Source: a virus. Taken from it: a stretch of 59,919 bases of DNA. The notes beneath the pieces were generated by a model that was not told the origin of the DNA, ran no database searches, and worked only from the letters and a program-made list of their open reading frames with translations. Position numbers and translations under genes: made by a program. This document shows positions 1-59,919 of the stretch, piece by piece; positions within the stretch are counted from its first letter, which is position 1; each line of letters opens with the position of its first letter. The stretch lies in the UHGV virus genome UHGV-0342645; one strand, 5' to 3'.

Positions 1-29
1 ACACTAATAGCTACAGAACTCTTTTTCAT
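1..29 (-). CDS. 5' end of head scaffolding-like protein gene split by the window boundary (continues at 59919 downward)
   Basis: ATG at 29..27 with GGAGA Shine-Dalgarno at 37..33. Reading past position 1 joins in frame to 59919 and runs into the 59076..59876 ORF, whose track start is only an internal GTG. Confidence 0.6.
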
Positions 30-124
30 TTCTTATCTCCGTTGTCACCCGTGTGACGTTTTTGGGGCTGAGCCGTCCCAGCCCCGTGTTCGTTAATATA
101 AACCAATCAATTTGGAAGTTGCAA

Positions 125-1621
125 CTATTCTTTATCGGAAGCGTCGTCTTCCTTAGGATCTTTGTTTACTTGCTGCTCTGCGTTTAAATCAGCTTTAGCA
201 TCATCGGGCAGAGGCCACTTCTTAAGCTCTTCTTCAAGAATTGCCATTTCTTCTTCAAAGCTTAGTGTGGTCAAGCCCTGATCAACAAGCCAGCCATGAA
301 TAGACTGCAAGCTGATCGGAGCCTTAAGGTTGCGTGCAGTAATAATTTGAACAAAGTCCTGACCGTTAAACATGCTCTTGGTAAATTCAAGATTAGGCTT
401 AACCACAACCTTCTCTGGATCAGCACCCATCCATTTAGCACAAACCTTCAGCAAGTTTTCCAAACCTGCCGCACCAGTATACGCAATTCGAATCAGGCTA
501 GCGGTACGCGCAGCAATACGCGTTTTCATAGCTTCGCCCGATTCCTGCGTGCTCTTGGTGTTGTTTACCATCTGCCCGGCTTTAATCTGAGCTTCTTGCT
601 TATCCGCTGCTAATGCGAGGCGTTGCTCGGACAAACCGTCACCGCTAACGCCTACATATTTAGCGTCACCACCAATAGCAACGTTAATGACCGCTCCAGG
701 ACCGATGCGCTGAGGGGCTTTATCTCCATTCTCCCCAGTACCGCCAACAACAACTAATGTGTCCTGCCCCTGCATATGCAGACTCTGACGGTAATCAGCA
801 TCACTTCGGTACATGCTTAGGCAGATGTTAGCTAGCCCCAATAATGGTGGCGCTTCCGGTGCTGGGGTAATATCTGTCGTATTAACAAACTGGAAAGGTA
901 TTTCGTCCAGCGTGTTACCTTTATAATAAGGAGCAATCATTTGCCCTTCATCATAATTGGTATTGTTGATAAACAAATGCTGGGAGTAGACCGCCCCACC
1001 TGCAACTTCATCTGTGTCCATCGGGCCTAATTGCAGGACGCGATAACGCTTCTCTTCTTTCCAGTCAAACTGATTGACACGTACAGGACCGCTTTCATCC
1101 AGAACAACCATGTTCAAGTTGATATTGCCTAATTCATCTTTACCATCATCCCAGTTGATAATGGATAAAGCATCATAAACGCTAATATAAGGTCTGTTAT
1201 TTACATCCTCACCTTTCGGCAAGTCCAGCAGCAGGCCCAAACGTCCATTTTTTAACTGCATTTCGTTGATGCGACGTAGCAGAGCAATAATGTCTTCACC
1301 GTCCGCAGTACACAGCTCCCGCATGTACTCCATTTCAGGAGGAAGCTGGATTGTAGGAGGCTTCTGGTGCAACAGACCTAAATTGTTTGTGACCGCACTT
1401 GAATAATCGTCAGGGAAGTTAGCACGCAGACGATAAGCAAGCCAACGTTGAAAGCCCAAATCATTAGGATTATTCATCCCATCAATAATCATGGAAGCTA
1501 AAGGTGGTAGATATTTAACACCTTCTTCCTTAATTTTATCTTCACCCTCATAGCAGTCGTTGCACTTAACCCATGCATCCTTCCACTTGTCATATAGCGG
1601 GTGAGTTGCATCAATACCCAT
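125..1621 (-). CDS. portal protein
   Basis: 498 aa ORF directly downstream of the terminase large subunit and upstream of scaffold/capsid genes. Size, order and acidic C-terminus are typical of siphovirus portals. Confidence 0.75.
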   Translation of the reverse strand: MGIDATHPLYDKWKDAWVKCNDCYEGEDKIKEEGVKYLPPLASMIIDGMNNPNDLGFQRWLAYRLRANFPDDYSSAVTNNLGLLHQKPPTIQLPPEMEYMRELCTADGEDIIALLRRINEMQLKNGRLGLLLDLPKGEDVNNRPYISVYDALSIINWDDGKDELGNINLNMVVLDESGPVRVNQFDWKEEKRYRVLQLGPMDTDEVAGGAVYSQHLFINNTNYDEGQMIAPYYKGNTLDEIPFQFVNTTDITPAPEAPPLLGLANICLSMYRSDADYRQSLHMQGQDTLVVVGGTGENGDKAPQRIGPGAVINVAIGGDAKYVGVSGDGLSEQRLALAADKQEAQIKAGQMVNNTKSTQESGEAMKTRIAARTASLIRIAYTGAAGLENLLKVCAKWMGADPEKVVVKPNLEFTKSMFNGQDFVQIITARNLKAPISLQSIHGWLVDQGLTTLSFEEEMAILEEELKKWPLPDDAKADLNAEQQVNKDPKEDDASDKE

Positions 1622-1632
1622 ATACCCTCCAG

Positions 1633-3192
1633 TTAAATACCGATAGTTTTACCAACACCTGTATAAACAGCTTGATCCAGAACCATATAACGTACTTCAT
1701 CCCCCATATGGTCTTCGCATTCCGTATCAACGTCGTCCTGATCTACTTCATCGCGCGGAAGACTTGGAACCAGCTCAAAGAAATAATTGCAATTATCGAA
1801 AACATACATTGCTGGATTTTCACGTGGTCCCGGCAAAGGTTTACCGTTTGCATCTTCCCGCAACGCGGCTTTAAGAAACTCACGCATTTTCTGCCATCCG
1901 CGTTTACGCGACCCAGCAGATTTATCACTTCTCTTCCAATGGATGCCGTTATACAGCTTGCCGTTGAGACGGATTTTCTTCGCCATTGTTGCAGCGGTGG
2001 AGTTATTGTTCTCCAGATCCCAAATAGAATTATCCGCAGGTCCAGGAACTACACGGTCGTGTATGCCCCAGGCCAATTCCCGCTCCAGTATACCGCTTGC
2101 AATCTCTGAGTCCAGCAAATGTAGACCTTCGTTTGTTTTACCGTTAGTGCCGTACCATTCGTTAATACGGAACAAGTCACCGCGTACAGTAGAGAATGTA
2201 GTACCGTCCTCACGTACAACATCCGAACCGTCACTAATAGCCCACCAGCCAACGGAGAATGGTTTTGAAGAACCCCAGTCGAAAGAACGTGTAATCTTCC
2301 AGCTTGATGGGATTGGGAATGGGCGTATTTTATGAACAGTGCTACGCCACAGATCATCGAACATACCGCCGGAGGTGATATCCCAGCTACCGCCTAACCA
2401 TGCAGCTCGTTTGTTCGGATCTGTGATGGACATAAGCTCTGCAATATATTTCGGGCTCAGGTTTTTGTTCTCGCGGTAAGATCCGAAGATATGGCATTGC
2501 GTCGTAACCACATCTTCCTCTTTCTGCGTCCGCGGGTTAAACACTCGCGTAGTTTTCCTGAGTATCTTACCCATCGGTGCAGCATCAATGAAGCGTTTCT
2601 TAACCCAGTTATGCCCCGCACCAAACGGGTTACTGGTAGCAAATACTTCCAGAGGAATGTCTGGTAAATATGTGACAGTACCGTCCGGATCGATAATTGG
2701 ATTATCTTCGGGTAGGAAGGATGAACGGTTACAGGACATCATTGCTTCAAACAAACGCCCGTCCGGATACTTTGTTAATTCGTTCCATCCGATAAACGGG
2801 TATTCGTGACCATGATAAGACCAATAATCCTTTTCTTTGCAAGCAACACGGAACAGCAATTCTTCCCCAGTGGGCCAAACCCATTTATAATCAGACTTCG
2901 AGCTAAGGAATTTAGCACCATCTTTAAATTCAGGGAACCAACGCTGTGATTTGGTTACAAGGTCATCAAGGTTTTTATATTCACGATCGAATATAATACC
3001 CTTCCAGAATTTACCGTACCCTACGCCAACATTCTTACGGAAACGCATAAGCTGGCAGTCCGTCTTTCCAGGACCGCGAGTACCGTGGTATAAAATGATA
3101 TCAGCAGGACAGGATAGAGCGAGTGTCTGTGAACCTGGATGTGGCTTCCAGACTACTCGCGGCATGTTATCAGGTTGTCGGTTTAGCTCCAT
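1633..3192 (-). CDS. terL: terminase large subunit
   Basis: 519 aa. N-terminal ATPase with P-loop-like HGTRGPGKTD and a C-terminal nuclease-sized domain. Overlaps the upstream small-subunit-like ORF by 23 nt. Confidence 0.85.
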   Translation of the reverse strand: MELNRQPDNMPRVVWKPHPGSQTLALSCPADIILYHGTRGPGKTDCQLMRFRKNVGVGYGKFWKGIIFDREYKNLDDLVTKSQRWFPEFKDGAKFLSSKSDYKWVWPTGEELLFRVACKEKDYWSYHGHEYPFIGWNELTKYPDGRLFEAMMSCNRSSFLPEDNPIIDPDGTVTYLPDIPLEVFATSNPFGAGHNWVKKRFIDAAPMGKILRKTTRVFNPRTQKEEDVVTTQCHIFGSYRENKNLSPKYIAELMSITDPNKRAAWLGGSWDITSGGMFDDLWRSTVHKIRPFPIPSSWKITRSFDWGSSKPFSVGWWAISDGSDVVREDGTTFSTVRGDLFRINEWYGTNGKTNEGLHLLDSEIASGILERELAWGIHDRVVPGPADNSIWDLENNNSTAATMAKKIRLNGKLYNGIHWKRSDKSAGSRKRGWQKMREFLKAALREDANGKPLPGPRENPAMYVFDNCNYFFELVPSLPRDEVDQDDVDTECEDHMGDEVRYMVLDQAVYTGVGKTIGI

Positions 3193-3727
3193 CTTCAGTC
3201 TCTTTAACTAGTCGTTGTTGAGACTCGGATGCAGTTTTTTCCCATTCGTCAATATTTGCTACAGCAGGGACTATCATTACGCCGCCTCTGTTAGTAACAT
3301 CAATTTTAGCCTTCTTGGGAGCATCCAAATCATAAATTTGTGCAAGCTTGCCCAATGCGGCTACTCTAGCAGCTTGAGAAGATCCCGGTCCTGTATAATG
3401 AGCTTCACGTTTTAATGCTTCAATGATATGCTGACGCTCTAGGTCTGCTTCAATGTTAGCTTGCTCAGAAGTACGTTGAACACGGGATCTTTCAATCTCC
3501 TTGAGCTTCCATCGAACGTAACAGTCCGTGGCAAAGCGTTGGCCAAGCTCCTGTGCAAACATAGCATTGAACCCGCATCTCATGCAAGCGTTAGTCCAAT
3601 TGTAGTCGAACATATACTCAGCAACAACTTTGTCACGTATTGCCATCTCGTCAGCGGACAAGCTATTTGCATACTGGATATAGTTCGTCCAGTCACGATC
3701 ATATTGCTCTTGACTTGCCCCGTTCAT
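3170..3727 (-). CDS. terS: putative terminase small subunit
   Basis: 185 aa ORF with GGGGAG SD, immediately upstream of and overlapping terL. Call rests on position and size only. Confidence 0.5.
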   Translation of the reverse strand: MNGASQEQYDRDWTNYIQYANSLSADEMAIRDKVVAEYMFDYNWTNACMRCGFNAMFAQELGQRFATDCYVRWKLKEIERSRVQRTSEQANIEADLERQHIIEALKREAHYTGPGSSQAARVAALGKLAQIYDLDAPKKAKIDVTNRGGVMIVPAVANIDEWEKTASESQQRLVKETEDGAKPTT

Positions 3728-3747
3728 GGAAGCTCCCCTTCTTATTG

Positions 3748-4053
3748 CTATTTAGGCTGAATATAATTGCTTGATCCTACAAAATCAAGCGAAACATTTT
3801 CAGCTTCATAGCGTATGATTTCCTTAACCCTTAGCTTACATTCGGTCAGAGCAGTTTCTGTATCCTGTAAACGTCGGATAATATCTCTTGTGTAAACCAA
3901 AGGAATTTTCTCAACTTCCCGACATTCCACCAGTAGATGCGCGGGTAGTCTTACCTTCACTATCTGTGGAGCTGGGGGAGGTTGAGTCTGCGTCGAGCAA
4001 CCTGCGCAAATCATCAGGAATACGCTCGTTAAGATAAGCTTTGACGTCAGCAT
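3748..4053 (-). CDS. Rz1: o-spanin (Rz1-like outer-membrane lipoprotein)
   Basis: Internal ATG at 4053 gives MLTSKLILTSVFLMICAGC: signal peptide plus lipobox, then a Pro-rich mature N-terminus. Starts inside the 3' end of the i-spanin gene in another frame. Confidence 0.7.
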   Translation of the reverse strand: MLTSKLILTSVFLMICAGCSTQTQPPPAPQIVKVRLPAHLLVECREVEKIPLVYTRDIIRRLQDTETALTECKLRVKEIIRYEAENVSLDFVGSSNYIQPK

Positions 4054-4387
4054 TGCTTTTCTCCAGTGTCTGCAACTTGTCCTGAAGCAACTTGTGGTTA
4101 TGTTGTTCATCTTGAATTGCAGAAGTTAGTTTCTTGAAAGAGTCCGTGTCCTTCTCCCTTTGTGCAGCAAGAAATACAACAGCCTCGCCCAGCTTTGCAT
4201 TGTCTTTCTCCACAACGGTTAAACGTTCTTCAGCCAAACTTAAATTTGATTTGTTAAGCTCGTTCTGTGACCACAGGTAGGCAGCCACCCCGCATAAAAA
4301 CACCACCGCGCCAATCATCAGGTACTCGATAAATAGACGCGGTTTAGCTTTTATAAAACTGAAGAAGTTATTTAGAATCATTTTCAT
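3911..4387 (-). CDS. Rz: i-spanin (Rz-like)
   Basis: N-terminal TM helix (LFIEYLMIGAVVFLCGVAAYLW) followed by a coiled-coil-like periplasmic domain. Lies downstream of the holin and overlaps the o-spanin. Confidence 0.7.
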   Translation of the reverse strand: MKMILNNFFSFIKAKPRLFIEYLMIGAVVFLCGVAAYLWSQNELNKSNLSLAEERLTVVEKDNAKLGEAVVFLAAQREKDTDSFKKLTSAIQDEQHNHKLLQDKLQTLEKSNADVKAYLNERIPDDLRRLLDADSTSPSSTDSEGKTTRASTGGMSGS

Positions 4388-4712
4388 GTTTGCAGTCCTC
4401 TGAGTCGAGTTTGATCCCTGTCCGCGATGCTAGAAGCGACTTTAGAGCTTTTAGCGTAGCACGTGAACCCGCCCAAGCGAATAGGCCAGCAAGGCCAAAA
4501 GCGAACCAAAGGCTGATATTAAACTCCCTGTAGATCGCGTACATTATAACGCCGAAGAACGCGGCGGATAAGCCTTCAAGACATGCAATGCTTAACCGTA
4601 CTTTCTTACCAGCGTCAATTGTGCGCATGACGTAACCGAGAGCTCCCCCAATGAGGGAAATCAGAGCAAACCCCGCTAGAACTGCCCAATGTTCGTTTGA
4701 TGAGTTGAACAT
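4368..4712 (-). CDS. holin (three predicted TM helices)
   Basis: ATG 4712 with GGAGGG SD. 114 aa with three hydrophobic helices and a charged C-terminus. Lies between the endolysin-like gene and the spanins. Confidence 0.65.
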   Translation of the reverse strand: MFNSSNEHWAVLAGFALISLIGGALGYVMRTIDAGKKVRLSIACLEGLSAAFFGVIMYAIYREFNISLWFAFGLAGLFAWAGSRATLKALKSLLASRTGIKLDSEDCKHENDSK

Positions 4713-4721
4713 GTTCCCTCC

Positions 4722-4743
4722 AATAAAAAGGGGCTGACGCCCC
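4722..4743 (-). terminator. intrinsic terminator-like hairpin between endolysin-like gene and holin
   Basis: Minus strand GGGGC-gtca-GCCCC followed by TTTTTATT. Ends just before the holin SD. Confidence 0.55.
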
Positions 4744-4748
4744 ATCAG

Positions 4749-5186
4749 TTAAATTACCATTGCAATAGCGCGGTCGATCACGTCATCAGTATAAGGCATC
4801 ATGCCATTTTCATGACGAATGATTGCTTTCACCAAACCTGACATTATCGTCTTGTCGAAGACATTAATTGGATCGTTGGGTTGAACACCAATTGCTTTGG
4901 CAACAGAACGAATATACGCTTCCGTATCGTTTTCATTAGGCGGAGCCCAGCGAGCGATAATTTCACGTACAGTGTCGATGTTTCTCTTACCCACATTGGG
5001 CAAGCCTTCACGTTTGGTGTAGTTTGTCAGGACTTTCGCCAGAGCGCGGATGCCGTAGATCGGTTGCGTAAATTGCGCAAAAGATTTGTCGGTCCGCTTA
5101 TCAACAGGGACCAATCCCTGCCAATTATCACCCCAGCGAATATTACCTGGATTGTTATTACGAATACCACGAGGTTGAAGCGCCAT
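4749..5186 (-). CDS. putative endolysin (RNNNPGNIR-motif lysin / structural-protein-P5-like family)
   Basis: ATG 5186 with GGAGGA SD. The 235-aa track ORF overlaps the upstream gene and lacks an SD. 145 aa beginning MALQPRGIRNNNPGNIRWG. First gene of the lysis cassette. Confidence 0.5.
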   Translation of the reverse strand: MALQPRGIRNNNPGNIRWGDNWQGLVPVDKRTDKSFAQFTQPIYGIRALAKVLTNYTKREGLPNVGKRNIDTVREIIARWAPPNENDTEAYIRSVAKAIGVQPNDPINVFDKTIMSGLVKAIIRHENGMMPYTDDVIDRAIAMVI

Positions 5187-5268
5187 ATCGAGTTCCTCCG
5201 CTTGACATGAACCACTCAAGGGTAACAGAGAAACTTGATACGGCGCAAGGAGAATTGATCTAAGAAGA

Positions 5269-5529
5269 TTACCCGTCAAACCACTCGCCAATGTACCAGC
5301 TAACAAGACCTTTTCCACCTTTATCGACCCCGTAGCTGGAGTAAAAAGTGAAGTTATCGGGTTCGTGTTGCAGGATAACCATAAAGTCATGCTGAGTGTT
5401 GTCAATAATTGCAATAGCGATTTCCTCGTTATCTGTGATAAAGATTTCGCCACCAATTACAACATGCGTCCCGTGGTCAACTACCTTACTATGATAAGCA
5501 GGTGGGATCAGGTGACTGAATGTAGTCAT
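5269..5529 (-). CDS. hypothetical protein
   Basis: 86 aa with GAGGG SD. Abuts the upstream gene stop, in the same-strand operon. Confidence 0.6.
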   Translation of the reverse strand: MTTFSHLIPPAYHSKVVDHGTHVVIGGEIFITDNEEIAIAIIDNTQHDFMVILQHEPDNFTFYSSYGVDKGGKGLVSWYIGEWFDG

Positions 5530-5994
5530 TTAAAAACCCTCAAATGATATTGTATCAACTCCCAGGAATGCGCATGTGGTGTGTTTAATTGCTAACTCAA
5601 TAGCTTCGCTCGCACTTGCACCAGCAGCTAACGCGCCAGCAGCAAACACACAACCGCTACCCTCAGATCCCCATCCATCCAGCATGGGTTTGCTCAAAGT
5701 ACCATCATTATAAATAAAATGGCAAGTACCTTCCGGAGTAACCGCAAGACCGCAAGTTTGCCCGTAATCATCATCTTTGCTGTAAAGTTTAATATCAGGG
5801 AACTTAACAGGTTCCGCGCTATTAAAATAACGCAACACCTGATCGGTAAATGCTGTAAGGCCGCACAATCCCAGTAAAAACCGTCCACGATGTCCATTTA
5901 CGCTATGAACTTTCTTATAAGCAGTCACAGCTTCCCCGCGCATAACTCCACGGTCCGCAGCTAATACTTTTCCATCAAACGCAATTGTGGTCAT
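5530..5994 (-). CDS. HslV / proteasome beta-like Ntn-hydrolase peptidase
   Basis: MTTIAFDGKVLAADRG (Thr exposed after Met removal), a YKKV lysine at the HslV K33-like position, and GSGCVFAAGALAAGASASEAIELA matching the HslV GSG...A motif region. Confidence 0.7.
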   Translation of the reverse strand: MTTIAFDGKVLAADRGVMRGEAVTAYKKVHSVNGHRGRFLLGLCGLTAFTDQVLRYFNSAEPVKFPDIKLYSKDDDYGQTCGLAVTPEGTCHFIYNDGTLSKPMLDGWGSEGSGCVFAAGALAAGASASEAIELAIKHTTCAFLGVDTISFEGF

Positions 5995-6176
5995 TTAATT
6001 TTCCTTTGGTCTTGGATAATAACAATGCATAAAACAAATAGAATAAGACAGATACAAAGCCCTGTACTTGCAAAGATTCGGATAACCGTGGAAGGTTGTT
6101 CGACTACTGTATAGGTATAAAGCCCAGCGAACATTAACGTCGCAAATAAAAACAATCCGGCGTATAGTTTGGTCAT
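5991..6176 (-). CDS. small membrane protein (2 TM)
   Basis: 61 aa with two hydrophobic helices and a GGGG SD. 4-nt overlap with the downstream gene. Confidence 0.55.
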   Translation of the reverse strand: MTKLYAGLFLFATLMFAGLYTYTVVEQPSTVIRIFASTGLCICLILFVLCIVIIQDQRKIK

Positions 6177-6238
6177 TGTGTACCCCTCTTATTCGATGGG
6201 TACACAATACAATGAAGGGTTATGTGATAGCAAGGTTT

Positions 6239-6661
6239 TTAATTAAGCACAATCTCAACGTCTTTAACCCAAGTATGAATGATAAATGCTCCTGGCTGTT
6301 CAGGATCTTGATCCGGGCCAACGTAGAACTTTTTACCTTCCCAACCTTTAATTGGGTCATGTACAATAAACTTGTGATTAGTTGTATCGATCACAACCTG
6401 ATGCAGTGCTCCAGGAACATTGAGACTTGGGACAGTGCACAAAAACAAACCACCCATGTATATAGTCTCACGCCCACCGCCTACAGAACAGATGTGGTCA
6501 ACATTGTTTTGTACTAAATATTCGGAAATTGTTATTTCCCAGTTGTTGTAATATCGATCATGAAATTCCGCAATTACTTCTTCTACAGGTCTATTAAGGA
6601 TCATTGCTAGACACGCAGAAACGCATGTATTTAAAGAAGGTTGCTTGACGTGTTTAATCAT
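6239..6661 (-). CDS. papain-fold cysteine peptidase, C39-like
   Basis: N-terminal QPSLNTCVSACLAMIL (Q...C catalytic-Cys context of C39-type peptidases) and downstream HQVVID..HDP as candidate His/Asp. Confidence 0.5.
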   Translation of the reverse strand: MIKHVKQPSLNTCVSACLAMILNRPVEEVIAEFHDRYYNNWEITISEYLVQNNVDHICSVGGGRETIYMGGLFLCTVPSLNVPGALHQVVIDTTNHKFIVHDPIKGWEGKKFYVGPDQDPEQPGAFIIHTWVKDVEIVLN

Positions 6662-6662
6662 T

Positions 6663-7133
6663 TTACGCCTCGTATATGACTTCTGGCTCGTTATTATAAG
6701 GACGCAGCAGCAAACGCGCTACCAGCGACGTACGCTTGCTCAACCCTTGCGGATGCACAAACCCAACAAACTGGTAGTGACAACCGCGCAGGTGGTGCAA
6801 ACTCTTAGCACAATGACACGCTTCCAAACGAAGTGTCTCGCCCGACTGCCATTTAACCACAATAGTAGAGCCCGCGATCATGTTAATTTCTACGTCACCA
6901 ATATCTATTTGAAGACGTAAAAGATCTTCTACAACATTACGGACATAGACAAGGATCTGTGATGTGGGCATAACAATAAGCCCGTTCCAGTCTTTCCCGC
7001 GCCCCAAGCCGCAACGACGTGCGAATCTTGATATTAACTGAGTCTCTGTAACCTGTTTTACTTCAAACGACTTCTTCAGTTGGCAGTCTTTGGATTCGTC
7101 CATTGCATCAACAATAGTTTTAACGTCAGCCAT
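6663..7133 (-). CDS. hypothetical protein
   Basis: 156 aa with GGAG SD, tightly packed in the operon. Confidence 0.6.
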   Translation of the reverse strand: MADVKTIVDAMDESKDCQLKKSFEVKQVTETQLISRFARRCGLGRGKDWNGLIVMPTSQILVYVRNVVEDLLRLQIDIGDVEINMIAGSTIVVKWQSGETLRLEACHCAKSLHHLRGCHYQFVGFVHPQGLSKRTSLVARLLLRPYNNEPEVIYEA

Positions 7134-7136
7134 TAT

Positions 7137-7529
7137 TTACTCCGCTAATGTGTAAGGAATACCGGATGCTTTAATCTGTCTGTACATGTCCATAGTACCA
7201 GCTCCGCCCGGAAACACAATAGCGTGATCTGGTTTGGGATCAGTATCCAGCATTAATTGATTGCGGTAAGCGCCAGCTTGTGCATTATAAGCACCTCTGG
7301 CGTTATACCGTATCTTAGTATTCGGTAAGGAAAGATTGTCCCACGGCGCAGGAAACGCCTCCGTCTTAATACCGTTCCGCTCCGCCCAATGTGCGCAAAT
7401 GCGGTCAACACCGTCAGCGTCACCGTGGCGAAGTGTGGTTATCCTTCTTTGCATATGCAGCTTATCCAATTGAGCATAGATATACTCCACATTCTTAAAA
7501 TTACGACCTCCGGTAACAACTAATAGCAT
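7137..7529 (-). CDS. SLOG-superfamily DUF2493-like protein
   Basis: MLLVVTGGRNF...HGDADGVD...IVFPGGAGT. Rossmann-like GG / GDxxGxD / PGG pattern typical of DUF2493 (YspA-related SLOG). Confidence 0.55.
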   Translation of the reverse strand: MLLVVTGGRNFKNVEYIYAQLDKLHMQRRITTLRHGDADGVDRICAHWAERNGIKTEAFPAPWDNLSLPNTKIRYNARGAYNAQAGAYRNQLMLDTDPKPDHAIVFPGGAGTMDMYRQIKASGIPYTLAE

Positions 7530-7592
7530 TATTTCTTCTCCAATGGTTTCAACATTTCGTCAATAAAACCTTTCCAATATTTGATATTTTCT

Positions 7593-8066
7593 TCAATCAA
7601 CAATAATCTCCTTAAAACGGTTATACAAATCACGATAGAACAAAGGACCATTAGCATTGCGACGCAGGAAGTCCTTTGCTACAGCTTCCAGAGCTTCGCA
7701 GCGATCACGCAACTCTTGAGCCTTCTTCTCGGTATGCGCCCACACCTCTTCGCTGGTCACACCCGGCGGATTCATTGCACCAACAATTTGACGCAAACGA
7801 ATATAAGAATCGGATAAAGCGTGTTCAGCAGCACGCATGTCGACAAGGTTAGTTTCAGCATTTTCGGCACGTTCTTCCTGAGCTCGCCATTCTGCTTCTA
7901 GCTGGTCAATGCGCATATCACGATAACCCAGTTCCGCAGCAATATCACCTTTGCTGTGCAAACCTTCGGATGTCATTGCCATAACATGACGGGAGTAATA
8001 ACCTCCAGCTTGATCCAGTTCCCAAGCGTCGCGTTCTAAATCATAGCATTTATTTTTCTGTGACAT
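7593..8066 (-). CDS. hypothetical protein (possibly Ea22/Ead-like)
   Basis: 157 aa with GGAGA SD. The MAMTSEGLHSKGDIAAELGYRD segment recalls Ead/Ea22-like prophage proteins, from weak recollection only. Confidence 0.55.
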   Translation of the reverse strand: MSQKNKCYDLERDAWELDQAGGYYSRHVMAMTSEGLHSKGDIAAELGYRDMRIDQLEAEWRAQEERAENAETNLVDMRAAEHALSDSYIRLRQIVGAMNPPGVTSEEVWAHTEKKAQELRDRCEALEAVAKDFLRRNANGPLFYRDLYNRFKEIIVD

Positions 8067-8352
8067 ATGTAGTAATCTCCTTCAGCGTATCGCGCCAGTC
8101 CGCACCTTCAAGGTCAACTTCACCGCAGTAGCGACACTTATCACCATCATACAGCCATTCTTTAAGTTGTTCATATGCTTTAGGCTTACTATTATAACAG
8201 TGGACAACACCGTTAGCATCCACTGCAATGTGAGTAGCCCAAGGTGCCACAGGGATTTCCTGACCAAAAAACAGGACTTTGATTGCAGTTTTAGAATCGA
8301 CCGCAGGGATATCCGGTTTTTCTCGATTTAAATCCATTCCTAAATAAAGCAT
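8050..8352 (-). CDS. hypothetical protein, member of a 3-copy paralogue family
   Basis: GGAGG SD. Shares VAPWATHIAVD...DLEGADWRDTLKEI with 8683..8934 and 29405..29659. Confidence 0.65.
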   Translation of the reverse strand: MLYLGMDLNREKPDIPAVDSKTAIKVLFFGQEIPVAPWATHIAVDANGVVHCYNSKPKAYEQLKEWLYDGDKCRYCGEVDLEGADWRDTLKEITTYVTEK

Positions 8353-8403
8353 AACAACCTCCAGATAATTAAGGGCTCCGTAGAGCCCATTATAGATTGA
8401 TAA

Positions 8404-8682
8404 TTACACTTCCTCCAGGAAATTGGCGCCTACAAGACCAGTATAACTGATTTCGTAAGCATCCTCTTCTTCATCGTATTCATCGCTACCCTGGCTAACA
8501 ATTACAGTATGGTTCCACTGCCCGAAAAGGCTATGCAGATCAAACACCACCTTATTAACAGTAACAATAGAACCAGCTTTCAGTTCCCGGAACTCAACAC
8601 CATCGCCCGGAGCATACCCAACACCGCCAATATCAGTCAGTAAACGATACTCTTTACCTTCAACAATCTCTTCTACACGCAT
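8404..8682 (-). CDS. hypothetical protein
   Basis: 92 aa with GGAGG SD. Start abuts the upstream stop. Confidence 0.6.
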   Translation of the reverse strand: MRVEEIVEGKEYRLLTDIGGVGYAPGDGVEFRELKAGSIVTVNKVVFDLHSLFGQWNHTVIVSQGSDEYDEEEDAYEISYTGLVGANFLEEV

Positions 8683-8934
8683 TTAAGCCTCCGAACTAAC
8701 ATTAACTAAAGAATTTACCCAACGACCTTCTTCGAAAGGAAACTCGCCAATAAAGACGGATTTACCCGTATCCTCATACCATCTGTCGTAATCGTCGTAT
8801 CCGTCTATATAAGGCTCATTTTCATAAGCATAGAGCTCTTCACACTTATCAACCGCGAGCCAGTTAGCCCAGACAGGCACTACAACCCGAGTCCCGAAAT
8901 AGTTAACAACCTTTTCATCATATTCTACACGCAT
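8683..8934 (-). CDS. hypothetical protein, paralogue family member
   Basis: ATG 8934 with GAGGAA SD preferred over track start 8964, which has no SD. The MRV... start aligns with paralogue 29405. Contains the VPVWANWLAVD motif. Confidence 0.55.
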   Translation of the reverse strand: MRVEYDEKVVNYFGTRVVVPVWANWLAVDKCEELYAYENEPYIDGYDDYDRWYEDTGKSVFIGEFPFEEGRWVNSLVNVSSEA

Positions 8935-8945
8935 TCTTCTTTCCT

Positions 8946-9302
8946 CTATATATTTTTCTGCCATTGACGAACAGTTTCTAACATAGATTTATAATCGTCA
9001 TCCCAATCATAATTCTCAACATCTTTTTGAAGTTTGGCGATCATTTCTTCAAGGCTGTTAGCTGGTAAGTAGCTTTCACCAAATGCAGCAAGACGTTTGT
9101 GATAATCGGGGCTTTGTTCATCCACCCAGCCAAATTCAGCTTCAAATGAATCACAACCCGAGCACGATCCATAAGAACCTTCACAAACCCCCAATACACC
9201 ATCTTTTCTTATCAGGGCAAGCCATTCACCCTGATAACAACCAAACTCAACAAAATCTAATACTTCGCATCCAGCAGCTTCTAATGCTAATTGATAAGAC
9301 AT
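8946..9302 (-). CDS. hypothetical protein
   Basis: 118 aa with GAGGAG SD and a Cys-rich central segment (SYGSCSGCDSF). Confidence 0.6.
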   Translation of the reverse strand: MSYQLALEAAGCEVLDFVEFGCYQGEWLALIRKDGVLGVCEGSYGSCSGCDSFEAEFGWVDEQSPDYHKRLAAFGESYLPANSLEEMIAKLQKDVENYDWDDDYKSMLETVRQWQKNI

Positions 9303-9544
9303 TCTTCTTGCTCCTCTACATATTTAGTGACACATTTTTGAAAATTAAGAACGATATTTTTCTCTTTTACGGAGTGAAATTTAACACGTTCCGGGCAGAT
9401 AATCCAGCCTTCAAAACGTTGAGTAGCGTCATTCCATGCAGCACGACCATAATAGCCGCGATATGGACCTAATCGCATTGCATTTACCTCTGTAACCACA
9501 TTGCTGGAGGTGCTGGGTGTAGCGCTTACACTGGAGTCGCACAT
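9287..9544 (-). CDS. hypothetical protein with HicB-like fold signature
   Basis: ATG 9544 with AGGAGG SD. GYYGRAAWNDATQRFEGWI...KFHSVKEKNIVLNFQKCVTKYVE resembles HicB-like antitoxin N-domains, from pattern recollection only. Confidence 0.5.
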   Translation of the reverse strand: MCDSSVSATPSTSSNVVTEVNAMRLGPYRGYYGRAAWNDATQRFEGWIICPERVKFHSVKEKNIVLNFQKCVTKYVEEQEECLIN

Positions 9545-9653
9545 AATACCTCCTTGATGCTCTAAAAACAGGTGTGAATTGATAGAAATTGCTTGCATCC
9601 GCTTAAAGATGGTAGCTATGGAGCAGCTACAAGACGAATTATACGTTGACGAC

Positions 9654-9878
9654 TCAGAATTTACTACCAAAATCCATATATTTGACGGTTATAGTGAATA
9701 TGCCATGTTTAATATTGTCCGTGAGATACAAATTACTATCCAATTCCTCTTTAGTGTACAGATAAGCATTACTTACTTCATCTGTAAGTCCTTGCATCGG
9801 AGCAAGCAGCCACCAACCCCTCCAGTCAAACATAGGCGATTTATCAGACACTCTTAATATATAACGTTTATTATTCAA
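9654..9878 (-). CDS. hypothetical protein
   Basis: 74 aa ORF with a TTG start and only a weak SD. Coding status is uncertain. Confidence 0.35.
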   Translation of the reverse strand: MNNKRYILRVSDKSPMFDWRGWWLLAPMQGLTDEVSNAYLYTKEELDSNLYLTDNIKHGIFTITVKYMDFGSKF

Positions 9879-9899
9879 ACCAATACCTTGTCACCAGAC

Positions 9900-9995
9900 T
9901 AATTTCGCATTGCTAGTACAACAATTAGCACCATTAACATTGCTCCAGCTACCATACCGAGCACAAATACACTAGCTAATCCGATTAAACTCATT
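9900..9995 (-). CDS. small hydrophobic peptide (31 aa, single TM)
   Basis: Not in the track (<60 aa). GGAGA SD 7 nt upstream of ATG 9995. Translation: MSLIGLASVFVLGMVAGAMLMVLIVVLAMRN. Confidence 0.4.
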
Positions 9996-10340
9996 TCAAT
10001 ATCTCCGATCAGTTTTATATCATCCATATTTTAACACTAAACCCAGTATATAGAAAGCGTGAAATACTCAAGGGTCCGTTTTTAAGGTAGGTGGGGTCAT
10101 GGATGTAGGTGGATAGTAAAGTGATGGGTGAGATTTAGACAAGGACTTACTATCAGGATGGACAGGGCACGCCCCAGCGCTCCAAGTACCTGGAAAAGGA
10201 TGGGTCGGGTTGCGCGGCTGGGCCTGCGTGGGTCGGTGTGCGCTGTGCGAGCTGTGCGCCACGCTGTGCGCCTGTTTCACCCGAGCTAATGCATTACCAT
10301 TGCCTATATGCATTAGCTCGCTAGCGTGGCGCTGTGTGTG

Positions 10341-10499
10341 TTATAGCGCCGCTCCTCCTTTGCGGGCTTTACGTGCTGCATAACGCTGTTCCCTTACTTC
10401 GTTGTATTGGCGATCCCATTTAGCATCCATTACTTCGGTTACGATCAGTGCTACCAGTGGACTTACTACTGCGATAACCATCATAATTAAAATTAACAT
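10341..10499 (-). CDS. small membrane protein (52 aa, N-terminal TM, basic C-terminus)
   Basis: Not in the track. GGAG SD then ATG 10499. Translation: MLILIMMVIAVVSPLVALIVTEVMDAKWDRQYNEVREQRYAARKARKGGAAL. Confidence 0.5.
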   Translation of the reverse strand: MLILIMMVIAVVSPLVALIVTEVMDAKWDRQYNEVREQRYAARKARKGGAAL

Positions 10500-10548
10500 T
10501 TTGTTTACTCCGTTATTTGGTTGATGTATGTAGTATCCACCAGACCGA

Positions 10549-10731
10549 TCACGATGTCCAGATGTTTTGGTCGATTAATTTTGCATAGAAGTCGCGCCCT
10601 GTCTGCATGGCTTGGGACCAGTTGGTTTCTTCCCATTCCATGCGCATAACCTGCAATAATAACGCGTGTTGTGCGCGGGTAAGTTTGTTTTTACTGGACA
10701 TAATATACCTCTGCATAGTTAAGTTAGCCAT
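10549..10731 (-). CDS. hypothetical protein (first gene of leftward arm)
   Basis: 60 aa with AGGGG SD, downstream of the leftward promoter. Confidence 0.55.
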   Translation of the reverse strand: MANLTMQRYIMSSKNKLTRAQHALLLQVMRMEWEETNWSQAMQTGRDFYAKLIDQNIWTS

Positions 10732-10782
10732 TTTGTGTACCCCTTTAAGTTAAGTTTTACTGTATTACCTTGCTATGTGTAT

Positions 10783-10811
10783 ATAGTAATGCTAGACCTA
10801 AAACTTGCCAA
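10783..10811 (-). promoter_or_regulatory. sigma70-like leftward promoter
   Basis: Minus strand TTGGCA (10811..10806), 17 nt spacer, TACTAT (10788..10783). The -35 overlaps the -35 of the rightward promoter. Confidence 0.55.
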
Positions 10812-10833
10812 GTGTTTTTGCACTTTTTATAAA
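10805..10833 (+). promoter_or_regulatory. sigma70-like rightward promoter
   Basis: TTGCCA (10805..10810), 17 nt spacer, TATAAA (10828..10833). The -10 lies within the 12-bp palindrome TTTTTATAAAAA. Confidence 0.55.
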
Positions 10834-11053
10834 AATATTTTGGCACCTTTTATGCCTGCGTGTGCGTGCCCGCGCGTATAGTGCAATTCGTGTGATGTTA
10901 GTTAGGCCGTTTGTGCTAAACATGCAGGGCAAGCATAATTTTCACTAGATGCAAAACAATATCAAAATAGCACTTTTGGCCTATTCAATATCACGATGCA
11001 AGGCTATTATTACTTCAACAAAGCAATACTGCTTAACCACATTAGGTAGCATC

Positions 11054-11206
11054 ATGGAATTCAAATTAGTGGGACTCGAGTCCGGTAAAATAGCTGGTTA
11101 TGTATCTGCTCCAAGCTGGGAAGAGGCCGAAATCTTCTTAATGGGTCAGTTCGATATGTACATTAGCGAAATTTACAAAGAATACGATTTAGTCCAAATT
11201 AAGTGA
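11054..11206 (+). CDS. hypothetical protein
   Basis: Internal ATG 11054 (MEFKLVGL...) with AGGTAG SD-like sequence. 50 aa. Confidence 0.4.
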   Translation: MEFKLVGLESGKIAGYVSAPSWEEAEIFLMGQFDMYISEIYKEYDLVQIK

Positions 11207-11274
11207 TTTATATCTTGCCTAGTTGATACGACTGGGCAATAATAAGTCAACTTAAACAAAACGAGGATTACATC

Positions 11275-11523
11275 ATGGCTACTTCTATCGTCACCAAATT
11301 TTTGGCACCAACTAACACCAAAGGCGCACGCATTGCAGTTAAAGGTTTTGGCAAGCGCAAAGTCTATAGCTGGGACTATGCACTCGACGTAACGCTTAAC
11401 CATAAAGCAGCGGTACAGCAGTTCCTCAAAGCGTTTAACGCCGAAAACGACACCGACTATGGCATCGTTGCTTTCGCAAGCATGGATATCGCAACCGCCG
11501 ATTTCGTAGCAATCGTGCAGTAA
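11275..11523 (+). CDS. hypothetical protein
   Basis: 82 aa with GAGGA SD. Confidence 0.6.
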   Translation: MATSIVTKFLAPTNTKGARIAVKGFGKRKVYSWDYALDVTLNHKAAVQQFLKAFNAENDTDYGIVAFASMDIATADFVAIVQ

Positions 11524-11596
11524 GTTTTCTTATACACTGCTCATCATTACGGTGGGCAGTAATAAGCAAACTAACATTAACGAAAGGAGATATACC

Positions 11597-12169
11597 ATGT
11601 CTAAAGTAACTCACCGCGAACAGGACAAAATGCGCTACACCATGAAAACGAATGCACGCCGCGCCCTTAAGACCCGTTGGGGCCAGGTTGCACGCGATGC
11701 ACACGAACAGTTAATCCATCAGGACGATATCGGTTTTTACATCGTCGAAAAGGAAGTCCTTCAGGTTCTGCGCGACCATGAAAAAGCTCAAAAGCCGGAG
11801 CAGAAAGTCCCAGCACCGACCGCCGCGCCAGCTGCCCGCGTCTCGGTACTGCGCCCGATGGTAAATCCGGAAATCGTCAAAAGCTGCCTCGAAGCTCTGG
11901 AGCAGGAGGAAGAGAAAGATATGAAACACGCAAAAGCTGCCGCACCAAAACAGGATGCAAAAGCTGCTCGCTGTGATTTCAAAAATGGCGCTCGCAAGCC
12001 GCTCAAAGGAAAAACTGCCGAAGTGTGGGCAATGGGTGACAAACTTCTGAAGGAACTGGGCCGCACGCCGGAGCTGAAAGAAATGAAAGCTGCAATGCCT
12101 TCTTACAACGGGACAACTGTTGCCATTCAGTTCTACGCCTGGCGCAAATATAACGACCTGGACGCATAA
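11597..12169 (+). CDS. hypothetical protein
   Basis: ATG 11597 with AAGGAG SD (MSKVTHREQ...). 190 aa, Lys/Ala/Glu-rich. Confidence 0.6.
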   Translation: MSKVTHREQDKMRYTMKTNARRALKTRWGQVARDAHEQLIHQDDIGFYIVEKEVLQVLRDHEKAQKPEQKVPAPTAAPAARVSVLRPMVNPEIVKSCLEALEQEEEKDMKHAKAAAPKQDAKAARCDFKNGARKPLKGKTAEVWAMGDKLLKELGRTPELKEMKAAMPSYNGTTVAIQFYAWRKYNDLDA

Positions 12170-12209
12170 TCTATAACCACACTGTTCACTGACGGCTTCT
12201 GCGGGAGCC

Positions 12210-12539
12210 CTATTTAAGATAAAGATTTTCAATCATATCGTTTTTCGGGTCGTTAATATACTTCCCGAAGACAGCTTTCTTACCCTGCGGCCCGTGGAAC
12301 ATTTCGTACACAATACGGGTCCGTAACACTTTACGGTTTTCCCCGCCACAAATTGGAGCAAGACTAATCCTAGCTTGCAGATGAGCAGCGCATATATCCT
12401 TAGCTTCGTCACCTTTAGTTATGCCATATTTTTTAAAAGACTTCTTCCAGAATAAATCCCCGTCGCGGTATTCAAAATATTTATTCCAATTAGGTTCCTT
12501 CTTCCACCAGTGCTTTTCATAATCCCATTCAAGGCTCAT
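12210..12539 (-). CDS. hypothetical protein, possibly a degenerate homing-endonuclease-like DNA-binding protein
   Basis: Lone minus-strand gene in the plus arm. ATG 12539 with GGAG SD. FEYRDGDLFWKK...RISL...RIVYEMFHG recalls N-terminal regions of phage HNH/AP2 endonucleases, but no HNH motif is present. Confidence 0.45.
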   Translation of the reverse strand: MSLEWDYEKHWWKKEPNWNKYFEYRDGDLFWKKSFKKYGITKGDEAKDICAAHLQARISLAPICGGENRKVLRTRIVYEMFHGPQGKKAVFGKYINDPKNDMIENLYLK

Positions 12540-12755
12540 AGTCACTCCTCTTGATGATTTAATTTGCGCGCGCTACGTAAGACAGCCTCCTTAGACTTGT
12601 TATCGCGGCTGCGGCTACCCGTGTTACCGGACCGCTGCAATAACTCCTCTCTGCCTTAACGCAGATTATAGCTTGATATACCTTCCGATCACAATAGTTC
12701 AATAAATTTGCCTCAAAAGCACTTGACTTCTCGTTTTTGATCTGCATCCGTTCAG

Positions 12756-13063
12756 GTTTATGAAAGTTTATAGAGTTTATATTGTGAAGTATAAACAATC
12801 ACATAATACCAATAGGTACTATATACATTAATAATAAATCCTTATTTTATATATATTTATAGTTATTATTAATATTAGTTTAATTTGGTTTATTTTAGTT
12901 AGTTGACTGAAAGTTTATAAGTTTATAGGGGTATACTCCCAACTTTTTTCAGATAATTAATAGTATAGTAGTGATAGTGGTTTTTGCACGTTTTCACTAC
13001 TACTACTAATTATTTGTTTGAAAAGGGGGTAATAAGGGGAAACCGTAAACTTATAAACTTTGC
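12756..13063. repeat. GTTTAT(A) iteron-like repeats
   Basis: GTTTAT at 12756, 12766 and 12775. AAAGTTTATAAGTTTATAGG at 12910..12929. Its inverted copy AAACTTATAAACTTTG at ~13048..13063. All lie in very AT-rich DNA. Confidence 0.6.
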
Positions 13064-13229
13064 TCTGTGTAAAAATAAAAAATTAGTGAATAGTGAGATA
13101 GTGGTTCATAGTGGCAAACTTTTACAAAGCGAGTAACGACGCACTATACACATTTTGCCCACTATGTACGCCACTAAGCACTATATTAAAACAATCCTTG
13201 CAAATAGCTAATGTCTGTTTTATAGTGGC
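12961..13229. repeat. ATAGTG(G) / CACTAT motif array
   Basis: ATAGTGG at 12974, 13098, 13108 and 13222. TAGTG at 13084 and 13091. Inverted CCACTAT/CACTAT at 13142, 13159 and 13179. Confidence 0.6.
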
Positions 13230-13253
13230 TTCACCAGTTGACTAGGAGGATTT

Positions 13254-13982
13254 ATGAGCGAAGAAACTATTACGTCTAAAACTGTGGTTAAAGATTTGTG
13301 CTATGTTGCATGGGTTGCTCAAGCTTGCTCGCAGTTGCGCGGTGCACCAACCAAATCACAGGCGCTTGCTATGGTGGAGAATTACTTCAACGATGATTTG
13401 GAACAGCCAGTTAAAAAATCTGTAAGACCGAAAGCGGGAAAGCTGGATGCAGAACGGGCGACTTTTCTTGCATGGGTTAGCGATAAGCTGGGCCATGAAC
13501 TGGATGCCAAAGAGCTTCGCAGCTATACGGGCAAATTCAATTACCACACGGGCAAGGGTAACGACCCATATGAAGAAGCATTTAAGGTGAAAGAAGATAA
13601 GGGTAAGGTAGGGCGCAAGGAAAACGTCGAGCTTAAAGCATGGATAGAGCGCCAAGCTTTGCTCAAAGGGGATTCTCTGACAGATAAGGAAGCGGATAAA
13701 TTGACACATCGTTGGTACAGGATGCGCCGGAGCGGCGATATCCAGGACTGGGATAATCGCGGTCGCTGGCCTACCTGTTCCCTGCACCATTACGAAACCG
13801 CTACCGCTATCCGTGTCAAGCTTGGCGCTCATTGGGTAGACCTTGCAATATACAAGGATGCTGAGCAGGCTAAAAATATTCTTCCGAACATTGATAATTG
13901 GCTTATTAGCTTAAGACAGGGAAGGGAACCACAGGACGTTATGTTAGAAGTTGGTAACCATATTATCACAACTCCGCACTAA
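13254..13982 (+). CDS. hypothetical protein (C-terminal AP2-like segment)
   Basis: 242 aa with AGGAGG SD. First gene after the iteron region. C-terminus AIRVKLGAHWVDLAIYKDAEQAKNIL. Confidence 0.65.
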   Translation: MSEETITSKTVVKDLCYVAWVAQACSQLRGAPTKSQALAMVENYFNDDLEQPVKKSVRPKAGKLDAERATFLAWVSDKLGHELDAKELRSYTGKFNYHTGKGNDPYEEAFKVKEDKGKVGRKENVELKAWIERQALLKGDSLTDKEADKLTHRWYRMRRSGDIQDWDNRGRWPTCSLHHYETATAIRVKLGAHWVDLAIYKDAEQAKNILPNIDNWLISLRQGREPQDVMLEVGNHIITTPH

Positions 13983-14047
13983 TGCAAAAATAGTTGCAAA
14001 GTAAGGCGTTACTGTGTATTGTGTGGACGGTTGTAACGGAGGGTATT

Positions 14048-14251
14048 ATGGATCACGAATCGGAATTTGATTTGAACTACATAACGGCGGCGGAAATCGA
14101 AGACCGTTATGGCATATCTAAGTTTAAGATGTCGCGCATACGTGATAGCATCCCGGGCGCTATCAGAATTGCTAACCAGTACATCTACAAACGTTCCTTA
14201 GCGGTGCCCGCCCTGGAAAAGATGCAAGGCGATAAGCGTCGGAGGTCATGA
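14048..14251 (+). CDS. small helix-turn-helix DNA-binding protein
   Basis: ATG 14048 with GGAGGG SD. ITAAEIEDRYGISKFKMSRIRD resembles AlpA/excisionase-type HTH. Confidence 0.45.
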   Translation: MDHESEFDLNYITAAEIEDRYGISKFKMSRIRDSIPGAIRIANQYIYKRSLAVPALEKMQGDKRRRS

Positions 14252-14463
14252 TGGTACTTAGTGAAGTTGGACAAAATAAGCTTCGGGAGCAGGGTTGGTT
14301 TATTGGGCATTACATGCATTACCGCACAGCTTATATTATGGTTGCTGGGACTATTGTTTACCTTGGACATTATGAGAGCTATCTGGATGCAGAGAAAGTC
14401 ATCAACAAGACTAAGGAGCACTTATTAGTCGCCATCGGTTGCGCAATGGTTAGTTCTCAGTAA
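14248..14463 (+). CDS. hypothetical protein (AP2-like segment)
   Basis: 71 aa with an ATGA overlap with the upstream gene. Contains GTIVYLGHYESYLDAEKVI. Confidence 0.55.
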   Translation: MMVLSEVGQNKLREQGWFIGHYMHYRTAYIMVAGTIVYLGHYESYLDAEKVINKTKEHLLVAIGCAMVSSQ

Positions 14464-14474
14464 AAGGATAAATC

Positions 14475-16817
14475 ATGGAACTGTTTCCCGCTGAAATTAA
14501 AGCTTTCCCACAATGGGCGGTCGCTGATGCGGATAAAAAGCCGCTTGTATGGGACAACGATATCGGACGTTTGATGGCGGCGGACGTTACCGATCCGGAT
14601 ATGCTAATGACGTTTGAAGCTGCCAAAGGTTGCGCTGCTCATTTCAATAAACCTTATATTGGCTTCGTGCTTACTGCGCAAGACCCGTTCACCTGCATCG
14701 ACCTGGATGTAAAGAACGCAACCAATGAACCTGATCCCAAGAAGCACACGACGCCGGAACAGTTGCGCCGCTTCGAACAGATTATGACCGCGTTCGATAC
14801 TTACACCGAAGTAAGTCGCTCAGGATTGGGCGTCCACCTGTGGTTAAGAGGTAACATCGGTAAAGGTCGTCGGCGTGATGGTGTCGAGGTTTATAGTCAG
14901 GAGCGTTTTATTATCTGCACGGGTAATCCTGTCTATAACAAACCAGTTGCAGAACGTGATCATTATCTTACTATGCTTGTGAATGAAATTGATCTTCAGC
15001 GCAAGACATATGAAATTGAACTGGTAGAAAAAGATCCGGTAGAAGACGACGCAACTATTCACCAGCGTGCGCTTGAAGCAGACAACGGCGATAAGTATGC
15101 ACGCCTCTTCAATGGTGAATGGGTTGAAATGGGATTCCCTTCCCAGTCTGAAGCAGATCTTGCCCTTATTTCCATGTATGCATTCTACACAGAAAGTAAT
15201 GAGCAATGTCGTCGTCTCTTCCGTTACAGTGCACTGGGCAAACGTGAGAAGGCTAATAAGAACAATGTTCATATTGACCGTTGTTTACGCATGTGTCGTG
15301 GTCGCATGGAACGTGAGCGCATTGCTCAGGAAAACGTAGCGGCGCTGGCGCGGGATTACGCTGCCCGTATGCAAGCCGCACACAGTGCAATGCAGCAGGT
15401 AACAGAAATGCCTGTAACCGTCGAAACAACACAGGGGCAGACAGTAGTTGCAGAAAGCACATCCGTTGATGCAACAGCTATTGAATGGCCGCCGGGGCTT
15501 GCTGGTGAGCTTGCTAAATATATATACAAAGCATCCGTCAGACCAGTGAAAGAAATCTCTATTGTTACCTCGCTCGGATTTATGGCTGGGGTATGCGGGA
15601 AAGTATGGCAGATCCCGCAATCCGGTCTTAATGGATATTTTGTCTTAATTGCTCGTTCTGGTGTTGGTAAAGAGACGTTGAACAGTGGGCTGTCTAATAT
15701 AGTTAGCCAGATTCAGGACCAGTTTCCGCAGATTCATAGCTTTGTATCTTTTGATAGATGCGCTTCTGGATCTGCACTGCGTAAATCTTTTGCAGACAAA
15801 CAATCTTTTATCAACCTGAATGGTGAGTTCGGTAAGATTATCAAAGCAATGGCAACGGCTCCAGCAGGCTCGCCGATGCAAAGTTTCAAGAATGACCTTA
15901 CCGATGTTTATCAAAAGTCCGGTCAGATGTCTATCGTTGGTGGTATGTCTTATTCTGATAAGGCTAATAATACTGAAGCTCAACAAGGTGTGGCATATAG
16001 CATCATGGGCGAAACGACACCGGATACGTTCTTTGAAGCATTAACCCGTGAAATGATGGAGGATGGATTCTTATCCCGTTTCCATGTTGTACGCTATGAA
16101 GGTGATCGACCGCCTTTAAACAAAAATCAGCAGACTACAATGGATCAGCATTTGAAGGACATGGTGTGCCATCTTGTTAACCACACTTTAGTAACAATGG
16201 CAAAGCATCAGAGTATTGAAGTACAGTTTAGCCCGGATGCGGAAGCATTATGCGATCAGTTTAACGATGAATGTGATCGCAATATTAACGCAACCAAAGA
16301 CGAAGCAATCCGTCAGCCGTGGAACCGTGCTCACCTGAAGGTCTTGCGACTTTCTGCCTTGTTAGCCGTGGGTGAGAACTGGATCAATCCGGTGGTACAA
16401 ACCTATCATGTGCAATGGGCTTTGGACTTCGTGCGTCATGGGCAGGATATTATTATGAAGGAATGGCATAGCGGAGGCATTGGGACTAATGATGAAGCTC
16501 GTATCCGTACTATGTGTCAGGTCTGTGTGAATTATCTAACTAAAGACTGGGTGAAAGTTAAACGTGTAGATTTGCGCAAAGAAGGTATTATCACGCGAGG
16601 GGATATTACTACGCGTCTTGCAAGTAAGTCCGCGTTTAAAAACTATCATCACGGATTATCCGCTGCAATCGAGTCTACAATCAAGGAGATGGTTGCTATG
16701 GGTGCACTTGTTCCGGTAACACGGGAGGAGACTATTAAACTGGGATTTACTGGGGTAGCTTGGCGCATTACGCAAGATGTTGAAGGAATTATGGCAAACT
16801 TAGGTGAAGAGGAATAA
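14475..16817 (+). CDS. bifunctional DNA primase-polymerase / helicase
   Basis: 780 aa. N-terminal AEP prim-pol signature (FTCIDLDVK, GVHLWLRG), PriCT-like SQSEADLALISMYAFYT, and a central P-loop ARSGVGKETL. Confidence 0.8.
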   Translation: MELFPAEIKAFPQWAVADADKKPLVWDNDIGRLMAADVTDPDMLMTFEAAKGCAAHFNKPYIGFVLTAQDPFTCIDLDVKNATNEPDPKKHTTPEQLRRFEQIMTAFDTYTEVSRSGLGVHLWLRGNIGKGRRRDGVEVYSQERFIICTGNPVYNKPVAERDHYLTMLVNEIDLQRKTYEIELVEKDPVEDDATIHQRALEADNGDKYARLFNGEWVEMGFPSQSEADLALISMYAFYTESNEQCRRLFRYSALGKREKANKNNVHIDRCLRMCRGRMERERIAQENVAALARDYAARMQAAHSAMQQVTEMPVTVETTQGQTVVAESTSVDATAIEWPPGLAGELAKYIYKASVRPVKEISIVTSLGFMAGVCGKVWQIPQSGLNGYFVLIARSGVGKETLNSGLSNIVSQIQDQFPQIHSFVSFDRCASGSALRKSFADKQSFINLNGEFGKIIKAMATAPAGSPMQSFKNDLTDVYQKSGQMSIVGGMSYSDKANNTEAQQGVAYSIMGETTPDTFFEALTREMMEDGFLSRFHVVRYEGDRPPLNKNQQTTMDQHLKDMVCHLVNHTLVTMAKHQSIEVQFSPDAEALCDQFNDECDRNINATKDEAIRQPWNRAHLKVLRLSALLAVGENWINPVVQTYHVQWALDFVRHGQDIIMKEWHSGGIGTNDEARIRTMCQVCVNYLTKDWVKVKRVDLRKEGIITRGDITTRLASKSAFKNYHHGLSAAIESTIKEMVAMGALVPVTREETIKLGFTGVAWRITQDVEGIMANLGEEE

Positions 16818-16818
16818 A

Positions 16819-16840
16819 TAAAGGGCCTTCCGGCCCTTTA
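16819..16840. terminator. bidirectional intrinsic terminator
   Basis: AAGGGCC-ttcc-GGCCCTT flanked by A-tract and T-tract. Lies between convergent genes 14475..16817 (+) and 16838..17068 (-). Confidence 0.7.
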
Positions 16841-17068
16841 TTGGTAGTTAAGATAGTAATCATGGATGTCGTACCTTGCCATAATTTCGGATGCTTCCGC
16901 CGCACTTTCCGCTTCTTCATAAGCTTGCTCAGCGTCGTCATAAGTACCGTAATACATCCAACCTTCACCCATTGGACGGATATATGCTTCAAATTTGCCA
17001 GTACGCGGGTGACGTACAACTTTATAATCTGCGCCCATTGTGCTATATACTTTATTCAGCATGACCAT
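16838..17068 (-). CDS. small AP2-like DNA-binding domain protein
   Basis: GGAGGA SD. HPRTGKFEAYIRPMGEGWMYYGTYDDAEQAYEEAESAA matches the AP2 pattern (GKW.A.I...lG.f.t.eeAa.AY). Minus-strand gene inside the plus arm. Confidence 0.55.
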   Translation of the reverse strand: MVMLNKVYSTMGADYKVVRHPRTGKFEAYIRPMGEGWMYYGTYDDAEQAYEEAESAAEASEIMARYDIHDYYLNYQ

Positions 17069-17171
17069 TTTGTAATCCTCCGTTTTGCTTATGAGTTAAT
17101 AGTACAGTTAGACTGATCAGATGTAAAGGCAAATCGTGCTATTTTATAGATGCATTTCAAGTCTAAAGTTG

Positions 17172-17199
17172 TTGCATACATCTCAAGTCCTGCTATACT
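17172..17199 (+). promoter_or_regulatory. sigma70-like promoter
   Basis: TTGCAT (17172..17177), 16 nt spacer, TATACT (17194..17199). Confidence 0.5.
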
Positions 17200-17226
17200 T
17201 ACAGCATAAAGTTAACGGAGGGAACA

Positions 17227-17301
17227 ATGTTCGAGCTTTTAAAATTATTTGCGGGTGCTATTTTCGTAGCTGGTTATTTCTGGTTTATGTATATATTATG
17301 A
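17227..17301 (+). CDS. micro-ORF, 24-aa hydrophobic peptide
   Basis: Not in the track. GGAGGG SD then ATG 17227. Translation: MFELLKLFAGAIFVAGYFWFMYIL. Confidence 0.4.
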   Translation: MFELLKLFAGAIFVAGYFWFMYIL

Positions 17302-17309
17302 GGTGTGAA

Positions 17310-17618
17310 ATGAAAAAGTTAACAACCGTATTAATGTTTACGACTGCTTTTATGTTTTCTGCTAGCTGCATTAGCGCAACTAAGGATTGCCAAAAAGCGG
17401 TCACTGAGTTTCAGTCAAAGTTGCAACTTAAACGAACTGAATTGCAGACTAGCAACGACATTGCATTTTGTACAACTATTCAGCGTAAAGCTCAGCACGC
17501 AACAGTTGATGAAATTATGGAACCATTGAAAAACTTTAAAAACCCGGAACGTAAGTACTATGTGTCTATTGCCACTTATGCTTTCGTAACACGGTCTTTA
17601 GCGGAGGATTTAAAATGA
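17310..17618 (+). CDS. secreted/periplasmic protein with signal peptide
   Basis: ATG 17310 with AGGTG SD. MKKLTTVLMFTTAFMFSASCISA signal-like N-terminus. 102 aa. Confidence 0.6.
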   Translation: MKKLTTVLMFTTAFMFSASCISATKDCQKAVTEFQSKLQLKRTELQTSNDIAFCTTIQRKAQHATVDEIMEPLKNFKNPERKYYVSIATYAFVTRSLAEDLK

Positions 17619-17920
17619 GCATTGTAAATACTATCTGCGAAGCAATCTATGCAGAGCTTATCCGTGAAAACGTAAATAATGAGGACAATAACCAAATCCA
17701 AAAGATTTTGGTTGATCATAAAACTTATGCAGAGATTCGTCACGACAATGCTTTTCCTCATTGGTGTCATATTTATTATCCGCGTCGTGAGGATGAATCT
17801 ATTGTACTTACAATCATGGGCTATGCTATTGTTCCAACTTATGAAGTACAAGGTTTTGAAATACTTCTAAGAGGTGGTACTTTAGCACCAAAAGCGGCAA
17901 AGGGAACCGCGCAAAATTGA
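17615..17920 (+). CDS. hypothetical protein
   Basis: 101 aa with an ATGA overlap with the upstream gene. Confidence 0.6.
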   Translation: MSIVNTICEAIYAELIRENVNNEDNNQIQKILVDHKTYAEIRHDNAFPHWCHIYYPRREDESIVLTIMGYAIVPTYEVQGFEILLRGGTLAPKAAKGTAQN

Positions 17921-17923
17921 AGC

Positions 17924-17952
17924 TTGCCATTCAAGACTGCATCCTTTAAGAT
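17924..17952 (+). promoter_or_regulatory. sigma70-like promoter of a non-coding unit
   Basis: TTGCCA (17924..17929), 17 nt spacer, TAAGAT (17947..17952). Confidence 0.5.
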
Positions 17953-17958
17953 AACCAC

Positions 17959-18263
17959 AGTTAACGAGGTTTAACAATTTAACAACATTAACTTAGTGAA
18001 CGATGCTTAACTCAAGCCCTTGAAAGTGGTAGCTGTACCTCCTTACAGCAACTACTTTCGCTGGGCTTCCTGGAGCGGACAGGGTAAACCCGCAACTTAC
18101 TGAACGATGTGAACGATGTTTAACGCGACGGCGCCAGATGTACCAAACCGTCACCAGCCTTTGGCGAGGCTGTACAAGTAGGCCAGGATAGACGAAGACG
18201 GCAGTCAAAGTAAGCTATCCGACAATCAAGAGAGCCCAGGAATCCTTATGCCTGGGCTTTTTT
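17959..18263 (+). ncRNA. candidate ~300-nt non-coding RNA (promoter-to-terminator unit without ORF)
   Basis: No SD-preceded ORF on either strand. Internal hairpins and repeats, bounded by promoter 17924..17952 and terminator 18233..18263. Confidence 0.45.
18233..18263 (+). terminator. intrinsic terminator
   Basis: AGCCCAGG, 10-nt loop, CCTGGGCT, followed by TTTTTT. Confidence 0.8.
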
Positions 18264-18337
18264 GTTCCTTGAGATCAACAGAACTTCAATATAAAATTCT
18301 TTATGAAGTGTTTTACATTAAAGTTATGGAGACAAAC

Positions 18338-18805
18338 ATGGCAGTAAATATTCGCGCTAAAGGTCAACGCGGTGAGCGGGAAGTATGCGATTTCTTTAAT
18401 GCAATTTATGCCGAAATCTACGCAGAGCTGGGGATGCAGTTACCGGAAAAACCTATTGCTCAGCGTAACCAGAATCAAAGTGCGGTCGGTGGTTGCGACA
18501 TTAGCAATACGTGTCACCATGCGGTTGAAGTAAAAAACCATGCTACGCCACAAGTAAACACATGGTGGAAGCAGACTGTTCAATCTGCTAAAGAACTTGG
18601 CAGATATCCAGTTCTCATGTATAAAATAGAACGGAAAGGATGGAAGGTTGTTCTACCGCTCAATCCAGTTGTCTTTAGCAATGGTGAGTGGCAGTGGTAC
18701 GAAGTTAAAGATTCCATCCGCGCGGAGATTAGTCTTGATGACTATCGCATTATTTTTAAAGCTCACGCGAAACAATGGTTAATTGATCGCGGTTCAATTC
18801 AATAA
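18338..18805 (+). CDS. PD-(D/E)XK nuclease, Holliday-junction-resolvase-like
   Basis: ATG 18338 with GGAGA SD. RAKGQRGEREVCDFF ... GGCDIS ... AVEVKN resembles the Hjc-type KG..ER / D / E.K motifs. Confidence 0.55.
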   Translation: MAVNIRAKGQRGEREVCDFFNAIYAEIYAELGMQLPEKPIAQRNQNQSAVGGCDISNTCHHAVEVKNHATPQVNTWWKQTVQSAKELGRYPVLMYKIERKGWKVVLPLNPVVFSNGEWQWYEVKDSIRAEISLDDYRIIFKAHAKQWLIDRGSIQ

Positions 18806-18814
18806 GGTGAAATT

Positions 18815-19417
18815 ATGACTGACGTATTAAATAACATGCACACTATTTCTATAACTGATTCTAGCGTAACTGATTCTAGCGTAACTGTTACACCCTTTGC
18901 GCCAACTCTTCTCGGGGTGAAGCGGTTAACTGATACGGCAATTCTACCAGCGTTCGCTACTGCTGGGGCAGCTTGCTTTGACCTGCACGCGGATCTCAAA
19001 AGTGAAGACGGTTGTGAACAAATCATTTTCTCTTACGAGCACATATTCCGCACAGGGTTGGCGTTTGATATCCCTAAAGGGTATGCGCTTATGGTCTATT
19101 CCCGTAGTGGACACGGATTCAAAAATGACGTGCGTTTGGCAAACTGCGTGGGCGTTATTGATAGCGATTACACTGGCGAAGTTAAAGTTAAGCTTACTAT
19201 TGATCATGATGGTAGTTTTACCGTTAGTCATGGTGATCGTATTGCGCAAGCTATGCTTATTAAGGTGCCTTGCGTGCAACTGGTAGAAGTAGACGAGCTT
19301 AAGACTACTGAGCGCGGTGCTAATGGCTTCGGGTCCACTGGTACGTCTGCCAATGTGGTTACAGCAGAGGAAGAAGCTGCTACGCATCCAATTATAACTT
19401 CCCGCTATTTGAAATAG
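18815..19417 (+). CDS. dut: dUTPase (trimeric type) with N- and C-terminal extensions
   Basis: Motifs AGAACFDL, SRSG, GVIDSDYTGEV, RIAQ and RGANGFGSTG. AAGGTG SD. Confidence 0.85.
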   Translation: MTDVLNNMHTISITDSSVTDSSVTVTPFAPTLLGVKRLTDTAILPAFATAGAACFDLHADLKSEDGCEQIIFSYEHIFRTGLAFDIPKGYALMVYSRSGHGFKNDVRLANCVGVIDSDYTGEVKVKLTIDHDGSFTVSHGDRIAQAMLIKVPCVQLVEVDELKTTERGANGFGSTGTSANVVTAEEEAATHPIITSRYLK

Positions 19418-19424
19418 GTTATTT

Positions 19425-19595
19425 ATGGGTAAACGGAAGAAAAAGTTATCAAAGCAAGTAATATCTGACATGGAACCCTATACACCTTGTCAGATACCTG
19501 AAGCGTATAAGCCTTCACCATTAATGGAGGATGCTGAATGGAGGAAGGTTGCTAGATTACTAATCCGTTTAAAAAGATTAATTGATACGAATTGA
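19425..19595 (+). CDS. small basic protein (56 aa)
   Basis: Not in the track. MGKRKKKLSKQ... fills the gap between dut and the next gene. Weak SD. Confidence 0.35.
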   Translation: MGKRKKKLSKQVISDMEPYTPCQIPEAYKPSPLMEDAEWRKVARLLIRLKRLIDTN

Positions 19596-19658
19596 GTCTT
19601 GCCCTGCCACATGGATGTGCTATTATACATACATCGAAACACAACAGAGGACAGAAAA

Positions 19659-20069
19659 ATGTTCGACGCAGATAAAGCAGTACAAGCAACAGAAGCAGAT
19701 GTAATTGAGTGGTATAAAACTAAAGCGGAATTGCAGAAGCTGCAAGCTCGTGAGCGAGCACTCCGTGATAAGATTATTAAGTCCTATTTTCCAGCGCCGT
19801 CTGAGGGGACTAATAAAGTTGAAATTACTGGCGGGGTTATGAAGATGACCCACAAGATTGATCGTAAGATTGATCTTCCAAGCCTTAACGGAATCCTGGG
19901 CGATCTGATTAAAGTTGGTGTTAACGTTGATCAGCTTGTGGAAAATAAACCTGTATTGAAAGTTGCAGCTTGGCGTAAACTTACAGCGGAGCAAGCCGCA
20001 GTCTTCAACCAGTGTGTTGAATCTAAAGTTGGATCTGCGTCACTGGAAATTGTTCCAAATAAAGCTTAA
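19659..20069 (+). CDS. hypothetical protein
   Basis: ATG 19659 with GAGGA SD. 136 aa. Confidence 0.6.
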   Translation: MFDADKAVQATEADVIEWYKTKAELQKLQARERALRDKIIKSYFPAPSEGTNKVEITGGVMKMTHKIDRKIDLPSLNGILGDLIKVGVNVDQLVENKPVLKVAAWRKLTAEQAAVFNQCVESKVGSASLEIVPNKA

Positions 20070-20110
20070 CCACATTAACGGGCGGTTGATCCGCCCGAGA
20101 GGAAACTAAA

Positions 20111-20902
20111 ATGCGTAAAGAATCTCAGAAAGCTTATCATGCCCTGTTAAAAGGTGTTGTAACTGTCAAAGTTAAGTTTGAAGCAGGTGGTCGTCTTTAT
20201 ACCTACCGTGCTTTGGAAAGCGACGAATTACAGCCGGGCGATACTGTTGTAATTCAATATAACGGCAAGTTCTTTACTACGGAAGTAGTAGAAGTGGATC
20301 AGTATCCGGACTTCAGCAAGGATGTTGAATATAAATGGATTGTGTGCAAAGTGGACGAAGAACGCTATGCCCACTTCCTGGAACAGGAACACATGTTCGA
20401 ACAACAGATGTTGGCTTTGTCCGCAAACAAAGAAGCAGAAGCGACCAAGAAAGAACTGATCGAGTTGTACGGTGAAGAAAATGTCGGTTATTTAGCAGGT
20501 ATTGCTCAGGGTAAAGTAATGGTCCCGACATTGAATGACGTTATTGAAACTATGCTACACAACTTTGCGGATGGTACAGATCTTAACGGTAGTGTTGTTG
20601 AGTTTAAAACCGGACCTTATAATGACGAAGCTGTACAACGTCAGAAAGATTTATATGTACAGGTGCTTGGTCGCGGCTTACGCACAATGGAAGGTCCGCG
20701 TGTAGACTGGGAAAGCCGTTACAATAAACACATTGCAAACATGTATACTCTGAACGGTTTCACATGGCATGACTTTATGGCACCGGGCGCAAATAAGGAG
20801 AATAAAGAGGAGGTGAAAGCTGCTAAGATTTTGTTTGATCGTTTCAAACGCAAACAGTACCCGATTGAGAAATATATCGAAGAGTTCAAAGACAAATTAT
20901 AA
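20111..20902 (+). CDS. hypothetical protein
   Basis: 263 aa with GAGAGGA SD. Confidence 0.65.
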   Translation: MRKESQKAYHALLKGVVTVKVKFEAGGRLYTYRALESDELQPGDTVVIQYNGKFFTTEVVEVDQYPDFSKDVEYKWIVCKVDEERYAHFLEQEHMFEQQMLALSANKEAEATKKELIELYGEENVGYLAGIAQGKVMVPTLNDVIETMLHNFADGTDLNGSVVEFKTGPYNDEAVQRQKDLYVQVLGRGLRTMEGPRVDWESRYNKHIANMYTLNGFTWHDFMAPGANKENKEEVKAAKILFDRFKRKQYPIEKYIEEFKDKL

Positions 20903-20908
20903 TAAACT

Positions 20909-20932
20909 AAAGGGGGAGCAAGCCCCCTTTTT
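20909..20932 (+). terminator. intrinsic terminator
   Basis: GGGGG-agcaag-CCCCC followed by TTTTT. Confidence 0.7.
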
Positions 20933-20945
20933 AACAGGAGTTATT

Positions 20946-21590
20946 ATGAGAGTAACAATTATTTCTGATGCAAGTTTTTGTCCAAATACAAAAGCCGCAG
21001 GCTATGGTGGATGGGTAGTTTGCAACCGCGGAAGTAATGCTAATGGTGGTCCATTACGCGGCGCTCCGGATAACAATGCAGCCGAAACAATGGCAATTTG
21101 CAATGTTATTTGGGAAGGATTCAAAGCTAACTTAATTCATTCTGGTGATCATTTAGTTGTCCAGACAGATTGTTCAACTGCTATTAAAGTGTACAAGGAA
21201 GCAAGTTGGAAAAGCGAGCAAGAAGGTGTCGCTTTCAAGTGGTTGAACGATCAACTTCGTAAATATAACCTTACTATTGAGTTTCGTCATGTTAAAGGTC
21301 ATACGAGTAATCAGGACCAACGTAGCAAAGCTCAAAGATTCTGCGATGAACGTGCGCGTTCTGCTATGCGGCTGGAAAGAAGCAAAATTCGTTTGCAGGA
21401 ATGCAAAGAGCTTATTTCCGAAGCAAAGAAAAAGGAAAATAGACCTAAAAAGGGCAGCGGGCATTTACGTCGCAATACTCGCCTAAACCAGAAAGCAGAA
21501 ACCGTTTGGCGGCGTTCTATGGGTAAAGGTATGGGTGTAAATTCAATTACAACTCGCTCGGACTGGTCAGACTTTGACTATGAAATGTAA
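20946..21590 (+). CDS. RNase H-like nuclease with basic C-terminal extension
   Basis: ATG 20946 with AGGAG SD. The ISDASF, NNAAE, VQTDCS, VKGHT series corresponds to the RNase HI D-E-D-H pattern. Confidence 0.6.
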   Translation: MRVTIISDASFCPNTKAAGYGGWVVCNRGSNANGGPLRGAPDNNAAETMAICNVIWEGFKANLIHSGDHLVVQTDCSTAIKVYKEASWKSEQEGVAFKWLNDQLRKYNLTIEFRHVKGHTSNQDQRSKAQRFCDERARSAMRLERSKIRLQECKELISEAKKKENRPKKGSGHLRRNTRLNQKAETVWRRSMGKGMGVNSITTRSDWSDFDYEM

Positions 21591-21599
21591 GGAGGGGAT

Positions 21600-22514
21600 A
21601 TGGCATTCAAGCCACATTTAGCAACTGACGCGGTTGAAGAAAAGATTAAGTTTCCGTGCTGCATACTGCCTAAAATCGACGGTGTGCGCGGTTTAAATCC
21701 GGATGGGCAAATAGTAGGGCGCAGCTTAAAGCTGTTTAAAAACCGCCATACAAGCGCAATTTTCAGCGGTCCTCAATACATGGGCTATGACGGTGAGCTT
21801 GCAGCAGGAGTTGAAACGGACCCGGATCTGTGCCGTAAAACAACCAGTGCGGTAAATACAATTGAAGGTGAGCCATTCCTGAAATGGCACATCTTTGATC
21901 TGTGCGCGGAAAGTGTTGCAGAGCTGGGCTATGAAGCACGCTACAACATGATGAAAGACTTTATAACCACACAGCACGCGAAAGGTGAACTGCTCGATCT
22001 GCAAGTTGTGCCGATGTATGTGGTTAAGTCTTTGCAAGAGCTGCTCTACTGGGAAAACATCTGGCTTGATATGGGCTATGAAGGTATTATTATCCGCGAT
22101 CCTGAAAAGCCTTATAAGCATGGGCGCGGTACAGTTCGTGAAGGCGGATATCTTCGTATTAAACGCTTTATTCAGGAAGACGCTATTGTCCTCGATATTA
22201 TTGAGGGTGAAACTAATCTTAATGAAGTTACTGTTAACGAGCTGGGAAGGACTACACGATCTTCACATCAGGAAAATAAAGTTCCTAACGGTATGATCGG
22301 GACGCTTGTTTGTAAAGACGTCAAGACTGGCAATACAATCAACGTTAGTCCTGGTAAACTAACGCAAGAGGATAAGATTTATTATTGGAATAACCCTGAC
22401 AAGATTAAAGGTCGGACTATTTCATATAAACACTTTCCTCATGGCGTTAAAGATAAACCGCGTTTTGCTAACTTTATGCATTTCCGCGATGAAACTGATC
22501 AGGCTTTAGATTAA
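21600..22514 (+). CDS. ATP-dependent DNA ligase
   Basis: Adenylation motif I KIDGVRG, plus EGIIIRD and LRIKRF motifs. 304 aa with AGGAGG SD. Confidence 0.85.
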   Translation: MAFKPHLATDAVEEKIKFPCCILPKIDGVRGLNPDGQIVGRSLKLFKNRHTSAIFSGPQYMGYDGELAAGVETDPDLCRKTTSAVNTIEGEPFLKWHIFDLCAESVAELGYEARYNMMKDFITTQHAKGELLDLQVVPMYVVKSLQELLYWENIWLDMGYEGIIIRDPEKPYKHGRGTVREGGYLRIKRFIQEDAIVLDIIEGETNLNEVTVNELGRTTRSSHQENKVPNGMIGTLVCKDVKTGNTINVSPGKLTQEDKIYYWNNPDKIKGRTISYKHFPHGVKDKPRFANFMHFRDETDQALD

Positions 22515-22579
22515 AAAGTAATTGAGGGTTCAAAGTATATTACGTTACAATGAGCACGAACTTAAAAGAGAGGCGTTAA

Positions 22580-23308
22580 ATGGCCATTGAAATTAAAATG
22601 TCTTCACAAGTAGTGCAAGACACAGGCGTTAAAATTCTGGTTTACGGTGAAGCGGGTATGGGTAAAACCAGCCTTGTAGCGACGCTACCTAAACCAATTT
22701 TGATCAGCGCAGAGTCCGGTCTGTTATCTATTGCAGCGGAAAACCTTAATCGCGTTTATGGTAACATGGGATTGCCGATCGTTTATGATATCCCAGTTAT
22801 TGAAGTTAAATGTCTGGAGAACGTTGAAGCTGCTTATCAGTGGTGTGTAACTCCAGCTAACCAGCAGTATTTCGATTCTATTGCGCTTGACAGCTTGAGC
22901 GAAATTGCTGAACAATGTTTAAATAATGCGAAAAAAGGAACAAAAGATCCTCGTCAAGCTTATGGTACTTTGCTTGAAAAGATGCAAGATCTGATCCGTA
23001 AATTTCGCGATATTCCTGGCAAACATGTTTATATGTCTGCTAAAATGGGCAAAGACAAAGATGAAGTCTCCGGTGTTACCGCGTATGCTCCATCTATGCC
23101 TGGGTCCAAATTGGGGCAAATGCTCCCTTATTTCTTCGACGAAGTGTTTCGTCTGAATGTAAATAAGGATCAGCAAGGTAACTCGTATCGTTACTTGCAA
23201 ACTCAACCGGACTTTAATACAATCGCTAAGGATCGTTCGGGACGTTTAGATGCGGTTGAAGTCCCACACTTAGGTTCTGTTATCAACAAAATGAAAGGTA
23301 TCAACTAA
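22580..23308 (+). CDS. Sak4-like RecA-fold ATPase (AAA_24-type recombination protein)
   Basis: Walker A GEAGMGKTS near the N-terminus. Size and position upstream of the DUF669 SSB and Cas4-like nuclease fit the family. Confidence 0.65.
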   Translation: MAIEIKMSSQVVQDTGVKILVYGEAGMGKTSLVATLPKPILISAESGLLSIAAENLNRVYGNMGLPIVYDIPVIEVKCLENVEAAYQWCVTPANQQYFDSIALDSLSEIAEQCLNNAKKGTKDPRQAYGTLLEKMQDLIRKFRDIPGKHVYMSAKMGKDKDEVSGVTAYAPSMPGSKLGQMLPYFFDEVFRLNVNKDQQGNSYRYLQTQPDFNTIAKDRSGRLDAVEVPHLGSVINKMKGIN

Positions 23309-24192
23309 TGACTATGCCAACTAATTTCCACTTTGACGCGAGCAGCTATCAAGCACCTTCTTACGGCGCATTGCCGAAAGGTTGGTATAAAGCAGTAATT
23401 GAAGCATCTGAATTTAAACCGACCAAAAATGGCGGTATGGCAATCCAGGTAACGTTTAGCATCATTGACGGTTTTGCTAAAGGTCGTAAAATCTTTGCTC
23501 GTTATAACGTCATTAACGACAACGAAGATACTGTACGCATCGCTTACGAGCAGTTGGGCGCTCTTTCCCACGCTGTAGGCGTAATTCGCTGGGATACTCC
23601 TGCTCAATTGCATAACATTCCGCTGAACCTGCGTCTGAAAGTTCGTTCTCAGGAAGGTTATGAAGACAGCAACGAGCCTAACGGTTACGCTAACATTAAC
23701 GATCCGGTTAAATATGCGGAAAAAGCAGCAGAGGCTCCATCAATGGGTGCTCCAGCAGTAGCTAACCCGTTTGGTGCAGGTGCGCCAGCACAGCAGCCAA
23801 CTTTCCCGGGCGCAGCGCCACAGCAGCCAGCAGCTAACCCGTTTGCTCAGCAACAGCAAGCACCTGTACAACAGCAAGCTCCGGTGCAGCAACAGCAGCC
23901 AGTTCAGCAGCCTGTGCAGCAGCAACCAGCACCGCAGCAGGGCACAGCAGCTCAACCGTGGCAGAATGCCGCACCGCAGCCGTGGGATAACCCTGCTCAA
24001 AACGCAGCGCTACAGCAGCCAGTTCAGCAAGCTCCGGTACAACAGCCAGTAGCGCCGGAAGCAGCTCAGCAACCGTGGGCGCAGCAGGTAGCGCAGCCGG
24101 GTCAGGCAGCGGCACCGCAGCAGCAAGCGCAGCCACAGCAGCAAGCTGAACCGCATCCGGCACAAGCCGCAGTCCCGCCGTGGCAGCAGTAA
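23308..24192 (+). CDS. DUF669-type single-stranded DNA-binding protein with long Q/P/A-rich tail
   Basis: N-terminal ALPKGWYKAVIEASEFKPTKNGG...GRKIF is the DUF669 pattern. The C-terminal ~150 aa is low complexity (QQPVQQ repeats). Confidence 0.6.
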   Translation: MTMPTNFHFDASSYQAPSYGALPKGWYKAVIEASEFKPTKNGGMAIQVTFSIIDGFAKGRKIFARYNVINDNEDTVRIAYEQLGALSHAVGVIRWDTPAQLHNIPLNLRLKVRSQEGYEDSNEPNGYANINDPVKYAEKAAEAPSMGAPAVANPFGAGAPAQQPTFPGAAPQQPAANPFAQQQQAPVQQQAPVQQQQPVQQPVQQQPAPQQGTAAQPWQNAAPQPWDNPAQNAALQQPVQQAPVQQPVAPEAAQQPWAQQVAQPGQAAAPQQQAQPQQQAEPHPAQAAVPPWQQ

Positions 24193-24218
24193 GTTAACCC
24201 TCCCTCTGTAGTGTCCCT

Positions 24219-24245
24219 AAGCCGTCGAAAGACGGCTTATTTTTC
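24219..24245 (+). terminator. intrinsic terminator
   Basis: AAGCCGTC-gaaa-GACGGCTT followed by ATTTTT. Confidence 0.75.
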
Positions 24246-24257
24246 TAAGGTACTCCA

Positions 24258-25166
24258 ATGGCTATTTATATTGCAGAAAAAACACTTCAAGCAATCAATG
24301 ACGGTGTGCAAAAAGATCAGGGCGGGACTTACCGTAAATATCTCGGCGTAGTTATTCCTACAATTGAAGACGCATATCGTCCTGAAAGCGGAAACCGCAG
24401 CCACTTAGGCGCTTCCCTTATTGGACAACAATGTGCTCGCAAGCTGTTCTACGGATATCGCTGGGCTACGCGTAAAGAGTTTGATGGACGCCAGCTTCGA
24501 TTGTTTAACCGCGGACATCTGGAAGAAGCGCGCTTTATTGCTATGCTTCTTGCGGCAGGTATGCAGGTCTACCAGCAGGATGAAAACGGACACCAGTTCC
24601 GTATTAGCGAAGCTGGCGGACACTTTGGTGGTTCCTGTGATGGTGTGGTTATAGGTTGTCCGGATGTTCAGCCTGGGATGCCTGTGCTTACTGAAATGAA
24701 GACCCACAACGATAAGTCTTTCAAGAAACTGAAAGCTAAAGGTGTCAAAGAAGCTAAACCTGAGCACTATGTGCAGATGAACGTGTATATGCGAAAGCTT
24801 GGACTTGGTGCAGCGTTATATCTTGCTGTAAACAAGAACGATGATGAAGTTTACGCAGAAATTATTCCATTTGATCCGGTCACTGCGGACATGTATATTG
24901 ATCGTGGTGTGCAGATTGCTATTGCTACGGATATTCCTGACCGTGCATTCAAAGACTCTACCTTCTTCGAATGCAAATGGTGCGACCACTCCTCATTGTG
25001 CTGGCGTAAAACTATGCCGGAAGTAAACTGTCGTACATGTCAATTTCTTGAGCCAAAAGATGATGGAACATGGTATTGCAATTTCCATTCCGTTGCAGTA
25101 GATACGCAGGGTCAAAAAGTTGGTTGTCAAAACTATCAAGTAGCTAACTATTACGGGAAAGATTGA
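24258..25166 (+). CDS. PD-(D/E)XK exonuclease, Cas4/RecB-like with C-terminal Cys cluster
   Basis: GSCDGV ... LTEMKTH (D...ExK) and C-terminal CKWCDHSSLC...CRTC cysteines, which may bind an Fe-S cluster. Confidence 0.65.
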   Translation: MAIYIAEKTLQAINDGVQKDQGGTYRKYLGVVIPTIEDAYRPESGNRSHLGASLIGQQCARKLFYGYRWATRKEFDGRQLRLFNRGHLEEARFIAMLLAAGMQVYQQDENGHQFRISEAGGHFGGSCDGVVIGCPDVQPGMPVLTEMKTHNDKSFKKLKAKGVKEAKPEHYVQMNVYMRKLGLGAALYLAVNKNDDEVYAEIIPFDPVTADMYIDRGVQIAIATDIPDRAFKDSTFFECKWCDHSSLCWRKTMPEVNCRTCQFLEPKDDGTWYCNFHSVAVDTQGQKVGCQNYQVANYYGKD

Positions 25167-25168
25167 TT

Positions 25169-27145
25169 ATGCATCTCCGCGATTATCAACAGGAAGCAGT
25201 TTATAGCGTATTCCGCTATTTTGATGCCGAAAAGGGTAACGCGGGGAACCCTTTGATCCTGTTACCAACAGGGACAGGAAAATCGCTCGTTATCGCGGGG
25301 TTCCTCGATCTGCTTTATAAATGGTATCCAAACCAGCGCGTAATGATGTTAACTCACGTCAAAGAGTTGATCGCGCAAAACTATGATAAATTAATGAAAG
25401 TCTGGCCTGAAGCGCCAGCAGGTATTTACAGCGCTGGTTTGAAGCGTAAAGAAGTTTATAATCTTATCACATTTGCGGGGGTTGCATCTGTTGCTAAGCA
25501 TCCTAAAAAGTTTGGCAAGGTTGATCTAATCTTTGTGGATGAAGCGCACCTTATTAGTCCTCGTGATGCAACAATGTATAAGAAGTTCTTTGCAGCATTG
25601 CGTGAAGTTAACCCGTATTTAAAAATTATCGGTCTTACCGCTACACCTTATCGACTGGGTTACGGCTCAATTGTTAAGGAAAACGAAGACGATGATGCTT
25701 TATTTGATAAAGTAACGTTTGATGCAACTACCCCTGAAGCCTTTAACTGGTTCCTGGAGCAAGGCTATTTGCTTCCGGTTGTGCCAAAGCGTACAAAGAT
25801 GGAACTGGACCTCAATGGTGTAGGGAAACGCGGCGGTGAGTTTATTCAGAGTGAGCTGCAAAGTGCGGTAAACCGCAACGACGCAACACTCCGCGCACTT
25901 GAGGAAGCCATTGAATGCGGTGAAGACCGTCAAAGCTGGCTTATATTTTGTTCTGGCATTGAACACGCTAAAGATGCGTGTGACATGCTGAACGATATGG
26001 GTATTAGTTGCGGATGTATTCACTCAAAGCTTGATGCAAAAGAGCGTGATGAAATTATTGAAAAGTTCAAGCGCGGGGAGTTTCGAGCATTAACGAACAA
26101 CAACGTCTTAACCACAGGTTTCGACCATCCGATGCTCGATCTAATTATTATGCTCCGCCCAACTGCCTCGGCGGTGCTATGGGTTCAGATGTTGGGTCGC
26201 GGTACGCGTCCGGTATACGCGGAAGGCTTTGATCTTTCCACGCAGGAAGGCCGCTTGCAAGCTATTGCAGCAAGCCCTAAGCAAAACTGTCTTGTACTGG
26301 ATTTCAGCGGTAATACGCGTCGTTTGGGCCCTATTAACGACCCTGTTAAACCCAAGCGCCCGGGCGAAAAAGGTGCTGGCACTGCTCCGGTTAAAGAATG
26401 CGATGTGTGCGGGTCGTATAATCATGCATCTGCTCGCTATTGCGGTGGCTTTGCACCAATTCCTATGGACAGCGTTACACAGGAACAAGTTCAACAATTA
26501 TATTTGAAGGGATTCAGACTACGTGGAACGGATTATGTTAAAGAAGGATTTTGCGGTCATGAGTTTAAGTTCCAGACCAAACTTAAAAAGGCAGCAAGTA
26601 CCGAAGCATTGATCAAGCAGGACATTCCTGTAGTTGAAGACTTTAAAGTTACGCATGTTACTTATGCGAAGCACACTAAACGCAATGACAGCTCTAAACC
26701 TCCAACAATGAAGGTGACTTATTATTGCGGTAGTAAAATATTCAGCGAATGGGTAGCTCTGCTTCATGGTGACTGGGCAGGTCGTAAAGCGGTTGCATGG
26801 TGGAAGAAAAGGACGCATCTACCTTTACCACAAACTATTGAAGAAGCTCTTGATGTTGCTGCAATGCTCAAAACGCCGAAATACATCAAAGTTCATACCA
26901 ATAAGAAATGGCCTGAGATATTGAACTATGATTATGATGGTACGTGTTTCGGTAAGTTTGAAGCACCACAGGAAGACGAAGCTATTCAAGTTAAAGTATA
27001 CGGGCAAGATGGAACAACCGAAGGTCCAAGCTATAACGATGATGTGAGCTGGGATGATATTGTTTCGCAGAATACGCAAGGTATAACAGTGAACAATGTG
27101 GTTAACCCTGTACAAGTAGATGATCCGGATTACGTTCCGTTCTAA
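25169..27145 (+). CDS. SF2 DEAH-box DNA helicase
   Basis: ATG 25169 (the track start is a TTG). Walker A LPTGTGKS, DEAH in FVDEAHL, motif VI QMLGRGTR. ~200-aa C-terminal extension. Confidence 0.8.
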   Translation: MHLRDYQQEAVYSVFRYFDAEKGNAGNPLILLPTGTGKSLVIAGFLDLLYKWYPNQRVMMLTHVKELIAQNYDKLMKVWPEAPAGIYSAGLKRKEVYNLITFAGVASVAKHPKKFGKVDLIFVDEAHLISPRDATMYKKFFAALREVNPYLKIIGLTATPYRLGYGSIVKENEDDDALFDKVTFDATTPEAFNWFLEQGYLLPVVPKRTKMELDLNGVGKRGGEFIQSELQSAVNRNDATLRALEEAIECGEDRQSWLIFCSGIEHAKDACDMLNDMGISCGCIHSKLDAKERDEIIEKFKRGEFRALTNNNVLTTGFDHPMLDLIIMLRPTASAVLWVQMLGRGTRPVYAEGFDLSTQEGRLQAIAASPKQNCLVLDFSGNTRRLGPINDPVKPKRPGEKGAGTAPVKECDVCGSYNHASARYCGGFAPIPMDSVTQEQVQQLYLKGFRLRGTDYVKEGFCGHEFKFQTKLKKAASTEALIKQDIPVVEDFKVTHVTYAKHTKRNDSSKPPTMKVTYYCGSKIFSEWVALLHGDWAGRKAVAWWKKRTHLPLPQTIEEALDVAAMLKTPKYIKVHTNKKWPEILNYDYDGTCFGKFEAPQEDEAIQVKVYGQDGTTEGPSYNDDVSWDDIVSQNTQGITVNNVVNPVQVDDPDYVPF

Positions 27146-27160
27146 TTGACTTCAACATCT

Positions 27161-27183
27161 AATGCCCCTACTATTGGGGCATT
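27161..27183 (+). terminator. terminator-like hairpin
   Basis: AATGCCCC-tactatt-GGGGCATT with a weak T-rich tail. Confidence 0.5.
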
Positions 27184-27204
27184 ACTTATTTATAGGGGAT
27201 TGCA

Positions 27205-27699
27205 ATGTACGTCCTGATTGATACAGATAAATTTGAACTCTTGGCAAAGCATCCCAATTGGCTGACACTACACCAACTTGGAATTATTTGTTGCCCTGAG
27301 TCAACACTGGTAACACCAGTAGACGATTTACACGATCTTGAAGATGTTGATCTTCAAATGCTTTATATTAACTTGACAGAAAACTTAGGAGCTGCACCTT
27401 ATGAACGGGAAATCGTTGAGCGCATTTTGTTTGATTACTTTACGCAACTTCCAGAAACAATCCTGGATCACGCCCAAATCAGCGCACAAGCCGAATTCTG
27501 TGTGGAATACGATATCCAAGGCTTTTGCTCACCTCAAATTGGGCAATACGTTCCGTCAATGGATGAAGGACTTTGGAAACCTGCCCGTGTCAAATACGAT
27601 GCTGAACGGGAGGGTGGTATTATTTCCGGTGCCAGGGTCGTTTGTGAGCAACCCGCATTGCAAGCTGCATGGACGCCGGGCAGAGGGGCAAAGAGCTAG
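27205..27699 (+). CDS. hypothetical protein
   Basis: 164 aa with AGGGG SD. Confidence 0.6.
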   Translation: MYVLIDTDKFELLAKHPNWLTLHQLGIICCPESTLVTPVDDLHDLEDVDLQMLYINLTENLGAAPYEREIVERILFDYFTQLPETILDHAQISAQAEFCVEYDIQGFCSPQIGQYVPSMDEGLWKPARVKYDAEREGGIISGARVVCEQPALQAAWTPGRGAKS

Positions 27700-27750
27700 T
27701 AAGTTCTAAGCTTGATCAAAAAATATTTTTAAAAATGTTCAGATAAGGGG

Positions 27751-27779
27751 TTGCGTGTCACAAAATCCTTTGGTACATT
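27751..27779 (+). promoter_or_regulatory. possible sigma70-like promoter
   Basis: TTGCGT, 17 nt spacer, TACATT, preceded by an A/T-rich palindrome AAAAATATTTTT. Confidence 0.35.
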
Positions 27780-27827
27780 TAACCCCGTTGGTAACAAACG
27801 AACCCATAACAATTCGGAGTGAAGAGA

Positions 27828-28628
27828 ATGAGCAACATTGAAGACAAAAAAGCTGCCGCCGCAGCCGCCGCTGCCGCTGCAAAATCTGCTAAACCTGCAA
27901 AGAAAGAAGCTACTGTGAATGATGCAGAAGCTAAGAAAGCCGCTGCCGCTGAAGCTGCACGCGTAGCAAAAGAGAAAAAAGAAGCAGAGAAAAAAGCTGC
28001 CGCTGAAAAGAAACAAGCTGAAATCCGCACTGAAGCGGAAAACAAATTTACCGCTCTTTCCCAGGCAGTTGAAACCGTGAAGTTTGCTTTATCTGGTATT
28101 ACCGATGAAAGCACTGTTGAACAGATTACGGAAGCAGAATCTAAGGGTTCTGAACAGCTGAAGCATTTAAAGAATGCTCTGAAAGAGCTGAAAGCAGTTG
28201 TTAAAAAATCCAAAGGTGAAGATCTGTCCGGTGCAGTGACTGCTGCTCAGAGCATGGTAGACGAACTGGATTCGTCTATTAAAGGCTTCAAAGACAAGAT
28301 CCGTGCTGCAAAACAGGCAGAAAAAGAAGCGGAAAAAGCACGCGCTAAAGAGCTCCGCGAGAAAGAAAAAGAAGCTAATCGTATGCCGGAACAGAACGGT
28401 GTTCGTCGTCCGCAACCGGAAACTTCCTGCGGTCGTGCCTGGGCTCTGATGGACCAGATTAGCGCTACGCTGGGTCAGCCTGCTCCGATCTCTTATGTTC
28501 TGAATCTGGCTGGTCGCCAGGGGCTGAACGAAGATACCGTTAAAACCCAGTATGCACGCTGGAAGAAATTTAATGGTGTAACTGGTCGCGTACCTGTACC
28601 AGTACCGGAAGCCCTGAACGGCTTGTAA
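27828..28628 (+). CDS. Ala/Lys/Glu-rich (histone-H1-like) protein with globular C-terminal domain
   Basis: ATG 27828 with GGAG SD. The N-terminal ~190 aa are AKE repeats (KKAAAAAAAAAAKSAKPAKKE...). The C-terminal ~70 aa are non-repetitive. Confidence 0.65.
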   Translation: MSNIEDKKAAAAAAAAAAKSAKPAKKEATVNDAEAKKAAAAEAARVAKEKKEAEKKAAAEKKQAEIRTEAENKFTALSQAVETVKFALSGITDESTVEQITEAESKGSEQLKHLKNALKELKAVVKKSKGEDLSGAVTAAQSMVDELDSSIKGFKDKIRAAKQAEKEAEKARAKELREKEKEANRMPEQNGVRRPQPETSCGRAWALMDQISATLGQPAPISYVLNLAGRQGLNEDTVKTQYARWKKFNGVTGRVPVPVPEALNGL

Positions 28629-28654
28629 TATCAAAACATATCACGTTATAATGA

Positions 28655-28682
28655 AGGCGCCCAATGAGGCGCTTTCTTTTTC
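28655..28682 (+). terminator. intrinsic terminator
   Basis: 7-bp GC-rich stem (AGGCGCC / GGCGCTT) with a 6-nt loop, followed by TTTCTTTTT. Confidence 0.65.
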
Positions 28683-28697
28683 ACTAGAGGATTTAAG

Positions 28698-29405
28698 ATG
28701 AATATTAATCAACAAGCTCCCGAGTCTCGTTCTAAAGAAAACGATATGTATTTAGACGTGCATTCGGTATTCTCTACCATTCAGGGTGAAGGTCCGTTCT
28801 GCGGCCAGCCTGCTGTATTTGTGCGCCTTGCTGGATGTAACCTGCAATGCCCAGGCTGCGACACGGATTATACTGTTGGTCGTTCTCTTTACCACATTGT
28901 TGATATCATGCGTTTAATCGAAAGCCGTAAGCTGGAATCAGGCAATAGCACCTCACTTGTGGTTATTACTGGGGGTGAACCGTTCCGTCAGCAAATTAAC
29001 CCGCTTATTGAACAACTGTTATCGCGGGGCTATTTGGTGCAAATCGAAACTAATGGGTCTATGCCTTTACCTAAGAACTTTTCCCAGTTGCCTGTGATTG
29101 TATGTAGCCCCAAGACCTCAAAGATTCATCCTTCTGTGCTTTACCGCGCTAATGCATTTAAATATGTACTTAAAGCGTGCTGTGTAAACGTGGAAGATGG
29201 TTTACCCCTTCAAGCATTAGATCATCAAGCTACGCCATTTATCGCTAGACCTCCGAAGGGGTTCAAGGGTAAGATATATTTACAGCCAATGGACGAGCAG
29301 GATGAAGACCTTAACCACAGTAACATCCAAGCGGTTGTCCAAAGCTGTATGAAACACGGATACACGTTGCAGCTTCAGGTTCACAAATATATCGGGGTGG
29401 AATAA
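28698..29405 (+). CDS. queE: 7-carboxy-7-deazaguanine synthase (radical SAM)
   Basis: TIQGEGPFCGQPAVFVRLAGCNLQCPGCDTDYT is the QueE CxxxCxxC cluster context. 235 aa. Confidence 0.85.
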   Translation: MNINQQAPESRSKENDMYLDVHSVFSTIQGEGPFCGQPAVFVRLAGCNLQCPGCDTDYTVGRSLYHIVDIMRLIESRKLESGNSTSLVVITGGEPFRQQINPLIEQLLSRGYLVQIETNGSMPLPKNFSQLPVIVCSPKTSKIHPSVLYRANAFKYVLKACCVNVEDGLPLQALDHQATPFIARPPKGFKGKIYLQPMDEQDEDLNHSNIQAVVQSCMKHGYTLQLQVHKYIGVE

Positions 29406-29659
29406 TGCGTGTGTTAAGTCGGGTTGTGCATACTAAAGATGTTAATTTTTATGGTGTCACTTTAACCGTTCCAAGTCGAGTTGATTATCTGGCAGCTGAC
29501 AAGGATGGAAAGGTTTGTGGGTATGAAGTAGCTCCTCCAGAACTCAGTCATCGATTTGATAGATGGCTGCCAGCAGATCCGGGAGCTTACGAGTACGATG
29601 AAATAGCTTATGTAGACCTTGAAGGCTTAGACTGGACTCAAACATTAAGGGAGGTTTAA
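29405..29659 (+). CDS. hypothetical protein, third member of the paralogue family
   Basis: TAATG overlap with queE. VDYLAADKDGKV...VDLEGLDWTQTLREV matches 8050..8352 and 8683..8934. Confidence 0.65.
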   Translation: MRVLSRVVHTKDVNFYGVTLTVPSRVDYLAADKDGKVCGYEVAPPELSHRFDRWLPADPGAYEYDEIAYVDLEGLDWTQTLREV

Positions 29660-29872
29660 ATGATCACTTTAGAAGAAGCGAAACAGCATCAGGAAATGAT
29701 CACTGAGATTGTAGAAAAACTTAATTCTGCAATTGCTCACGCTACTATGCAGGGTGTACATGTTGAATTAGATATTAACCACGTTAGCACAATCGGAGCA
29801 CGCAATCATCCGATTGTGCTGTCAAATGTAACAATTAATCCTTGTGATATTAAAGGTGTAGAAGATGAATGA
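29660..29872 (+). CDS. hypothetical protein (tandem paralogue A)
   Basis: 70 aa. EKLNSAIAHATMQGVHVELDI aligns with DELNDAICRAASKNIHSELEI of the next ORF. Confidence 0.6.
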   Translation: MITLEEAKQHQEMITEIVEKLNSAIAHATMQGVHVELDINHVSTIGARNHPIVLSNVTINPCDIKGVEDE

Positions 29873-30053
29873 AGAAACTGTAATTCTTATGCAGAAAATT
29901 CAACGTTTACAGGACGAGTTGAATGACGCTATTTGCCGCGCTGCATCCAAGAACATACATTCGGAGCTTGAAATACACCAGCGTAAGGTAACATCTGAAG
30001 CGGTGGTGGAACAAGTAGTCATTAACCTCAATATTAGTCTTAAAGGTTTCTAA
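29865..30053 (+). CDS. hypothetical protein (tandem paralogue B)
   Basis: 62 aa with an 8-nt overlap with the upstream ORF. Ends 1 nt before queC. Confidence 0.6.
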   Translation: MNEETVILMQKIQRLQDELNDAICRAASKNIHSELEIHQRKVTSEAVVEQVVINLNISLKGF

Positions 30054-30054
30054 A

Positions 30055-30762
30055 ATGAATAAATTAGATAAACTGGTATTCCCTGTAAAAAATCATAACT
30101 CCGCCGTTGTAGTCCTGTCTGGCGGCCAGGACAGTGTGACCTGTTTAGGTCTTGCACTTAATAACTATGATAAGGTTTACGCTATTGGTTTTGCATACGG
30201 TCAACGTCATAACATTGAGCTGGCTTGTGCTAATCAAATTTGTAAAGAGCACGATGTCCCATTTGTTGTCTTTGAATTACCTGCTTTGAAACAGATTGGG
30301 AATAGCGCTTTAATCGGGGATGAAGGTGATGTTAACGAACATCACGAACAGCACAACAACCTTCCGGCAAGCTTTGTGCCAAACCGTAATGCTCTTTTCC
30401 TCACTACCGCGCACGCTTACGCACAGAAAGTTGGCGCTCGATATGTGGTTACGGGCGTTTGTGAAACAGACTATAGCGGTTATCCGGATTGCCGCCAGCA
30501 GTTTGTAAACTTGCTTGAAGCTACATTAAACGTTGGATATGAAACTGATATCCATTTTGTTACACCGCTTATGCGTTTAAATAAAGCGGAAACGTTTGAA
30601 CTGGCGGATAAGGTTGGTTTCTTAACCACAGTAATTGAACAGTCCCATACTTGCTATAACGGTGTCCGTCGCACTCTGCATGACTGGGGCTATGGTTGCG
30701 GTGAATGCCCTGCGTGCAAACTGCGTGCTAAAGGGTACAGCGAATTTATTAGCAAAGCTTAA
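30055..30762 (+). CDS. queC: 7-cyano-7-deazaguanine (preQ0) synthase, stand-alone form
   Basis: PP-loop VVLSGGQDS, C-terminal Zn-site cysteines (CYNG...CGECPAC). 235 aa with no fused amidotransferase domain. Confidence 0.85.
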   Translation: MNKLDKLVFPVKNHNSAVVVLSGGQDSVTCLGLALNNYDKVYAIGFAYGQRHNIELACANQICKEHDVPFVVFELPALKQIGNSALIGDEGDVNEHHEQHNNLPASFVPNRNALFLTTAHAYAQKVGARYVVTGVCETDYSGYPDCRQQFVNLLEATLNVGYETDIHFVTPLMRLNKAETFELADKVGFLTTVIEQSHTCYNGVRRTLHDWGYGCGECPACKLRAKGYSEFISKA

Positions 30763-30882
30763 TCTTACCGCGAAAACCGCACCGCTAGCGCATTGTTTAG
30801 GGTGCGGGAACCCAACTATACTACTAAAGCTTTTAAACCCAACAACCAGCGAATACCGCTGTTAAAACTGGAGAACAAAAGT

Positions 30883-31362
30883 ATGAAATTTATCGTCGCT
30901 TATTTGGCTGCAATTACATTCGTAAATCTGGGCTTTTCCTACCTCCCAATGCTTAACACGCCTCTTGGCGTAGTCCCCATGATGGCTTTCTTTGTAGGTA
31001 TTATCTTTGTGTTGCGTGACTACGCACAGCGTAACGCTGGCAAAGGCGTTATCCCTGCAATGATTGTGGGTTGCATCCTTAGCTGGGTATTTGGGGACCC
31101 TGCTGTTGTAGTTGCATCCGTTGCATCCTTTGCTCTTAGCGAGTTTGCGGACTATGCGGTATACACGATTACTAAGAAGCCGTTTCATCAACGTGTATTT
31201 ATCAGCTCTTTGGTAGCTGTACCAATTGACTCCATTGTGTTCTTAAGTATTATAGGTATTGTTAATCCGGGATCAATGGTAGCAATGAGCTTAAGTAAGT
31301 TCACAGCATCTGCCATCCTTTGGGTTGTTTACGAAGTTCATTCACGTACAGCGAGAGCGTAA
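30883..31362 (+). CDS. yhhQ: YhhQ/DUF165-like queuosine-precursor transporter (short form)
   Basis: ATG 30883 with GGAG SD. Polytopic membrane protein. VLRDYAQR, SEFADYAVY and PIDSIVF align with conserved YhhQ segments. Confidence 0.6.
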   Translation: MKFIVAYLAAITFVNLGFSYLPMLNTPLGVVPMMAFFVGIIFVLRDYAQRNAGKGVIPAMIVGCILSWVFGDPAVVVASVASFALSEFADYAVYTITKKPFHQRVFISSLVAVPIDSIVFLSIIGIVNPGSMVAMSLSKFTASAILWVVYEVHSRTARA

Positions 31363-31363
31363 A

Positions 31364-31954
31364 ATGAAAGATAATTTGAATAAAATTTGGCATCAACACG
31401 ACGGTAAAGGAATGCCTATTTTTCTTCGTAATGAGAAGTTTGAAGTTCGTTTGCGCAACGGCACACACGTTAAGAATCTATTACATGGATGGGATTGGGC
31501 TATGGAAGGGCGTTCAGCTATGGATGAGAATAGCCCTTATAAAGTTCAAGATATTATAGCCTGGCGATATATTGTTGCGGATGATTACGTCAAACAAGCC
31601 GGCGAAAACACTCGCTCCGGAGTGTGCCATCAATCTTCTTCTGGAATAAGCATAAGTAATACATTTAATGGTGCAGTTTTTACGAAATATGAACCATCTA
31701 AAATTCCCATGAATAAATATCAGAAAATTATTTATGGTAAAGATCAAAACGGCAATGTTGTAAAATGCATCGTGGACGTGTATGATGTCTTGGAAGCTTG
31801 GAAAACGACTAACCCAGCTTTACAACATTTGATTAAAAAGGCGTTGCAGCCTGGCGAACGCGGTCATAAAAGTCTGGTAGAAGACTTGAAAGATATTATT
31901 GCATCTGCACAGCGTGCGTTAGAAATTGAACAGTCTAAAGAGGTGTTAAAATGA
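31364..31954 (+). CDS. hypothetical protein with DUF3310-like C-terminus
   Basis: ATG 31364, 1 nt after the yhhQ-like stop. C-terminal VDVYDVLEAW...ALQHLIKKALQPGERGHKSLVEDLKDIIASAQRALE resembles DUF3310. Confidence 0.55.
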   Translation: MKDNLNKIWHQHDGKGMPIFLRNEKFEVRLRNGTHVKNLLHGWDWAMEGRSAMDENSPYKVQDIIAWRYIVADDYVKQAGENTRSGVCHQSSSGISISNTFNGAVFTKYEPSKIPMNKYQKIIYGKDQNGNVVKCIVDVYDVLEAWKTTNPALQHLIKKALQPGERGHKSLVEDLKDIIASAQRALEIEQSKEVLK

Positions 31955-32484
31955 GCTATACAGTAATTCGTTCACATGAAATTTGTGCTGGACATCGTGT
32001 TGTAGGACATGAAAGCAAGTGTCGTCATCTTCACGGTCACAACTATAAGTTTCACTTTAAGGTTGCACCGAAGCGCGTAGAAAGCGAAAACTACATCCCG
32101 GGCGCGAAAGGTTTCTCCGTTGAAGGTAAACTGGACGATGTCGGGCGCGTTATTGATTTTAGTGTGGTTAAGACTACGCTCTGTCAGTGGCTGGAAGACA
32201 ACTGGGATCACAAGTTCCTGCACTGGGAAAATGATCCTCTCATTAAAGGCCTCGATGCTCTTTTACGTCACGACGCTGCTATAGGGTATGACGTGGTAGA
32301 GCAAGAGGACGGATCCCATTTCTTTGACTCACTGGTAGCGCTACCGTTCAACCCAACTGCGGAGAACTTAGCTGCATATATGGTTAACGTAATTGGACCG
32401 CAACTACTTGACGGACATGGTGTTCAACTTGTAGAATGCACCATCGAAGAAACTTCGAAATGCCACGTAAATTATAGCCTGTAA
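31951..32484 (+). CDS. queD: 6-carboxy-5,6,7,8-tetrahydropterin synthase
   Basis: EICAGHRV...CRHLHGHNY (Cys/His zinc and catalytic motifs of QueD/PTPS). ATGA overlap with the upstream ORF. Confidence 0.85.
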   Translation: MSYTVIRSHEICAGHRVVGHESKCRHLHGHNYKFHFKVAPKRVESENYIPGAKGFSVEGKLDDVGRVIDFSVVKTTLCQWLEDNWDHKFLHWENDPLIKGLDALLRHDAAIGYDVVEQEDGSHFFDSLVALPFNPTAENLAAYMVNVIGPQLLDGHGVQLVECTIEETSKCHVNYSL

Positions 32485-32519
32485 TATGACCACATTAACA
32501 AACAAGGAAACTGCAAACC

Positions 32520-33101
32520 ATGCGTAAAGATACTGTAAAAATTGCTATTAGTTCATTACTTTTAAATATTGAAGGTTCAACAGAACTCCGTCCTGGGTTG
32601 GAAGAGACTCCTGAACGTGTCGCTAAAGCATACCAGACGTGGTTCGGCGGTTACGATGTAGATATCGCTGGATTGTTTAAAACCTTTGAGGATGGGGCTG
32701 AAAACACCAATGAAATGGTCATTGCCCGTGATATTCCTGTATACAGTCATTGTGAGCATCACATGGCTCCTATTATCGGTCATGCTGTTGTGGGTTATGT
32801 TCCCAATGGGAAGATCGTTGGGCTCAGTAAACTGTCTCGCGTAGTTGATGCTTTTAGCCGTCGCTTGCAAGTCCAAGAGCGTCTAACTAACCAGATTGCA
32901 GACGCTATCCAGGAGCATTTAAACCCGAAAGCTGTATGCGTTTATATTGACGCCAAACATATGTGCATGGAGTCGCGCGGTGTTAAGCAGGTATGCGGCA
33001 GCTCTACCATTACCAAAGCGTTCCGGGGCGCTACAGAACTGGAGCATGGTAGCGATATTGGTAAAGAATGGCGCCGGGAGTTCCTTGAAGCTTGTAAATA
33101 A
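32520..33101 (+). CDS. folE: GTP cyclohydrolase I
   Basis: YSHCEHHMAPIIG and QVQERLT motifs. 193 aa. Confidence 0.9.
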   Translation: MRKDTVKIAISSLLLNIEGSTELRPGLEETPERVAKAYQTWFGGYDVDIAGLFKTFEDGAENTNEMVIARDIPVYSHCEHHMAPIIGHAVVGYVPNGKIVGLSKLSRVVDAFSRRLQVQERLTNQIADAIQEHLNPKAVCVYIDAKHMCMESRGVKQVCGSSTITKAFRGATELEHGSDIGKEWRREFLEACK

Positions 33102-33119
33102 TAGATAGCTTTACAGATC

Positions 33120-33156
33120 AAGCCCATATCGGTCATAATACTGGTATGGGCTTTTT
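33120..33156 (+). terminator. intrinsic terminator after folE
   Basis: AAGCCCATA, 16-nt loop, TATGGGCTT, followed by TTTT. Confidence 0.55.
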
Positions 33157-33171
33157 AGTTGGTATAAGACA

Positions 33172-33729
33172 ATGGAAATTATCACAAGAGCTGAAGCAAA
33201 AGAAAGAGGTTTGAAATATTATTTTACTGGTAAGCCTTGTGCGAAAGGTCATCTTTCTGAAAGAAAGACTGTAGATGGCTATTGCATTACTTGTGACAGA
33301 GAAGCACGAAAGAAAAGAATGCGTATTTACAATAAAACAGAAGCTGCAAGGAATGCTATTAAGAGATATCATAAGTCACAGAAAGGAAAAGAAGCCCTTC
33401 AACGTTCAAAAGCTGCTTATAATTCTACTGAGAAAGGTAAAGAACAAAATAAAGAAAGGCTGAAACGCTGGGCTAAGACAGATTACGGTAAAGCTAGATC
33501 AAGATTACATTCCCTTGAAGTGCATAAGAAAAGGTCTTTAAGAATCCCTGCGTGGTCTGAAAAAGAACAAATTGAATTGTTCTACGCTAACTGCCCGGAT
33601 GGGATGGAGGTTGATCATATTATACCTCTTTGCGGTAAAAGAGTTAGTGGACTTCACGTCCTTAGTAACCTACAATACTTATCTATTGAAGAAAACAGAT
33701 CTAAGCGTAATAAATTTGAGGTGGAATAA
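33172..33729 (+). CDS. HNH homing-type endonuclease
   Basis: C-terminal EVDHIIPL...GLHVLSNLQYLSIEENRSKRN (H-N-H). N-terminal YYFTGKPCAKGH...CITC zinc-ribbon-like repeat. Confidence 0.8.
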   Translation: MEIITRAEAKERGLKYYFTGKPCAKGHLSERKTVDGYCITCDREARKKRMRIYNKTEAARNAIKRYHKSQKGKEALQRSKAAYNSTEKGKEQNKERLKRWAKTDYGKARSRLHSLEVHKKRSLRIPAWSEKEQIELFYANCPDGMEVDHIIPLCGKRVSGLHVLSNLQYLSIEENRSKRNKFEVE

Positions 33730-34649
33730 TGCATCTGTTTGTTGCTGCGGTATATACCAACGGCTATAAAGCTGGTCAACAACGATATGAAAAGTTAAAC
33801 GATCGGGAAAAGGACATCGTTAATAGCCTACCAAATATTTTGGAATCATACCACTACGTTGGACGTCAGAAGTATGTTGATCAAATGCGTGCGGACGGGG
33901 CTAAAGTGTTTCTCGACTCCGGAGCATTCTCCGCGCACTCGTTAGGTGCTCACATTGATATTGTCGAATATTGCGAATACATCAAACGCAATAAAGATAT
34001 CCTGCGCGTAGAAGATGGTGCTGTAATGGCGTCAGTGCTTGATGGTATCGGTGATCCACTGCAAACCTACCGTAACCAGCTTGAAATGGAAGCACGCGGT
34101 GCTAAACCGTTACCTTGCTTTCACTTTGGGGAGGACTTCCGCTATCTCGAATATTACATGAAGAACTACGAATATATCACCATCGGGGGCATGGTAGGGC
34201 GTTCCACGGACACGCTTAAAACTTGGCTTGACCGCATGTGGGATAAATATATTTGCGATGGTAGCGGTCGCCCTAAGATTAAGCTTCATGCATTTGGTAT
34301 TACGTCCACTACCATTATGGAACGTTACCCGTGGTATAGCTGTGACTCATCCTCCTGGATTCAAGCGGCAGCGTTTGGAAGTGTGGTTACTCCTCCGTGG
34401 GGCCCGATGCGCGTATCTGACAAGTCACCGGACCGACACCATTTCGGTAAGCACGTTTCAACGCTAACTGAAATTGAACAAGACGCTGTCCTTAAATACC
34501 TTGAGCAAAACGGTTTCACTTACGAACGTTTATCAACAATCTATGAATCACGTGCTGCCTTCAACTTATGGGCGTATGGTGTAATTGCTGCAAACATTAA
34601 CGCTACCCATGACGGCACATTCCGTGATCGTGTAATGGAGTTGTTCTGA
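33729..34649 (+). CDS. dpdA: DpdA-like DNA 7-deazaguanine transglycosylase (TGT superfamily)
   Basis: 306 aa. MHLFVAAVYTNG..., ILESYHY and FLDSGAFS (catalytic Asp context) resemble phage DpdA. Genetically linked to the preQ0 pathway. Confidence 0.7.
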   Translation: MHLFVAAVYTNGYKAGQQRYEKLNDREKDIVNSLPNILESYHYVGRQKYVDQMRADGAKVFLDSGAFSAHSLGAHIDIVEYCEYIKRNKDILRVEDGAVMASVLDGIGDPLQTYRNQLEMEARGAKPLPCFHFGEDFRYLEYYMKNYEYITIGGMVGRSTDTLKTWLDRMWDKYICDGSGRPKIKLHAFGITSTTIMERYPWYSCDSSSWIQAAAFGSVVTPPWGPMRVSDKSPDRHHFGKHVSTLTEIEQDAVLKYLEQNGFTYERLSTIYESRAAFNLWAYGVIAANINATHDGTFRDRVMELF

Positions 34650-34876
34650 TGGCTAACTTAAGAAGACCAAAAGGTAAACGTAAATATACTCACACAGGCG
34701 TAAGAATTAATTACTACGGTGAAAACAGAGTAGTATTCCTCCACAAGACACCTAAGCAGTGGCAGGATCCGTCAGGCACATGGTTTAATGCACAAGGGAA
34801 ACAAATGGGACTTTATGGATACCCTCCAACCTGTGAATTAGATTTAACCACAATTAGAGCAATCGAGGATCGCTAA
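34649..34876 (+). CDS. hypothetical protein
   Basis: 75 aa, basic N-terminus. Start and stop overlap the neighbouring genes. Confidence 0.55.
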   Translation: MANLRRPKGKRKYTHTGVRINYYGENRVVFLHKTPKQWQDPSGTWFNAQGKQMGLYGYPPTCELDLTTIRAIEDR

Positions 34877-35829
34877 TGTTAGACGCTCTTAAATTTGTTC
34901 AAGGCTCCGTTGCTAAAAAGGAACTGGTAGAAGGGCTTACCAGTTTTCTTATTCGTGACGGCCAAGTACAGGGCTTTAACGGTGTTATCGCACTGGGTAG
35001 CCCTATTGAGTTGGATATTGATTGCAAGCCCGAAGCTGGACCTATGATCAAAGCTATTTCAAACTGTGATGAAACAGTGCAGTTAACAATGATGGCTAAC
35101 GGTAAGCTGAATATCAAGTCAGGTCCGTTTCGTGTTGCTATACGCTGCATTGATAAAGAAACGCCGCACGTATTCCCTGAAGGCGATTTGTACGAAATAG
35201 ACGGTGCTCGCTTTGTTCATGGTGTGAAGTCCGTTGCTCCATTTGTAGGCTCCGATGCTTCCCGTCCGTGGGCTTGCGGTATCCTGATTAATAACGGTAG
35301 CCTGTTTGCTACAAATAACGTCACTATTGCGGAATACTGGTTTGGTAATCAATTCCCTATCGATTGCATAATACCTTCCGTTGCAATTAAAGAAATACTG
35401 CGTATTAAAGCTAACCCGACGCATATTCAGGTCAGTAAAAATAACGTAACGTTTCATTATTCGGAAGGTCGCTGGTTGCGCACACAGCTTATTGATGCAG
35501 AGTGGCCCGATATACGTCGTATTTTAAATGTTCAATGCAATGCACATCCTGTTGATCCAGGTCTTTTTGAAGGCTTGCATAAAATTAAACCGTTCGCAGA
35601 AGACCGACCGCGTGTATATATTGAAAACGGTCTAGCCCGTACTCACTATGATGATGCGGAAGGTGCAAGCTTTGTATTACAGGACCGCACAATAACGGGA
35701 GTGTACAATATTGACATCCTGCTATTGCTTGAAAATGTGGTTAAGACTGCGGACTTTAGTTTATATCCGCAACCTTGCGCATTCTTTGGGGAAAATCTTC
35801 GCGGTGTATTAATTGGAGAACGTGTCTAA
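34876..35829 (+). CDS. sliding-clamp (DnaN beta)-like protein
   Basis: 317 aa. LKFVQGSVAKKELVEGLTSFLIRDG...KLNIKSGPFRVAIRCIDKETPHVFP parallels the beta-clamp N-domain pattern. TAATG-coupled to the polymerase gene. Confidence 0.5.
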   Translation: MLDALKFVQGSVAKKELVEGLTSFLIRDGQVQGFNGVIALGSPIELDIDCKPEAGPMIKAISNCDETVQLTMMANGKLNIKSGPFRVAIRCIDKETPHVFPEGDLYEIDGARFVHGVKSVAPFVGSDASRPWACGILINNGSLFATNNVTIAEYWFGNQFPIDCIIPSVAIKEILRIKANPTHIQVSKNNVTFHYSEGRWLRTQLIDAEWPDIRRILNVQCNAHPVDPGLFEGLHKIKPFAEDRPRVYIENGLARTHYDDAEGASFVLQDRTITGVYNIDILLLLENVVKTADFSLYPQPCAFFGENLRGVLIGERV

Positions 35830-37814
35830 TGCGGACAGATGCTATTGGTTTCTTTTGGCAGGACTTACCGCCTGAGCCAAAAGCAAAGAAAGAAAAAGTT
35901 AAACGTTTACCGCCGGAGCGCACTTGGGAGCGCCCGGATTATTTGCCCAATCTTGAGGAAGCGCGGAACTTCCAATACAACCTGTATACGCAGGACGAAC
36001 TTATTCAAGCATGGATTAACCGCGAACCGCTTGTATACGATATTGAATGTTATCCAAATTATTTCTTAATCGCGTTTCGCGGAGTACGGACTAAGAAAGT
36101 CGTCTACTTCGAAATGTATCACGGTTGTAGTTTGAATTGCTTGTTACTTAACTGGGTAATGACAAACTTCCTTATCGTAAGCTTTAACGGTAACGGGTAC
36201 GATATGCCCATTGCTACGCTTGCGCTTAACGGCTGCTCTAATGCTCAGCTTAAAGATGCAACCGATAAAATAATCGTGGAAGACTGGCGACCTTCCGATG
36301 TGTTGAAGAGTTACCGGCTTAAGCGTATGCAGAATGTTAACCACATTGATATTATGGAAGTTCTGCCTGGGTCCGGTGGTTTGAAACAATATGGCGGACG
36401 TGTACATACTCGCCGTATGCAGGATTTACCATTTAAGCCAAATACAATGTTGACGCAGGACCAGATGTTGATTGTACGCTGGTACTGTATTAACGACCTT
36501 GTACAGACAGAAGAATGTTTTATCGCATTACAAGAACCTTTGCACCTTCGTGAAATTATGTCGCAAGAATACGGTGTGGATCTGCGTTCACGTTCCGATG
36601 CACAGATCGCAGAAGACGTAATTAAGCACGAAATCCAAGCGTTAACTGGTGTGCGTCCGCAGCGCCCCCAAGTTTATCCTGGAACAAAGTATGCATACAA
36701 CATACCGGACTTCATTCGTTTTCAAACACCTCTAATGAATAGTGTTTTGGATATTGTTCGGGACTGTCGTTTTATTGTTAGCGATAACGGTGGTGTTAGC
36801 CTACCCCCAGCGTTAACAGGGCTTGAGATTAAGATCGCGGACGGTGTCTACCGTATGGGTATTGGCGGTTTGCACAGCTCTGAAGAATGTGCTGGTCACG
36901 GTAAAGAGCCAGGTATTAAGAAGCGGGACATTGACGTAACGTCCTATTACCCTTCTATTATTCTTAATCAGGGCTTGTATCCTGAGCAGTTGGGGCCAGC
37001 GTTTCTTCGTGTTTATAAAAGCATTGTAGACCGACGTATTGCAGCTAAGCACTCAGGGGACAAGAACACAGCCAATACGCTGAAGATCGTAATCAACGGA
37101 TCGTTCGGTAAATTGGGCTCAATGTGGTCCGTACTGTACGCTCCGCAATTATTGATACAAGTTACATTAACTGGACAGTTATCACTGTTGATGCTTATTG
37201 AAGCGTTTGAACTGAACGGCGTTAAAGTAATTTCAGCTAACACGGATGGTATTGTGGTTAAGTACCCTGACCACATGCAGGACTTCGTTGATAACATGAT
37301 CAAGTGGTGGGAGTCCGTGACAGGCTTTGAAATGGAATCCAACTACTATGACAAGCTGTACAGTGCTAACGTCAATAACTATGTTGCAGTAAAAGAACCT
37401 GATGAGGAAGGAAATGTTGAAATCAAACGTAAAGGCTGGTTCGCAAAAACAGGGCTTCAAAAGAACTGTACTGGTGAAATTATTATGGAAGCTGTATGTG
37501 AATGTTTGGCCCACGGTACGCCTGTTTCTCGTACTATACGCAATTGCAACGATATTAGAAAATTCATTATCCTACGTGCGGTGAAAGGCGGCGCAGTATG
37601 GAATGGCGAATTTTTGGGTAAGGTTGTACGCTGGTACTTAAGCACTAATGAAGAAACACCTGAAATAATCTATGCTAACTCGGGCAACCGTGTAGCTGGT
37701 AGTGCTGGAGGCGTACCGATCATGACGTTACCGGATAAAGTGCCGGACGATATAGATTATGACGCTTACATAGCTAAGGCTGAAAAGTATCTCGAAGACA
37801 TGGGATACGCCTAA
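35829..37814 (+). CDS. family B DNA polymerase with 3'-5' exonuclease domain
   Basis: ATG 35829. Exo motifs YDIECYPNYF, FNGNGYDMPI and YCINDL. Pol motif A DVTSYYPSI, motif B KIVINGSFGKLG, motif C SANTDGIVV. Confidence 0.85.
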   Translation: MRTDAIGFFWQDLPPEPKAKKEKVKRLPPERTWERPDYLPNLEEARNFQYNLYTQDELIQAWINREPLVYDIECYPNYFLIAFRGVRTKKVVYFEMYHGCSLNCLLLNWVMTNFLIVSFNGNGYDMPIATLALNGCSNAQLKDATDKIIVEDWRPSDVLKSYRLKRMQNVNHIDIMEVLPGSGGLKQYGGRVHTRRMQDLPFKPNTMLTQDQMLIVRWYCINDLVQTEECFIALQEPLHLREIMSQEYGVDLRSRSDAQIAEDVIKHEIQALTGVRPQRPQVYPGTKYAYNIPDFIRFQTPLMNSVLDIVRDCRFIVSDNGGVSLPPALTGLEIKIADGVYRMGIGGLHSSEECAGHGKEPGIKKRDIDVTSYYPSIILNQGLYPEQLGPAFLRVYKSIVDRRIAAKHSGDKNTANTLKIVINGSFGKLGSMWSVLYAPQLLIQVTLTGQLSLLMLIEAFELNGVKVISANTDGIVVKYPDHMQDFVDNMIKWWESVTGFEMESNYYDKLYSANVNNYVAVKEPDEEGNVEIKRKGWFAKTGLQKNCTGEIIMEAVCECLAHGTPVSRTIRNCNDIRKFIILRAVKGGAVWNGEFLGKVVRWYLSTNEETPEIIYANSGNRVAGSAGGVPIMTLPDKVPDDIDYDAYIAKAEKYLEDMGYA

Positions 37815-37824
37815 ATTCTACTTG

Positions 37825-37848
37825 CAGACCCTTCGCGGGTCTGTTTTA
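37825..37848 (+). terminator. intrinsic terminator
   Basis: CAGACCC-ttcgc-GGGTCTG followed by TTTT. Confidence 0.75.
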
Positions 37849-37878
37849 ATATATGCATACAACAAGAGGAGATACAAA

Positions 37879-38163
37879 ATGAGCTTAGTAGACGATTACA
37901 ATAAAGGTAAAATTGATGCTGTGGAACTTAACCGTCAGCTTAATAAACAAAATGAAGAACGCAAACAAGGTAAATACCTTACAATGATTGTTGCGCTTAT
38001 CTTCACTGTTATTGGTGGATGTGTTTACGGCTACATTAACCACACTGTTGAAGTCGGCAACGAATGTCGCGCTAAATATCCAATTCACGTTGGTGTAACT
38101 CCACAGGAAGACATTGATGCGCTTCTTGAACTTCAAGCCTTATGTCGTAAAGGAAAAGCATAA
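37879..38163 (+). CDS. membrane protein (1 TM)
   Basis: ATG 37879 with GAGGAG SD. TM helix YLTMIVALIFTVIGGCVYGYI. Confidence 0.55.
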   Translation: MSLVDDYNKGKIDAVELNRQLNKQNEERKQGKYLTMIVALIFTVIGGCVYGYINHTVEVGNECRAKYPIHVGVTPQEDIDALLELQALCRKGKA

Positions 38164-38456
38164 TGAAACGTTTATTACTCGTAACTTTGATGATAGCGCC
38201 TACGGTCCAAGCTGTAGACTTAAAGGAAGCAACAAAGAAATTATGCCAAGACCATCCTATTAGGGTACAATGTGAACAACTTGTATCCAGTATGTTGACG
38301 CATTCTTACGTGATGGGTCAAACTCAAATTGGATGTGAGTTAGGTATTATTGATGCGTGCAAAGCGGCGCGTACCAATAAACATTTTGAAAAGAACGCAC
38401 GTTGGCTGGAGCAGCGCATTAGAGCCCTTGATCATAGGGGTACTTTTGGGGGTTAG
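38163..38456 (+). CDS. secreted protein with signal peptide
   Basis: MKRLLLVTLMIAPTVQA signal-like N-terminus. 97 aa with 4 Cys. Confidence 0.55.
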   Translation: MKRLLLVTLMIAPTVQAVDLKEATKKLCQDHPIRVQCEQLVSSMLTHSYVMGQTQIGCELGIIDACKAARTNKHFEKNARWLEQRIRALDHRGTFGG

Positions 38457-38488
38457 CCGCGTGTAAAACCTTAAAGGGGTACATTAGC

Positions 38489-38695
38489 ATGGCTGGTAAA
38501 GAAAAGAGCGTAGCAAGCGATTTAGGTGCGGATGTAGTAGGTCGCGAACCGTGGCAACATGGTGACAAACCAGTAGTTTACATTCACGTCTATTACTGGA
38601 ATAATATGACCGCGGAGCAACAAGAAGCGTTAAAGGTTTTAGCCGACGTTATTGTTGTTCCAGATGAGGTATCACCGGAAACACCGGAAGCGTAA
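38489..38695 (+). CDS. hypothetical protein
   Basis: 68 aa with AAGGGG SD. Confidence 0.5.
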   Translation: MAGKEKSVASDLGADVVGREPWQHGDKPVVYIHVYYWNNMTAEQQEALKVLADVIVVPDEVSPETPEA

Positions 38696-38702
38696 TAAAA
38701 TA

Positions 38703-38726
38703 ATACCCGCGTTCGCGCGGGTATTT
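38703..38726 (+). terminator. terminator-like hairpin
   Basis: ATACCCGCG-ttcg-CGCGGGTAT with a short T tail. Confidence 0.45.
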
Positions 38727-38737
38727 AAGGAGTGAAT

Positions 38738-38926
38738 ATGGCTAGAGCAGCAAAAGGTTACAGACAGACTTTTAAGCTAATTGGTGGACCGTGGGACGGG
38801 CAAAAGGTGCAACTATATAGCGCCGGAACGCTGGAGTTCTCAGTGAAAAGCTTCGATCCACGTCCAGGGCGCTATGTATCCGCGGGTAATGCTTATAATC
38901 TAATTTGGGAGTTTACCGATGAGTGA
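38738..38926 (+). CDS. hypothetical protein
   Basis: ATG 38738 with AAGGAG SD (the track start is a GTG inside the SD). 62 aa. Confidence 0.55.
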   Translation: MARAAKGYRQTFKLIGGPWDGQKVQLYSAGTLEFSVKSFDPRPGRYVSAGNAYNLIWEFTDE

Positions 38927-39125
38927 GTATGTGGTTATGTATTTTGTAATTGGCGCAATTGTTGCAGCAATGACTTATTGCTTCTGTTGGGATAACTATG
39001 ATTATGCAATAGCTCATAAGAAACGTTGGGAGAAGATTGTAAGTCTTCTATGTATACTCGCTTGCTGGCCGGTCACTATTATTGCGACTGCTTATGATCA
39101 ATACATGTACAGGAGACGCAAATGA
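38919..39125 (+). CDS. membrane protein (2 TM)
   Basis: 68 aa with two hydrophobic helices. Overlaps both neighbours. Confidence 0.55.
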   Translation: MSEYVVMYFVIGAIVAAMTYCFCWDNYDYAIAHKKRWEKIVSLLCILACWPVTIIATAYDQYMYRRRK

Positions 39126-39403
39126 TGGAATATCTATTAGTTGTCGTTGCGCTATTTCTAATCATTGTTGTTATAATGACCGGAGATAGTAATGAGAAGG
39201 GCTTTACAGCAATGAGCAGGGCGTTATTACGCGCCCTTGCTGTTGCACTGCTTGGGACAAGTTTTGCTATGGCGTTTGGGGTTGTGGAGATCCCTAGCAC
39301 CTATTACGGTTTTGTTAAAGTTCAACATCAACTCACTTATGCTACCGTCGTCGGATTGGGTGCTGTAACACTTGCAATCCTGTCAGCTTTTCATAAGCGT
39401 TAA
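39122..39403 (+). CDS. membrane protein (3 TM), last gene of rightward arm
   Basis: 93 aa with three hydrophobic helices. Confidence 0.55.
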   Translation: MMEYLLVVVALFLIIVVIMTGDSNEKGFTAMSRALLRALAVALLGTSFAMAFGVVEIPSTYYGFVKVQHQLTYATVVGLGAVTLAILSAFHKR

Positions 39404-39405
39404 AG

Positions 39406-39424
39406 AAAGGGCGTTTGCCCCTTT
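39406..39424. terminator. weak hairpin at the convergence point of the two arms
   Basis: AAAGGGC-gttt-GCCCCTTT in the 28-bp gap between convergent genes. The stem is short. Confidence 0.35.
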
Positions 39425-39431
39425 TCTCTTC

Positions 39432-39635
39432 TTAGAATATACGAAAGAAAGAACCGTATGGGTATACGCCAAAAGTATTGAAAACAGGCGGTGCAAAAGC
39501 ATTCACAAACACAGGAGTTGGCGCTACTGGTTGAAAAGTTTTGCAATTACACGCCGCTTGAGCCAATTGTCCCTGAAGTATACCTGCTTGTGTTGCAGGA
39601 CTGCCTAGACAGCAACGGTTAGTATTACCACACAT
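39432..39635 (-). CDS. small Cys-rich protein with aromatic C-terminus
   Basis: 67 aa: MCGNTNRCCLG...AACNCK...FGVYPYGSFFRIF. Last gene of the leftward arm. Confidence 0.5.
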   Translation of the reverse strand: MCGNTNRCCLGSPATQAGILQGQLAQAACNCKTFQPVAPTPVFVNAFAPPVFNTFGVYPYGSFFRIF

Positions 39636-39646
39636 AGTAGACCTCC

Positions 39647-39931
39647 TTAAAGGTCGCTTTCGTTATCCTGCTTGGAACTGGGCTTTTCAGATTCAATCAT
39701 TCCAAGTACCGCAATAACTTTAACAGCAATACGCTGAGCCAGACTGATTTGCTGCTGGGTTAATTTTCCGGTCGACACCACAGTCATTAACCCGCTCAAG
39801 TTTCCAAGAGACTTGAAATCGCTGAATGCTGATTTCATAATACTAAGTTGATCATGACCTTCATCAGCTATAACATGAGCACGAATAGAAAGTCCTTCAA
39901 CAACTTTATCAATACCTTCATTCTTCGTCAT
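39647..39931 (-). CDS. hypothetical protein
   Basis: 94 aa. Overlaps the upstream gene by 14 nt. Confidence 0.55.
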   Translation of the reverse strand: MTKNEGIDKVVEGLSIRAHVIADEGHDQLSIMKSAFSDFKSLGNLSGLMTVVSTGKLTQQQISLAQRIAVKVIAVLGMIESEKPSSKQDNESDL

Positions 39932-40448
39932 TTGGTTTTACCTTCTGCTCCGGTTTCTGAGGGACCGTTTGAGCGGTCTTTGGCTGCAACACTTCCTGAT
40001 CAATCATTGGTGGCCACGGACTAATATGTTCCCGGGCTTCTACAGGTTGCTCCGGTTGCACGCCAAGAAACTTATTAATAAAATCACCTGCAAAGTCTGT
40101 ACCATCGCTGACATAAACGTGCATACGATCAAGATCAGACTGACTAATGGAGTTTGGAGCGATCGTGATTTTAAACTGGTGGAAGCCGACATACATCACA
40201 TTCACGGGTCGTTCGATAGTGCCCGGCGTAGGCGGTATCACTCCCATAATCCAACAGTAATGAACCCTTCCATCACCCATAGGTTCACAGCCAGCATTAA
40301 GCCAGCTAACCTTCTGGTGTGGGAACATGGTAGTTGAATCGGTAGCGTCCCGACGTAACGTCCAATCAACACCGCCCATGTTGATGGAGTTTTTCGGTTT
40401 CATCCCGTTGAACTGGGTTACGCCCATTCCTGCGTTTACGTTTTGCAT
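39918..40448 (-). CDS. hypothetical protein
   Basis: 176 aa with AGGAAG SD-like sequence. Confidence 0.6.
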   Translation of the reverse strand: MQNVNAGMGVTQFNGMKPKNSINMGGVDWTLRRDATDSTTMFPHQKVSWLNAGCEPMGDGRVHYCWIMGVIPPTPGTIERPVNVMYVGFHQFKITIAPNSISQSDLDRMHVYVSDGTDFAGDFINKFLGVQPEQPVEAREHISPWPPMIDQEVLQPKTAQTVPQKPEQKVKPNDEE

Positions 40449-40463
40449 GTCGGCTTCCTATTA

Positions 40464-40832
40464 TTACATATCTTTCATTTTTTGAAGAGCGCAAGTACAA
40501 GCTGCGGCAAGATCAGTCAACTCTTTCATGATCCCTGCGCGGTCGCCTTCTTTCTTACACTCCATTAATTCGCGGTATTCCATTTCAACAATGGACATCA
40601 TACCGCCGGGCTTGTCGTGGTACGCCGCCCACGTATGCGGAGGTTCTTCCATCCGGTCAAGAACATTTGACATAGCTGCCATATGTTCATGATCTCGAGC
40701 ATAAGAGTGAGCATGTTTATATTCCTCTTTCTCATGTTCATGGTGGTGCTCACCTACGCTAATTCGAGGTAAAGCAACCTTAGGCAATTTGACCCGTGGC
40801 ATTCCCATCGTTGCAATTTTAATGTGGCTCAT
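40464..40832 (-). CDS. His-rich hypothetical protein
   Basis: 122 aa. GEHHHEHEKEEYKHAHSYARDHEH tract and a C-terminal helical segment with Cys residues. Confidence 0.6.
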   Translation of the reverse strand: MSHIKIATMGMPRVKLPKVALPRISVGEHHHEHEKEEYKHAHSYARDHEHMAAMSNVLDRMEEPPHTWAAYHDKPGGMMSIVEMEYRELMECKKEGDRAGIMKELTDLAAACTCALQKMKDM

Positions 40833-40903
40833 GATAGTACCTCTGTTAAAAGCGCCCCAAGCGGAGGAGCGAAAGGCGCTTTAGTTTAACCACACTTCAA
40901 CGA

Positions 40904-41611
40904 TTAGCAGCAGCCAGTCGGAGGAGTCGGAGGGGTTGGCAGCTTAAAATTGACCAGATCATAAACCTGATCAATTTCGCAGCGAAGCTTAGCGGTCTGT
41001 GCCAGCTGGGAGTTCTGGAAGCGCGATTCCTGCAACTGAGACTTCAGGTCGCAGATAAGAACTGCTTGCGCCTGTGCGTGCTGGTCACGGATCAGCGCAC
41101 GGGTAGCTTCAGCTTGACGCTCGATGTTCAGGTTGGTTTCGCAGCAACACTTCTGAGCTTCTAACTGTGCTTGGAAAGAACGGGTGATGTTAGCCGCTTC
41201 GTTGCTACACAGAGCCGCGAGCACTTGGCTGGTGCCACCCTGAATCTGAGTGTTCAGACCGGCAAAGCCCTGAACGGAAGCCAGCAGGTTCTGAGTGTTC
41301 TGCTGAGTGATGCCATTATAGGTAGAAGCAGCGGAGCGCTCAACAGTCAGGTTAGTACCGTTCTGCCCCTGAATGGTCTGAAGAATGCCGTTGTTGATAG
41401 CTTGCAGAATTGCGTTGGTGTCAACAGAAGCTTGCACTTCTACCGGACCAGCGAAGTTACCGCGACCACCCCAACCACCATTGCCACCCCAACCATTACC
41501 GATCCAGGAACCAATTAAGCCACCGATGGCGCCACCGATACCAGCCGCACCAGCTTCACCGCCGAAGCCATCGCCACCGAGATTAGTAGGTAAAAGAGTC
41601 ATGTCAGACAT
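40904..41611 (-). CDS. Gly-rich / Gln-Asn-rich / Cys-rich protein of unknown function
   Basis: ATG 41611 with GGAGA SD (the longer track ORF lacks an SD). N-terminus GGDGFGGEAGAAGIGGAIGG...GWGGNGGWGGRG, Q/N-rich middle, 8 Cys including CCC and a C-terminal PTPPTPPTGCC. Confidence 0.65.
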   Translation of the reverse strand: MSDMTLLPTNLGGDGFGGEAGAAGIGGAIGGLIGSWIGNGWGGNGGWGGRGNFAGPVEVQASVDTNAILQAINNGILQTIQGQNGTNLTVERSAASTYNGITQQNTQNLLASVQGFAGLNTQIQGGTSQVLAALCSNEAANITRSFQAQLEAQKCCCETNLNIERQAEATRALIRDQHAQAQAVLICDLKSQLQESRFQNSQLAQTAKLRCEIDQVYDLVNFKLPTPPTPPTGCC

Positions 41612-41740
41612 AGGAAAATCTCCATATATGGATTTGTTAAGCGGATGTAACCAACTGGTTACGAAGTAAAGCATACCCCTTAACATGCTTTTTACAATGA
41701 TCCATATGTAAAGATTTTGTAAATTAGGATTGACAGCCAA

Positions 41741-41765
41741 TAAAAAGCGCGCCCGAAGACGCGCT
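41741..41765 (-). terminator. intrinsic terminator after the tail spike gene
   Basis: Minus strand AGCGCGTC-ttcg-GGCGCGCT followed by TTTTTATT. Confidence 0.75.
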
Positions 41766-41782
41766 GTTGAAGTCAGATGTGG

Positions 41783-42763
41783 TTATGGGAGAAGTTGCTC
41801 CGGTTGCTTGTTAATGAGCGTTGCTACTAGTTTTTTAAGATCTTCAACTTCTGTCTCAAGCTTAGTAATGCGATCGTCAGTTTCACGACATACCTGAACA
41901 AGCAGACCAACAATACCAGAATAGTTAACGGTAAGATAACGCGTCCCTATTTCCTTATCTTCTTCAGTGTAAACTGTCATCCCACCAACTGCTTCCGGCA
42001 ATGCTTCCATAACCTCTTGTGCGATCACACCAGAATAAGGCATTCTATCAGATTTAAGGGTATATGTGTATCCGTACATCTTGCGCAGCTTTTCGGTGGC
42101 ATTAGCGATGATTTCAATATCGGTTTTCAAGTCTCGGTCAGATCCCGCACTTACGTTATTTGCTATAATATTTCCATTTACATGAAACTCTCTTGAATTA
42201 TCACTATTACGCTGCATATAGAAGCCATAACCATTACTCCAGCTGTATTCAAATACGTCCGCACGTGTCCCGGAACCCCACATATTCAAACGACCATCCA
42301 TTGACGCTGTGCCATCATTTGCAATACGAAAACGTCTTGTGCTAAGATTTTGTTTCGGCGGAATTACAATTTCGCCATTATCATTAAAATCGTAATATAT
42401 TGAGTCACCGGCAGCGTTAACAACATTAATACGCGCGTTTATAACTCCGTCAGATCTAACCCGCACCATTTCCAGTGACGAAGCATATGTTTTTCCATCA
42501 ATATCTATACCTTGAGAGATTAATTTATAACCTGTCCCGAAGTTGCTAGATGAATCGGTCTGCTGATTCTGCGGTCGCTGTGCTGTCCAATCAGTATTCA
42601 CAATCTCCCGTGTTTCCAAGTTACCAACTTCGGACTTTAGAGTTGACACATCGGACTTCAACGTGGAGGTATCTTGCGTTAATGTTGATACTTCTCCGTT
42701 TATTGCTTCAACGTCAGTTTTAAGTTTGGTTATATCTGTTGGTATAACGGTCTTAGTCACCAT
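41783..42763 (-). CDS. tail fibre/spike protein with C-terminal S74-type intramolecular chaperone domain
   Basis: C-terminus GSDRDLKTDIE...YTYTLK...GVIAQEV...NYSGIVGLLVQ plus a coiled coil is the endosialidase/T5 pb1-type autoprocessing chaperone signature. Confidence 0.7.
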   Translation of the reverse strand: MVTKTVIPTDITKLKTDVEAINGEVSTLTQDTSTLKSDVSTLKSEVGNLETREIVNTDWTAQRPQNQQTDSSSNFGTGYKLISQGIDIDGKTYASSLEMVRVRSDGVINARINVVNAAGDSIYYDFNDNGEIVIPPKQNLSTRRFRIANDGTASMDGRLNMWGSGTRADVFEYSWSNGYGFYMQRNSDNSREFHVNGNIIANNVSAGSDRDLKTDIEIIANATEKLRKMYGYTYTLKSDRMPYSGVIAQEVMEALPEAVGGMTVYTEEDKEIGTRYLTVNYSGIVGLLVQVCRETDDRITKLETEVEDLKKLVATLINKQPEQLLP

Positions 42764-42772
42764 AACTACTCC

Positions 42773-43048
42773 TTAAGCCCATTCTCTTAGAGGTTGATCA
42801 AGAATAACACTGTGGTTACTGTACTGGGTAAAATCAAATGAGTCATCAATAACTCTTACGTTTACATAATATCCTTCATTTTGAATATATGTTGGTTCGT
42901 CTGATAGACTTTCAACTTCTGTATAGGTGTAGCCTATTACGTCAAGTAAAATCTGGTTTTGCAAAGTTTCATTGTATTCCCAATCAATAACCACAAGGAA
43001 ATCTTCAAATGCTTTCTTATCCTTAAATTTCATCGTTAAGTCTTTCAT
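42773..43048 (-). CDS. hypothetical protein (between the two fibre genes)
   Basis: 91 aa with a 4-nt overlap with the upstream fibre gene. Confidence 0.55.
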   Translation of the reverse strand: MKDLTMKFKDKKAFEDFLVVIDWEYNETLQNQILLDVIGYTYTEVESLSDEPTYIQNEGYYVNVRVIDDSFDFTQYSNHSVILDQPLREWA

Positions 43049-45183
43049 ACAGACTCCTTCATTTGACGATCTGTTAATTCTTTATGCCAGATTCTAAAGT
43101 TACGAATGTGACCGAAAAGATGACGTAGGCCGCTATTATTCTGCCCGCCAATCCTGAAGAAATAACCAGATTTAACACCGACATGATCCGTGGTTTTAGG
43201 AGTCCCATGCTGGGCATTGCTAACGAAATGCACATTACCAGATTCATTTAAAACAAATCCAAGAACAGATTTTTGTTCAAATAATACTGGCGATACGGCA
43301 ACTACTGTACTACCGTCTTTATTGTACATCGTAACACTAGGAAATAATGTTGAACTAATAGCAACACTTATATATTGACCCGGAGTTGTGCTCCCACCAC
43401 TGGTATCAAAAATTCGTGGTGCTGCATTTGGCGTTTCGTTCCAGTTTGTATGAACTTCAGCTAGAAATGTTAAAGGTGGTGTACCGATATTGTTATTTGT
43501 TGGTATATTCACCATATCACTGGCTCTTGTGACTGGCGTTTCCTCAGTAATAATAAACGAAGAAGCGCACGAACCGCCTTCGAGCTGAGGAGTTGCAACA
43601 TAAATATAATCATCTGCGCCAGTGCTTCCCCCTTTTGGTGGTGCATATTGCACCATCGCACCGATCATATTTTCTGTATCAAGTGCCTTAATTGTTGCCT
43701 CAAAGAAAATCCATTTGCTTGCTTCATTTTTAACAGCCCTTGCAGTAATACGACTTGCATCGCCGCCAGTTTTATCAATCGATAAATCTGTCATATTTAA
43801 GAAAGCATCACCCACGAATTTGTGGGTAGATCCATCATATTCTTCAAATCGTAATCGACATCTTAAATTTGGAGTCCCACTTTGTACCCTGCATGAGATA
43901 GTTACATACTTTTCATCGCCGGTAACATCATATCCTTTGCTTCCAGATACTGTGACAATAGAAAGGGATGAGGTTTGCCCCACCATTTCTGGTTTTAATG
44001 TGAATTTTGCGTACTGGAAACCAAAATCATCTACACCTGATGTATTTAAAATCATATTTGATGACTTGTTCCACTTTGATGGATTTGTGCTATTTATTAA
44101 CAGGTTTGTACGCTGCCCTTCAATCAGCAATCCATACTTTTCAAAGCGAGGTTCATCGATTGCAGCCTCTGTCAGCACACCAGATTTATTAATGTAAGTT
44201 GCTTTTGATGCACGTTTAAACTTAACAATCTTGTCACCAGGCATTGTAATTTCATCGTCATCAATTACAATCTTTTTATATGAAGGCGAAAAGCCCGTAA
44301 TCATATCTAGAGAATCGTTAAACGGTATCCACACATCAGGTAACGGCTGAATTTCTGGTGCATTGTTGGCAGCAGATTCCGCACGGTCAGCTTCCGTCTT
44401 TGCACGGTCCGCGTCGTTTTTAGCTGCGGTTGCGCTTGTGCTTGCGTTACCTGCTTGTTTTCCGGCTTCGGTAGCACTATTACCCGCTTCCGTAGCAGAA
44501 GCAGCGGCAGCGTCTTTTAAAGCGGTAGTTTCGGACACAGCGGCATCTTTAATTGCTTGCGTCTCACTTACTGCATTGTTCTTAATAGTCTGTGTATTGG
44601 ACTTTAACTTTTCAACATCCTTTTTGAGATTTGTTATTGTGGTTACAGCTTGTGTTGCAGTGTTGGCGGAACCAGCAGCACCTGCTTGTGCTTGTTTAGC
44701 TGCATCCGCGTTGGCCTTAGAATCATTCTTGTAAGTTAATGCTTGACTTGCTGAGGTTGCAGCCGCCGCTTTACTGTTACGTGCGTCCGTAGCGTCTGCG
44801 TTTGCTGCCGCAGCAGAACGTCCAGCTTGTAACGCATATTCCTCAGAGTTAGCCACAAGTCGCTGGACTTGCTTAATAACGTCCGGTGTCAACTGTTCCG
44901 GAGCCCAGTTAATCAAATAGCCGTTGAGCGAACCTTCAGGACTATCGCCATAAATAACAATTTCACCCGCTTTATAAGGCTCAATACCCTGCGGACCAAT
45001 GATCACCTTATAATGGCCTGTTTGTACGGTTACATTGTACGCACCTTCCCCGTCTGTGCGGAATATTGCTTCACTTCCGTTCAATACCGTAATTGTATTT
45101 CCTTTTGCAATAAGCGCAACCGTAGCGTTGATAATTGGCTTATTCAAACCATCCAGCAAGATACCGTGCAAGCGCGTAGCCAT
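43045..45183 (-). CDS. side tail fibre protein (lambda Stf-like N-terminus)
   Basis: ATG 45183 with GGAG SD. N-terminus MATRLHGILLDGLNKPIINATVALIAKGNT...GHYKVII resembles the prophage tail-fibre N-terminal domain of lambda Stf. Ala-rich coiled-coil segment. Confidence 0.7.
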   Translation of the reverse strand: MATRLHGILLDGLNKPIINATVALIAKGNTITVLNGSEAIFRTDGEGAYNVTVQTGHYKVIIGPQGIEPYKAGEIVIYGDSPEGSLNGYLINWAPEQLTPDVIKQVQRLVANSEEYALQAGRSAAAANADATDARNSKAAAATSASQALTYKNDSKANADAAKQAQAGAAGSANTATQAVTTITNLKKDVEKLKSNTQTIKNNAVSETQAIKDAAVSETTALKDAAAASATEAGNSATEAGKQAGNASTSATAAKNDADRAKTEADRAESAANNAPEIQPLPDVWIPFNDSLDMITGFSPSYKKIVIDDDEITMPGDKIVKFKRASKATYINKSGVLTEAAIDEPRFEKYGLLIEGQRTNLLINSTNPSKWNKSSNMILNTSGVDDFGFQYAKFTLKPEMVGQTSSLSIVTVSGSKGYDVTGDEKYVTISCRVQSGTPNLRCRLRFEEYDGSTHKFVGDAFLNMTDLSIDKTGGDASRITARAVKNEASKWIFFEATIKALDTENMIGAMVQYAPPKGGSTGADDYIYVATPQLEGGSCASSFIITEETPVTRASDMVNIPTNNNIGTPPLTFLAEVHTNWNETPNAAPRIFDTSGGSTTPGQYISVAISSTLFPSVTMYNKDGSTVVAVSPVLFEQKSVLGFVLNESGNVHFVSNAQHGTPKTTDHVGVKSGYFFRIGGQNNSGLRHLFGHIRNFRIWHKELTDRQMKESV

Positions 45184-45201
45184 AATTTCTCCCACATTTA
45201 A

Positions 45202-45229
45202 TTGACTTACTCAACCTAACAAGTATATT
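45202..45229 (+). promoter_or_regulatory. strong sigma70-like promoter of the lipoprotein cassette
   Basis: TTGACT (45202..45207), 16 nt spacer, TATATT (45224..45229). Confidence 0.6.
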
Positions 45230-45266
45230 AAACTTGAACCTTGACAACAACCTAAAAGGAGTCCCG

Positions 45267-45500
45267 ATGAAACGTTCTATTGTAATTTTAGCATTAACAT
45301 TTCTGTTAGCTGCTTGCGGTACTGGTCTGGACACAGGAAAGCCTAATTCCGGTGTTATTCCAAAACCTTTAGACCGTGACGGTAACGGTTCTTTAATCTA
45401 TGATACCGAAAAACTTCCAATGACTGGGCAATGGTGTCATGAGATTGATCACGAGTACCGACGAATTGGTAGTCCTTCCAACTGTGTTATAGATTACTAA
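45267..45500 (+). CDS. small outer-membrane-type lipoprotein, candidate superinfection-exclusion factor (Llp/Cor-like role)
   Basis: ATG 45267 with AGGAG SD. MKRSIVILALTFLLAACG has a signal peptide plus lipobox. 77 aa with two further Cys. Opposite strand, inside the tail module. Confidence 0.65.
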   Translation: MKRSIVILALTFLLAACGTGLDTGKPNSGVIPKPLDRDGNGSLIYDTEKLPMTGQWCHEIDHEYRRIGSPSNCVIDY

Positions 45501-45506
45501 AAATTA

Positions 45507-45530
45507 CCCCGCATTAGCGGGGTTTTGTTT
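45507..45530. terminator. bidirectional intrinsic terminator
   Basis: CCCCGC-atta-GCGGGG with TTTTGTTT on the plus side and TAATTTTT on the minus side. Serves the lipoprotein gene (+) and the J-like gene (-). Confidence 0.75.
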
Positions 45531-48492
45531 AACCAGTGAATGAACCGGATCCGTGCGAAACAATAATAGTAGGCGAGGCTATATACGCCCCTCTATTGTT
45601 CTGAGCGGAAATTGTAATTCTTACCGTAACGTTTGGACCAGTTACAACAGCAGAATGCATAATAAGTCGTTCTATATCCTGTACTCTGGAAGAGCCCTCA
45701 GATCCGTTAATATTTATCGTACCTGCACCATTCCCACTCACGTTTGCTATAACACAGACGTGTCTTGCGTGACCTGAGGAGGATGAATCTGTGTATGTCA
45801 TTACCTTTTCCAGTACACCGTTATTCGTTCGACTTACATTCGTCCCAGTATGCATGTTTGCAATATCGCCAATAAAGCTTTGAGCTTCAACAGTTCCGGT
45901 AAACTTACCATTAGTTGCATACACGGTCCCTCTAAACTCACCGTTGGTTGCGTAAATAGTCCCTCTTGCAATTATGTTGTTAACGTGGAAATAACCGTCT
46001 TTAGTAATTGCCCAACCTTGATCGTCACCGTTCCAGTTATAGGATTGAATAATATTACCAATTTTTGCGTTATTGATAGAACCGTCTTCAATGAAGCCTT
46101 CACGAATAAAGGTTTGACCGTTCTTAATAACAAACGCTAAGCTTGCAGCCCCCGCTACCGGATTATAAACAGCAAAGTTGTCCGCACTTACCATCCAGTA
46201 TGATTGATATTGCCCACCCTGCCCTTCCACGCCCATCTGCATACCAGCAACGTATTTATTTCCGTTGTTGTCAATCTGAACCTTCTGCCCCCATTGTGCG
46301 GATAATTTACCGTTTAAATCAGCAAACGCGGAAGCTTGTTGTTGTACAGTAGCGCTAACATTGCCCACACTGCTCTGGACTGAGTTGATCTGCTCCGTAT
46401 ATTTAGTGTCATTTTCCTCTATAGTTGTTTGAAGGGATGTCACACCATCTTCAACTTCTTTAACCGTTGCAACAAGATTTTTATATGATTCAGTTTGCGA
46501 TAACGTGTCTTCTACAAAGTCAATCAGCTGTCCAGTTTCTGCATGAACTACAGCCGCAACTTCCACGAATGCGGACGAACCAAATGCGTTTATCGAACGG
46601 ACGTACCAGTAATAAGTGTGGTCATTCTTAAGGTTTTGGTCGGTCCATGTTGTACCCATCCCTTTTCTTGTTGCTTGCGCTTCAACAATTTCGGTTGCAT
46701 AAGATGGTAATTTTGTTTCACCGGATGTCCAGAAATCAAATTGCGTACTAACGCTAGTCAAATCTTTAATACGCGGAATTAACGTTATAGCAAAATACCC
46801 ATTTTGGACTTCTACATTGGACGGAGGTGGCGGTGCCTGAATGTTAAATTCCAAATAGGCTTCAGGCGACACAGCACCATTATAGCCAACAGCTTGCACA
46901 TGAGCGGTATAACCGCCGCGCAATAGCCCAGTTACACGCACGTTCTGCCCAGGAACCTGTGCGGTCCATATCGTTTGCCCGTTCTGCTTAATTGCAACAC
47001 GGTTATATGAAAAAGATCCTATATTGCTCCACGTTAATACACCTTGTACAACGTCGCTAATCTGCAACACCTGATACTGCAAATTCTGAGGTTGGGGGAT
47101 TCCACCAGTAGGAAGATCGACAAGATCCGGACGCTCTATTGGTTTACCGATAGCATCATCCCACATCTCAAGGAAGTCCTGACGTAATGTAAGGTTAACA
47201 CCTCCTTTAGGATCAAAAGACCATTTAGTTACACGCATTTCAACATCGCGCATACCAATCTGTGGGATTGATACTTTTAAGTACATGCCTGGGCGGAATT
47301 TATACCCCTTCATATTACAAGGAATTTCAAGCGTTCTGCCTACACGTTTACGACGTAAAATAATATTTGCAAGACGCTGGGCTTGGTATGGACTTACAAC
47401 GAAGCGGTATTCCATATCCTGCGTGATTTCCCCTCCATCTTTCTCCACCCATTCCTTAACCACAACTGAGGGGAAGTCTGCTTCTGTATAGTTTTGTTCC
47501 GGATCGATGAATGTACCTGTGATGGTGTTAGTACGGTCTTTATATGATGTCTCCGGTACTATTTTAATATCACCAGCAATACAACTTTCGTCCAACGTCA
47601 TTGTTGCAGGGCCGTAATAAGCGCCAACAAGCAAGCCGTGTTTACCCCCAATATATGTTAGTTCACCGCCGCAAGCTTCCAGCATTGCATCGAGTATTTT
47701 GGACGGGGCCTCTTCAACCTCAAACTCGCCATTAATGCGATAGCGGCGTTCAGATGTACCATCTGCGTTATTTATGATTTCATCACAAATATTGGCAGCT
47801 TCAATAAACTGATCCCAGTTTATGCTGGAGTCTTTACGATTTAAGTACACACGAAAATAATCCAATATCACTAACGCAGCGTTATCGCTAAAGACTTCTG
47901 TCCCTGAACGCGGGTCGTACACCCTTCTACCTTTCTTTAAAACTTTAACGTTAGGTAAACCAGAAGGGAACTTTTCAGCATCAAACTTATAGGTCAGTCT
48001 TAGCCATGCTAAACCTTTACCAATCATGTCCTCCTTCCACGAAGGACAATTATTCAACATATAGGGGTCAACTGTTTGACGGTCGTTATGAAACTCCCAC
48101 GATACCAAATCCCCAAAAGTTTCAATAGCATCGTCGCCAAGCCATATTGGTCCTATCCCTTCTAGCCTATGGGATGCAAGGACAAGCACCATATTTAGAA
48201 TTTCTTTATCATCCTGATCACCAGCTTGTTCCTCTGCAAAGGATAATAGACCGGATGAAACAGTTGTACCGTAGACAACAACTCTTGAAGAGGCAGCGGA
48301 CCGCAAAACTTGTTTACGTTCTTGCTGACCTTTAAAGGCGTTGAAATCAAATTTAGGCGTTTTGGTAAGCAAAGCACCCGCTGCGGTTGCAGCCATGCCT
48401 ATCACTAAAGCGGTTGTAACGGAAATAATACTAGCAGCCGCGGCAGCGGACGCGCCTAGTGCAATTGCTGCTCCAATTATTGCTGGTGGCAT
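45529..48492 (-). CDS. tail tip / host-specificity protein (lambda J-like)
   Basis: 987 aa after the minor tail genes. Hydrophobic Ala/Gly-rich N-terminus, and central segments that look like fibronectin type III repeats. Call rests on position and size. Confidence 0.75.
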   Translation of the reverse strand: MPPAIIGAAIALGASAAAAASIISVTTALVIGMAATAAGALLTKTPKFDFNAFKGQQERKQVLRSAASSRVVVYGTTVSSGLLSFAEEQAGDQDDKEILNMVLVLASHRLEGIGPIWLGDDAIETFGDLVSWEFHNDRQTVDPYMLNNCPSWKEDMIGKGLAWLRLTYKFDAEKFPSGLPNVKVLKKGRRVYDPRSGTEVFSDNAALVILDYFRVYLNRKDSSINWDQFIEAANICDEIINNADGTSERRYRINGEFEVEEAPSKILDAMLEACGGELTYIGGKHGLLVGAYYGPATMTLDESCIAGDIKIVPETSYKDRTNTITGTFIDPEQNYTEADFPSVVVKEWVEKDGGEITQDMEYRFVVSPYQAQRLANIILRRKRVGRTLEIPCNMKGYKFRPGMYLKVSIPQIGMRDVEMRVTKWSFDPKGGVNLTLRQDFLEMWDDAIGKPIERPDLVDLPTGGIPQPQNLQYQVLQISDVVQGVLTWSNIGSFSYNRVAIKQNGQTIWTAQVPGQNVRVTGLLRGGYTAHVQAVGYNGAVSPEAYLEFNIQAPPPPSNVEVQNGYFAITLIPRIKDLTSVSTQFDFWTSGETKLPSYATEIVEAQATRKGMGTTWTDQNLKNDHTYYWYVRSINAFGSSAFVEVAAVVHAETGQLIDFVEDTLSQTESYKNLVATVKEVEDGVTSLQTTIEENDTKYTEQINSVQSSVGNVSATVQQQASAFADLNGKLSAQWGQKVQIDNNGNKYVAGMQMGVEGQGGQYQSYWMVSADNFAVYNPVAGAASLAFVIKNGQTFIREGFIEDGSINNAKIGNIIQSYNWNGDDQGWAITKDGYFHVNNIIARGTIYATNGEFRGTVYATNGKFTGTVEAQSFIGDIANMHTGTNVSRTNNGVLEKVMTYTDSSSSGHARHVCVIANVSGNGAGTININGSEGSSRVQDIERLIMHSAVVTGPNVTVRITISAQNNRGAYIASPTIIVSHGSGSFTG

Positions 48493-48909
48493 TTACATCC
48501 TCCAAATGTCGGTAATTTCAATCTTACTTAATGGAAAAGTTTCAACACCGTTTGGACCCATAGCCCAAACAACACCCGACCATAATACGCCAGCGGTTAA
48601 ACCTAAGTCACCATTAAATGTAACCACATCTCCGCGCTGCGCATATTTCTTATCGACACGCTGCGTGATGTATACATCCAACATTGTAGGCAAATACGTG
48701 CTCTTGGCTTTTTCCAGCATAAATCTCTTGCTTCCAAGCTCTGTGCTGTACTGACCAATTATCCCGTCTGCAATACTAGTCCCGTATTGTGCGTCTAAAC
48801 ATTTAGCGACAAATATACAGCAATCATTTTGCCCCCAAACAAAAGGGACTTCCTTTAGCTCGTTTACTGTGGTTAATAGGCGTGTCTGCCACCCTGCGGT
48901 TTTATTCAT
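48493..48909 (-). CDS. tail assembly protein with NlpC/P60-like Cys motif (gpK-like position)
   Basis: ATG 48909 (ATGAATAA overlap with the upstream stop). The 194-aa track form overlaps the upstream gene. Contains VWGQNDCCIFVAKC. Confidence 0.5.
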   Translation of the reverse strand: MNKTAGWQTRLLTTVNELKEVPFVWGQNDCCIFVAKCLDAQYGTSIADGIIGQYSTELGSKRFMLEKAKSTYLPTMLDVYITQRVDKKYAQRGDVVTFNGDLGLTAGVLWSGVVWAMGPNGVETFPLSKIEITDIWRM

Positions 48910-49486
48910 AGTAGAATCCCGGCGCATCTTTCTTACTTCCCCAAAAGATTGAACGTTCTGCCATTTGTGCAACATATCTAAAAAAGCGGTCCCCTGGATG
49001 TAACCGCTGTTGACTTTCATCCGTGTAGCGGTCAGGCAATCCCTGCGACCATCTTTCAAATACGTTAGCAACAACATAACTTAATGCGTTCTGTTGACCC
49101 GCTTGCATTGCAGTATCTGTAATAAAACCTTCAAAGAGAACGTTAGCACCAGTTACAACACCTTGACTATTTAATACCGCAATGTAGCATATAACTGTAC
49201 ATCCGATTACTTCTTCGTTCAACGTCTCACCAACAAGACTCATATCAAGTCCGTTAAGTGTCATAGACATGGTACTTGAACTTGTGCTGTTTTCTTCAGT
49301 AACCGAGCCAACGTCCCCTAACGTTCCAACTCCAAGAAACGTTTGACCGTCAATAACAACAACTCCGGTCCCTGTATGGACTCTAGTTATACCAGAAGGG
49401 AAATGTATTTCCGCAGCAAGGACAAGCTTAACATCCGGTTGATCCATGGCAGTTAAAACACTATTGCTAAAAGGGCTGAACAGCAT
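48902..49486 (-). CDS. minor tail protein (gpL-like position)
   Basis: 194 aa, TAATG-coupled to the upstream gene. Confidence 0.55.
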   Translation of the reverse strand: MLFSPFSNSVLTAMDQPDVKLVLAAEIHFPSGITRVHTGTGVVVIDGQTFLGVGTLGDVGSVTEENSTSSSTMSMTLNGLDMSLVGETLNEEVIGCTVICYIAVLNSQGVVTGANVLFEGFITDTAMQAGQQNALSYVVANVFERWSQGLPDRYTDESQQRLHPGDRFFRYVAQMAERSIFWGSKKDAPGFYYE

Positions 49487-50070
49487 TAGAAAGCCTCCGA
49501 AAACTTTAAAGTAAATGAGTTGTTGAAAGCTGGTTGACGTTTGACGCCGTTGGTATTGTCGGATAAGCGAAAGGCGCCTTGTGGTTTCTGCGTTTCAACT
49601 TTAGCACCATTGGGGGGAATAGTTCTCAGCATTGGCGCAATATTTAAGATAACGTTACCAGCACCATCGCTCCATGCGTCCTCAGTGACCATCTTTAACT
49701 CACCGTTCACGGTAATATAGTCCCCTTCCCATAAGACTTTTCTGTTAGGTGTCCAACCTTTAGTCGCCAATGTAGTTCCTGTGTTGCTTGCACCATTAAC
49801 CACAGGTGTTCCCATAGGAGGTCTGCCCCAACGTCCAAAATCTTGAAGCATAATACGACCAGATTTACCATCCAGCTTAACTAGAGTGGATTCTAATTTT
49901 CTAGATTGCCAATCGTTTAAATTGTTAAAAGATAAAGTTGCCTCCCATCTAGACCCAGGATAGGAGACAGTTTGTGTAGCCCCATTGAAGGGGCTAGTGA
50001 ATTCCACGGAGTTAGATACCAGATACCACTCCATCGAAGATGGTCTAAGTTCCTCAGGCCAGTCAAGCAT
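49486..50070 (-). CDS. minor / distal tail protein (gpM-like position)
   Basis: 194 aa, directly after the tape measure gene. Confidence 0.55.
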   Translation of the reverse strand: MLDWPEELRPSSMEWYLVSNSVEFTSPFNGATQTVSYPGSRWEATLSFNNLNDWQSRKLESTLVKLDGKSGRIMLQDFGRWGRPPMGTPVVNGASNTGTTLATKGWTPNRKVLWEGDYITVNGELKMVTEDAWSDGAGNVILNIAPMLRTIPPNGAKVETQKPQGAFRLSDNTNGVKRQPAFNNSFTLKFSEAF

Positions 50071-50073
50071 ATG

Positions 50074-53000
50074 TTACCCCATTGCAGTTCTACGAATTGT
50101 TCCTCGGGAAGCAAAGTCTGCAAGAACCTTGTTATATCCCTGCTCTGCACCATCACGAGCGGCTTGCTGCATTGCTTGCTTGAGCGCTGCATCGCCGTTC
50201 CCTTGTACAGTAATATTCTGAATAATGGTAACACCGCCTGACATATTCACGCCACCTTGTTGCGAAGCTTGGCTATCCAGGAAGCGATTTAACTTGTCAT
50301 TAGACGGAGCATTAAGCACACGTTCACCTTTATCCAATAACCATGTACCTTCGCGCGGAACATTATCAATACCGTCATGTGCCATACCAGCGATTGCTAA
50401 GCCACCCACGGTAGCGGCTGACGCATAACCCATAGCTTTCACTATACCCGCCATAGCTGCGCCCATTGTAGCACCGCCTTGCTGTGTACCCCACGCAAGC
50501 GCTGCTGATGCCGCTGTCTCCGTGTTAGCAAGGATTGATGGGATCTGCATTGCTTTCTGTGCTGCAAACATTGCCTTATAAATAAAGTTCTGTTTACTAA
50601 CACCTTCTTCCAGCCCTGACAAGATAATACCCAATGATTCCTGAGAAAAGGATATCATTCGGTTCATAAGAACTTTATCCAGGTTTTCCCTTTCCATGCT
50701 TGCTTTCTTCAGAACTTGAGTTTTGGCATCCTCATAAAGTTGATAATAAGCTAGGTCATCCGCTCGCTGTTTTGCATTAAGCTCTGTAATCTTTGTATTT
50801 TGCTCGTACGCGATTTTTTCATAGTCTGTCATACCTTCATCTAACAGACCCTCAGCAAACTTACGATTCTTCTTACGCTCGTCCAGTTTCTTTTGAGCTT
50901 CTTCTGCATCGTAAATTGCAGCAGCAAGACTAACGACTTCTGCTTTTTCCGCAGCAGTTGCAGACGCATTGAGCTTATTGAGGGCGGCAGCTTGGGCTTT
51001 CGCTTTGGCGTTTTCCTTAACCCCTGTGGTTACTTCGTTAAGCTTGTTTCGTAAATTGTCAATAACCTTAGCGTTTTGTTGATCCGCCCTAATAGCGTCT
51101 TTTGTAGCTTTGGTTCGGTTTCTCTCCGCTTCCTCAAGATCGTAGTTCTTGCCAAGAGCTTGGGCTAAATCTTGAGCATATTTAACAAGCTCTTTAGCGG
51201 ATTCGCTTGTTGCCTCTGAGCTAACGTCCTGACCCATAGCTACTTTGCGAATTAGACTTCCGTAGGTGTCCGCATCCTTACCTAAAGTTTGATACAACCC
51301 TTTAAGTATTTCAGCTTGACGCGCATTACCCGCACCTTTAACAGTATTAACATCAATTTCACGGTTAACGTCACCTAACTGGCCTTTAAAACGATCAAGG
51401 ACATTTTTGTCAATAATTGGTCCGGTGTTAACGTTAAGCACAGCCTTCATATCGGCAGCAAGCTGACGAGCTAACGGAATTATCTTCTCGATAGCGGGGC
51501 TTGTCATTTCCAATACGTTATTGTAACGACGTTGCGCTTCTTCCGCACGCTCAGCAGCAAGCTTGACATTATCCGTAGCAATTTGTAAGTTCTTCTCAGC
51601 ACTAGCAGTATCTCGACCGGATGCAGCTCGACGCTTCAATTGTGCTTCATAGAACTTCTGCGTTTCCGTTGCAGATTTAAGAGCGGTTTGCTCGCGCTTC
51701 ATTTGCTCTTCAAGTTCCGGAAGTATTGCTCTAGCTTTAACAGCATTAGCCGCAAGCTGAGCTTCCGTCATTTGCATCAATTTATCGCGTACTGTGTCAA
51801 CGCTATCTGCAAATTGATTATTTTCAGCACGACCCGCTTCCAGCGACGCTTTATAAGAGTAAATTGCACCCGCTGCCAGCATTGCTACACCAACAGGACC
51901 GCCAATTAACCCCATAGCACCGCGCAGCACGCTCATTGCTGTAGCTGCTCGGCTTGCGGCTGGTACAGTTGCGTTAAGCGCAGCATTGAGCGCTTGCCGC
52001 GCTTGCACGTCCGCCACAATTGCCGCAGAATGCGCACGGGTAGCATTGATAAGCGCAAGACGAGCACCTGCTTCCGCTGCCGTACCCTTAGCAACCGCTA
52101 AGGACCCTCGAGCAACCTGTAACGCTGCAAGCGAAGCCGCACGATCCGCAGCCGCTTTCTGTGCGGTAACGCCAATAGAGCTTCGCATCACCGCCGTAGT
52201 TGCCGCAGTTTGTGCAGCCTCCATCTGAGATGCTTTTGCAGCAGCTATAGACGCTTTAGTCTTAGCAAGCATTGCCGTAATGATACGGGCGGTGATTACT
52301 GTGGCTAAAGCTGAACTAACCGTTACAACCGTTCCTAAGTTTTCGGATAATGCAACAAACGTCTGCCCCAATGCAGCGACCGCACCTTGAGTCTTTTGGG
52401 ATTCGCCCATAAACTTAGTCAGGTTGTTTGTTGCGATCGTCCATTGCTGTTTGAACGTTGGCATAGTGCGGCTAAATTCTTTATCAATTGTATCCGCAGC
52501 AGCAGACAACGATTTGATAACCACATCGGCTGTTAACTTGCCGCTGTACGCCAGCTCACGCAATTGTCCAATGGTAACGCCTAAAGAATCGGACATGATT
52601 TGAGTTAAGCGCGGAGCTTGTTCTGCAACAGAGCGGAATTCATCCCCGCGCAAAACACCGGATGCCATCGCTTGCGAAAACTGAATAAGAGCAGCACTTG
52701 CTTCGTTGGACGTTGCACCAGAAACGATCATTGCTTTGTTAATTGTTTCCGTGATGCGCCCGAGCTCCATAGCTGTCATACCAGTATTCTTCATTACACG
52801 CTGGAGGCGGGAGTACAGAGTTGCAGTCGCTTCTAAGCTTGTACGTGACCGCTGGGCAATATCAAACACGCGTTGCTGCGCATCCGCAACGGTTTCATTA
52901 CCCGTACGAGCCAGTTCAAGTTTGTTGGTGAGGATAGTCCAGGAGTCCGATAGCGAAATAACACGGTTAATGGTGTCGACGCTAATCATTCCTACAATTG

Positions 53001-53190
53001 CAGCATCTAAACGACTTGTGACAGTTGCAAGTTCGTTAGATGTGTTAGACAATGTTTTATAGCTGGAGGTAACACGTTGAGCAGACCGCTCCGCTGTGTC
53101 ACCTGTACGCGCTAAGTTCCGCAACATAGAGTCCGCGGTACTAATCCCTCTCGCGTCAACTCTGATTACTAGCGAAGCGGTTTCGGCCAT
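50074..53190 (-). CDS. tape measure protein
   Basis: 1038 aa, Ala-rich helical protein with hydrophobic segments, directly after the frameshifted chaperone pair. Confidence 0.9.
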   Translation of the reverse strand: MAETASLVIRVDARGISTADSMLRNLARTGDTAERSAQRVTSSYKTLSNTSNELATVTSRLDAAIVGMISVDTINRVISLSDSWTILTNKLELARTGNETVADAQQRVFDIAQRSRTSLEATATLYSRLQRVMKNTGMTAMELGRITETINKAMIVSGATSNEASAALIQFSQAMASGVLRGDEFRSVAEQAPRLTQIMSDSLGVTIGQLRELAYSGKLTADVVIKSLSAAADTIDKEFSRTMPTFKQQWTIATNNLTKFMGESQKTQGAVAALGQTFVALSENLGTVVTVSSALATVITARIITAMLAKTKASIAAAKASQMEAAQTAATTAVMRSSIGVTAQKAAADRAASLAALQVARGSLAVAKGTAAEAGARLALINATRAHSAAIVADVQARQALNAALNATVPAASRAATAMSVLRGAMGLIGGPVGVAMLAAGAIYSYKASLEAGRAENNQFADSVDTVRDKLMQMTEAQLAANAVKARAILPELEEQMKREQTALKSATETQKFYEAQLKRRAASGRDTASAEKNLQIATDNVKLAAERAEEAQRRYNNVLEMTSPAIEKIIPLARQLAADMKAVLNVNTGPIIDKNVLDRFKGQLGDVNREIDVNTVKGAGNARQAEILKGLYQTLGKDADTYGSLIRKVAMGQDVSSEATSESAKELVKYAQDLAQALGKNYDLEEAERNRTKATKDAIRADQQNAKVIDNLRNKLNEVTTGVKENAKAKAQAAALNKLNASATAAEKAEVVSLAAAIYDAEEAQKKLDERKKNRKFAEGLLDEGMTDYEKIAYEQNTKITELNAKQRADDLAYYQLYEDAKTQVLKKASMERENLDKVLMNRMISFSQESLGIILSGLEEGVSKQNFIYKAMFAAQKAMQIPSILANTETAASAALAWGTQQGGATMGAAMAGIVKAMGYASAATVGGLAIAGMAHDGIDNVPREGTWLLDKGERVLNAPSNDKLNRFLDSQASQQGGVNMSGGVTIIQNITVQGNGDAALKQAMQQAARDGAEQGYNKVLADFASRGTIRRTAMG

Positions 53191-53995
53191 TATCTTCTCC
53201 TTTTTCTTCTACCTTTATTTTGATTTTGCATTTGACTTTCCATGAGTTTAGCATTTTGTTCAGCTTCTGACACGCGCTTTTCAAGCCATAGCTGCCGCAG
53301 TATTTCGCATTCGTACGGTTGAAGATGTAAGCCCATTGTCACTTGATAGCTGTGCAATTCTGTATAACTAAAATCTCCTCCAGTGTAGATATCATCAAAT
53401 AAAGTAGATAGATATTCGAAGCAAAGCGGTATTTCCTTTTCCCGATATTCTTTAAGCTTAGGTGGCGTCTTACCAGACTGTTCCTCAACCTTTTGCAGTT
53501 GCGATAATAAAGAAGATCCCCCGCCGGGGACTTTACTATTTAGTTCCCATTGGAGGATCTTCTTATCAATTAACTGTCTGCGCGCTTTTAGAAAAAATTA
53601 CTATCTTTAGCGGCAAATACGTTAAGGTCTTCTCGGACAGTTGGGTTCTCCGTTAAGAACTCAAACACGTTGTCAACGGTTGGAGGCTCGTCAAACGTCC
53701 AACCTGCTACAAGATTACACAGTGAACGGGTAAGGATGTCTTCCTTCATAGCATCCGTTACTTCCCCGTCTTTACCCTGCATAAGTGCCAACAGTTGACG
53801 TTGTGCTTTCAATTCTGCGTCACGATACTCTGTGCAGTAACGGCTACGAATGTAGAGTTTTTCGCCAGTGTCGCCTACACCAGGAATAACCACATTCATA
53901 GGCTTAGTGTTTGCCGGATCATTTGCCCGGCTCACAGTTTTAAAATCACGGAAGCTTTTAGCTACTGCAACTTTGGCTTTTTTGGTGTCGGTCAT
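53190..53995 (-). CDS. tail assembly chaperone, -1 frameshift fusion product (gpGT-like)
   Basis: Slippery heptamer T_TTT_TTC at 53597..53591, just before the stop of the 135-aa ORF. The -1 frame stays open for ~133 codons (LKARRQLIDKKILQWE...GRRKRRR) and stops at a TAATG overlapping the tape measure start. Confidence 0.7.
53588..53995 (-). CDS. tail assembly chaperone (gpG-like)
   Basis: 135 aa between the major tail and tape measure genes. Ends in the slippery sequence. Confidence 0.75.
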   Translation of the reverse strand: MTDTKKAKVAVAKSFRDFKTVSRANDPANTKPMNVVIPGVGDTGEKLYIRSRYCTEYRDAELKAQRQLLALMQGKDGEVTDAMKEDILTRSLCNLVAGWTFDEPPTVDNVFEFLTENPTVREDLNVFAAKDSNFF

Positions 53996-54004
53996 TTCTT
54001 ATCC

Positions 54005-54928
54005 TTATGCTCCCGCTAAAACGCGGGTAATTTTGATAGAACTTGCGCTTGTTGGGTCCAGCAATCCGCGGTAGCCCATATTAAGCATGATATCGCCTTC
54101 ACCGTCAATAGGACGCGGAGCCTCAGTGAATTTCACGCGAGGGATTTCCACAGTGTATTTTTGTTGCGGATTGCTTGGGTCAATCAGATCAAACTTGATT
54201 GAAGTTTCCACTTCATCCAGATACTTCTTACGCAGTTTGTTATCCAGGAAGTAAACGTTAGCTGTACCAGTTACAGCACGGCGACCAGCAGACGGTTCAA
54301 TGGAGAACTTCGAGCCAACAACGAAGCGCGGAGTGATATCGTTTTCAACGGTAAGACCGATTTCCGTAATAACGCTAATTTCCTGACCGCCTTCCAGCAA
54401 GCGACCGGAGAAGCCGTCCATCGGTGAAGAAGTTGTACGAGCTTTGATGGAAGCACCAGCAGGAAGTGATTCAGCAATTTCCATCGAGCGACCAACAATG
54501 CCGAACTCTACTGTGGTCATGTTTTCAGCAGACAATGAGAAAGTCATGCTGTTAACTTCACAACCGCGATAGATTGTGTATTTACCTGATGGCAGATCTG
54601 CGTTATAGTCTACAAAAGTAAATGACTGGCGAACAATACCACCTTTAAGGACGTTGTCCTGCCATTCACCGCGCAGTGCTGCCGCAATGAGGTCGTCAAA
54701 CGTACCGAAGGACATTTCGCCTGTTACCGTACCTTCAACGCTTCGAGCGCCAAGACGGAAGTCTGCGGTTTCTGCGTCATCACGCAGTTCTTCAGACTCC
54801 AGCGTCGCAATGTTAATATCCAGACCGGAACTCGTTACACGAAACGGGGTAAACTTCGCGCTTGCTGGAGTTGTGTTGCTCACATCTTCTTTGACGTAAT
54901 AACACGAATAACGTGAACCTGTAGCCAT
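54005..54928 (-). CDS. major tail protein
   Basis: 307 aa with GAGAGGA SD. Lies between the tail terminator-like and chaperone genes. Confidence 0.75.
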   Translation of the reverse strand: MATGSRYSCYYVKEDVSNTTPASAKFTPFRVTSSGLDINIATLESEELRDDAETADFRLGARSVEGTVTGEMSFGTFDDLIAAALRGEWQDNVLKGGIVRQSFTFVDYNADLPSGKYTIYRGCEVNSMTFSLSAENMTTVEFGIVGRSMEIAESLPAGASIKARTTSSPMDGFSGRLLEGGQEISVITEIGLTVENDITPRFVVGSKFSIEPSAGRRAVTGTANVYFLDNKLRKKYLDEVETSIKFDLIDPSNPQQKYTVEIPRVKFTEAPRPIDGEGDIMLNMGYRGLLDPTSASSIKITRVLAGA

Positions 54929-54942
54929 ATTTAGATCCTCTC

Positions 54943-55392
54943 TTACCTCGGCTCACGAGCCGACCAATAGATTGTAATAAAGTTAACGTCCCAGTTGTCT
55001 TCAACCCCGCCTCTGGTAAAATCATTCAGCGAAGTTTGTCCACCCTGCGAAAAGTCTAAGCTGACAATTCGTATCGTGTGGTCATCCGGGCACGGGATAC
55101 GCAAGCCCAGTTTAAACTTTTTCCGAATGGAATCCAAGATTTGATTCTGTTTAGACGTTCCAGTGTTTAACGGACTGTACACTGTAACTTGATAGAATCC
55201 TGGAATTTCATTCAGACCGTTGTCACCTAACGTTGCCGCGTATGTAGATGCAGGTGCATTGATTGCCTTTAACCACATCTGATTCGCTTTAGGTGTAAAC
55301 TTCTTGTTCTTCCACGCTATACCTATATCCGGTCCAACGGCTTCGCGTAGCATCTTATTAAATGCGTCATTGATAAAATCGTATCCCAGCAT
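54943..55392 (-). CDS. tail terminator / tail completion protein
   Basis: 149 aa. Call rests on position immediately upstream of the major tail gene. Confidence 0.5.
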   Translation of the reverse strand: MLGYDFINDAFNKMLREAVGPDIGIAWKNKKFTPKANQMWLKAINAPASTYAATLGDNGLNEIPGFYQVTVYSPLNTGTSKQNQILDSIRKKFKLGLRIPCPDDHTIRIVSLDFSQGGQTSLNDFTRGGVEDNWDVNFITIYWSAREPR

Positions 55393-55799
55393 TATAGTTT
55401 TCCTTCTACAATAGCTTGGCGTATCAACATTGGAAGCTTCGCTACGTTAATACGCACCATGCCATTTGGCGCTTGCTGCGACCAACCAAGATATTCAAGT
55501 TTCGGAGCATACGGGGTTAAATTGCTAAAGTAGAAAGTCCAGTCTTTATCATCTGGCAACTGTCTTATAATAACCCTAGCTTCCGCTTTAGCTAACTCCC
55601 CAGTAGGATCGAGGCGGATAGTTTCCGTCGCATATGGTGTACCAATGGATGAACGCCAACCGCCTTTTGTACGTCCGGTCTTAACAGGAGTATCCTGAAT
55701 TACATTCTCCGTGAACTTGACAACAACCTTTTTGGCTTGCTCCCCAGTCTGGACAAGCACCTTTTGACTTGCACGCCGTATATCCGCCCCGAATCCCAT
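55392..55799 (-). CDS. HK97 gp10-like neck/tail-component protein
   Basis: 135 aa. VIQDTPVKTGRTKGGWRSS matches the gp10-family DTP.dTG..r..W motif. Confidence 0.6.
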   Translation of the reverse strand: MGFGADIRRASQKVLVQTGEQAKKVVVKFTENVIQDTPVKTGRTKGGWRSSIGTPYATETIRLDPTGELAKAEARVIIRQLPDDKDWTFYFSNLTPYAPKLEYLGWSQQAPNGMVRINVAKLPMLIRQAIVEGKL

Positions 55800-56179
55800 T
55801 ATCGCGTCACCTTGAAAGTATAAAGAACAGAAACATTAGCAGGTCTTGTATCAACAAACTCATTTATGGTCCACACTTCCAACTCACCATCAGGAGACAT
55901 ACGCTCAATGCGTGCAGTCATTGCTTTATCTCGTGTCAATGGTGGAGTCATTGGATAGGTTAAGACTTTCAATTCGCCAGTAGCAACAAGGCTCCCACCG
56001 ATCATTTTTTCCTTCGGGGAAAGAAAAGCTCCGATAAATGGGTAGCGTTTTTCAACACTAGGATCGTCCCACTCATCTTGACCTTCTCCTTTTTCCATGA
56101 CCACAAGGGTACAGTTCACGCCAGCGTCGTTGATCATTTGCTTTGCAGCTTCAACTAACTGCTCATAAGGAAAGCTCAT
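55799..56179 (-). CDS. head closure / head-tail joining protein
   Basis: 126 aa. Call rests on position only. Confidence 0.5.
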   Translation of the reverse strand: MSFPYEQLVEAAKQMINDAGVNCTLVVMEKGEGQDEWDDPSVEKRYPFIGAFLSPKEKMIGGSLVATGELKVLTYPMTPPLTRDKAMTARIERMSPDGELEVWTINEFVDTRPANVSVLYTFKVTR

Positions 56180-56182
56180 AAC

Positions 56183-56689
56183 TCACCGTATTAATCTGTT
56201 ACCCATTTGATAACCCAGCAAAGGTGATAAAAACGTCATAGCTTTATCATATGTTTTTGCTGGACCTGACTGTGCTGTGCTACCAGTTGCATATTCAATC
56301 TCAAGACCTTCTACTTTAGTTCTTTTGACTGCATATGCAGTAGTTTTCCCATTAAGAGGACCGCCAGTAGCTGAGTCCGCTGTAAGCTGGCAAACAGCGT
56401 TTATAAGCGCCTTTGGCAAAGGGCTTTGGGGTAGCTCGAACCCATCCACAAACACCCCGTAGCGTGGCCAATTTAGGGGTTGCTGTGGGTCCATTTTATA
56501 ACCCTTAAACCGTTGGCCGTATCCTTCCACAAAATCCATAGCGTCGAAGATCTTTGTCTTTAGATCTTCATCTTCACTTGGAAGTACAATACCTCGCATT
56601 GCGGCATACATCCGGACTTGTTCAATGGTCACATAACTGTTGGCGTCCGGTACACCAGTACCATCTTCAACTATCAGTGGAATCTCCAT
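56183..56689 (-). CDS. head-tail adaptor (gp6-like connector)
   Basis: 168 aa. The N-terminus ...ANSYVTIEQVRMYAAMRG... is typical of phage head-tail connector family proteins. Confidence 0.55.
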   Translation of the reverse strand: MEIPLIVEDGTGVPDANSYVTIEQVRMYAAMRGIVLPSEDEDLKTKIFDAMDFVEGYGQRFKGYKMDPQQPLNWPRYGVFVDGFELPQSPLPKALINAVCQLTADSATGGPLNGKTTAYAVKRTKVEGLEIEYATGSTAQSGPAKTYDKAMTFLSPLLGYQMGNRLIR

Positions 56690-56742
56690 CTTTCTTCCTC
56701 ATTGCGATGGTTGTAGGGATAAGTGGCGGGAGCTCTTCTTCA

Positions 56743-56774
56743 GGAACAGAAACGGCGTCTTCTTGACGCCGTTT
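56743..56774 (-). terminator. terminator/attenuator hairpin
   Basis: Perfect 10-bp stem AAACGGCGTC / GACGCCGTTT with a 5-nt loop, followed on the minus strand by TCTGTTCC (the stem ends in TTT). Confidence 0.45.
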
Positions 56775-56827
56775 TCTATTACGTCGGAGGAGCCACAACA
56801 CATATTGTCTATGGCTCATTTCCATGA

Positions 56828-57481
56828 TTAACCTCGACGCATCATATTACGTGCAACCATACGGGCAACCGGATCGTCAATAGGGTTCTGGAAGCGATGG
56901 TCAGAAAGCATGTCTTCCGGTTTACGTTTTTTCTGCGCTTCAAGATACATCTGAGTTGCAGTAAGACCGGACTTAGGACGACGACTTTCCTGCTCAACAA
57001 TAATCTTATCCAGATCCGCTTGAACGTCTGCAATAGCAAGCTCCAGCGCGTGCTTAGTGTCAGCAATCTCTTTAACCACATTGCTAAGCTTTTCACGCTT
57101 CGCTTTCAGTTCTTCATCGGTTAAGCTGGAAGTGTCACCGATTTTTTCCGGCTCCAGAAGAGCACGCAGTGCTTCGCTAATCTTAACTTCGATTTGCATC
57201 GTTGCAACCGCGACTTTCTTTTGTTCTTCATGAGCTTTCTCCTGTTTGACAGCTTCATGTAAAACTGGATCAGCAGATTTAACAGGTTCCACTGGCTCTG
57301 GCTCTTCCAGCACGCGGTTATCGCGGGTAAACAGCGGAGCAGCAGTTGTAATATCGTCGCGGGTTAAAGACGGGTTAGCGGTAGCGAAACGCAGAGCGTC
57401 AACTTTAGGTAAGCCATCGCTGGTCCAATGATTCGGGTTATCCGGATCAAGTTCTAACAATGCTTCAATTAATGTCTTCAT
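56828..57481 (-). CDS. hypothetical head-module protein
   Basis: 217 aa, charged and helical, between the decoration-like and connector genes. Confidence 0.6.
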   Translation of the reverse strand: MKTLIEALLELDPDNPNHWTSDGLPKVDALRFATANPSLTRDDITTAAPLFTRDNRVLEEPEPVEPVKSADPVLHEAVKQEKAHEEQKKVAVATMQIEVKISEALRALLEPEKIGDTSSLTDEELKAKREKLSNVVKEIADTKHALELAIADVQADLDKIIVEQESRRPKSGLTATQMYLEAQKKRKPEDMLSDHRFQNPIDDPVARMVARNMMRRG

Positions 57482-57498
57482 TGTTTAATCCTTATTTT

Positions 57499-57822
57499 TT
57501 AGGTCACATTAATAACACATGTACCAGTAACACTATCCTTTGCCTTGGACGTTACTGTCAAGTTTGAAGTACCACTGCTTGCGGTTGTGGTCACGGTAAT
57601 TGTACCGTCCCCGTTGTCTTTAATTGTAGCAGAGGAACCGTCAACTGACGCGCTATACGCTTTGTTTGTAGTTCCGCCTGGGACAAAGTTTATTTTAACA
57701 GTAACCGTCTTTACTTCTGAAGTTGTGGTGTCAATCTTAGCAGGATCGAGAGTAATCGAAATTGGCTCCACCTGCAACGATTTTTCCATCAAGTCATGTC
57801 GTTCATAACGTTGATAACGCAT
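57499..57822 (-). CDS. Ig-like (Big_2-type) domain protein, probable capsid decoration
   Basis: 107 aa. KAYSASVDGSSATIKDNGDGTITVTTTASSGTSNLTVTSKAKDSVTGTCVINVT is a bacterial Ig-like pattern. Directly after the capsid gene. Confidence 0.6.
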   Translation of the reverse strand: MRYQRYERHDLMEKSLQVEPISITLDPAKIDTTTSEVKTVTVKINFVPGGTTNKAYSASVDGSSATIKDNGDGTITVTTTASSGTSNLTVTSKAKDSVTGTCVINVT

Positions 57823-57833
57823 GGTTGTTCTCC

Positions 57834-57860
57834 TAAAAAAGAGGGGACATAAATGTCCCC
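57834..57860 (-). terminator. intrinsic terminator after major capsid gene
   Basis: Minus strand GGGGACA-ttta-TGTCCCC followed by TCTTTTTT. Confidence 0.75.
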
Positions 57861-57891
57861 AAAATACTACAGCGCGGCGTTGAGTGAAGCC

Positions 57892-58953
57892 TTAGGAACC
57901 CTGATACTCACGAGTGATCAGGCGTGCGACTTTAAGCTGCTTGCGCTCAAGGAACGCACGACGCCAGGAATCTTCATGGGCCAGGTTGTTAGTGGTAGCA
58001 GCGTTAGACGGACCACCTTTAGCAGTTTGGGCAGCAGCCCAAGCATGACCGACCGGATGCAGAATCCATTCAACACGGTTGTGAAGAACTTCTTCACCAG
58101 CACCATTGTTAGCAGCTTCGTCACGAACCACAGCGGTCGGAACTTTTGGTGAACCAGCACCCATTGCAGTCGCGCCCGGGCCGAACAGCCAGCTTTCAAA
58201 GATACCAGTAGACGGATCGTGCGGCATGGAGTCGTCTTCAATAATACGCAAACCCTGATAATACTCGAACTGAGTTTCACCGCGAGCATCCGGAATGAAG
58301 TCGATCAGGTTCAGCTGACGCATACGATTACGAACGGTAGAGTGTACCATAATCATGGTCAGACCACGAGCAGCATCACCCATCGTTGCAGTTGCGTTGA
58401 TGAAGTTAGACGCGGTAAAGTTGGTCTGGTTGTTTACAAATGAAGAACCGGAAATATCGAACGTCAGATCGTCCGAATGGGATTTCTTGGCATTAGCAAA
58501 TACACCTTTCCAGGTTGCAATGTATGCAGCTTGCAGACGGCGAACCCACCACGCAGACACGCGATTACCGATAGCGGTCATTGGGTCGTTACCAATCAAA
58601 GCAGATACCAGATCCGCAGAACCCCAGGATTTTGAGCGACTCATACGAACCTGAACTTCAGATCCGGTAGTGATGTTTGACGGTTTGGACGGAGCACCTT
58701 TATCGATCGCAATATCTTCGTCTTCGTCTTTCAGGTCATTATAGAACGGCTCGTTAAAAGTCAAACCTGCACCAGCAAGGTTAGCAGATAAACGCTCGTC
58801 CATTACAACTGCACCGGATTGAATCAGAGCAGAAAGTTCAGCGGTCTGCGTCTGCACATAACCAGTGAAGATTTCAGGGACGATCACGTCAGCCAAACGA
58901 GTCAGGTCACTGTCACCACGACCAAATGGCAGAATAATTTTAGATTTAGACAT
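57892..58953 (-). CDS. major capsid protein
   Basis: 353 aa with AGGAGA-type SD, after the scaffold-like gene and followed by a strong terminator. Size and order fit HK97-fold capsid proteins. Confidence 0.8.
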   Translation of the reverse strand: MSKSKIILPFGRGDSDLTRLADVIVPEIFTGYVQTQTAELSALIQSGAVVMDERLSANLAGAGLTFNEPFYNDLKDEDEDIAIDKGAPSKPSNITTGSEVQVRMSRSKSWGSADLVSALIGNDPMTAIGNRVSAWWVRRLQAAYIATWKGVFANAKKSHSDDLTFDISGSSFVNNQTNFTASNFINATATMGDAARGLTMIMVHSTVRNRMRQLNLIDFIPDARGETQFEYYQGLRIIEDDSMPHDPSTGIFESWLFGPGATAMGAGSPKVPTAVVRDEAANNGAGEEVLHNRVEWILHPVGHAWAAAQTAKGGPSNAATTNNLAHEDSWRRAFLERKQLKVARLITREYQGS

Positions 58954-59075
58954 ACTTGTCTCCAGGAAAAGGATTGATTTGTTTACTGTTGGTAGCCTTT
59001 CCCCGTGGAAGGCTGTTTAGGAACCCGTGTCCCTGATGTGTTGAAACTTAACATCAGGGACGTCGGGATGTCAAC

Positions 59076-59919
59076 TTATTTCTTAGCAGGACGTACAGGC
59101 TTCAGTGGGTCTACGCCATTCTTTTCAGCTAAACGTTTAGCTAAAGATTGGTTAGTTTTCCAGAGATTCATCTGCTTAGAGATGTTCCAACCGTCGTGAC
59201 TGTATGGATCTTCACCGTGATGGCCACCCGCGCCCGGACCAGATGCACCACCACCAGCAGATCCTTCAACCCAGTGCGGACGTTTCGGAAGGATTTCGTT
59301 CAGCCAGTCCGCCGGAGTTAGGTAAGGAGTTACACCAGCCCCATCTTTCGTAACCACATTACCGTTCTCGTCGACAGTCATTTGCAACTGCGCATAAGTT
59401 ACAGCGTCTTCGATAGCAGATGGACGCAATTTAGCACCAGAAGCAGCGGCAATAACTGCATCTTTAATCTTCGCTTTAGTTTCGCGAGTGCGGTAGCCTT
59501 CAATTTCCTGCTTAACCGTGTCACGCTCGGCGATAACAGTTTGCAATTGACGCTCGAGCGGCGCAAGACGGGCTTTGACCATCTTCTCAATGTCTTCCGG
59601 ATTGCCTTTACCGTTAGCAGCAGCTTCCAGCTCAGGGATACGATCCAAATCCGCCAGGACTTCTTCAACTGGACGCCCCAGTGCGCTAATTTGTTGTTTC
59701 ACCTGACGATGATCGTTACGCTCTTTTGCTAACGCACTTTCCAGACGACGAACGCTATCAGCAGGTGCTACACCTTTGACTTTTGCAAGAACGTATTTAC
59801 CGCCCTGCTCTGCGTAAAGAGTTGCAAATTCCGCTGGGATTTCTTCCGCAGATGCGTACTCGTATTGTAATTCCACATCACCTTCACCGCGAGCGCGTGG
59901 ATTAATTAAAGCAAAACCA
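59076..59919 (-). CDS. head scaffolding-like protein (3' portion; true start at 29 across the window junction)
   Basis: Open frame continues upstream of the track GTG start to the window edge, with no SD before the GTG. Charged helical protein with a Gly-rich C-terminal region, between the portal and capsid genes. Confidence 0.65.
   Translation of the reverse strand, partial: GFALINPRARGEGDVELQYEYASAEEIPAEFATLYAEQGGKYVLAKVKGVAPADSVRRLESALAKERNDHRQVKQQISALGRPVEEVLADLDRIPELEAAANGKGNPEDIEKMVKARLAPLERQLQTVIAERDTVKQEIEGYRTRETKAKIKDAVIAAASGAKLRPSAIEDAVTYAQLQMTVDENGNVVTKDGAGVTPYLTPADWLNEILPKRPHWVEGSAGGGASGPGAGGHHGEDPYSHDGWNISKQMNLWKTNQSLAKRLAEKNGVDPLKPVRPAKK

Follow-up and report, generated by a model that had tools for sequence, protein, structure and literature searches.

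The window analysed here (the whole stretch of 59,919 nucleotides) is the nearly complete genome (~60 kb) of a Seuratvirus (Queuovirinae), and its positions 28698-34649 carry, all on the + strand, queE, queC, a short yhhQ-like gene, queD, folE and dpdA, with five further ORFs interspersed. The six assigned genes are intact full-length ORFs, and their positions, shared strand and island ends agree with a preliminary description of this DNA, as do all the motifs it quoted for QueE, QueC, QueD, FolE and DpdA. Just upstream of queE, a consensus scan finds a G+C-rich hairpin (28653..28676, + strand) with a stem of nine pairs, six of them G-C, followed by a T-run (TTTTTCAC). This terminator-like feature delimits the island on the left, its role in termination being putative. 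Seuratvirus genomes align to 81-92% of the island length at 90-94% nucleotide identity, the range found for Seurat, CAjan, WildeMaa and ECP2304, and are 92-95% identical to the window outside the island.

Four of the genes encode enzymes of preQ0 synthesis. QueE (28698..29405, 235 aa), a radical-SAM 7-carboxy-7-deazaguanine (CDG) synthase, contains CNLQCPGC (CX3CX2C) at aa 47-54, matches PHROG 2076 'QueE-like' at 1.6e-68 and the NCBIfam QueE models at E values of 4e-28 to 4e-21, every one under the equivalog cutoff, and is 99.1% identical to QueE of phage CAjan and 63% to that of phage 9g. QueC (30055..30762, 235 aa), a 7-cyano-7-deazaguanine (preQ0) synthase, has its PP-loop, SGGQDS, at aa 22-27 and four clustered Cys residues near the C-terminus (C-x14-C-x2-C-x2-C), with matches to Pfam QueC (9e-75) and TIGR00364 (242 bits, over the cutoff of 150) and 96.6% identity to CAjan QueC. 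As proposed earlier, it stands alone without a fused amidotransferase: only residues 241-457 of the 9g Gat-QueC, its QueC half, align in the window, at 29% identity, and nothing there matches the amidotransferase half. QueD (31951..32484, 177 aa), a 6-carboxytetrahydropterin synthase, matches Pfam PTPS at 7.1e-22, over the cutoff, and is 78.0% identical to its CAjan and 77% to its 9g counterpart. It contains CRHLHGHNY and is distinct from the decarboxylase DpdL, because it bears the CRHLHGH (CxxxHGH) signature rather than the LxxxHRHxF signature of DpdL (PMC10516641). FolE (32520..33101, 193 aa), a GTP cyclohydrolase I, contains CEHHMAP (CEHH at aa 78-81), matches Pfam at 1.8e-62 and NCBIfam NF006825 at 205.6 bits (cutoff 174), and is 86.7% and 82% identical to the CAjan and 9g proteins, respectively. 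The QueE, QueD and FolE proteins of 9g complement E. coli ΔqueE, ΔqueD and ΔfolE, respectively (PMC6884629).

The yhhQ-like gene (30883..31362, 159 aa) encodes a divergent VUT/COG1738-family membrane protein, a putative preQ0 transporter, with ~4-5 hydrophobic segments. The ORF opens at 30793, but translation probably begins with the ATG at 30883, matching the annotation in relatives. Pfam Vut_1 (E 1.9e-5; 25.5 bits, under the cutoff of 27.2) and TIGR00697 (E 1.4e-4) score below threshold, and BLASTP gives no significant match with E. coli YhhQ. An hhalign comparison with E. coli YhhQ extends over 103 columns at E 1.1e-4, and homologues bear PF02592 and merge gradually into the cellular 'queuosine precursor transporter' proteins. 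The YhhQ-like permease of the preliminary description is present on this support, with sub-threshold profile scores and a likely start at 30883. The protein is 98.7% identical to CAjan YhhQ, and deletion of yhhQ in CAjan leaves modification as in the wild type (PMC7544227).

The five embedded ORFs had been described as having no assigned role; all five are present, and one of them, ORF 33172-33729, is of the HNH endonuclease type. ORF 29405-29659 (84 aa) belongs to PHROG 1972, function not assigned, has no Pfam or NCBIfam match, and is 91.7% identical in WildeMaa, 46% in ECP2304 and absent from CAjan. ORF 29660-29872 (70 aa) and ORF 29865-30053 (62 aa) show no significant family match; the former is 94-97% identical in CAjan, WildeMaa and ECP2304, and the latter 84-89% identical in relatives. 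ORF 31364-31954 (196 aa) matches PHROG 23361, function not assigned, at 4.5e-101, with no match in Pfam, NCBIfam or PDB. Its C-terminal module of ~70-80 aa occurs in 672 phage records, mostly not 7-deazaguanine-type phages, and is 49% identical to 9g gp07.

Downstream of folE lies a strong hairpin (33120..33153, + strand; scan and alignment) with a 14-pair stem followed by a T-run, identical in four Seuratviruses in an alignment with ECP2304, WildeMaa and CAjan; this conserved sequence bounds a variable slot before dpdA on its left side. The slot holds ORF 33172-33729 (185 aa), which matches PHROG 1035 'endonuclease VII' at 5.2e-16 and Pfam HNH at E 0.22 only, with a D-H...N...N motif at aa 148-180. 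It is found at 97% identity or more in five Seuratvirus records, and the slot of CAjan and WildeMaa contains unrelated 68/77-aa ORFs instead. HNH-like copies with 44-46% identity adjoin dpdA in Nonagvirus and Pseudomonas phages, one of them annotated 'homing endonuclease'. The ORF is probably a free-standing homing endonuclease outside the modification pathway. This HNH homing-endonuclease-like ORF, which comes together with the divergent first ~120 nt of dpdA, is the sole local peculiarity of the island.

The last gene, dpdA (33729..34649, 306 aa), encodes a predicted DNA-guanine transglycosylase that would exchange G for preQ0 in phage DNA. DpdA contains FLDSGAFS at aa 61-68 and matches PHROG 887 at E 1.2e-94; Pfam, the TGT family included, gives no match even at E <= 5, and the NCBIfam DpdA model gives E 0.002 and 17 bits (cutoff 200). 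Since curated profile models miss DpdA, its assignment to the family depends on structure prediction, PHROGs and orthology. The profile check suggested in the preliminary description supports QueC, FolE, QueD and QueE, with QueE matches below equivalog cutoffs and DpdA below curated thresholds. That description had also made its reading depend on profile placement of 33729-34649 in the TGT/DpdA superfamily; standard HMMs do not place it in the TGT family at curated thresholds, and because they miss DpdA, a test of this kind would misfire, fold comparison and orthology being needed instead. A first structure model, from a shallow alignment, had a pLDDT of 67 and no significant fold match; structurally, DpdA matches the DNA-acting DpdA 7ui4 best, rather than a tRNA TGT. 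The protein is 95.4% identical to CAjan DpdA, of equal length, and 68% to 9g DpdA. The nine active-site residues named for CAjan DpdA all recur unchanged here, and these residues correspond to Asp95, Asp130, His181 and Asp256 of Salmonella DpdA, in which D95A and D256A abolish activity (PMC10164549). G217, whose change to Glu in phage HK243 abolishes dPreQ0 (bioRxiv 10.1101/2025.10.29.685425), is invariant. At the N-terminus, residues 1-36 include 13 that differ from those of CAjan DpdA; at the nucleotide level, identity over the first ~120 nt is only 62-68% in an alignment with relatives including CAjan.

In the proposed pathway, FolE would convert GTP to dihydroneopterin triphosphate, QueD would form 6-carboxytetrahydropterin, radical-SAM QueE would produce 7-carboxy-7-deazaguanine, and stand-alone QueC would convert this to preQ0. 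DpdA, as a TGT-fold TIM-barrel transglycosylase, would then act after replication, flipping selected guanines out of double-stranded phage DNA. To displace the base, Asp206 would form a covalent intermediate with the DNA, Asp63 serving as general acid/base, and preQ0 would then be installed to give 2'-deoxy-preQ0. Salvage of external preQ0 may be the role of the YhhQ-like membrane protein, which would be dispensable. The chemistry, motifs and protective role are assigned to this genome by orthology. The modification would confer partial protection from type I and type II restriction. With the specificity of the CAjan enzyme (GA and GGC motifs), it would reach ~28% of G's; the same motif specificity is an assumption, because of the 13 differing N-terminal DpdA residues. 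In the window, 28.5% of G's lie in GA or GGC sites (63,377 per 10^6 nt), near the CAjan measurements.

Seuratvirus coliphages such as CAjan replace ~1/4 to 1/3 of their own guanines with preQ0, blunting host restriction enzymes. LC-MS/MS of CAjan DNA detects dPreQ0 as the only 7-deazaguanine, at 70,628 per 10^6 nt, with no dG+, dPreQ1 or dADG (PMC6884629), and most dPreQ0 is lost in CAjan ΔfolE and ΔqueC, the queC deletion lowering it 12-fold (PMC7544227). The earlier expectation that the product is dPreQ0, not dG+ or dPreQ1, agrees with this chemistry from the same genus. As previously noted, neither QueF nor ArcS is seen: Pfam scans of 59 of the window's ORFs of at least 100 aa detect no QueF, ArcS, GATase, DUF3109, formyltransferase or ParB-like family, and the scanned ORFs likewise contain no DpdB, no DpdL/M/N-type family and no second T-fold protein. 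The lack of a detected Gat domain, QueF, ArcS, DpdB or DpdL/M/N-type family supports the dPreQ0 prediction. That one of the five embedded ORFs encodes an as yet unrecognised tailoring enzyme, changing the final base to dADG, dG+, dPreQ1 or a new derivative, is very unlikely. These ORFs had no assigned function, CAjan lacks ORF 29405-29659, and DpdL, DpdM and DpdN, tailoring enzymes with unexpected folds, were discovered only recently (PMC10516641); yet CAjan has homologues at four of the five positions and dPreQ0 alone, the ORFs not common with it are the 84-aa protein and the HNH endonuclease, phages lacking clusters of this kind widely carry the C-terminal module of ORF 31364-31954, and the scans reveal none of the tailoring families listed above.

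A tRNA role, in which the cluster boosts host queuosine/preQ0 supply during infection and the TGT-like protein acts on tRNA, would account for the enzymes, all of which queuosine biosynthesis also uses, and for the annotation 'queuine tRNA-ribosyltransferase' in many GenBank records; some phages carry preQ0 pathway genes without DpdA (PMC6884629). It is nevertheless highly improbable: 9g dpdA fails to complement E. coli Δtgt yet inserts preQ0 into plasmid DNA, and CAjan ΔdpdA loses all DNA modification (PMC6884629). DpdA, 306 aa long against 577 aa for arcTGT, also has no CxCxxC motif and none of the tRNA-binding domains found at the arcTGT C-terminus, and its best structural match is DNA-acting. 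That the island is a decaying remnant, its genes intact-looking but inactive, for instance through DpdA disabled by an HNH-associated replacement of its N-terminus, is the least credible reading. The N-terminal divergence invites it, but every ORF is full length and every catalytic residue kept, the variant residues are modelled as part of the barrel at pLDDT 96-98, and the same DpdA variant (at least 97.7% identical) occurs in several independently isolated, propagating phages, among them ECP2304, KS_A3, SHIN8 and STP-SP5.

For this genome the analysis shows directly which genes are present, that they are intact, the fold and the catalytic residues, with no further preQ0-tailoring enzyme detected among the scanned ORFs. 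By analogy with its relatives, the island very probably serves a Seuratvirus-type coliphage as a module for 7-deazaguanine DNA modification, working as in CAjan. The interpretation in the preliminary description is supported overall, its gene set, order and dPreQ0 prediction matching experiments in the same genus. The Seuratvirus dPreQ0 gene island is an already known, well-studied system.

Compared with bacterial TGT, archaeal arcTGT and eukaryotic QTRT1, the window DpdA has 10-16% identity and differs in being invisible to Pfam TGT, in lacking CxCxxC and in its predicted substrate, DNA. DpdA of the bacterial Dpd restriction-modification system (Salmonella Montevideo DpdA/DpdB/DpdC; PDB 7ui4) shares only 17% sequence identity with it, the 7ui4 chain being 413-436 aa against 306 aa. 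Bacterial DpdA requires the ParB-like ATPase DpdB, after which DpdC makes dADG (PMC10164549); no DpdB- or DpdC-like protein is present among the scanned window ORFs of at least 100 aa, and 9g DpdA is active in E. coli without DpdB (PMC6884629). The dG+ cluster of 9g (Nonagvirus) shares the subfamily (Queuovirinae) and pathway logic, but its Gat-QueC (471 aa) leads to 2'-deoxyarchaeosine, whereas the window QueC stands alone, 29% identical to the QueC half, and the 9g cluster contains no yhhQ-like gene. The closest deposited islands are those of ECP2304, KS_A3, SHIN8 and KS_S4 (Seuratvirus, GenBank), with 92.8-93.8% nucleotide identity over 87-92%, DpdA 99.7% identical and the same HNH-like ORF in the same position at 98.4-99.5% identity; the literature searched for these isolates holds no report of modification chemistry. 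ECP2304 differs in QueD (87% identical), FolE (84%), ORF 31364-31954 (66%) and an extra 270-nt ORF before queD. CAjan (Seuratvirus; gp35-gp45 of NC_028776), whose six assigned genes sit in a 12-gene cluster (PMC7544227), has the 68-aa gp36 in the folE-dpdA slot where the window has the 185-aa HNH-like ORF, an extra small ORF, gp39, upstream of queD, no ORF 29405-29659, and a counterpart of ORF 31364-31954 only 55% identical. In genus-level backbone, gene order, strand and the six assigned genes it is like the window, with proteins 78-99% identical and an identical hairpin after folE.

The window is a nearly complete siphovirus genome of ~60 kb, with modules for terminase, portal and tail as well as for lysis and replication. 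Its first 25 kb show 92-95% nucleotide identity to a group of Seuratvirus (Queuovirinae) phages that includes ECP2304, KS_A3, WildeMaa, Seurat and slur01, and the island at 28698-34649 is 90-94% identical to the same phages over 81-92% of its length. Identical DpdA, QueD and HNH-like proteins are already in public assemblies, on a 60,038-bp ENA/Logan contig, and near-identical genes carry annotations such as DpdA and QueC in GenBank. The interpretation of this region as a dPreQ0-making DNA-modification island is supported, and the system is not new, having been characterised before within this genus.

The preliminary description had placed six genes on one strand, and all six were recovered as intact + strand ORFs at exactly those positions, with every quoted motif present: queE (28698-29405, CNLQCPGC), queC (30055-30762, SGGQDS), a yhhQ-like gene, queD (31951-32484, CRHLHGHNY), folE (32520-33101, CEHH(MAP)) and dpdA (33729-34649, FLDSGAFS). 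The yhhQ-like ORF runs from 30793, and ATG 30883, the start annotated in relatives, gives a product of 159 aa. Five interspersed ORFs, in line with the at least five described as having no assigned role, are likewise present at 29405-29659, 29660-29872, 29865-30053, 31364-31954 and 33172-33729. Strong + strand hairpins with a T-run lie directly before queE (28653-28676) and directly after folE (33120-33153). Scanned against Rfam over its full length, the window showed no preQ1-type riboswitch or other RNA, and a sigma-70 promoter scan was uninformative (18 sites against 16.6 expected).

Several neighbouring ORFs were also recorded. Directly upstream of the island, 27819-28628 encodes an Ala/Lys/Glu-rich protein of 269 aa with a ten-alanine run and no family match, whose CAjan homologue is annotated as an 'FtrA domain' protein. 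After the island, 34876-35829 has a weak DNA_pol3_beta_2 match (E 8.9e-5) and is annotated in relatives as a DNA polymerase processivity factor; next comes the DNA polymerase gene (35775-37814), which has no Pfam match. Near the lysis and packaging genes, a 130-aa ORF on the - strand (7137-7529) carries a clear YspA/cpYpsA-related SLOG domain (Pfam YAcAr, 3.1e-18).

The preQ0 pathway is complete, with FolE, QueD, QueE and QueC all carrying their catalytic signatures. FolE contains CEHH and exceeds the Pfam and NCBIfam cutoffs, QueD contains CxxxHGH and exceeds the Pfam PTPS cutoff, and QueC, with SGGQDS and four Cys, exceeds the TIGR00364 cutoff. QueE contains CX3CX2C and matches QueE models at E 4e-28, below their equivalog cutoffs. 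The proteins of phage 9g, a Nonagvirus, are 82% (FolE), 77% (QueD) and 63% (QueE) identical to those of the window, and each of these 9g proteins complements the matching E. coli mutant (PMC6884629). Conservation within the genus is uneven along the island. Identity to CAjan, WildeMaa and ECP2304 is 97-100% for QueE, QueC and the YhhQ-like protein; QueD (73-87%), FolE (84-90%) and the product of 31364-31954 (55-96%) are less conserved, and their nearest relative differs gene by gene, making the island a mosaic within Seuratvirus.

The YhhQ-like protein is the weakest of the six gene calls. It falls below the curated cutoffs of Pfam PF02592 (25.5 bits, cutoff 27.2) and TIGR00697 (21.7 bits, cutoff 50.95), and its BLASTP similarity to E. 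coli YhhQ is not significant (E 1.3). In favour of the proposed DUF165/YhhQ-like identity, the profile of the family aligns with E. coli YhhQ over 103 columns (hhalign E 1.1e-4, probability 57%) and homologues carry PF02592, grading into cellular 'queuosine precursor transporter' proteins of ~190 aa. With ~4-5 hydrophobic segments in 159 aa, compared with 221 aa for E. coli YhhQ, the product is best regarded as a short and divergent member of the VUT/YhhQ family and a putative transporter. Deletion of yhhQ in CAjan gives no modification phenotype, the mutant being like wild type (PMC7544227).

The idea that the neighbouring ORF 31364-31954 encodes an accessory factor specific to the cluster was rejected. 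The ORF has no match in PDB, Pfam or NCBIfam, and many phages that lack deazaguanine genes carry its conserved C-terminal module, so that a modification-specific role is unsupported. This module, the C-terminal ~70-80 aa (31712-31942), occurs in 672 phage records, mostly of 42-46 kb Salmonella and Escherichia siphoviruses, and also in 9g gp07, sited between queE and gat-queC.

The family placement of DpdA, the 306-aa product of 33729-34649, required evidence beyond curated profiles. No Pfam (TGT) match was obtained even at E <= 5, the NCBIfam DpdA model NF041059, whose cutoff is 200 bits, gave only 17 (E 0.002), and phmmer returned no match among PDB sequences. Curated models miss this protein because they derive from tRNA TGTs and from bacterial DpdA, from which the phage clade is too divergent. 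PHROG 887 was matched at 1.2e-94, which shows membership of a phage family bearing a TGT label and no more, and the fold was therefore tested. An initial AlphaFold model from 32 close homologues reached a pLDDT of 67 and gave no significant Foldseek match, the TGT 5egr ranking fourth (E 0.17); it was dropped for a model based on 72 sequences. The shallow 32-sequence profile matched only OMP decarboxylase among PDB sequences, a match judged to be due to chance.

An exhaustive phmmer search with DpdA collected 5,670 relatives, and the second model was computed from an alignment of 72 representatives (30-66% identical), reaching pLDDT 96.5 and pTM 0.91. It shows a TGT-type (beta/alpha)8 barrel fold, and its best 50 Foldseek matches are all tRNA-guanine transglycosylases with probability 1.00. 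With the 72-sequence profile, the bacterial (Salmonella Montevideo) DpdA structure 7ui4 ranks first among 177,635 PDB sequences, but with an E value of only 0.056; the alignment spans GGMV and SxDS(T/S). Orthology is close, with 95.4% identity to CAjan DpdA and 68% to 9g DpdA, the latter of which puts preQ0 into plasmid DNA in E. coli (PMC6884629). The window DpdA thus keeps its place in the TGT superfamily, with predicted structure and orthology, and not curated HMMs, as the grounds. Failure of profile searches to place 33729-34649 had been named in advance as grounds for refutation; curated HMMs do fail, and since Pfam and NCBIfam miss phage DpdA this outcome is a false negative. For automated scans the lesson is that phage DpdA needs fold comparison or PHROGs, as Pfam and NCBIfam miss all of it.

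The active site is conserved throughout. Residues D63, S64, F67, D105, H132, G153, G154, F189 and D206, with roles taken from PMC7544227 and PMC10164549, are all nine the same as in CAjan and invariant in the first homologue alignment; in the second alignment, of 72 diverse homologues, they are invariant or >=90% conserved except F67. Both catalytic Asp residues, nucleophile and general acid/base, are in place together with those of the guanine/preQ0 pocket, and the window residues have as counterparts Asp95, Asp130, His181 and Asp256 in the Salmonella enzyme, whose activity is lost in D95A and D256A (PMC10164549). By orthology with CAjan, the window DpdA is predicted to exchange guanine for preQ0 in duplex DNA at GA and GGC. 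Homologues P0125 and P0129 (also P0143, P0150 and P0189), proteins of 596-637 aa, contain an intein-like insert of ~310-330 aa with Cys first and Asn last, followed by 'SVDSSSW' and located two residues before the catalytic Asp (window D206).

The identity of the modified base depends on which tailoring functions accompany the pathway. A dG+ product calls for Gat-QueC or ArcS. QueC proved to be stand-alone as described: only residues 241-457 of the 471-aa 9g Gat-QueC align with it, at 29% identity, and nothing in the window matches residues 1-240, the amidotransferase half (best E 0.25). Pfam scans of 59 of the window ORFs of at least 100 aa revealed no QueF/QueF-L, ArcS, GATase, DUF3109 (DpdM) or formyltransferase (DpdN), which agrees with the earlier statement that QueF- and ArcS-like genes are lacking and leaves dPreQ1 and its derivatives, as well as dG+, without their enzymes in the ORFs scanned. 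The sole QueF-like signal is sub-threshold and lies inside FolE, which has the same T-fold. A dDG type, made with DpdL, disagrees with the presence of QueC and the lack of an LxxxHRHxF QueD paralogue, the lone T-fold PTPS protein having the QueD signature CxxxHGH (CRHLHGH) and not the LxxxHRHxF of DpdL. Stand-alone QueC, the lack of tailoring families in the scanned ORFs and orthology with CAjan support the expectation of dPreQ0 rather than dG+ or dPreQ1. CAjan DNA contained 70,628 dPreQ0 per 10^6 nt by LC-MS/MS, with dG+, dPreQ1 and dADG absent, and no dPreQ0 was left in ΔdpdA (PMC6884629); a later study reported 44 per 10^3 nt, a 12-fold drop in ΔqueC and loss of the nanopore modification signal in ΔfolE, ΔqueC and ΔdpdA (PMC7544227). 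The modified G's of CAjan lie within GA and GGC. In the window 28.5% of the G's stand at such sites, which equals 63,377 per 10^6 nt and lies inside the range of the CAjan dPreQ0 measurements.

The interval from the conserved post-folE hairpin to dpdA is a variable slot, occupied by an unrelated 68-aa ORF in CAjan, a 77-aa ORF in WildeMaa and, in the window (33172-33729) and ECP2304, an ORF of 185 aa that carries an HNH motif (PHROG 'endonuclease VII', 5e-16). At >=97% identity this HNH-like ORF is found in only five Seuratvirus records; diverged copies (44-46% identity) directly adjoin dpdA in some Nonagvirus and Pseudomonas phages, one being annotated as a homing endonuclease. Of the 14 DpdA substitutions relative to CAjan, 13 lie within the first 36 residues. 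Compared with phages lacking the HNH-like ORF, dpdA shows 62-68% identity over its first 120 nt, against 91-98% for the remainder of the gene. Together, the HNH-like ORF and this ~120-nt start of dpdA make up a single mosaic cassette (33155-33850), with the post-folE hairpin as its left border.

This cassette looks as would be expected if a free-standing homing endonuclease gene carried along a flanking, presumably cleavage-immune, target region. It can be proposed tentatively, and with the balance somewhat against it, that the ORF encodes an active free-standing homing endonuclease targeting the first ~120 nt of dpdA and spreading between co-infecting Queuovirinae together with a cleavage-immune DpdA N-terminus. 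If so, the enzyme would have to recognise and cut DNA whose GA and GGC sites already carry dPreQ0. In a less probable variant, the swapped N-terminus, differing at 13 of 36 residues, would shift the motif specificity of DpdA. The dpdA 5' replacement leaves the active site untouched. Under the homing proposal, the cassette and the linked 5' replacement would offer a small, testable case of homing-endonuclease-driven mosaicism in a DNA-modification operon.

Among known systems, the closest is the Seuratvirus model CAjan, with a 12-gene cluster of which six are assigned (folE, queD, queE, queC, yhhQ and dpdA; PMC7544227), and to which the window proteins are 99.1% (QueE), 96.6% (QueC), 98.7% (YhhQ-like), 78.0% (QueD), 86.7% (FolE) and 95.4% (DpdA) identical. 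Nonagvirus 9g differs in having a fused Gat-QueC where the window has stand-alone QueC. FolE, QueD, QueE and DpdA are 63-82% identical between the two genera, while the window QueC shares only 29% identity with the QueC half of 9g gp06 (5207-6622), so that the difference looks like gene replacement and not simple domain loss or gain. Bacterial Dpd restriction-modification includes the ParB-like ATPase DpdB and DpdC, neither of which was found among the window ORFs scanned; the phage system resembles DpdA in its working but is no Dpd restriction-modification system. In Rosebush-like actinophages of Mycobacterium and Rhodococcus (DpdA matches H79-H85), the DpdA gene adjoins a ParB-like gene, recalling the ParB-fold ATPase DpdB required by bacterial DpdA; the window ORFs scanned include no such gene. 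As 7-deazaguanine-modified DNA is targeted by Dag-type glycosylases (bioRxiv 10.1101/2025.10.29.685425), the modification is now a double-edged signature. The value of the window is confirmatory, adding one more genome to the well-characterised anti-restriction system that defines the Queuovirinae.

Follow-up and report, generated by a model that had tools for sequence, protein, structure and literature searches.

Genes that stand inside a phage pathway cluster are readily taken for members of the pathway, and the deazaguanine cluster of Seuratvirus raises this question in a compact form: does the 196-aa open reading frame (ORF) embedded between its transporter gene and queD serve the modification pathway, or does it belong to another phage function? 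The ORF lies at 31364..31954 on the + strand of UHGV virus genome UHGV-0342645, the whole 59,919 nucleotides of which are referred to here as the window. The first-pass annotation had likened the C-terminus of its product to the DUF3310 domain and had proposed, from its fixed and coupled position inside the preQ0 operon, that it is a candidate accessory factor of the modification pathway.

Within the cluster, the window shares ~93% identity with ECP2304, SHIN8, WildeMaa, and Seurat, all Escherichia phages, and it represents a Seuratvirus (Queuovirinae; CAjan/Seurat-like). ORF calls and family matches place the whole deazaguanine cluster at 28698..34649 on the + strand: queE (28698-29405), three small ORFs, queC (30055-30762), yhhQ (30883..31362), the 196-aa ORF, queD (31951..32484), folE (32520-33101), an HNH-like ORF (33172-33729), and dpdA (33729-34649). 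The yhhQ-like preQ0 transporter gene, which encodes 159 aa when read from the ATG chosen for its annotated homologues, was recognized by partial matches to Vut_1 and TIGR00697, and queD by a PTPS match at 7e-22. Of the twelve genes in the corresponding cluster of phage CAjan, six have an assigned function and six do not (Kot et al. 2020, PMC7544227). The counterpart of the 196-aa ORF (CAjan gp40, Seurat gp37, bas25_0038) is drawn in that cluster as a gene of unknown function (PMC7544227).

The 196-aa ORF is a real gene and not a chance reading frame, because its product matches phrog_23361 over the full length (residues 1-196 against profile positions 1-181 of 181, E=4.4e-101), its full-length homologues form 60 clusters, and dN/dS amounts to 0.14 in the N-terminal domain (N-domain) and 0.04-0.07 in the C-terminal domain (C-domain). 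The direct orthologues CAjan gp40, Seurat gp37, and bas25_0038 have a matching architecture and occupy the same slot 3' of yhhQ; they are 56-95% identical to the ORF product, carry different N-domain alleles, and show indels in the linker. Dozens of published genomes already list the gene product as hypothetical, this being its annotation in Seurat (gp37), SA80RD, and CAjan (gp40), and a literature search with the locus tags and PHROG ids returned nothing relevant.

The signals around the gene are tightly packed. The yhhQ-like gene ends with TAA at 31360-31362, and one base later the 196-aa ORF begins with ATG at 31364, preceded by an SD-like GAGAG (31353..31357, + strand) located 6 nt upstream, within the 3' end of yhhQ. 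The frame remains open to the TGA at 31952-31954, which overlaps the queD ATG (31951) as ATGA. By sequence inspection, the start signals of queD (31937..31954, + strand), namely the SD AAAGAGGTG at 31937-31945 and the ATGA overlap at 31951-31954, fall within the last codons of the ORF. The C-terminus of the product reads VDVYDVLEAW...LQHLIKKALQPGERGHKSLVEDLKDIIASAQRALE. The one-nucleotide spacing, the overlap with queD, and this peptide had all been read correctly from the sequence at first pass. The description of the position as fixed and coupled holds in part: the gene stands directly 3' of yhhQ in every Seuratvirus examined, but its ATGA coupling to queD is not universal, because CAjan and SA80RD have an additional ORF that separates the homologue from queD. 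Rfam detected no riboswitch or other RNA within the window or around the 196-aa ORF, and a scan for promoters and terminators gave no signal above background.

An AlphaFold2 (AF2) model built from an 81-sequence alignment (mean pLDDT 65.6) divides the product into three parts, all encoded on the + strand. The first is a small β-rich N-domain (residues 1-72; 31364..31579), whose AF2 strands have a pLDDT of 64-80. It is followed by a hypervariable and probably disordered linker (residues 73-114; 31580..31705), with indels between phages and a pLDDT below 50 over residues 75-111. The third is the conserved C-domain (residues 115-196; 31706..31951), with a near-invariant core at residues 137-190 (31772-31933). 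The C-domain is modeled as a β-hairpin (120-126/132-138) and three helices (139-145, 151-161, and 171-195), with a block-mean pLDDT of 64-91 across residues 121-196.

Conservation follows the same division. Averaged over 58 full-length homologues, identity to the query is 61% in the N-domain, 43% in the linker (gaps 20%), and 93% in the C-domain, and dN/dS reaches 0.69 in the linker, against the values of the C-domain that denote strong purifying selection. The functional core of the product is this C-terminal domain of ~70 aa. It displays the motifs NKY, VDVYDVL, PALQHLIKKAL, PGERGHK, and EDLKDI..SA.RA, and contains ~16 invariant charged or polar residues within ~55 residues. Two invariant acidic pairs, D138-x-x-D141 and E173-D174-x-x-D177, are located at the N-termini of helices 1 and 3, helix 2 bears the invariant H155, K158, and K159, and the loop before helix 3 has the form G164-x-R166-G-H168-K169. 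The N-domain was found by tblastn in only 34 records, all of them Seuratvirus-cluster genomes, with alleles 47-99% identical that are deeply diverged yet under purifying selection. A likeness of the N-domain to P0081 and P0115, based on a W..HDG..P motif, was rejected as not significant, and the two-domain architecture is therefore not claimed outside Seuratvirus.

The gene also stands out from its neighbors in the cluster. Relative to CAjan and Seurat, respectively, the window proteins are 99% and 100% identical for YhhQ, 99% and 99% for QueE, 95% and 99% for QueC, and 95% and 95% for DpdA; for the 196-aa ORF the values are 56% and 72%. Synonymous divergence (pS) is saturated in the N-domain (0.70-0.85), compared with 0.20-0.32 in the adjacent yhhQ, and saturation occurs only at the 196-aa ORF. 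This difference in pS indicates an exchange of old alleles and not a burst of positive selection. From the saturated divergence, the extra ORF in CAjan and SA80RD, and the HNH-like ORF between folE and dpdA, it follows that the slot is a recombination and insertion hot spot.

The distribution of the C-domain is far broader than that of the gene as a whole: it belongs to an unnamed phage family (phrog_2452-like) whose size is very large and whose conservation is very strong. A word-indexed search returned 410 relatives, and tblastn detected the C-domain in 758 phage records, including 369 from Salmonella and 192 from Escherichia phages, with further hosts among Acinetobacter, Klebsiella, Vibrio, Aeromonas, Proteus, and Pseudomonas. 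An exhaustive profile search yielded 4344 clusters at 50% identity with E<=1e-3, 2593 of these with E<=1e-10, and the domain matched phrog_2452, 35158, 13223, 18443, and 17613 at E=3e-29 to 4e-13. In relatives beyond the Seuratvirus-like proteins, the match is confined to the last ~55-70 residues at 50-79% identity, the proteins range from 110 to 282 aa with unrelated N-termini, and none of them carries a Pfam domain. Copies of the domain in proteins that are otherwise unrelated match the Seuratvirus core at 70-85% identity; an alignment of 24 diverse proteins contains 29 invariant columns, and the C-domain of the ORF shares the family motif set NKY ... VDVYDVL ... PALQHLIKKAL ... G-x-R-G-H-K ... 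D-L-x-D-I.

The domain occurs in several arrangements. It stands alone in SETP3 ORF21 (76 aa), AbP2 (81 aa), and ZC08 (79 aa), the AbP2 protein being the center of a second, equally conserved subfamily. It is N-terminal in P0064, P0065, and P0068, and Aeromonas phage LAh_7 encodes it as a fusion to a protein that has BRCT as its C-terminal domain. Elsewhere, the C-domain is typically encoded amid genes of replication, recombination, and nucleotide metabolism. Its neighbors include replication protein O, DnaB, PolA, and NinB; other loci place it near ERF-YqaJ-SSB-MazG and RecT-SSB, near PolA and dCMP deaminase (the latter directly adjacent), or near a primase/D5 helicase. No neighboring protein family is common to more than 13 of the 77 C-domain loci. 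NCBIfam gave no match for the ORF product, a PDB sequence search with the family profile matched no solved structure, and Foldseek against the PDB returned nothing below E=0.5.

The resemblance to DUF3310 proposed at first pass was borne out as a remote likeness, seen in alignment register, helix order, and Foldseek matches, but not as Pfam membership. By Pfam's own test the C-domain is not a DUF3310 member. With a gathering threshold of 24 bits for PF11753, the query and 81 family members gave no match at E<=1, and 3 divergent members gave none at E<=10; the positive control, T7 gp1.7, scored 81.5 bits (4.5e-23, residues 122-184). HMM-versus-sequence searches between the C-domain family and DUF3310 were insignificant as well, a T7-type DUF3310 HMM found no member in the window or in 88 loci, which included the 80 domain loci from IMG/VR, and a PDB sequence search with the DUF3310 profile found nothing.

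Profile comparison with hhalign was carried out against a DUF3310 alignment of T7-like proteins and nine further, diverse proteins from phages whose annotation reads nucleotide kinase or DUF3310. The family profile aligned with a score of 17 (P=0.018, probability ~1-3%) over 63-66 columns, covering the whole domain in the expected register; the same score was reached in 2 of 200 column shuffles, and an independently built alignment pair gave P=0.049 with the register unchanged. Over all these comparisons, 58-66 columns aligned in one consistent register. A match to DUF3310 at 97.8% probability proved to be an artefact, as the query alignment (A3) contained T7 gp1.7, and a comparison in global mode was set aside as meaningless. 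In the hhalign register, the AF2 helices 139-145, 151-161, and 171-195 correspond to 22-28, 32-52, and 56-79 of the T7-type domain.

Both T7 gp1.7/DUF3310 and the C-domain consist of ~60-70 aa at the extreme C-terminus after a variable N-terminal part, have three predicted helices in the same order, and carry a basic residue in a Gly-containing loop preceding the last helix. Both families are phage-restricted and occur in early or DNA-metabolism regions. They also share aligned Y (xHY / xKY), K (LKY / IKK), and D (eDL) residues. Nine invariant DUF3310 positions were compared (H-Y ... G-N-x-x-K-Y-x-x-R ... K ... D-L-x-K). Three are identical in the C-domain (Y119, K158, D174) and one is conservative (R166 for K), whereas five differ: K118 stands in place of the H of HY, H155 of the N of GN, K159 of the Y of KY, Q162 of R, and D177 of the K of DLxKA. 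Because five of the nine positions differ, a gp1.7-type catalytic mechanism may not be retained. Helix 2 of the C-domain is in addition shorter than that of DUF3310, and an extra β-hairpin is present in the Seuratvirus copies.

In a Foldseek search of BFVD, the ORF model retrieved its own family first and then four DUF3310-type '(poly)nucleotide kinase' models with a probability of 0.8-1.0: the 'Nucleotide kinase' of Klebsiella phage P560 (E=4e-3), the 137-aa 'polynucleotide kinase' of PAO1_Ab17 (7e-3), and two further 'nucleotide kinase' models at ~0.1; a DUF6378 protein was also retrieved. In the reverse search with a T7-type model (pLDDT 83.7), the C-domain family was absent from the top 50, a set saturated with DUF3310, SaV, and nucleotide-kinase proteins only, so that a lower-ranked match is possible, but the reverse search lends the link no support. 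On balance, we consider it somewhat probable that the C-domain family is a distant sister family of DUF3310.

T7 gp1.7 is a metal-independent dGMP/dTMP kinase and confers dideoxythymidine sensitivity. To our knowledge, it is the only DUF3310 protein with biochemical data, SaV and the mycobacteriophage proteins being known only as toxic early proteins. DUF3310 itself has been implicated in the kinase activity of gp1.7 (PMC9339283).

We propose, with a probability of about 0.4, that the 196-aa ORF encodes a two-domain accessory protein of the Seuratvirus replication and nucleotide-metabolism module and not a dedicated preQ0 component. It is probably a general DNA or nucleotide-metabolism accessory gene with gp1.7-like nucleotide handling; this interpretation of sequence features is based on the invariant charge pattern, the extreme conservation, the stand-alone forms of 76-81 aa, and the distant link to gp1.7. 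A preQ0-specific role is disfavored because the conserved C-domain occurs mostly in phages without deazaguanine DNA modification. The C-domain would be distantly related to DUF3310, which forms the conserved C-terminal part of T7 gp1.7, and would function in a generally similar manner, as a small module that oligomerises, binds nucleotide phosphates, and carries out phosphate transfer or hydrolysis; we put this assignment forward tentatively. Candidate elements for binding are the acidic pairs DxxD and EDxxD, where helices begin, and the basic K-K...G-x-R-G-H-K loop. The N-domain and linker, which are lineage-specific, would serve as an adaptor, the place beside yhhQ and queD would reflect insertion into the mosaic hot spot of the module, and the ORF would be translationally coupled to whichever gene stands downstream.

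The main alternative, although one that we find doubtful, is a non-enzymatic protein at the interface with host takeover or defense, whose C-domain would bind a highly conserved host or defense protein while the N-domain would tune or hide the contact. A role of this type has been proposed for SaV, a DUF3310 protein of lactococcal phages, which resembles the ORF product as a small early protein with a domain of like type and with a conserved middle/C-terminal part beside variable flanks, and which is sensed by AbiV (PMC8306868). T7 gp1.7 activates Avs5 (PMC11897194), and Waterfoul gp47 is strongly cytotoxic (PMC9339283). Many members of the C-domain family are likewise found among small early genes, for example beside Lar restriction alleviation, and no neighbor family is conserved across their loci. 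SaV differs from the 196-aa ORF in that it comes from phages of Gram-positive bacteria, is a Pfam-recognisable DUF3310 protein, and has a demonstrated toxicity and AbiV interaction. The N-domain and linker form the most divergent segment of the cluster, with a deep allelic diversity that would suit such an interface; however, with an N-domain dN/dS of 0.14, recombination of old alleles explains this diversity better than ongoing positive selection. The dense set of invariant charged and polar residues in the C-domain suits a ligand-binding or active site better than a contact surface, replication and nucleotide-metabolism genes are frequent neighbors, and PADLOC gave no match, its library consisting of defense and not anti-defense proteins.

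A dedicated role in 7-deazaguanine modification, as had been suggested at first pass, is unlikely. The ORF product would in this case be, for example, a partner or specificity factor of DpdA, a carrier of preQ0 from YhhQ/QueC to DpdA, or a supplier of G nucleotides to FolE. The ORF directly follows yhhQ in 34 of the 34 genomes with the N-domain, all from the Seuratvirus cluster, it is tightly coupled to yhhQ and in the window also to queD, and gp1.7 acts on G nucleotides, with which the pathway begins in the form of GTP. Against this stands the distribution of the domain, since the C-domain family is largely independent of deazaguanine clusters. The expected co-occurrence with dpdA across phages was not observed: 77 of the 80 domain loci from IMG/VR have no que, folE, dpdA, or yhhQ gene within 10 kb, and the remaining three are the Seuratvirus-like ones. 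DpdA relatives were detected in 236 phage records, among them 56 from Mycobacterium, 41 from Escherichia, 31 from Pseudomonas, and 3 from Salmonella phages; the last number compares with 369 C-domain records from Salmonella phages, and the host taxa overlap little overall.

Conversely, related modification clusters exist without the domain. Seven IMG/VR loci encode a DpdA 64-96% identical to that of the window, and the four non-Seuratvirus ones (64-74%) have a contiguous queE-queC-(queD)-folE-dpdA cluster that lacks both yhhQ and the C-domain. Pseudomonas phage HTN2 has the same kind of contiguous cluster, likewise without yhhQ and the C-domain, and iggy, a phage of the HTN2 lineage, still makes dPreQ0 (PMC10484667). 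In Pfam and NCBIfam searches, the 196-aa ORF matched none of the Que, Dpd, or YhhQ families. Together with a position that is not fixed and with the CAjan deletion described below, these five dpdA clusters without the domain leave the proposed accessory role in the pathway unsupported.

The domain and deazaguanine genes were found together only in Seuratvirus and Nonagvirus of E. coli. In Nonagvirus (9g-like, e.g., ChristophMerian bas19_0033, phrog_18443), a 252-aa protein is encoded directly upstream of gat-queC. It shares only the C-domain with the 196-aa ORF (57% identity over the core), and its N-terminal part of 190 aa is unrelated. The Seuratvirus and Nonagvirus copies are not each other's closest relatives, as 57% core identity compares with 79-85% between the Seuratvirus core and copies in unrelated proteins. 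This different-subfamily member could represent a second recruitment to the same cluster, and the two genera could have made two acquisitions into one neighborhood; the pattern could equally have arisen by recombinational domain replacement within a shared ancestral gene. The Queuovirinae deazaguanine cluster, however, sits between helicase and polymerase genes, the usual home of the C-domain family anyway. Both E. coli Queuovirinae genera have a family member beside queC, so that some functional connection at this locus is conceivable.

Published data on CAjan bear on the same question. The CAjan ΔyhhQ mutant has a genome of 59,120 bp, 550 bp below wild type, with a 'genomic position of deletion 31 850' (Table 1, PMC7544227), and the corresponding position of each of the other three mutants falls within the gene that the mutant is named for. 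The CAjan record places yhhQ at 32,084-32,563 (480 bp) and gp40 at 31,513-32,082. Because 31,850 falls within gp40 and 550 bp exceeds the 480-bp yhhQ, the deletion must apparently extend into gp40. If it spans 31,850 to 32,399, gp40 loses its start codon along with codons 1-77 and, by arithmetic, YhhQ(1-54) becomes joined in frame to gp40(79-189). The mutant has the same modification as the wild type and keeps its restriction resistance (PMC7544227). Reckoned from these published numbers, the deletion argues that modification does not require the N-domain, at the least; it bears on the N-domain only, as the C-domain might survive as a fusion.

It is also improbable that the protein is a three-helix DNA- or RNA-binding regulator of expression or replication that would lay its basic K-K...R-G-H-K surface on nucleic acid. 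The helical bundle with a conserved basic patch, the occurrence in early regions beside repressors and replication-initiation genes, and the BRCT fusion would be in keeping with such a role, but no HTH or other DNA-binding family was matched in Pfam or by Foldseek against the PDB, helices 2 and 3 are joined by a 9-residue loop and not by a helix-turn-helix turn, and a protein that binds nucleic acid would not usually have so many invariant acidic residues. Very improbable is a more specific proposal, in which the domain would be a new, widespread, small metal-independent nucleotide phosphotransferase, sister to DUF3310/gp1.7, with two subfamilies recruited independently to a place beside queC, one in each of the two E. 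coli Queuovirinae genera, for guanine salvage, so that the guanine freed by DpdA base exchange would return through GMP, GDP, and GTP to FolE and feed preQ0 synthesis during infection.

Together, our results assign the C-domain to a very large unnamed family, which is new, as are the large independence of this family from deazaguanine clusters, the marginal but coherent link to DUF3310/gp1.7, and the remark on the extent of the CAjan ΔyhhQ deletion, by which the published mutant may be a double mutant. For deazaguanine biology the finding is mainly a warning: among the six 'white' genes in the CAjan cluster, one is best interpreted as a general-purpose phage module that was inserted there and not as a missing pathway enzyme. 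The C-domain defines one of the larger unnamed phage protein families, with a core that is near-invariant across unrelated phages and no Pfam model, and the only distant lead to it comes from the poorly understood gp1.7/DUF3310 nucleotide kinases, proteins that are also sensed by defense systems such as AbiV and Avs5. Thousands of phage genes would gain an annotation together if a biochemical function were established for the C-domain.

The segment of the CAjan genome homologous to window 30883-31954 carries yhhQ and gp40, the latter being the homologue of the 196-aa ORF studied here (NC_028776 31,513-32,563; positions 3014-4064 of the CAjan locus L111). The CAjan 'ΔyhhQ' mutant is described as missing 550 bp 'at 31 850' and was reported to retain modification at the wild-type level (PMC7544227, Table 1 for the deletion). 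CAjan yhhQ is only 480 bp long (32,084-32,563), and position 31,850 lies within gp40. Since the reported loss exceeds the length of yhhQ and its position falls in the neighboring gene, the mutant is probably a double truncation of yhhQ and gp40, possibly leaving an in-frame YhhQ(1-54)-gp40(79-189) fusion.

Within the window's deazaguanine cluster, dpdA (33729-34649, + strand) encodes a protein that shares 95-99% identity with Seuratvirus DpdA whose activity has been validated by experiment. A Pfam search of this protein returned no match, and the NCBIfam DpdA model scored it at 17 bits (E = 0.002), below its cut-off of 200; the phage DpdA subfamily of the enzyme is therefore overlooked by standard libraries. 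The stop codon of a 185-aa ORF with a weakly HNH-like C-terminus (33172-33729, + strand; Pfam HNH, E = 0.22) overlaps the dpdA start, with folE on its other side. At the same site Seurat and CAjan carry only a 68-aa ORF. The longer ORF of the window looks like a homing-endonuclease-type insertion within the cluster.

Three small coupled ORFs of 84, 70 and 62 aa occupy the interval between queE and queC (29405-30053, + strand) and are kept across Seuratviruses (phrog_1972, phrog_26258 and phrog_24420). They are linked to the deazaguanine cluster more tightly than the 196-aa ORF; phrog_26258 is labeled 'radical SAM domain-containing protein' despite a length of merely 70 aa. Upstream of queE, a 269-aa ORF (27819-28628, + strand) contains 11 consecutive alanines as well as an extended low-complexity region rich in Lys, Ala and Glu, and its homologue in CAjan and SA80RD is annotated as 'transcriptional activator FtrA domain-containing protein'. 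The sole sizeable non-coding stretch within the cluster is the 120-nt gap from queC to the annotated yhhQ start (30763-30882). PreQ1 riboswitches are frequent at bacterial yhhQ and queT genes; this gap, however, gave no Rfam match, even at E ≤ 1.

The conserved C-terminal domain of the 196-aa ORF also occurs elsewhere. Aeromonas phage LAh_7 (locus L112, 2923-4383) encodes a 486-aa protein, annotated 'DNA ligase/BRCA1', with this domain at the N-terminus and a BRCT domain at the C-terminus; two genes downstream lies a HAD-type polynucleotide kinase-phosphatase-like gene. The clearest nucleotide-metabolism neighborhood found for the family is on an 83-kb metagenomic phage contig (locus L113, 5001-5817), where the gene for a 104-aa AbP2-like subfamily member is preceded by DNA polymerase A and overlaps the start of the adjoining dCMP deaminase gene.

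Among the BFVD matches, the name given to A0A5J6T4Q0 assigns it to Aeromonas phage vB_AhyS-A18P4, and a neighboring accession, A0A5J6T5G7, is listed with no name; one of the two matches the C-domain family and the other canonical DUF3310. That A0A5J6T5G7 comes from the same phage is only our guess. If both share one genome, the C-domain family and DUF3310 would not be simply interchangeable.

Follow-up and report, generated by a model that had tools for sequence, protein, structure and literature searches.

Five minus-strand genes of a Seuratvirus genome, designated P1 to P5 (39432–41611) and flanked by two terminators, very probably form a portable, separately transcribed accessory operon of moron-like design, of which P1–P4 are the core and P5 is a lineage-specific addition. 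The genome, UHGV-0342645, was analyzed as a single stretch of 59,919 nucleotides (the window; Table 1). A first-pass annotation of the letters alone had suspected a self-contained accessory system here, and for P1–P4 this idea is well supported: the four genes share one order across six or more phage lineages, at differing genome positions.

All five open reading frames proposed by that annotation are present on the minus strand. Each protein matches its own PHROG (E 1e-47 to 1e-127), P1–P4 are conserved across unrelated phage families, and P5 is conserved in Sashavirus; thus, P1–P5 are genes and not chance ORFs. None of them matches anything with an assigned function. The longest P1 frame, called mechanically, extends to a TTG at 41740, but the ATG start is backed by a GGAG 8 nt upstream and by a family-wide N-terminus, MSDMTLLP. 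The strong terminator thought to close the fibre genes was recovered by the scan at 41746–41765 as an 8-bp stem with 6 GC pairs and a T-run, and its folding energy is −14.1 kcal/mol. The five genes do end the arm, which the second, bidirectional terminator (−12.0 kcal/mol on the minus strand) closes against the convergent replication genes.

Table 1. Features of the P1–P5 cassette and its flanks, in the direction of transcription (positions in the window)
Feature	Position	Strand	Remarks
Intrinsic terminator closing the tail-fibre genes	41741..41765 (stem 41746–41765, then T-run)	-	scan and folding
TTTACAAAA motif upstream of the P1 promoter	41715..41723	-	single occurrence in the window
Predicted sigma70-type cassette promoter	41670..41697	-	read from sequence
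Stem-loop GTAACCAGTTGGTTAC	41647..41662	-	begins 7 nt past the −10 box; palindrome once in the window
P1, 235 aa from ATG	40904..41611	-	phrog_9288, E 1.5e-127
GC-rich hairpin AGCGCC...GGCGCT plus four T	40847..40880	-	directly 3' of the P1 stop; folding
P2, 122 aa	40464..40832	-	phrog_9157
P3, 176 aa	39918..40448	-	
P4, 94 aa	39647..39931	-	phrog_7239
P5, 67 aa	39432..39635	-	AAGGAGG 7 nt 5' of ATG
Bidirectional terminator, cassette versus convergent plus-strand replication genes	39405..39425	.	scan

In a synteny survey of related and unrelated phages, the four-gene core recurred in order. The arrangement P1-P2-P3-P4 was found in Queuovirinae, Tempevirinae (Drexlerviridae), Sashavirus/9NA, Eiauvirus, and PY100-like Yersinia myoviruses; individual cases include Nonagvirus, Yersinia X1, PY100, and about 40 IMG/VR loci. 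The amino-acid identity of P1–P4 in unrelated phage families is 40–67%, and the 5' region of P1 shares 85–94% nucleotide identity with T5-like and Nonagvirus genomes. The cassette follows the tail fibres in Queuovirinae, Tempevirinae, and Eiauvirus; it lies between fibre and ssb genes in Hanrivervirus, has the terminase and small genes as neighbours in Sashavirus and 9NA, and in PY100 and X1 is surrounded by non-structural genes, with dam and ssb close by. T1-like Sfin-1 has no cassette at the corresponding site, where the convergent gene block comes straight after the fibre gene; vB_EcoS-95 also appears to lack it, judged by gene numbering. Presence and absence between related genomes, together with horizontal spread, are marks of a moron, and both are observed here. 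No close copies of the cassette were found across 185,579 species genomes. The genomes that carry its close form belong to phages that have been described as virulent or classified so, whereas prophages hold only distant P1-like modules. In gut prophages, a P1-like gene comes after holin and endolysin at the end of the prophage, a typical cargo position. Homologues also occur in phages assigned to monoderm Clostridia.

A close comparison is the gene 15 moron of HK97, whose product gp15 is an inner-membrane superinfection-exclusion protein (PMC3594210). Like a moron, the cassette is laid out as an independent transcription unit with promoter and terminator in or beside a tail operon, the base composition of its P1 gene is distinct, it has spread horizontally and is missing from close relatives, and a related module lies at prophage ends. 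The differences are that it has four to five genes instead of one, that it is carried mainly by virulent phages and hence would not be expressed from a repressed prophage, and that P1 is large, predicted to be very highly expressed, and without sequence similarity to gp15 or YebO.

The putative promoter of the cassette consists of a −35 region, TTGTAA (41692–41697), a 16 nt spacer, and a −10 region, TATGCT (41670–41675). A consensus promoter scan of the window did not have this pair among its matches; other lineages carry −35/−10 pairs in the same register (for example, TTGCGA/TATGCT, TTGGCA/TATTCT, and TTGTCA/TAGAAT). In Sasha and X1, the predicted promoter falls in intergenic regions that are divergent, so a promoter must exist there. 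Loci of Nonagvirus, T5-like phages, and Tempevirinae have (T)TTACAAA motifs akin to TTTACAAAA at a similar position 5' of P1. At the level of sequence, the cassette thus has a promoter of its own, as morons do. It also has terminators of its own, before the cassette, after P1, and after P5.

The stem-loop GTAACCAGTTGGTTAC is predicted to lie at or near the 5' end of the P1 mRNA. In an alignment of 15 lineages, 92% of the cells pair, and four of the six base pairs show two-sided changes; the covariation score is 0.362, compared to 0.217 ± 0.033 in shuffled alignments (0/500), and slid controls reach at most 0.124. The hairpin that follows the P1 stop folds at about −15 to −17 kcal/mol. A GC-rich hairpin occupies this place in all lineages examined except one (L039), with a T-run in most, and carries a terminator annotation in SA80RD and Sasha. 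It is likely a partial terminator or a 3' stabiliser that lowers the expression of P2–P5 relative to P1. The separate regulation proposed earlier therefore stands for P1–P4, given the conserved promoter, the 5' stem-loop, and the post-P1 hairpin; P5 is an add-on of Seuratvirus and Sashavirus.

The codon usage of P1 sets it apart as well. Its Fop (E. coli codon bias) is 0.770, the highest of the 68 ORFs in the window and above that of the likely capsid gene (0.743), the latter being ORF 57892–58953, equal in length to the annotated capsid gene of SeppeHuegi. The Fop values of P2–P5 are average (0.51–0.54). The GC content of P1 is 54.1%, compared to 40–48% for P2–P5, 41–43% for the fibre genes, and 37–51% for 1-kb windows of the genome; P1 is thus distinct in base composition, whereas P2–P5 are not. 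Collectively, the promoter, the 5' stem-loop, the post-P1 hairpin, and the codon optimization confined to P1 would result in a large excess of P1 over P2–P5, and the design has the look of one abundant subunit with helpers made at low level. In the pap and fim operons, the gene of the major subunit comes first, and a hairpin after it adjusts the ratio of subunit to helpers. The cassette resembles such operons in having a first gene predicted to be strongly expressed, RNA hairpins on both sides of it, and helpers with ordinary codon usage; the resemblance is regulatory only, as the cassette shows neither homology to chaperones, ushers, or pilins nor export signals.

Isolates have often lost parts of the cassette. 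Deletions within it are present in 12 of 31 distinct Seuratvirus isolates (~40%), and many of the deletion-carrying phages were isolated on K-12 laboratory strains. SeppeHuegi has a stop codon within P1, 9NA has lost P1 and P2 together with the beginning of P3, and Seurat retains only the end of P3. These losses indicate that the cassette is dispensable. In natural deletion variants, the cassette is fused to fibre genes; the viable phage KurtStettler has an in-frame fusion of P1 to the S74 chaperone domain of its fibre. The tuning of P1 to capsid level, the dispensability of the cassette, and its frequent deletion together suggest a costly function that pays only under certain conditions. Candidates are phage-phage competition, a need to protect infected cells, or demands on the stability of particles outside the laboratory, and the natural deletion variants can serve as controls, which makes the question directly testable.

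After its MSDMTLLP N-terminus, P1 has a glycine zipper of three GxxxG repeats, a Gly/Trp-rich tract, and a long predicted helix rich in Gln/Asn. Its C-terminal half contains an invariant CCC (155–157) and C187 and ends in the Pro/Thr tail KLPTPPTPPTGCC; the eight clustered Cys noted in the first pass are exactly there, at positions 135, 155–157, 187, 211, 234, and 235. The P1 family comprises 116 cluster representatives among 1.84 billion proteins. AlphaFold2 modeled a single helix (65–220) at low confidence (mean pLDDT 62, pTM 0.26), whose length would be ~23 nm (155 residues × 0.15 nm). The heptad pattern is weak and, given the low-confidence model, a coiled-coil rod is insecure. Two segments, IQGQNGTN and VQGFAGLNT, resemble the curlin motif pattern Q-x-G-x-G-N; we rejected P1 as a curlin repeat amyloid, since neither Curlin_rpt nor any other Pfam family matched at E up to 1.

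The glycine zipper reaches a maximum KD19 of 1.27, under the usual cut-off for a transmembrane helix (~1.6). Distant relatives of P1 have hydrophobic helices (KD19 1.7–2.0) at the corresponding position, and one of them matches the Pfam glycine zipper 2TM domain (E 0.004), which lends some support to P1 being membrane-associated. This domain, PF05433 (Rick_17kDa_Anti), we take to be that of the SlyB/Pcp-type outer-membrane lipoproteins. The repeated GxxxG zipper of P1, GIGGAIGGLIGSWIG, is similar to it; unlike those proteins, P1 of the window has no Pfam match at E up to 1, neither lipobox nor signal peptide by reading of the sequence, and an unrelated remainder. Cys counts in the P1 family do not favour even numbers (54–55%), and periplasmic disulfides thus gain no argument from them.

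For the role of the cassette, we tentatively favour assembly at the host envelope, possibly for superinfection exclusion, over a part of the virion. P1 would be made in bulk, and its glycine-zipper N-terminus may insert into or bind the host cytoplasmic membrane. The ~23-nm helix, the CCC and other Cys, and the Pro/Thr-rich tail could then build an oligomeric, cross-linked, or metal-linked envelope layer. P2, P3, and P4, which are probably cytoplasmic since neither signal peptide nor transmembrane segment was read in their sequences, may help P1 fold, mature, or assemble. The analysis established the genes, their synteny, mobility, and dispensability, the design for expression as far as sequence reveals it, and the lack of known homologues; from these we infer the transcription start, membrane location, oligomerization, and biological role of the cassette. 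The benefit would be conditional and independent of the type of virion that the phage builds, most likely the superinfection exclusion of competing phages or other envelope conditioning; such a benefit would explain both the transfer between siphoviruses and myoviruses and the frequent loss in laboratory isolates.

T5 Llp is a receptor-masking lipoprotein encoded next to the receptor-binding gene. Cor of T1/phi80 is a receptor-masking lipoprotein as well (PMC3594210). The cassette shares with Llp and Cor the features of an accessory gene, that is, separate expression beside fibre or receptor-binding genes of virulent siphoviruses and dispensability in the laboratory; it differs in that these are single small lipoproteins, whereas P1–P5 show no lipobox by reading and no sequence similarity to them. 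To our knowledge, all exclusion proteins so far are single small proteins or lipoproteins, and a four-gene set with cytoplasmic helpers is unlike them. Also against envelope assembly are the sub-cut-off KD19 of the P1 zipper, the low-confidence P1 model, the weak heptads, and the Cys counts. Furthermore, a role in the virion would also explain why four lineages have the cassette adjacent to genes of lateral tail fibres and why deletion variants show fibre-gene fusions.

Such a role, in which P1 would trimerize into a thin, helical, Cys-cross-linked accessory fibre or decoration attached with the help of P2–P4, is unlikely by our estimate, though it accounts for several observations. In the laboratory, other phages can do without their head fibres, whiskers, and decoration proteins, and the cassette is dispensable in the same way. 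In Queuovirinae, Tempevirinae, Eiauvirus, and a Mailhella phage, the cassette comes after genes for lateral tail fibres that share its strand, the codon bias of P1 is as high as that of the likely capsid gene, and KurtStettler is viable with its P1 fusion. Downstream of distant P1-like genes comes a BclA_C/C1q-like protein; the domain match (E 1.5e-7) is under the Pfam cut-off, and such domains typify the tips of fibres. However, a virion role is weakened by the position of the cassette away from tail and other structural genes in Sashavirus, 9NA, and the PY100-like phages, including X1. The cassette was also transferred between siphoviruses and myoviruses whose virion proteins are unrelated, and still P3, the obvious candidate for an adaptor, is the most conserved of its proteins, and distant P1 relatives have a real hydrophobic helix. 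No cassette protein matches a protein of a solved phage particle. ORF29–32 of PY100 bear no structural label in a record that labels head, tail, and fibre proteins, which is weak evidence.

The location 3' of the fibre genes could instead suggest that the cassette provides chaperones for assembling the neighbouring lateral fibre, and the fused gene of KurtStettler is indeed labeled "putative lateral tail fiber chaperone." That label reflects the Peptidase_S74 intramolecular chaperone domain of the fibre and not P1. Pfam, PHROGs, and NCBIfam revealed no similarity to known fibre-assembly families, the cassette is unlinked to fibres in Sasha, 9NA, PY100, and X1, and phages that have lost it still plate. 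With neither assembly-family homology nor obligatory fibre linkage, this explanation is largely refuted, and we give it hardly any chance. More generally, homology to known fibre chaperones or structural proteins, which the first-pass annotation had named in advance as speaking against its proposal, was looked for and is absent.

The outline of P1, with a possible N-terminal anchor, a ~23-nm helix, Cys, and a Pro-rich end, also recalls an i-spanin, and in gut prophages the P1-like gene lies just 3' of holin and endolysin. P1 could accordingly be imagined as an inner-membrane-anchored, periplasm-spanning protein of the spanin type for auxiliary lysis or envelope disruption, or as a regulator of lysis timing, which we consider improbable. 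Compared to lambda Rz (i-spanin) and Rz1, P1 shares a zipper or possibly hydrophobic segment at the N-terminus, a helix that would roughly span the periplasm, Cys, and a Pro-rich element. Bona fide spanins, however, reside in the lysis cassette of the phage; the enterobacterial P1 cassette never adjoins lysis genes, and SeppeHuegi has its annotated genes for endolysin, holin, i-spanin, and o-spanin at the opposite end of the genome. P1 has no sequence similarity to Rz/Rz1 and no lipoprotein partner, as a lipobox is absent from all genes of the cassette on reading, and homologues extend to phages assigned to monoderm hosts.

P2 joins a variable His/Asp/Glu-rich N-terminal tract, present exactly as first quoted, to a conserved 65-aa helical C-terminal domain. 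In the alignment, conservation is absent from the His/acidic tract, and the conserved block reads PPxTW...IVEMEYxELM...KELTDLAAAC. It includes E89-x-x-E92 and E104-x-x-D107, with E88, E104, and D107 invariant. The PRA-PH score of P2 is 16.0 bits over about half of the domain, against a Pfam cut-off of 21.3; in the P2 family, PRA-PH matches 8 of 33 members (best E 0.0011) and MazG 3 of 33 (best E 0.043), all sub-threshold. A profile search of the PDB with P2 did not find a MazG structure, and a P2 HMM matched distant loci (L046, L103, and L104; E 5e-5 to 2e-4). P2 is thus weakly MazG-like: it has two conserved helices with ExxE...ExxD-like acidic motifs (EYRELME...KELTD), but scores below the cut-off over half a domain, and its N-terminal half is a variable low-complexity tract.

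These matches, and the label "putative pyrophosphatase" that P2 bears in BASEL genomes, would fit a cytoplasmic function in host takeover or anti-defence, with P1 as an abundant soluble scaffold, sponge, or condensate former, P2 as a MazG-like pyrophosphatase, and P3 as an enzyme of new fold. The host-type predicted promoter would permit expression without phage factors, low-complexity segments of P1 (Gly/Trp- and Gln/Asn-rich), P2, and P3 are disordered, P3 has conserved His/Cys/Asp residues, and the cassette is dispensable on K-12 laboratory strains. We nevertheless regard this function as quite unlikely, given the sub-threshold MazG link and the variable P2 tract. The sponges and inhibitors known to us are single genes, unlike the cassette, and the hydrophobic helices of distant P1 relatives indicate the membrane. 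PADLOC gave zero matches, which weighs little because it covers defence-system and not anti-defence proteins.

P3, the best conserved protein of the cassette, consists of an alpha+beta domain that holds the His/Cys/Asp residues and a disordered Pro/Gln/Glu/Lys tail; its confidently predicted fold has no counterpart among solved structures. Residues 114–176 gave the sole "tail fiber" PHROG match of the cassette. In phage Seurat, the equivalent of this segment underlies both a match annotated as "tail fiber protein" and a hypothetical protein, and we attribute the match to the Seurat deletion junction. P4 is small and, by reading, helical. The beginning of P4 and the end of P3 have 14 nt in common, in Tempevirinae, Eiauvirus, and Sashavirus as well, which suggests translational coupling, and P4 homologues lie 3' of P3 in 43 loci.

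Accessory genes in virulent phages are mostly lone orphans that offer little to build on; the cassette is a defined four-gene unit with its own signals, common to model-sized coliphages (CAjan, BASEL Queuovirinae and Tempevirinae, relatives of 9NA, and PY100). It is possible, if doubtful, that P1–P4 represent a new kind of phage-borne assembly system, whose bulk subunit with glycine zipper, long helix, and CCC would polymerize or cross-link at the host envelope or on released particles, matured by three helpers including the new-fold P3. The system would be exchanged as a unit among virulent siphoviruses and myoviruses, with a sister module (P1-like, C1q/BclA-like, and DUF7841) as cargo at gut-prophage ends. 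Should envelope assembly or exclusion prove right, a field known mostly from single small proteins would gain a multi-protein mechanism, and five PHROG families and one new fold would gain a function. Should virion decoration, a recurrent block beside lateral tail fibres would be explained. The covarying stem-loop, placed by prediction at the start of the mRNA, is compact and may lend itself to reuse as an expression element.

P5 is Cys-rich at its N-terminus, which begins MCGNTNRCCLG as quoted before, and has a PATQxGxLQxQ motif and an aromatic/Pro-rich C-terminus. The latter had been called beta-signal-like; on reading, it does not fit the beta-signal pattern, and P5 has no signal peptide. 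The similarity to P1 that had been pointed out is not significant (Smith-Waterman 35 versus 26 ± 4 in shuffles, p ~0.045). A tblastn search with P5 found 33 phage records, Seuratvirus as far as taxonomy was checked, and the Sashavirus ORF after P4 proved to be a P5 homologue (42–45% identical; local tblastn, low-complexity filter off). P5 is thus a lineage-restricted fifth gene, found only in Seuratvirus and Sashavirus.

ORF reading bore out the five minus-strand genes, here P1 to P5, that the first-pass annotation had placed at the end of the leftward arm of this ~60-kb genome, which belongs to a Seuratvirus (Queuovirinae). Identity across the region to E. coli phages KS_A8, CAjan, slur01, and SeppeHuegi is 94–97%, and in annotated relatives all five genes are labeled "hypothetical," the sole exception being P2, a "putative pyrophosphatase" in the BASEL genomes. 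We read P1 from the ATG at 41611 (235 aa) because GGAG lies 8 nt upstream and the N-terminus MSDMTLLP is family-wide. The terminator between the fiber genes and P1 is genuine, as a scan and folding agree, and the quoted peptide features of the five proteins were all exact. The "beta-signal" seen in the P5 C-terminus did not survive, in our reading, since the motif pattern is not fitted and a signal peptide is absent. A paralogy of P5 with the P1 C-terminus was also dropped (similarity non-significant, p ~0.045). Each of the five proteins matches its own PHROG (E 1e-47 to 1e-127), all of these being families of unknown function, and comparison with Pfam, NCBIfam, and PADLOC gave no match over curated cut-offs.

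Coordinates of the P1–P5 region and of the other features discussed
Feature	Coordinates	Strand	Remark
P1	40904-41611	-	
P2	40464-40832	-	
P3	39918-40448	-	
P4	39647-39931	-	
P5	39432-39635	-	lineage-restricted
Bidirectional terminator	39405-39425	both	shuts arm against convergent replication genes
Terminator behind fiber genes	41746-41765		
P1 promoter	41697-41670		TTGTAA, 16-nt spacer, TATGCT
Palindrome	41662-41647		GTAACCAGTTGGTTAC
Shared piece	41484-41782		P1 5' end and promoter, ~300 nt
ar14 match	40847-40950	-	overlaps hairpin after P1
Fiber block	41783-45195	-	
93-aa gene	39122-39403	+	last gene of convergent arm
Replication-arm ORFs	27828-28628, 23308-24192, 11597-12169	+	Fop 0.70-0.76

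P1 to P4 form a cassette that recurs in fixed order. A tblastn search of phage records found P1 in 180 and P3 in 141, and the order P1-P2-P3-P4 is kept at 40–67% identity in JakobBernoulli (Drexlerviridae, Tempevirinae) and Edwardsiella phage eiAU, together with the 14-nt P3/P4 overlap; it also occurs in Nonagvirus JenP2, Salmonella phage Sasha, Yersinia phage X1, and myovirus PY100 (ORF29-32). Among 80 IMG/VR loci, a P1 at least 48% identical was followed by P2-P3-P4 in every case except the rearranged locus of phage 2019SD1 (L043), in which P3 and P4 lie on the opposite strand and P2 was not detected. P5 turned up in 33 records, which belong to Seuratvirus to the extent that taxonomy was checked, and Sashavirus has an ORF 3' of P4 that is 42–45% identical to it. 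A scan of 185,579 bacterial and archaeal species (one genome per species) gave no close relative, so the close form appears to be restricted to free phage genomes. Three unannotated "Campylobacter phage" records, MG065637 (A15b), MG065675 (A118), and MG065636 (A16a), two of ~50 kb and one of 22 kb, bear the cassette at an identity equal to that of Hanrivervirus coliphages; they look like T1-like coliphage sequences whose host label is doubtful.

The insertion site varies. The cassette lies 3' of the lateral tail fibers in Queuovirinae, Tempevirinae, and Eiauvirus, adjoins the terminase amid small genes in Sashavirus and 9NA, and sits amid non-structural genes close to dam and ssb in PY100 and X1. 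In T1-like Sfin-1, which lacks it, the fiber gene is directly followed by the convergent gene block. Adjacency to fiber genes in four lineages speaks for a virion appendage, a reading we consider unlikely; as for proteomes, the published virion of Sfin-1 comes from a phage without the cassette, that of vB_EcoS-95 apparently likewise, and the papers on 9g, eiAU, and P400 contain no mass spectrometry. Service as a fiber chaperone is largely excluded. Synteny, mobility, and a terminator and predicted promoter of its own uphold, for P1–P4, the proposal of a self-contained, separately regulated accessory module: the four genes form a well-delimited mobile unit that carries its own regulation and centers on one protein whose expression is predicted to be very high. 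At the sequence level it resembles a moron (as defined in PMC3594210) in bringing along a promoter and terminator, in its unusual base composition, and in its patchy occurrence; it stands apart through its several genes and its virulent-phage carriers.

A sigma70-type promoter was read from the sequence 5' of P1; it is not among the hits of a consensus promoter scan. Seven nucleotides past its −10 box is a palindrome found once in the window. In other lineages a −35/−10 pair occupies the same register, and the stem-loop after it differs in sequence but keeps its pairing (GTAGC/GCTAC, GTGGC/GCCAC, GTAGTC/GACTAC, and GCGAAC/GTTCGC), with G-U wobbles in two lineages. In a 15-lineage alignment, 92% of cells were paired and in four of the six pairs both partners varied; covariation scored 0.362 against 0.217 ± 0.033 for shuffles (0/500 reached 0.362) and at most 0.124 for slid partners. 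The palindrome could be a DNA operator, but its position and the wobble pairs lead us to favor an RNA stem-loop at the transcript 5' end. Such 5'-end stem-loops are a known kind of element that stabilizes mRNAs. A GC-rich hairpin (AGCGCC...GGCGCT) lies 3' of the P1 stop codon in all lineages examined except one locus (L039), in most with a T-run. The sole Rfam match in the region, a weak one to ar14, an alphaproteobacterial sRNA, was regarded as chance (23.9 bits vs a cut-off of 58.8, E 0.094). The frequency of E. coli optimal codons (Fop) in P1 is 0.770, the highest of the 68 window ORFs, compared with 0.743 for the likely capsid gene (picked by length match to the SeppeHuegi annotation), a window mean of 0.543, and 0.51–0.54 for P2–P5. 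Judged from sequence, promoter, stem-loop, hairpin, and codon bias together are expected to make P1 far more abundant than the few helper proteins. Three plus-strand ORFs of the replication arm are probably also very highly expressed, since they approach P1 and the likely capsid gene in codon bias. In four P1 leaders (loci L006, L009, L015, and L021), the bases that overlap and follow the −10 box (CTCTTTG or CTCCTGT) have their complement in the P1 Shine-Dalgarno region (CAAAGAG or ACAGGAG), so upstream read-through transcripts might mask the P1 ribosome site, whereas it would stay accessible in those started at the promoter.

The N-terminal part of P1 contains a perfect threefold GxxxG zipper and then a Gly/Trp tract, and its Gln/Asn-rich region carries repeated QG(F/Q)xGxN motifs. 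P1 has a tail KLPTPPTPPTGCC. Across the alignment CCCETN is invariant, LICDLK is conserved, and C211 occurs only together with the terminal GCC; a bias to even numbers of Cys, sought as a sign of disulfides, was absent. AlphaFold2 predicted, at low confidence, one helix over residues 65–220, and heptad periodicity is weak (hydrophobic a/d positions 0.50–0.75). PDB-wide profile searches gave no match for P1 or P3 and, for P2, PA2G4 alone, which was spurious. P2 combines a conserved 65-residue helical C-terminal domain with a highly variable His/Asp/Glu tract, and its link to MazG/PRA-PH is sub-threshold. From modeling, the helpers include a predicted new fold. Only 116 relatives of P1 turned up when 1.84 billion representative proteins were searched exhaustively by profile; nearly all are stand-alone and share its layout (full-length ~200–290 aa, plus shorter fragments); one weak match was a 558-aa protein without Cys. 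Distant relatives in gut phages and prophages (Clostridia, Negativicutes, and Treponema) have a clear hydrophobic helix in place of the zipper. In the gut prophages the P1-like gene lies at the prophage end, 3' of holin and endolysin, and is followed by genes for a BclA_C/C1q-like and a DUF7841 protein. At three such ends (L096, L100, and L110) the recurrent module between holin/endolysin and host genes, a sister system of the cassette, encodes in order a small HTH/sigma-like protein, a ~150-aa Gln/Pro-rich protein, a ~77-aa protein, and the P1-like, BclA_C/C1q-like, and DUF7841 proteins. A P1-like gene is paired with a P2-like one (HMM E 5e-5 to 2e-4) at a Mailhella locus and at a high-GC locus; no HMM similarity was detected for the next two genes, and we do not claim them as P3-like and P4-like, to which size and position alone point.

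Portability across unrelated virion types, the host-type promoter, the hydrophobic N-terminal segments of P1 relatives, and the cargo position of the related prophage module lead us to favor action at the host envelope. Among roles of moron-type elements, superinfection exclusion is the best known. We favor the envelope role only tentatively, because the zipper of the window P1 is marginally hydrophobic (KD19 1.27; usual transmembrane cut-off ~1.6) and no known exclusion system employs comparable helper proteins. A search of the literature for phage exclusion proteins with glycine zippers turned up no related system, and the BASEL paper does not discuss P1–P5. A cytoplasmic role in anti-defense or as a scaffold seems rather improbable, and an auxiliary role in lysis, for which the phage already has spanins, very improbable.

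Deletions from either end have taken part or most of the cassette in 12 of 31 distinct Seuratvirus isolates, and in a further one, SeppeHuegi, a stop codon interrupts P1. Just the end of P3 is left in phage Seurat; in 9NA, P1, P2, and the start of P3 are gone; GottfriedDienst and KS_W4 are natural deletion variants too; and T5-like Epseptimavirus genomes carry a decaying P1 alone. The finding goes beyond a list of orphan genes, and natural knock-outs exist for testing. The shared piece is 85–94% identical at the nucleotide level in the otherwise unrelated T5-like Gostya9, PNJ1902, and Kenya-K36/K38/K42/K45 and Nonagvirus FritzHoffmann and ChristophMerian, which suggests that the promoter and N-terminal part alone have recently been transferred horizontally. 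In KurtStettler, the S74 chaperone domain of the fiber is fused in frame to P1 at ...VCRE/AGAAGIGG....

The KurtStettler locus (L002, 5607-7139, corresponding to window 41560-42763) is a natural in-frame deletion with the junction ...LLVQVCRE/AGAAGIGGAIGG..., which takes out the terminator, promoter, and first 20 P1 codons; the 510-aa fusion carries the annotation "putative lateral tail fiber chaperone." In Salmonella phage vaffelhjerte (L005, 4752-5342), the lone Epseptimavirus P1 is split in two ORFs, with CCCETN degenerated to YCCETS, and appears to be a pseudogene. The 93-aa protein of the convergent arm has hydrophobic stretches resembling membrane segments, and its gene terminates at the shared bidirectional terminator. 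The upstream fiber block encodes a 716-aa fiber, a 91-aa protein (phrog_1361), and a 326-aa fiber piece with a C-terminal Peptidase_S74 self-cleaving chaperone domain (E 2.8e-14), and relatives carry other fiber alleles at this site.
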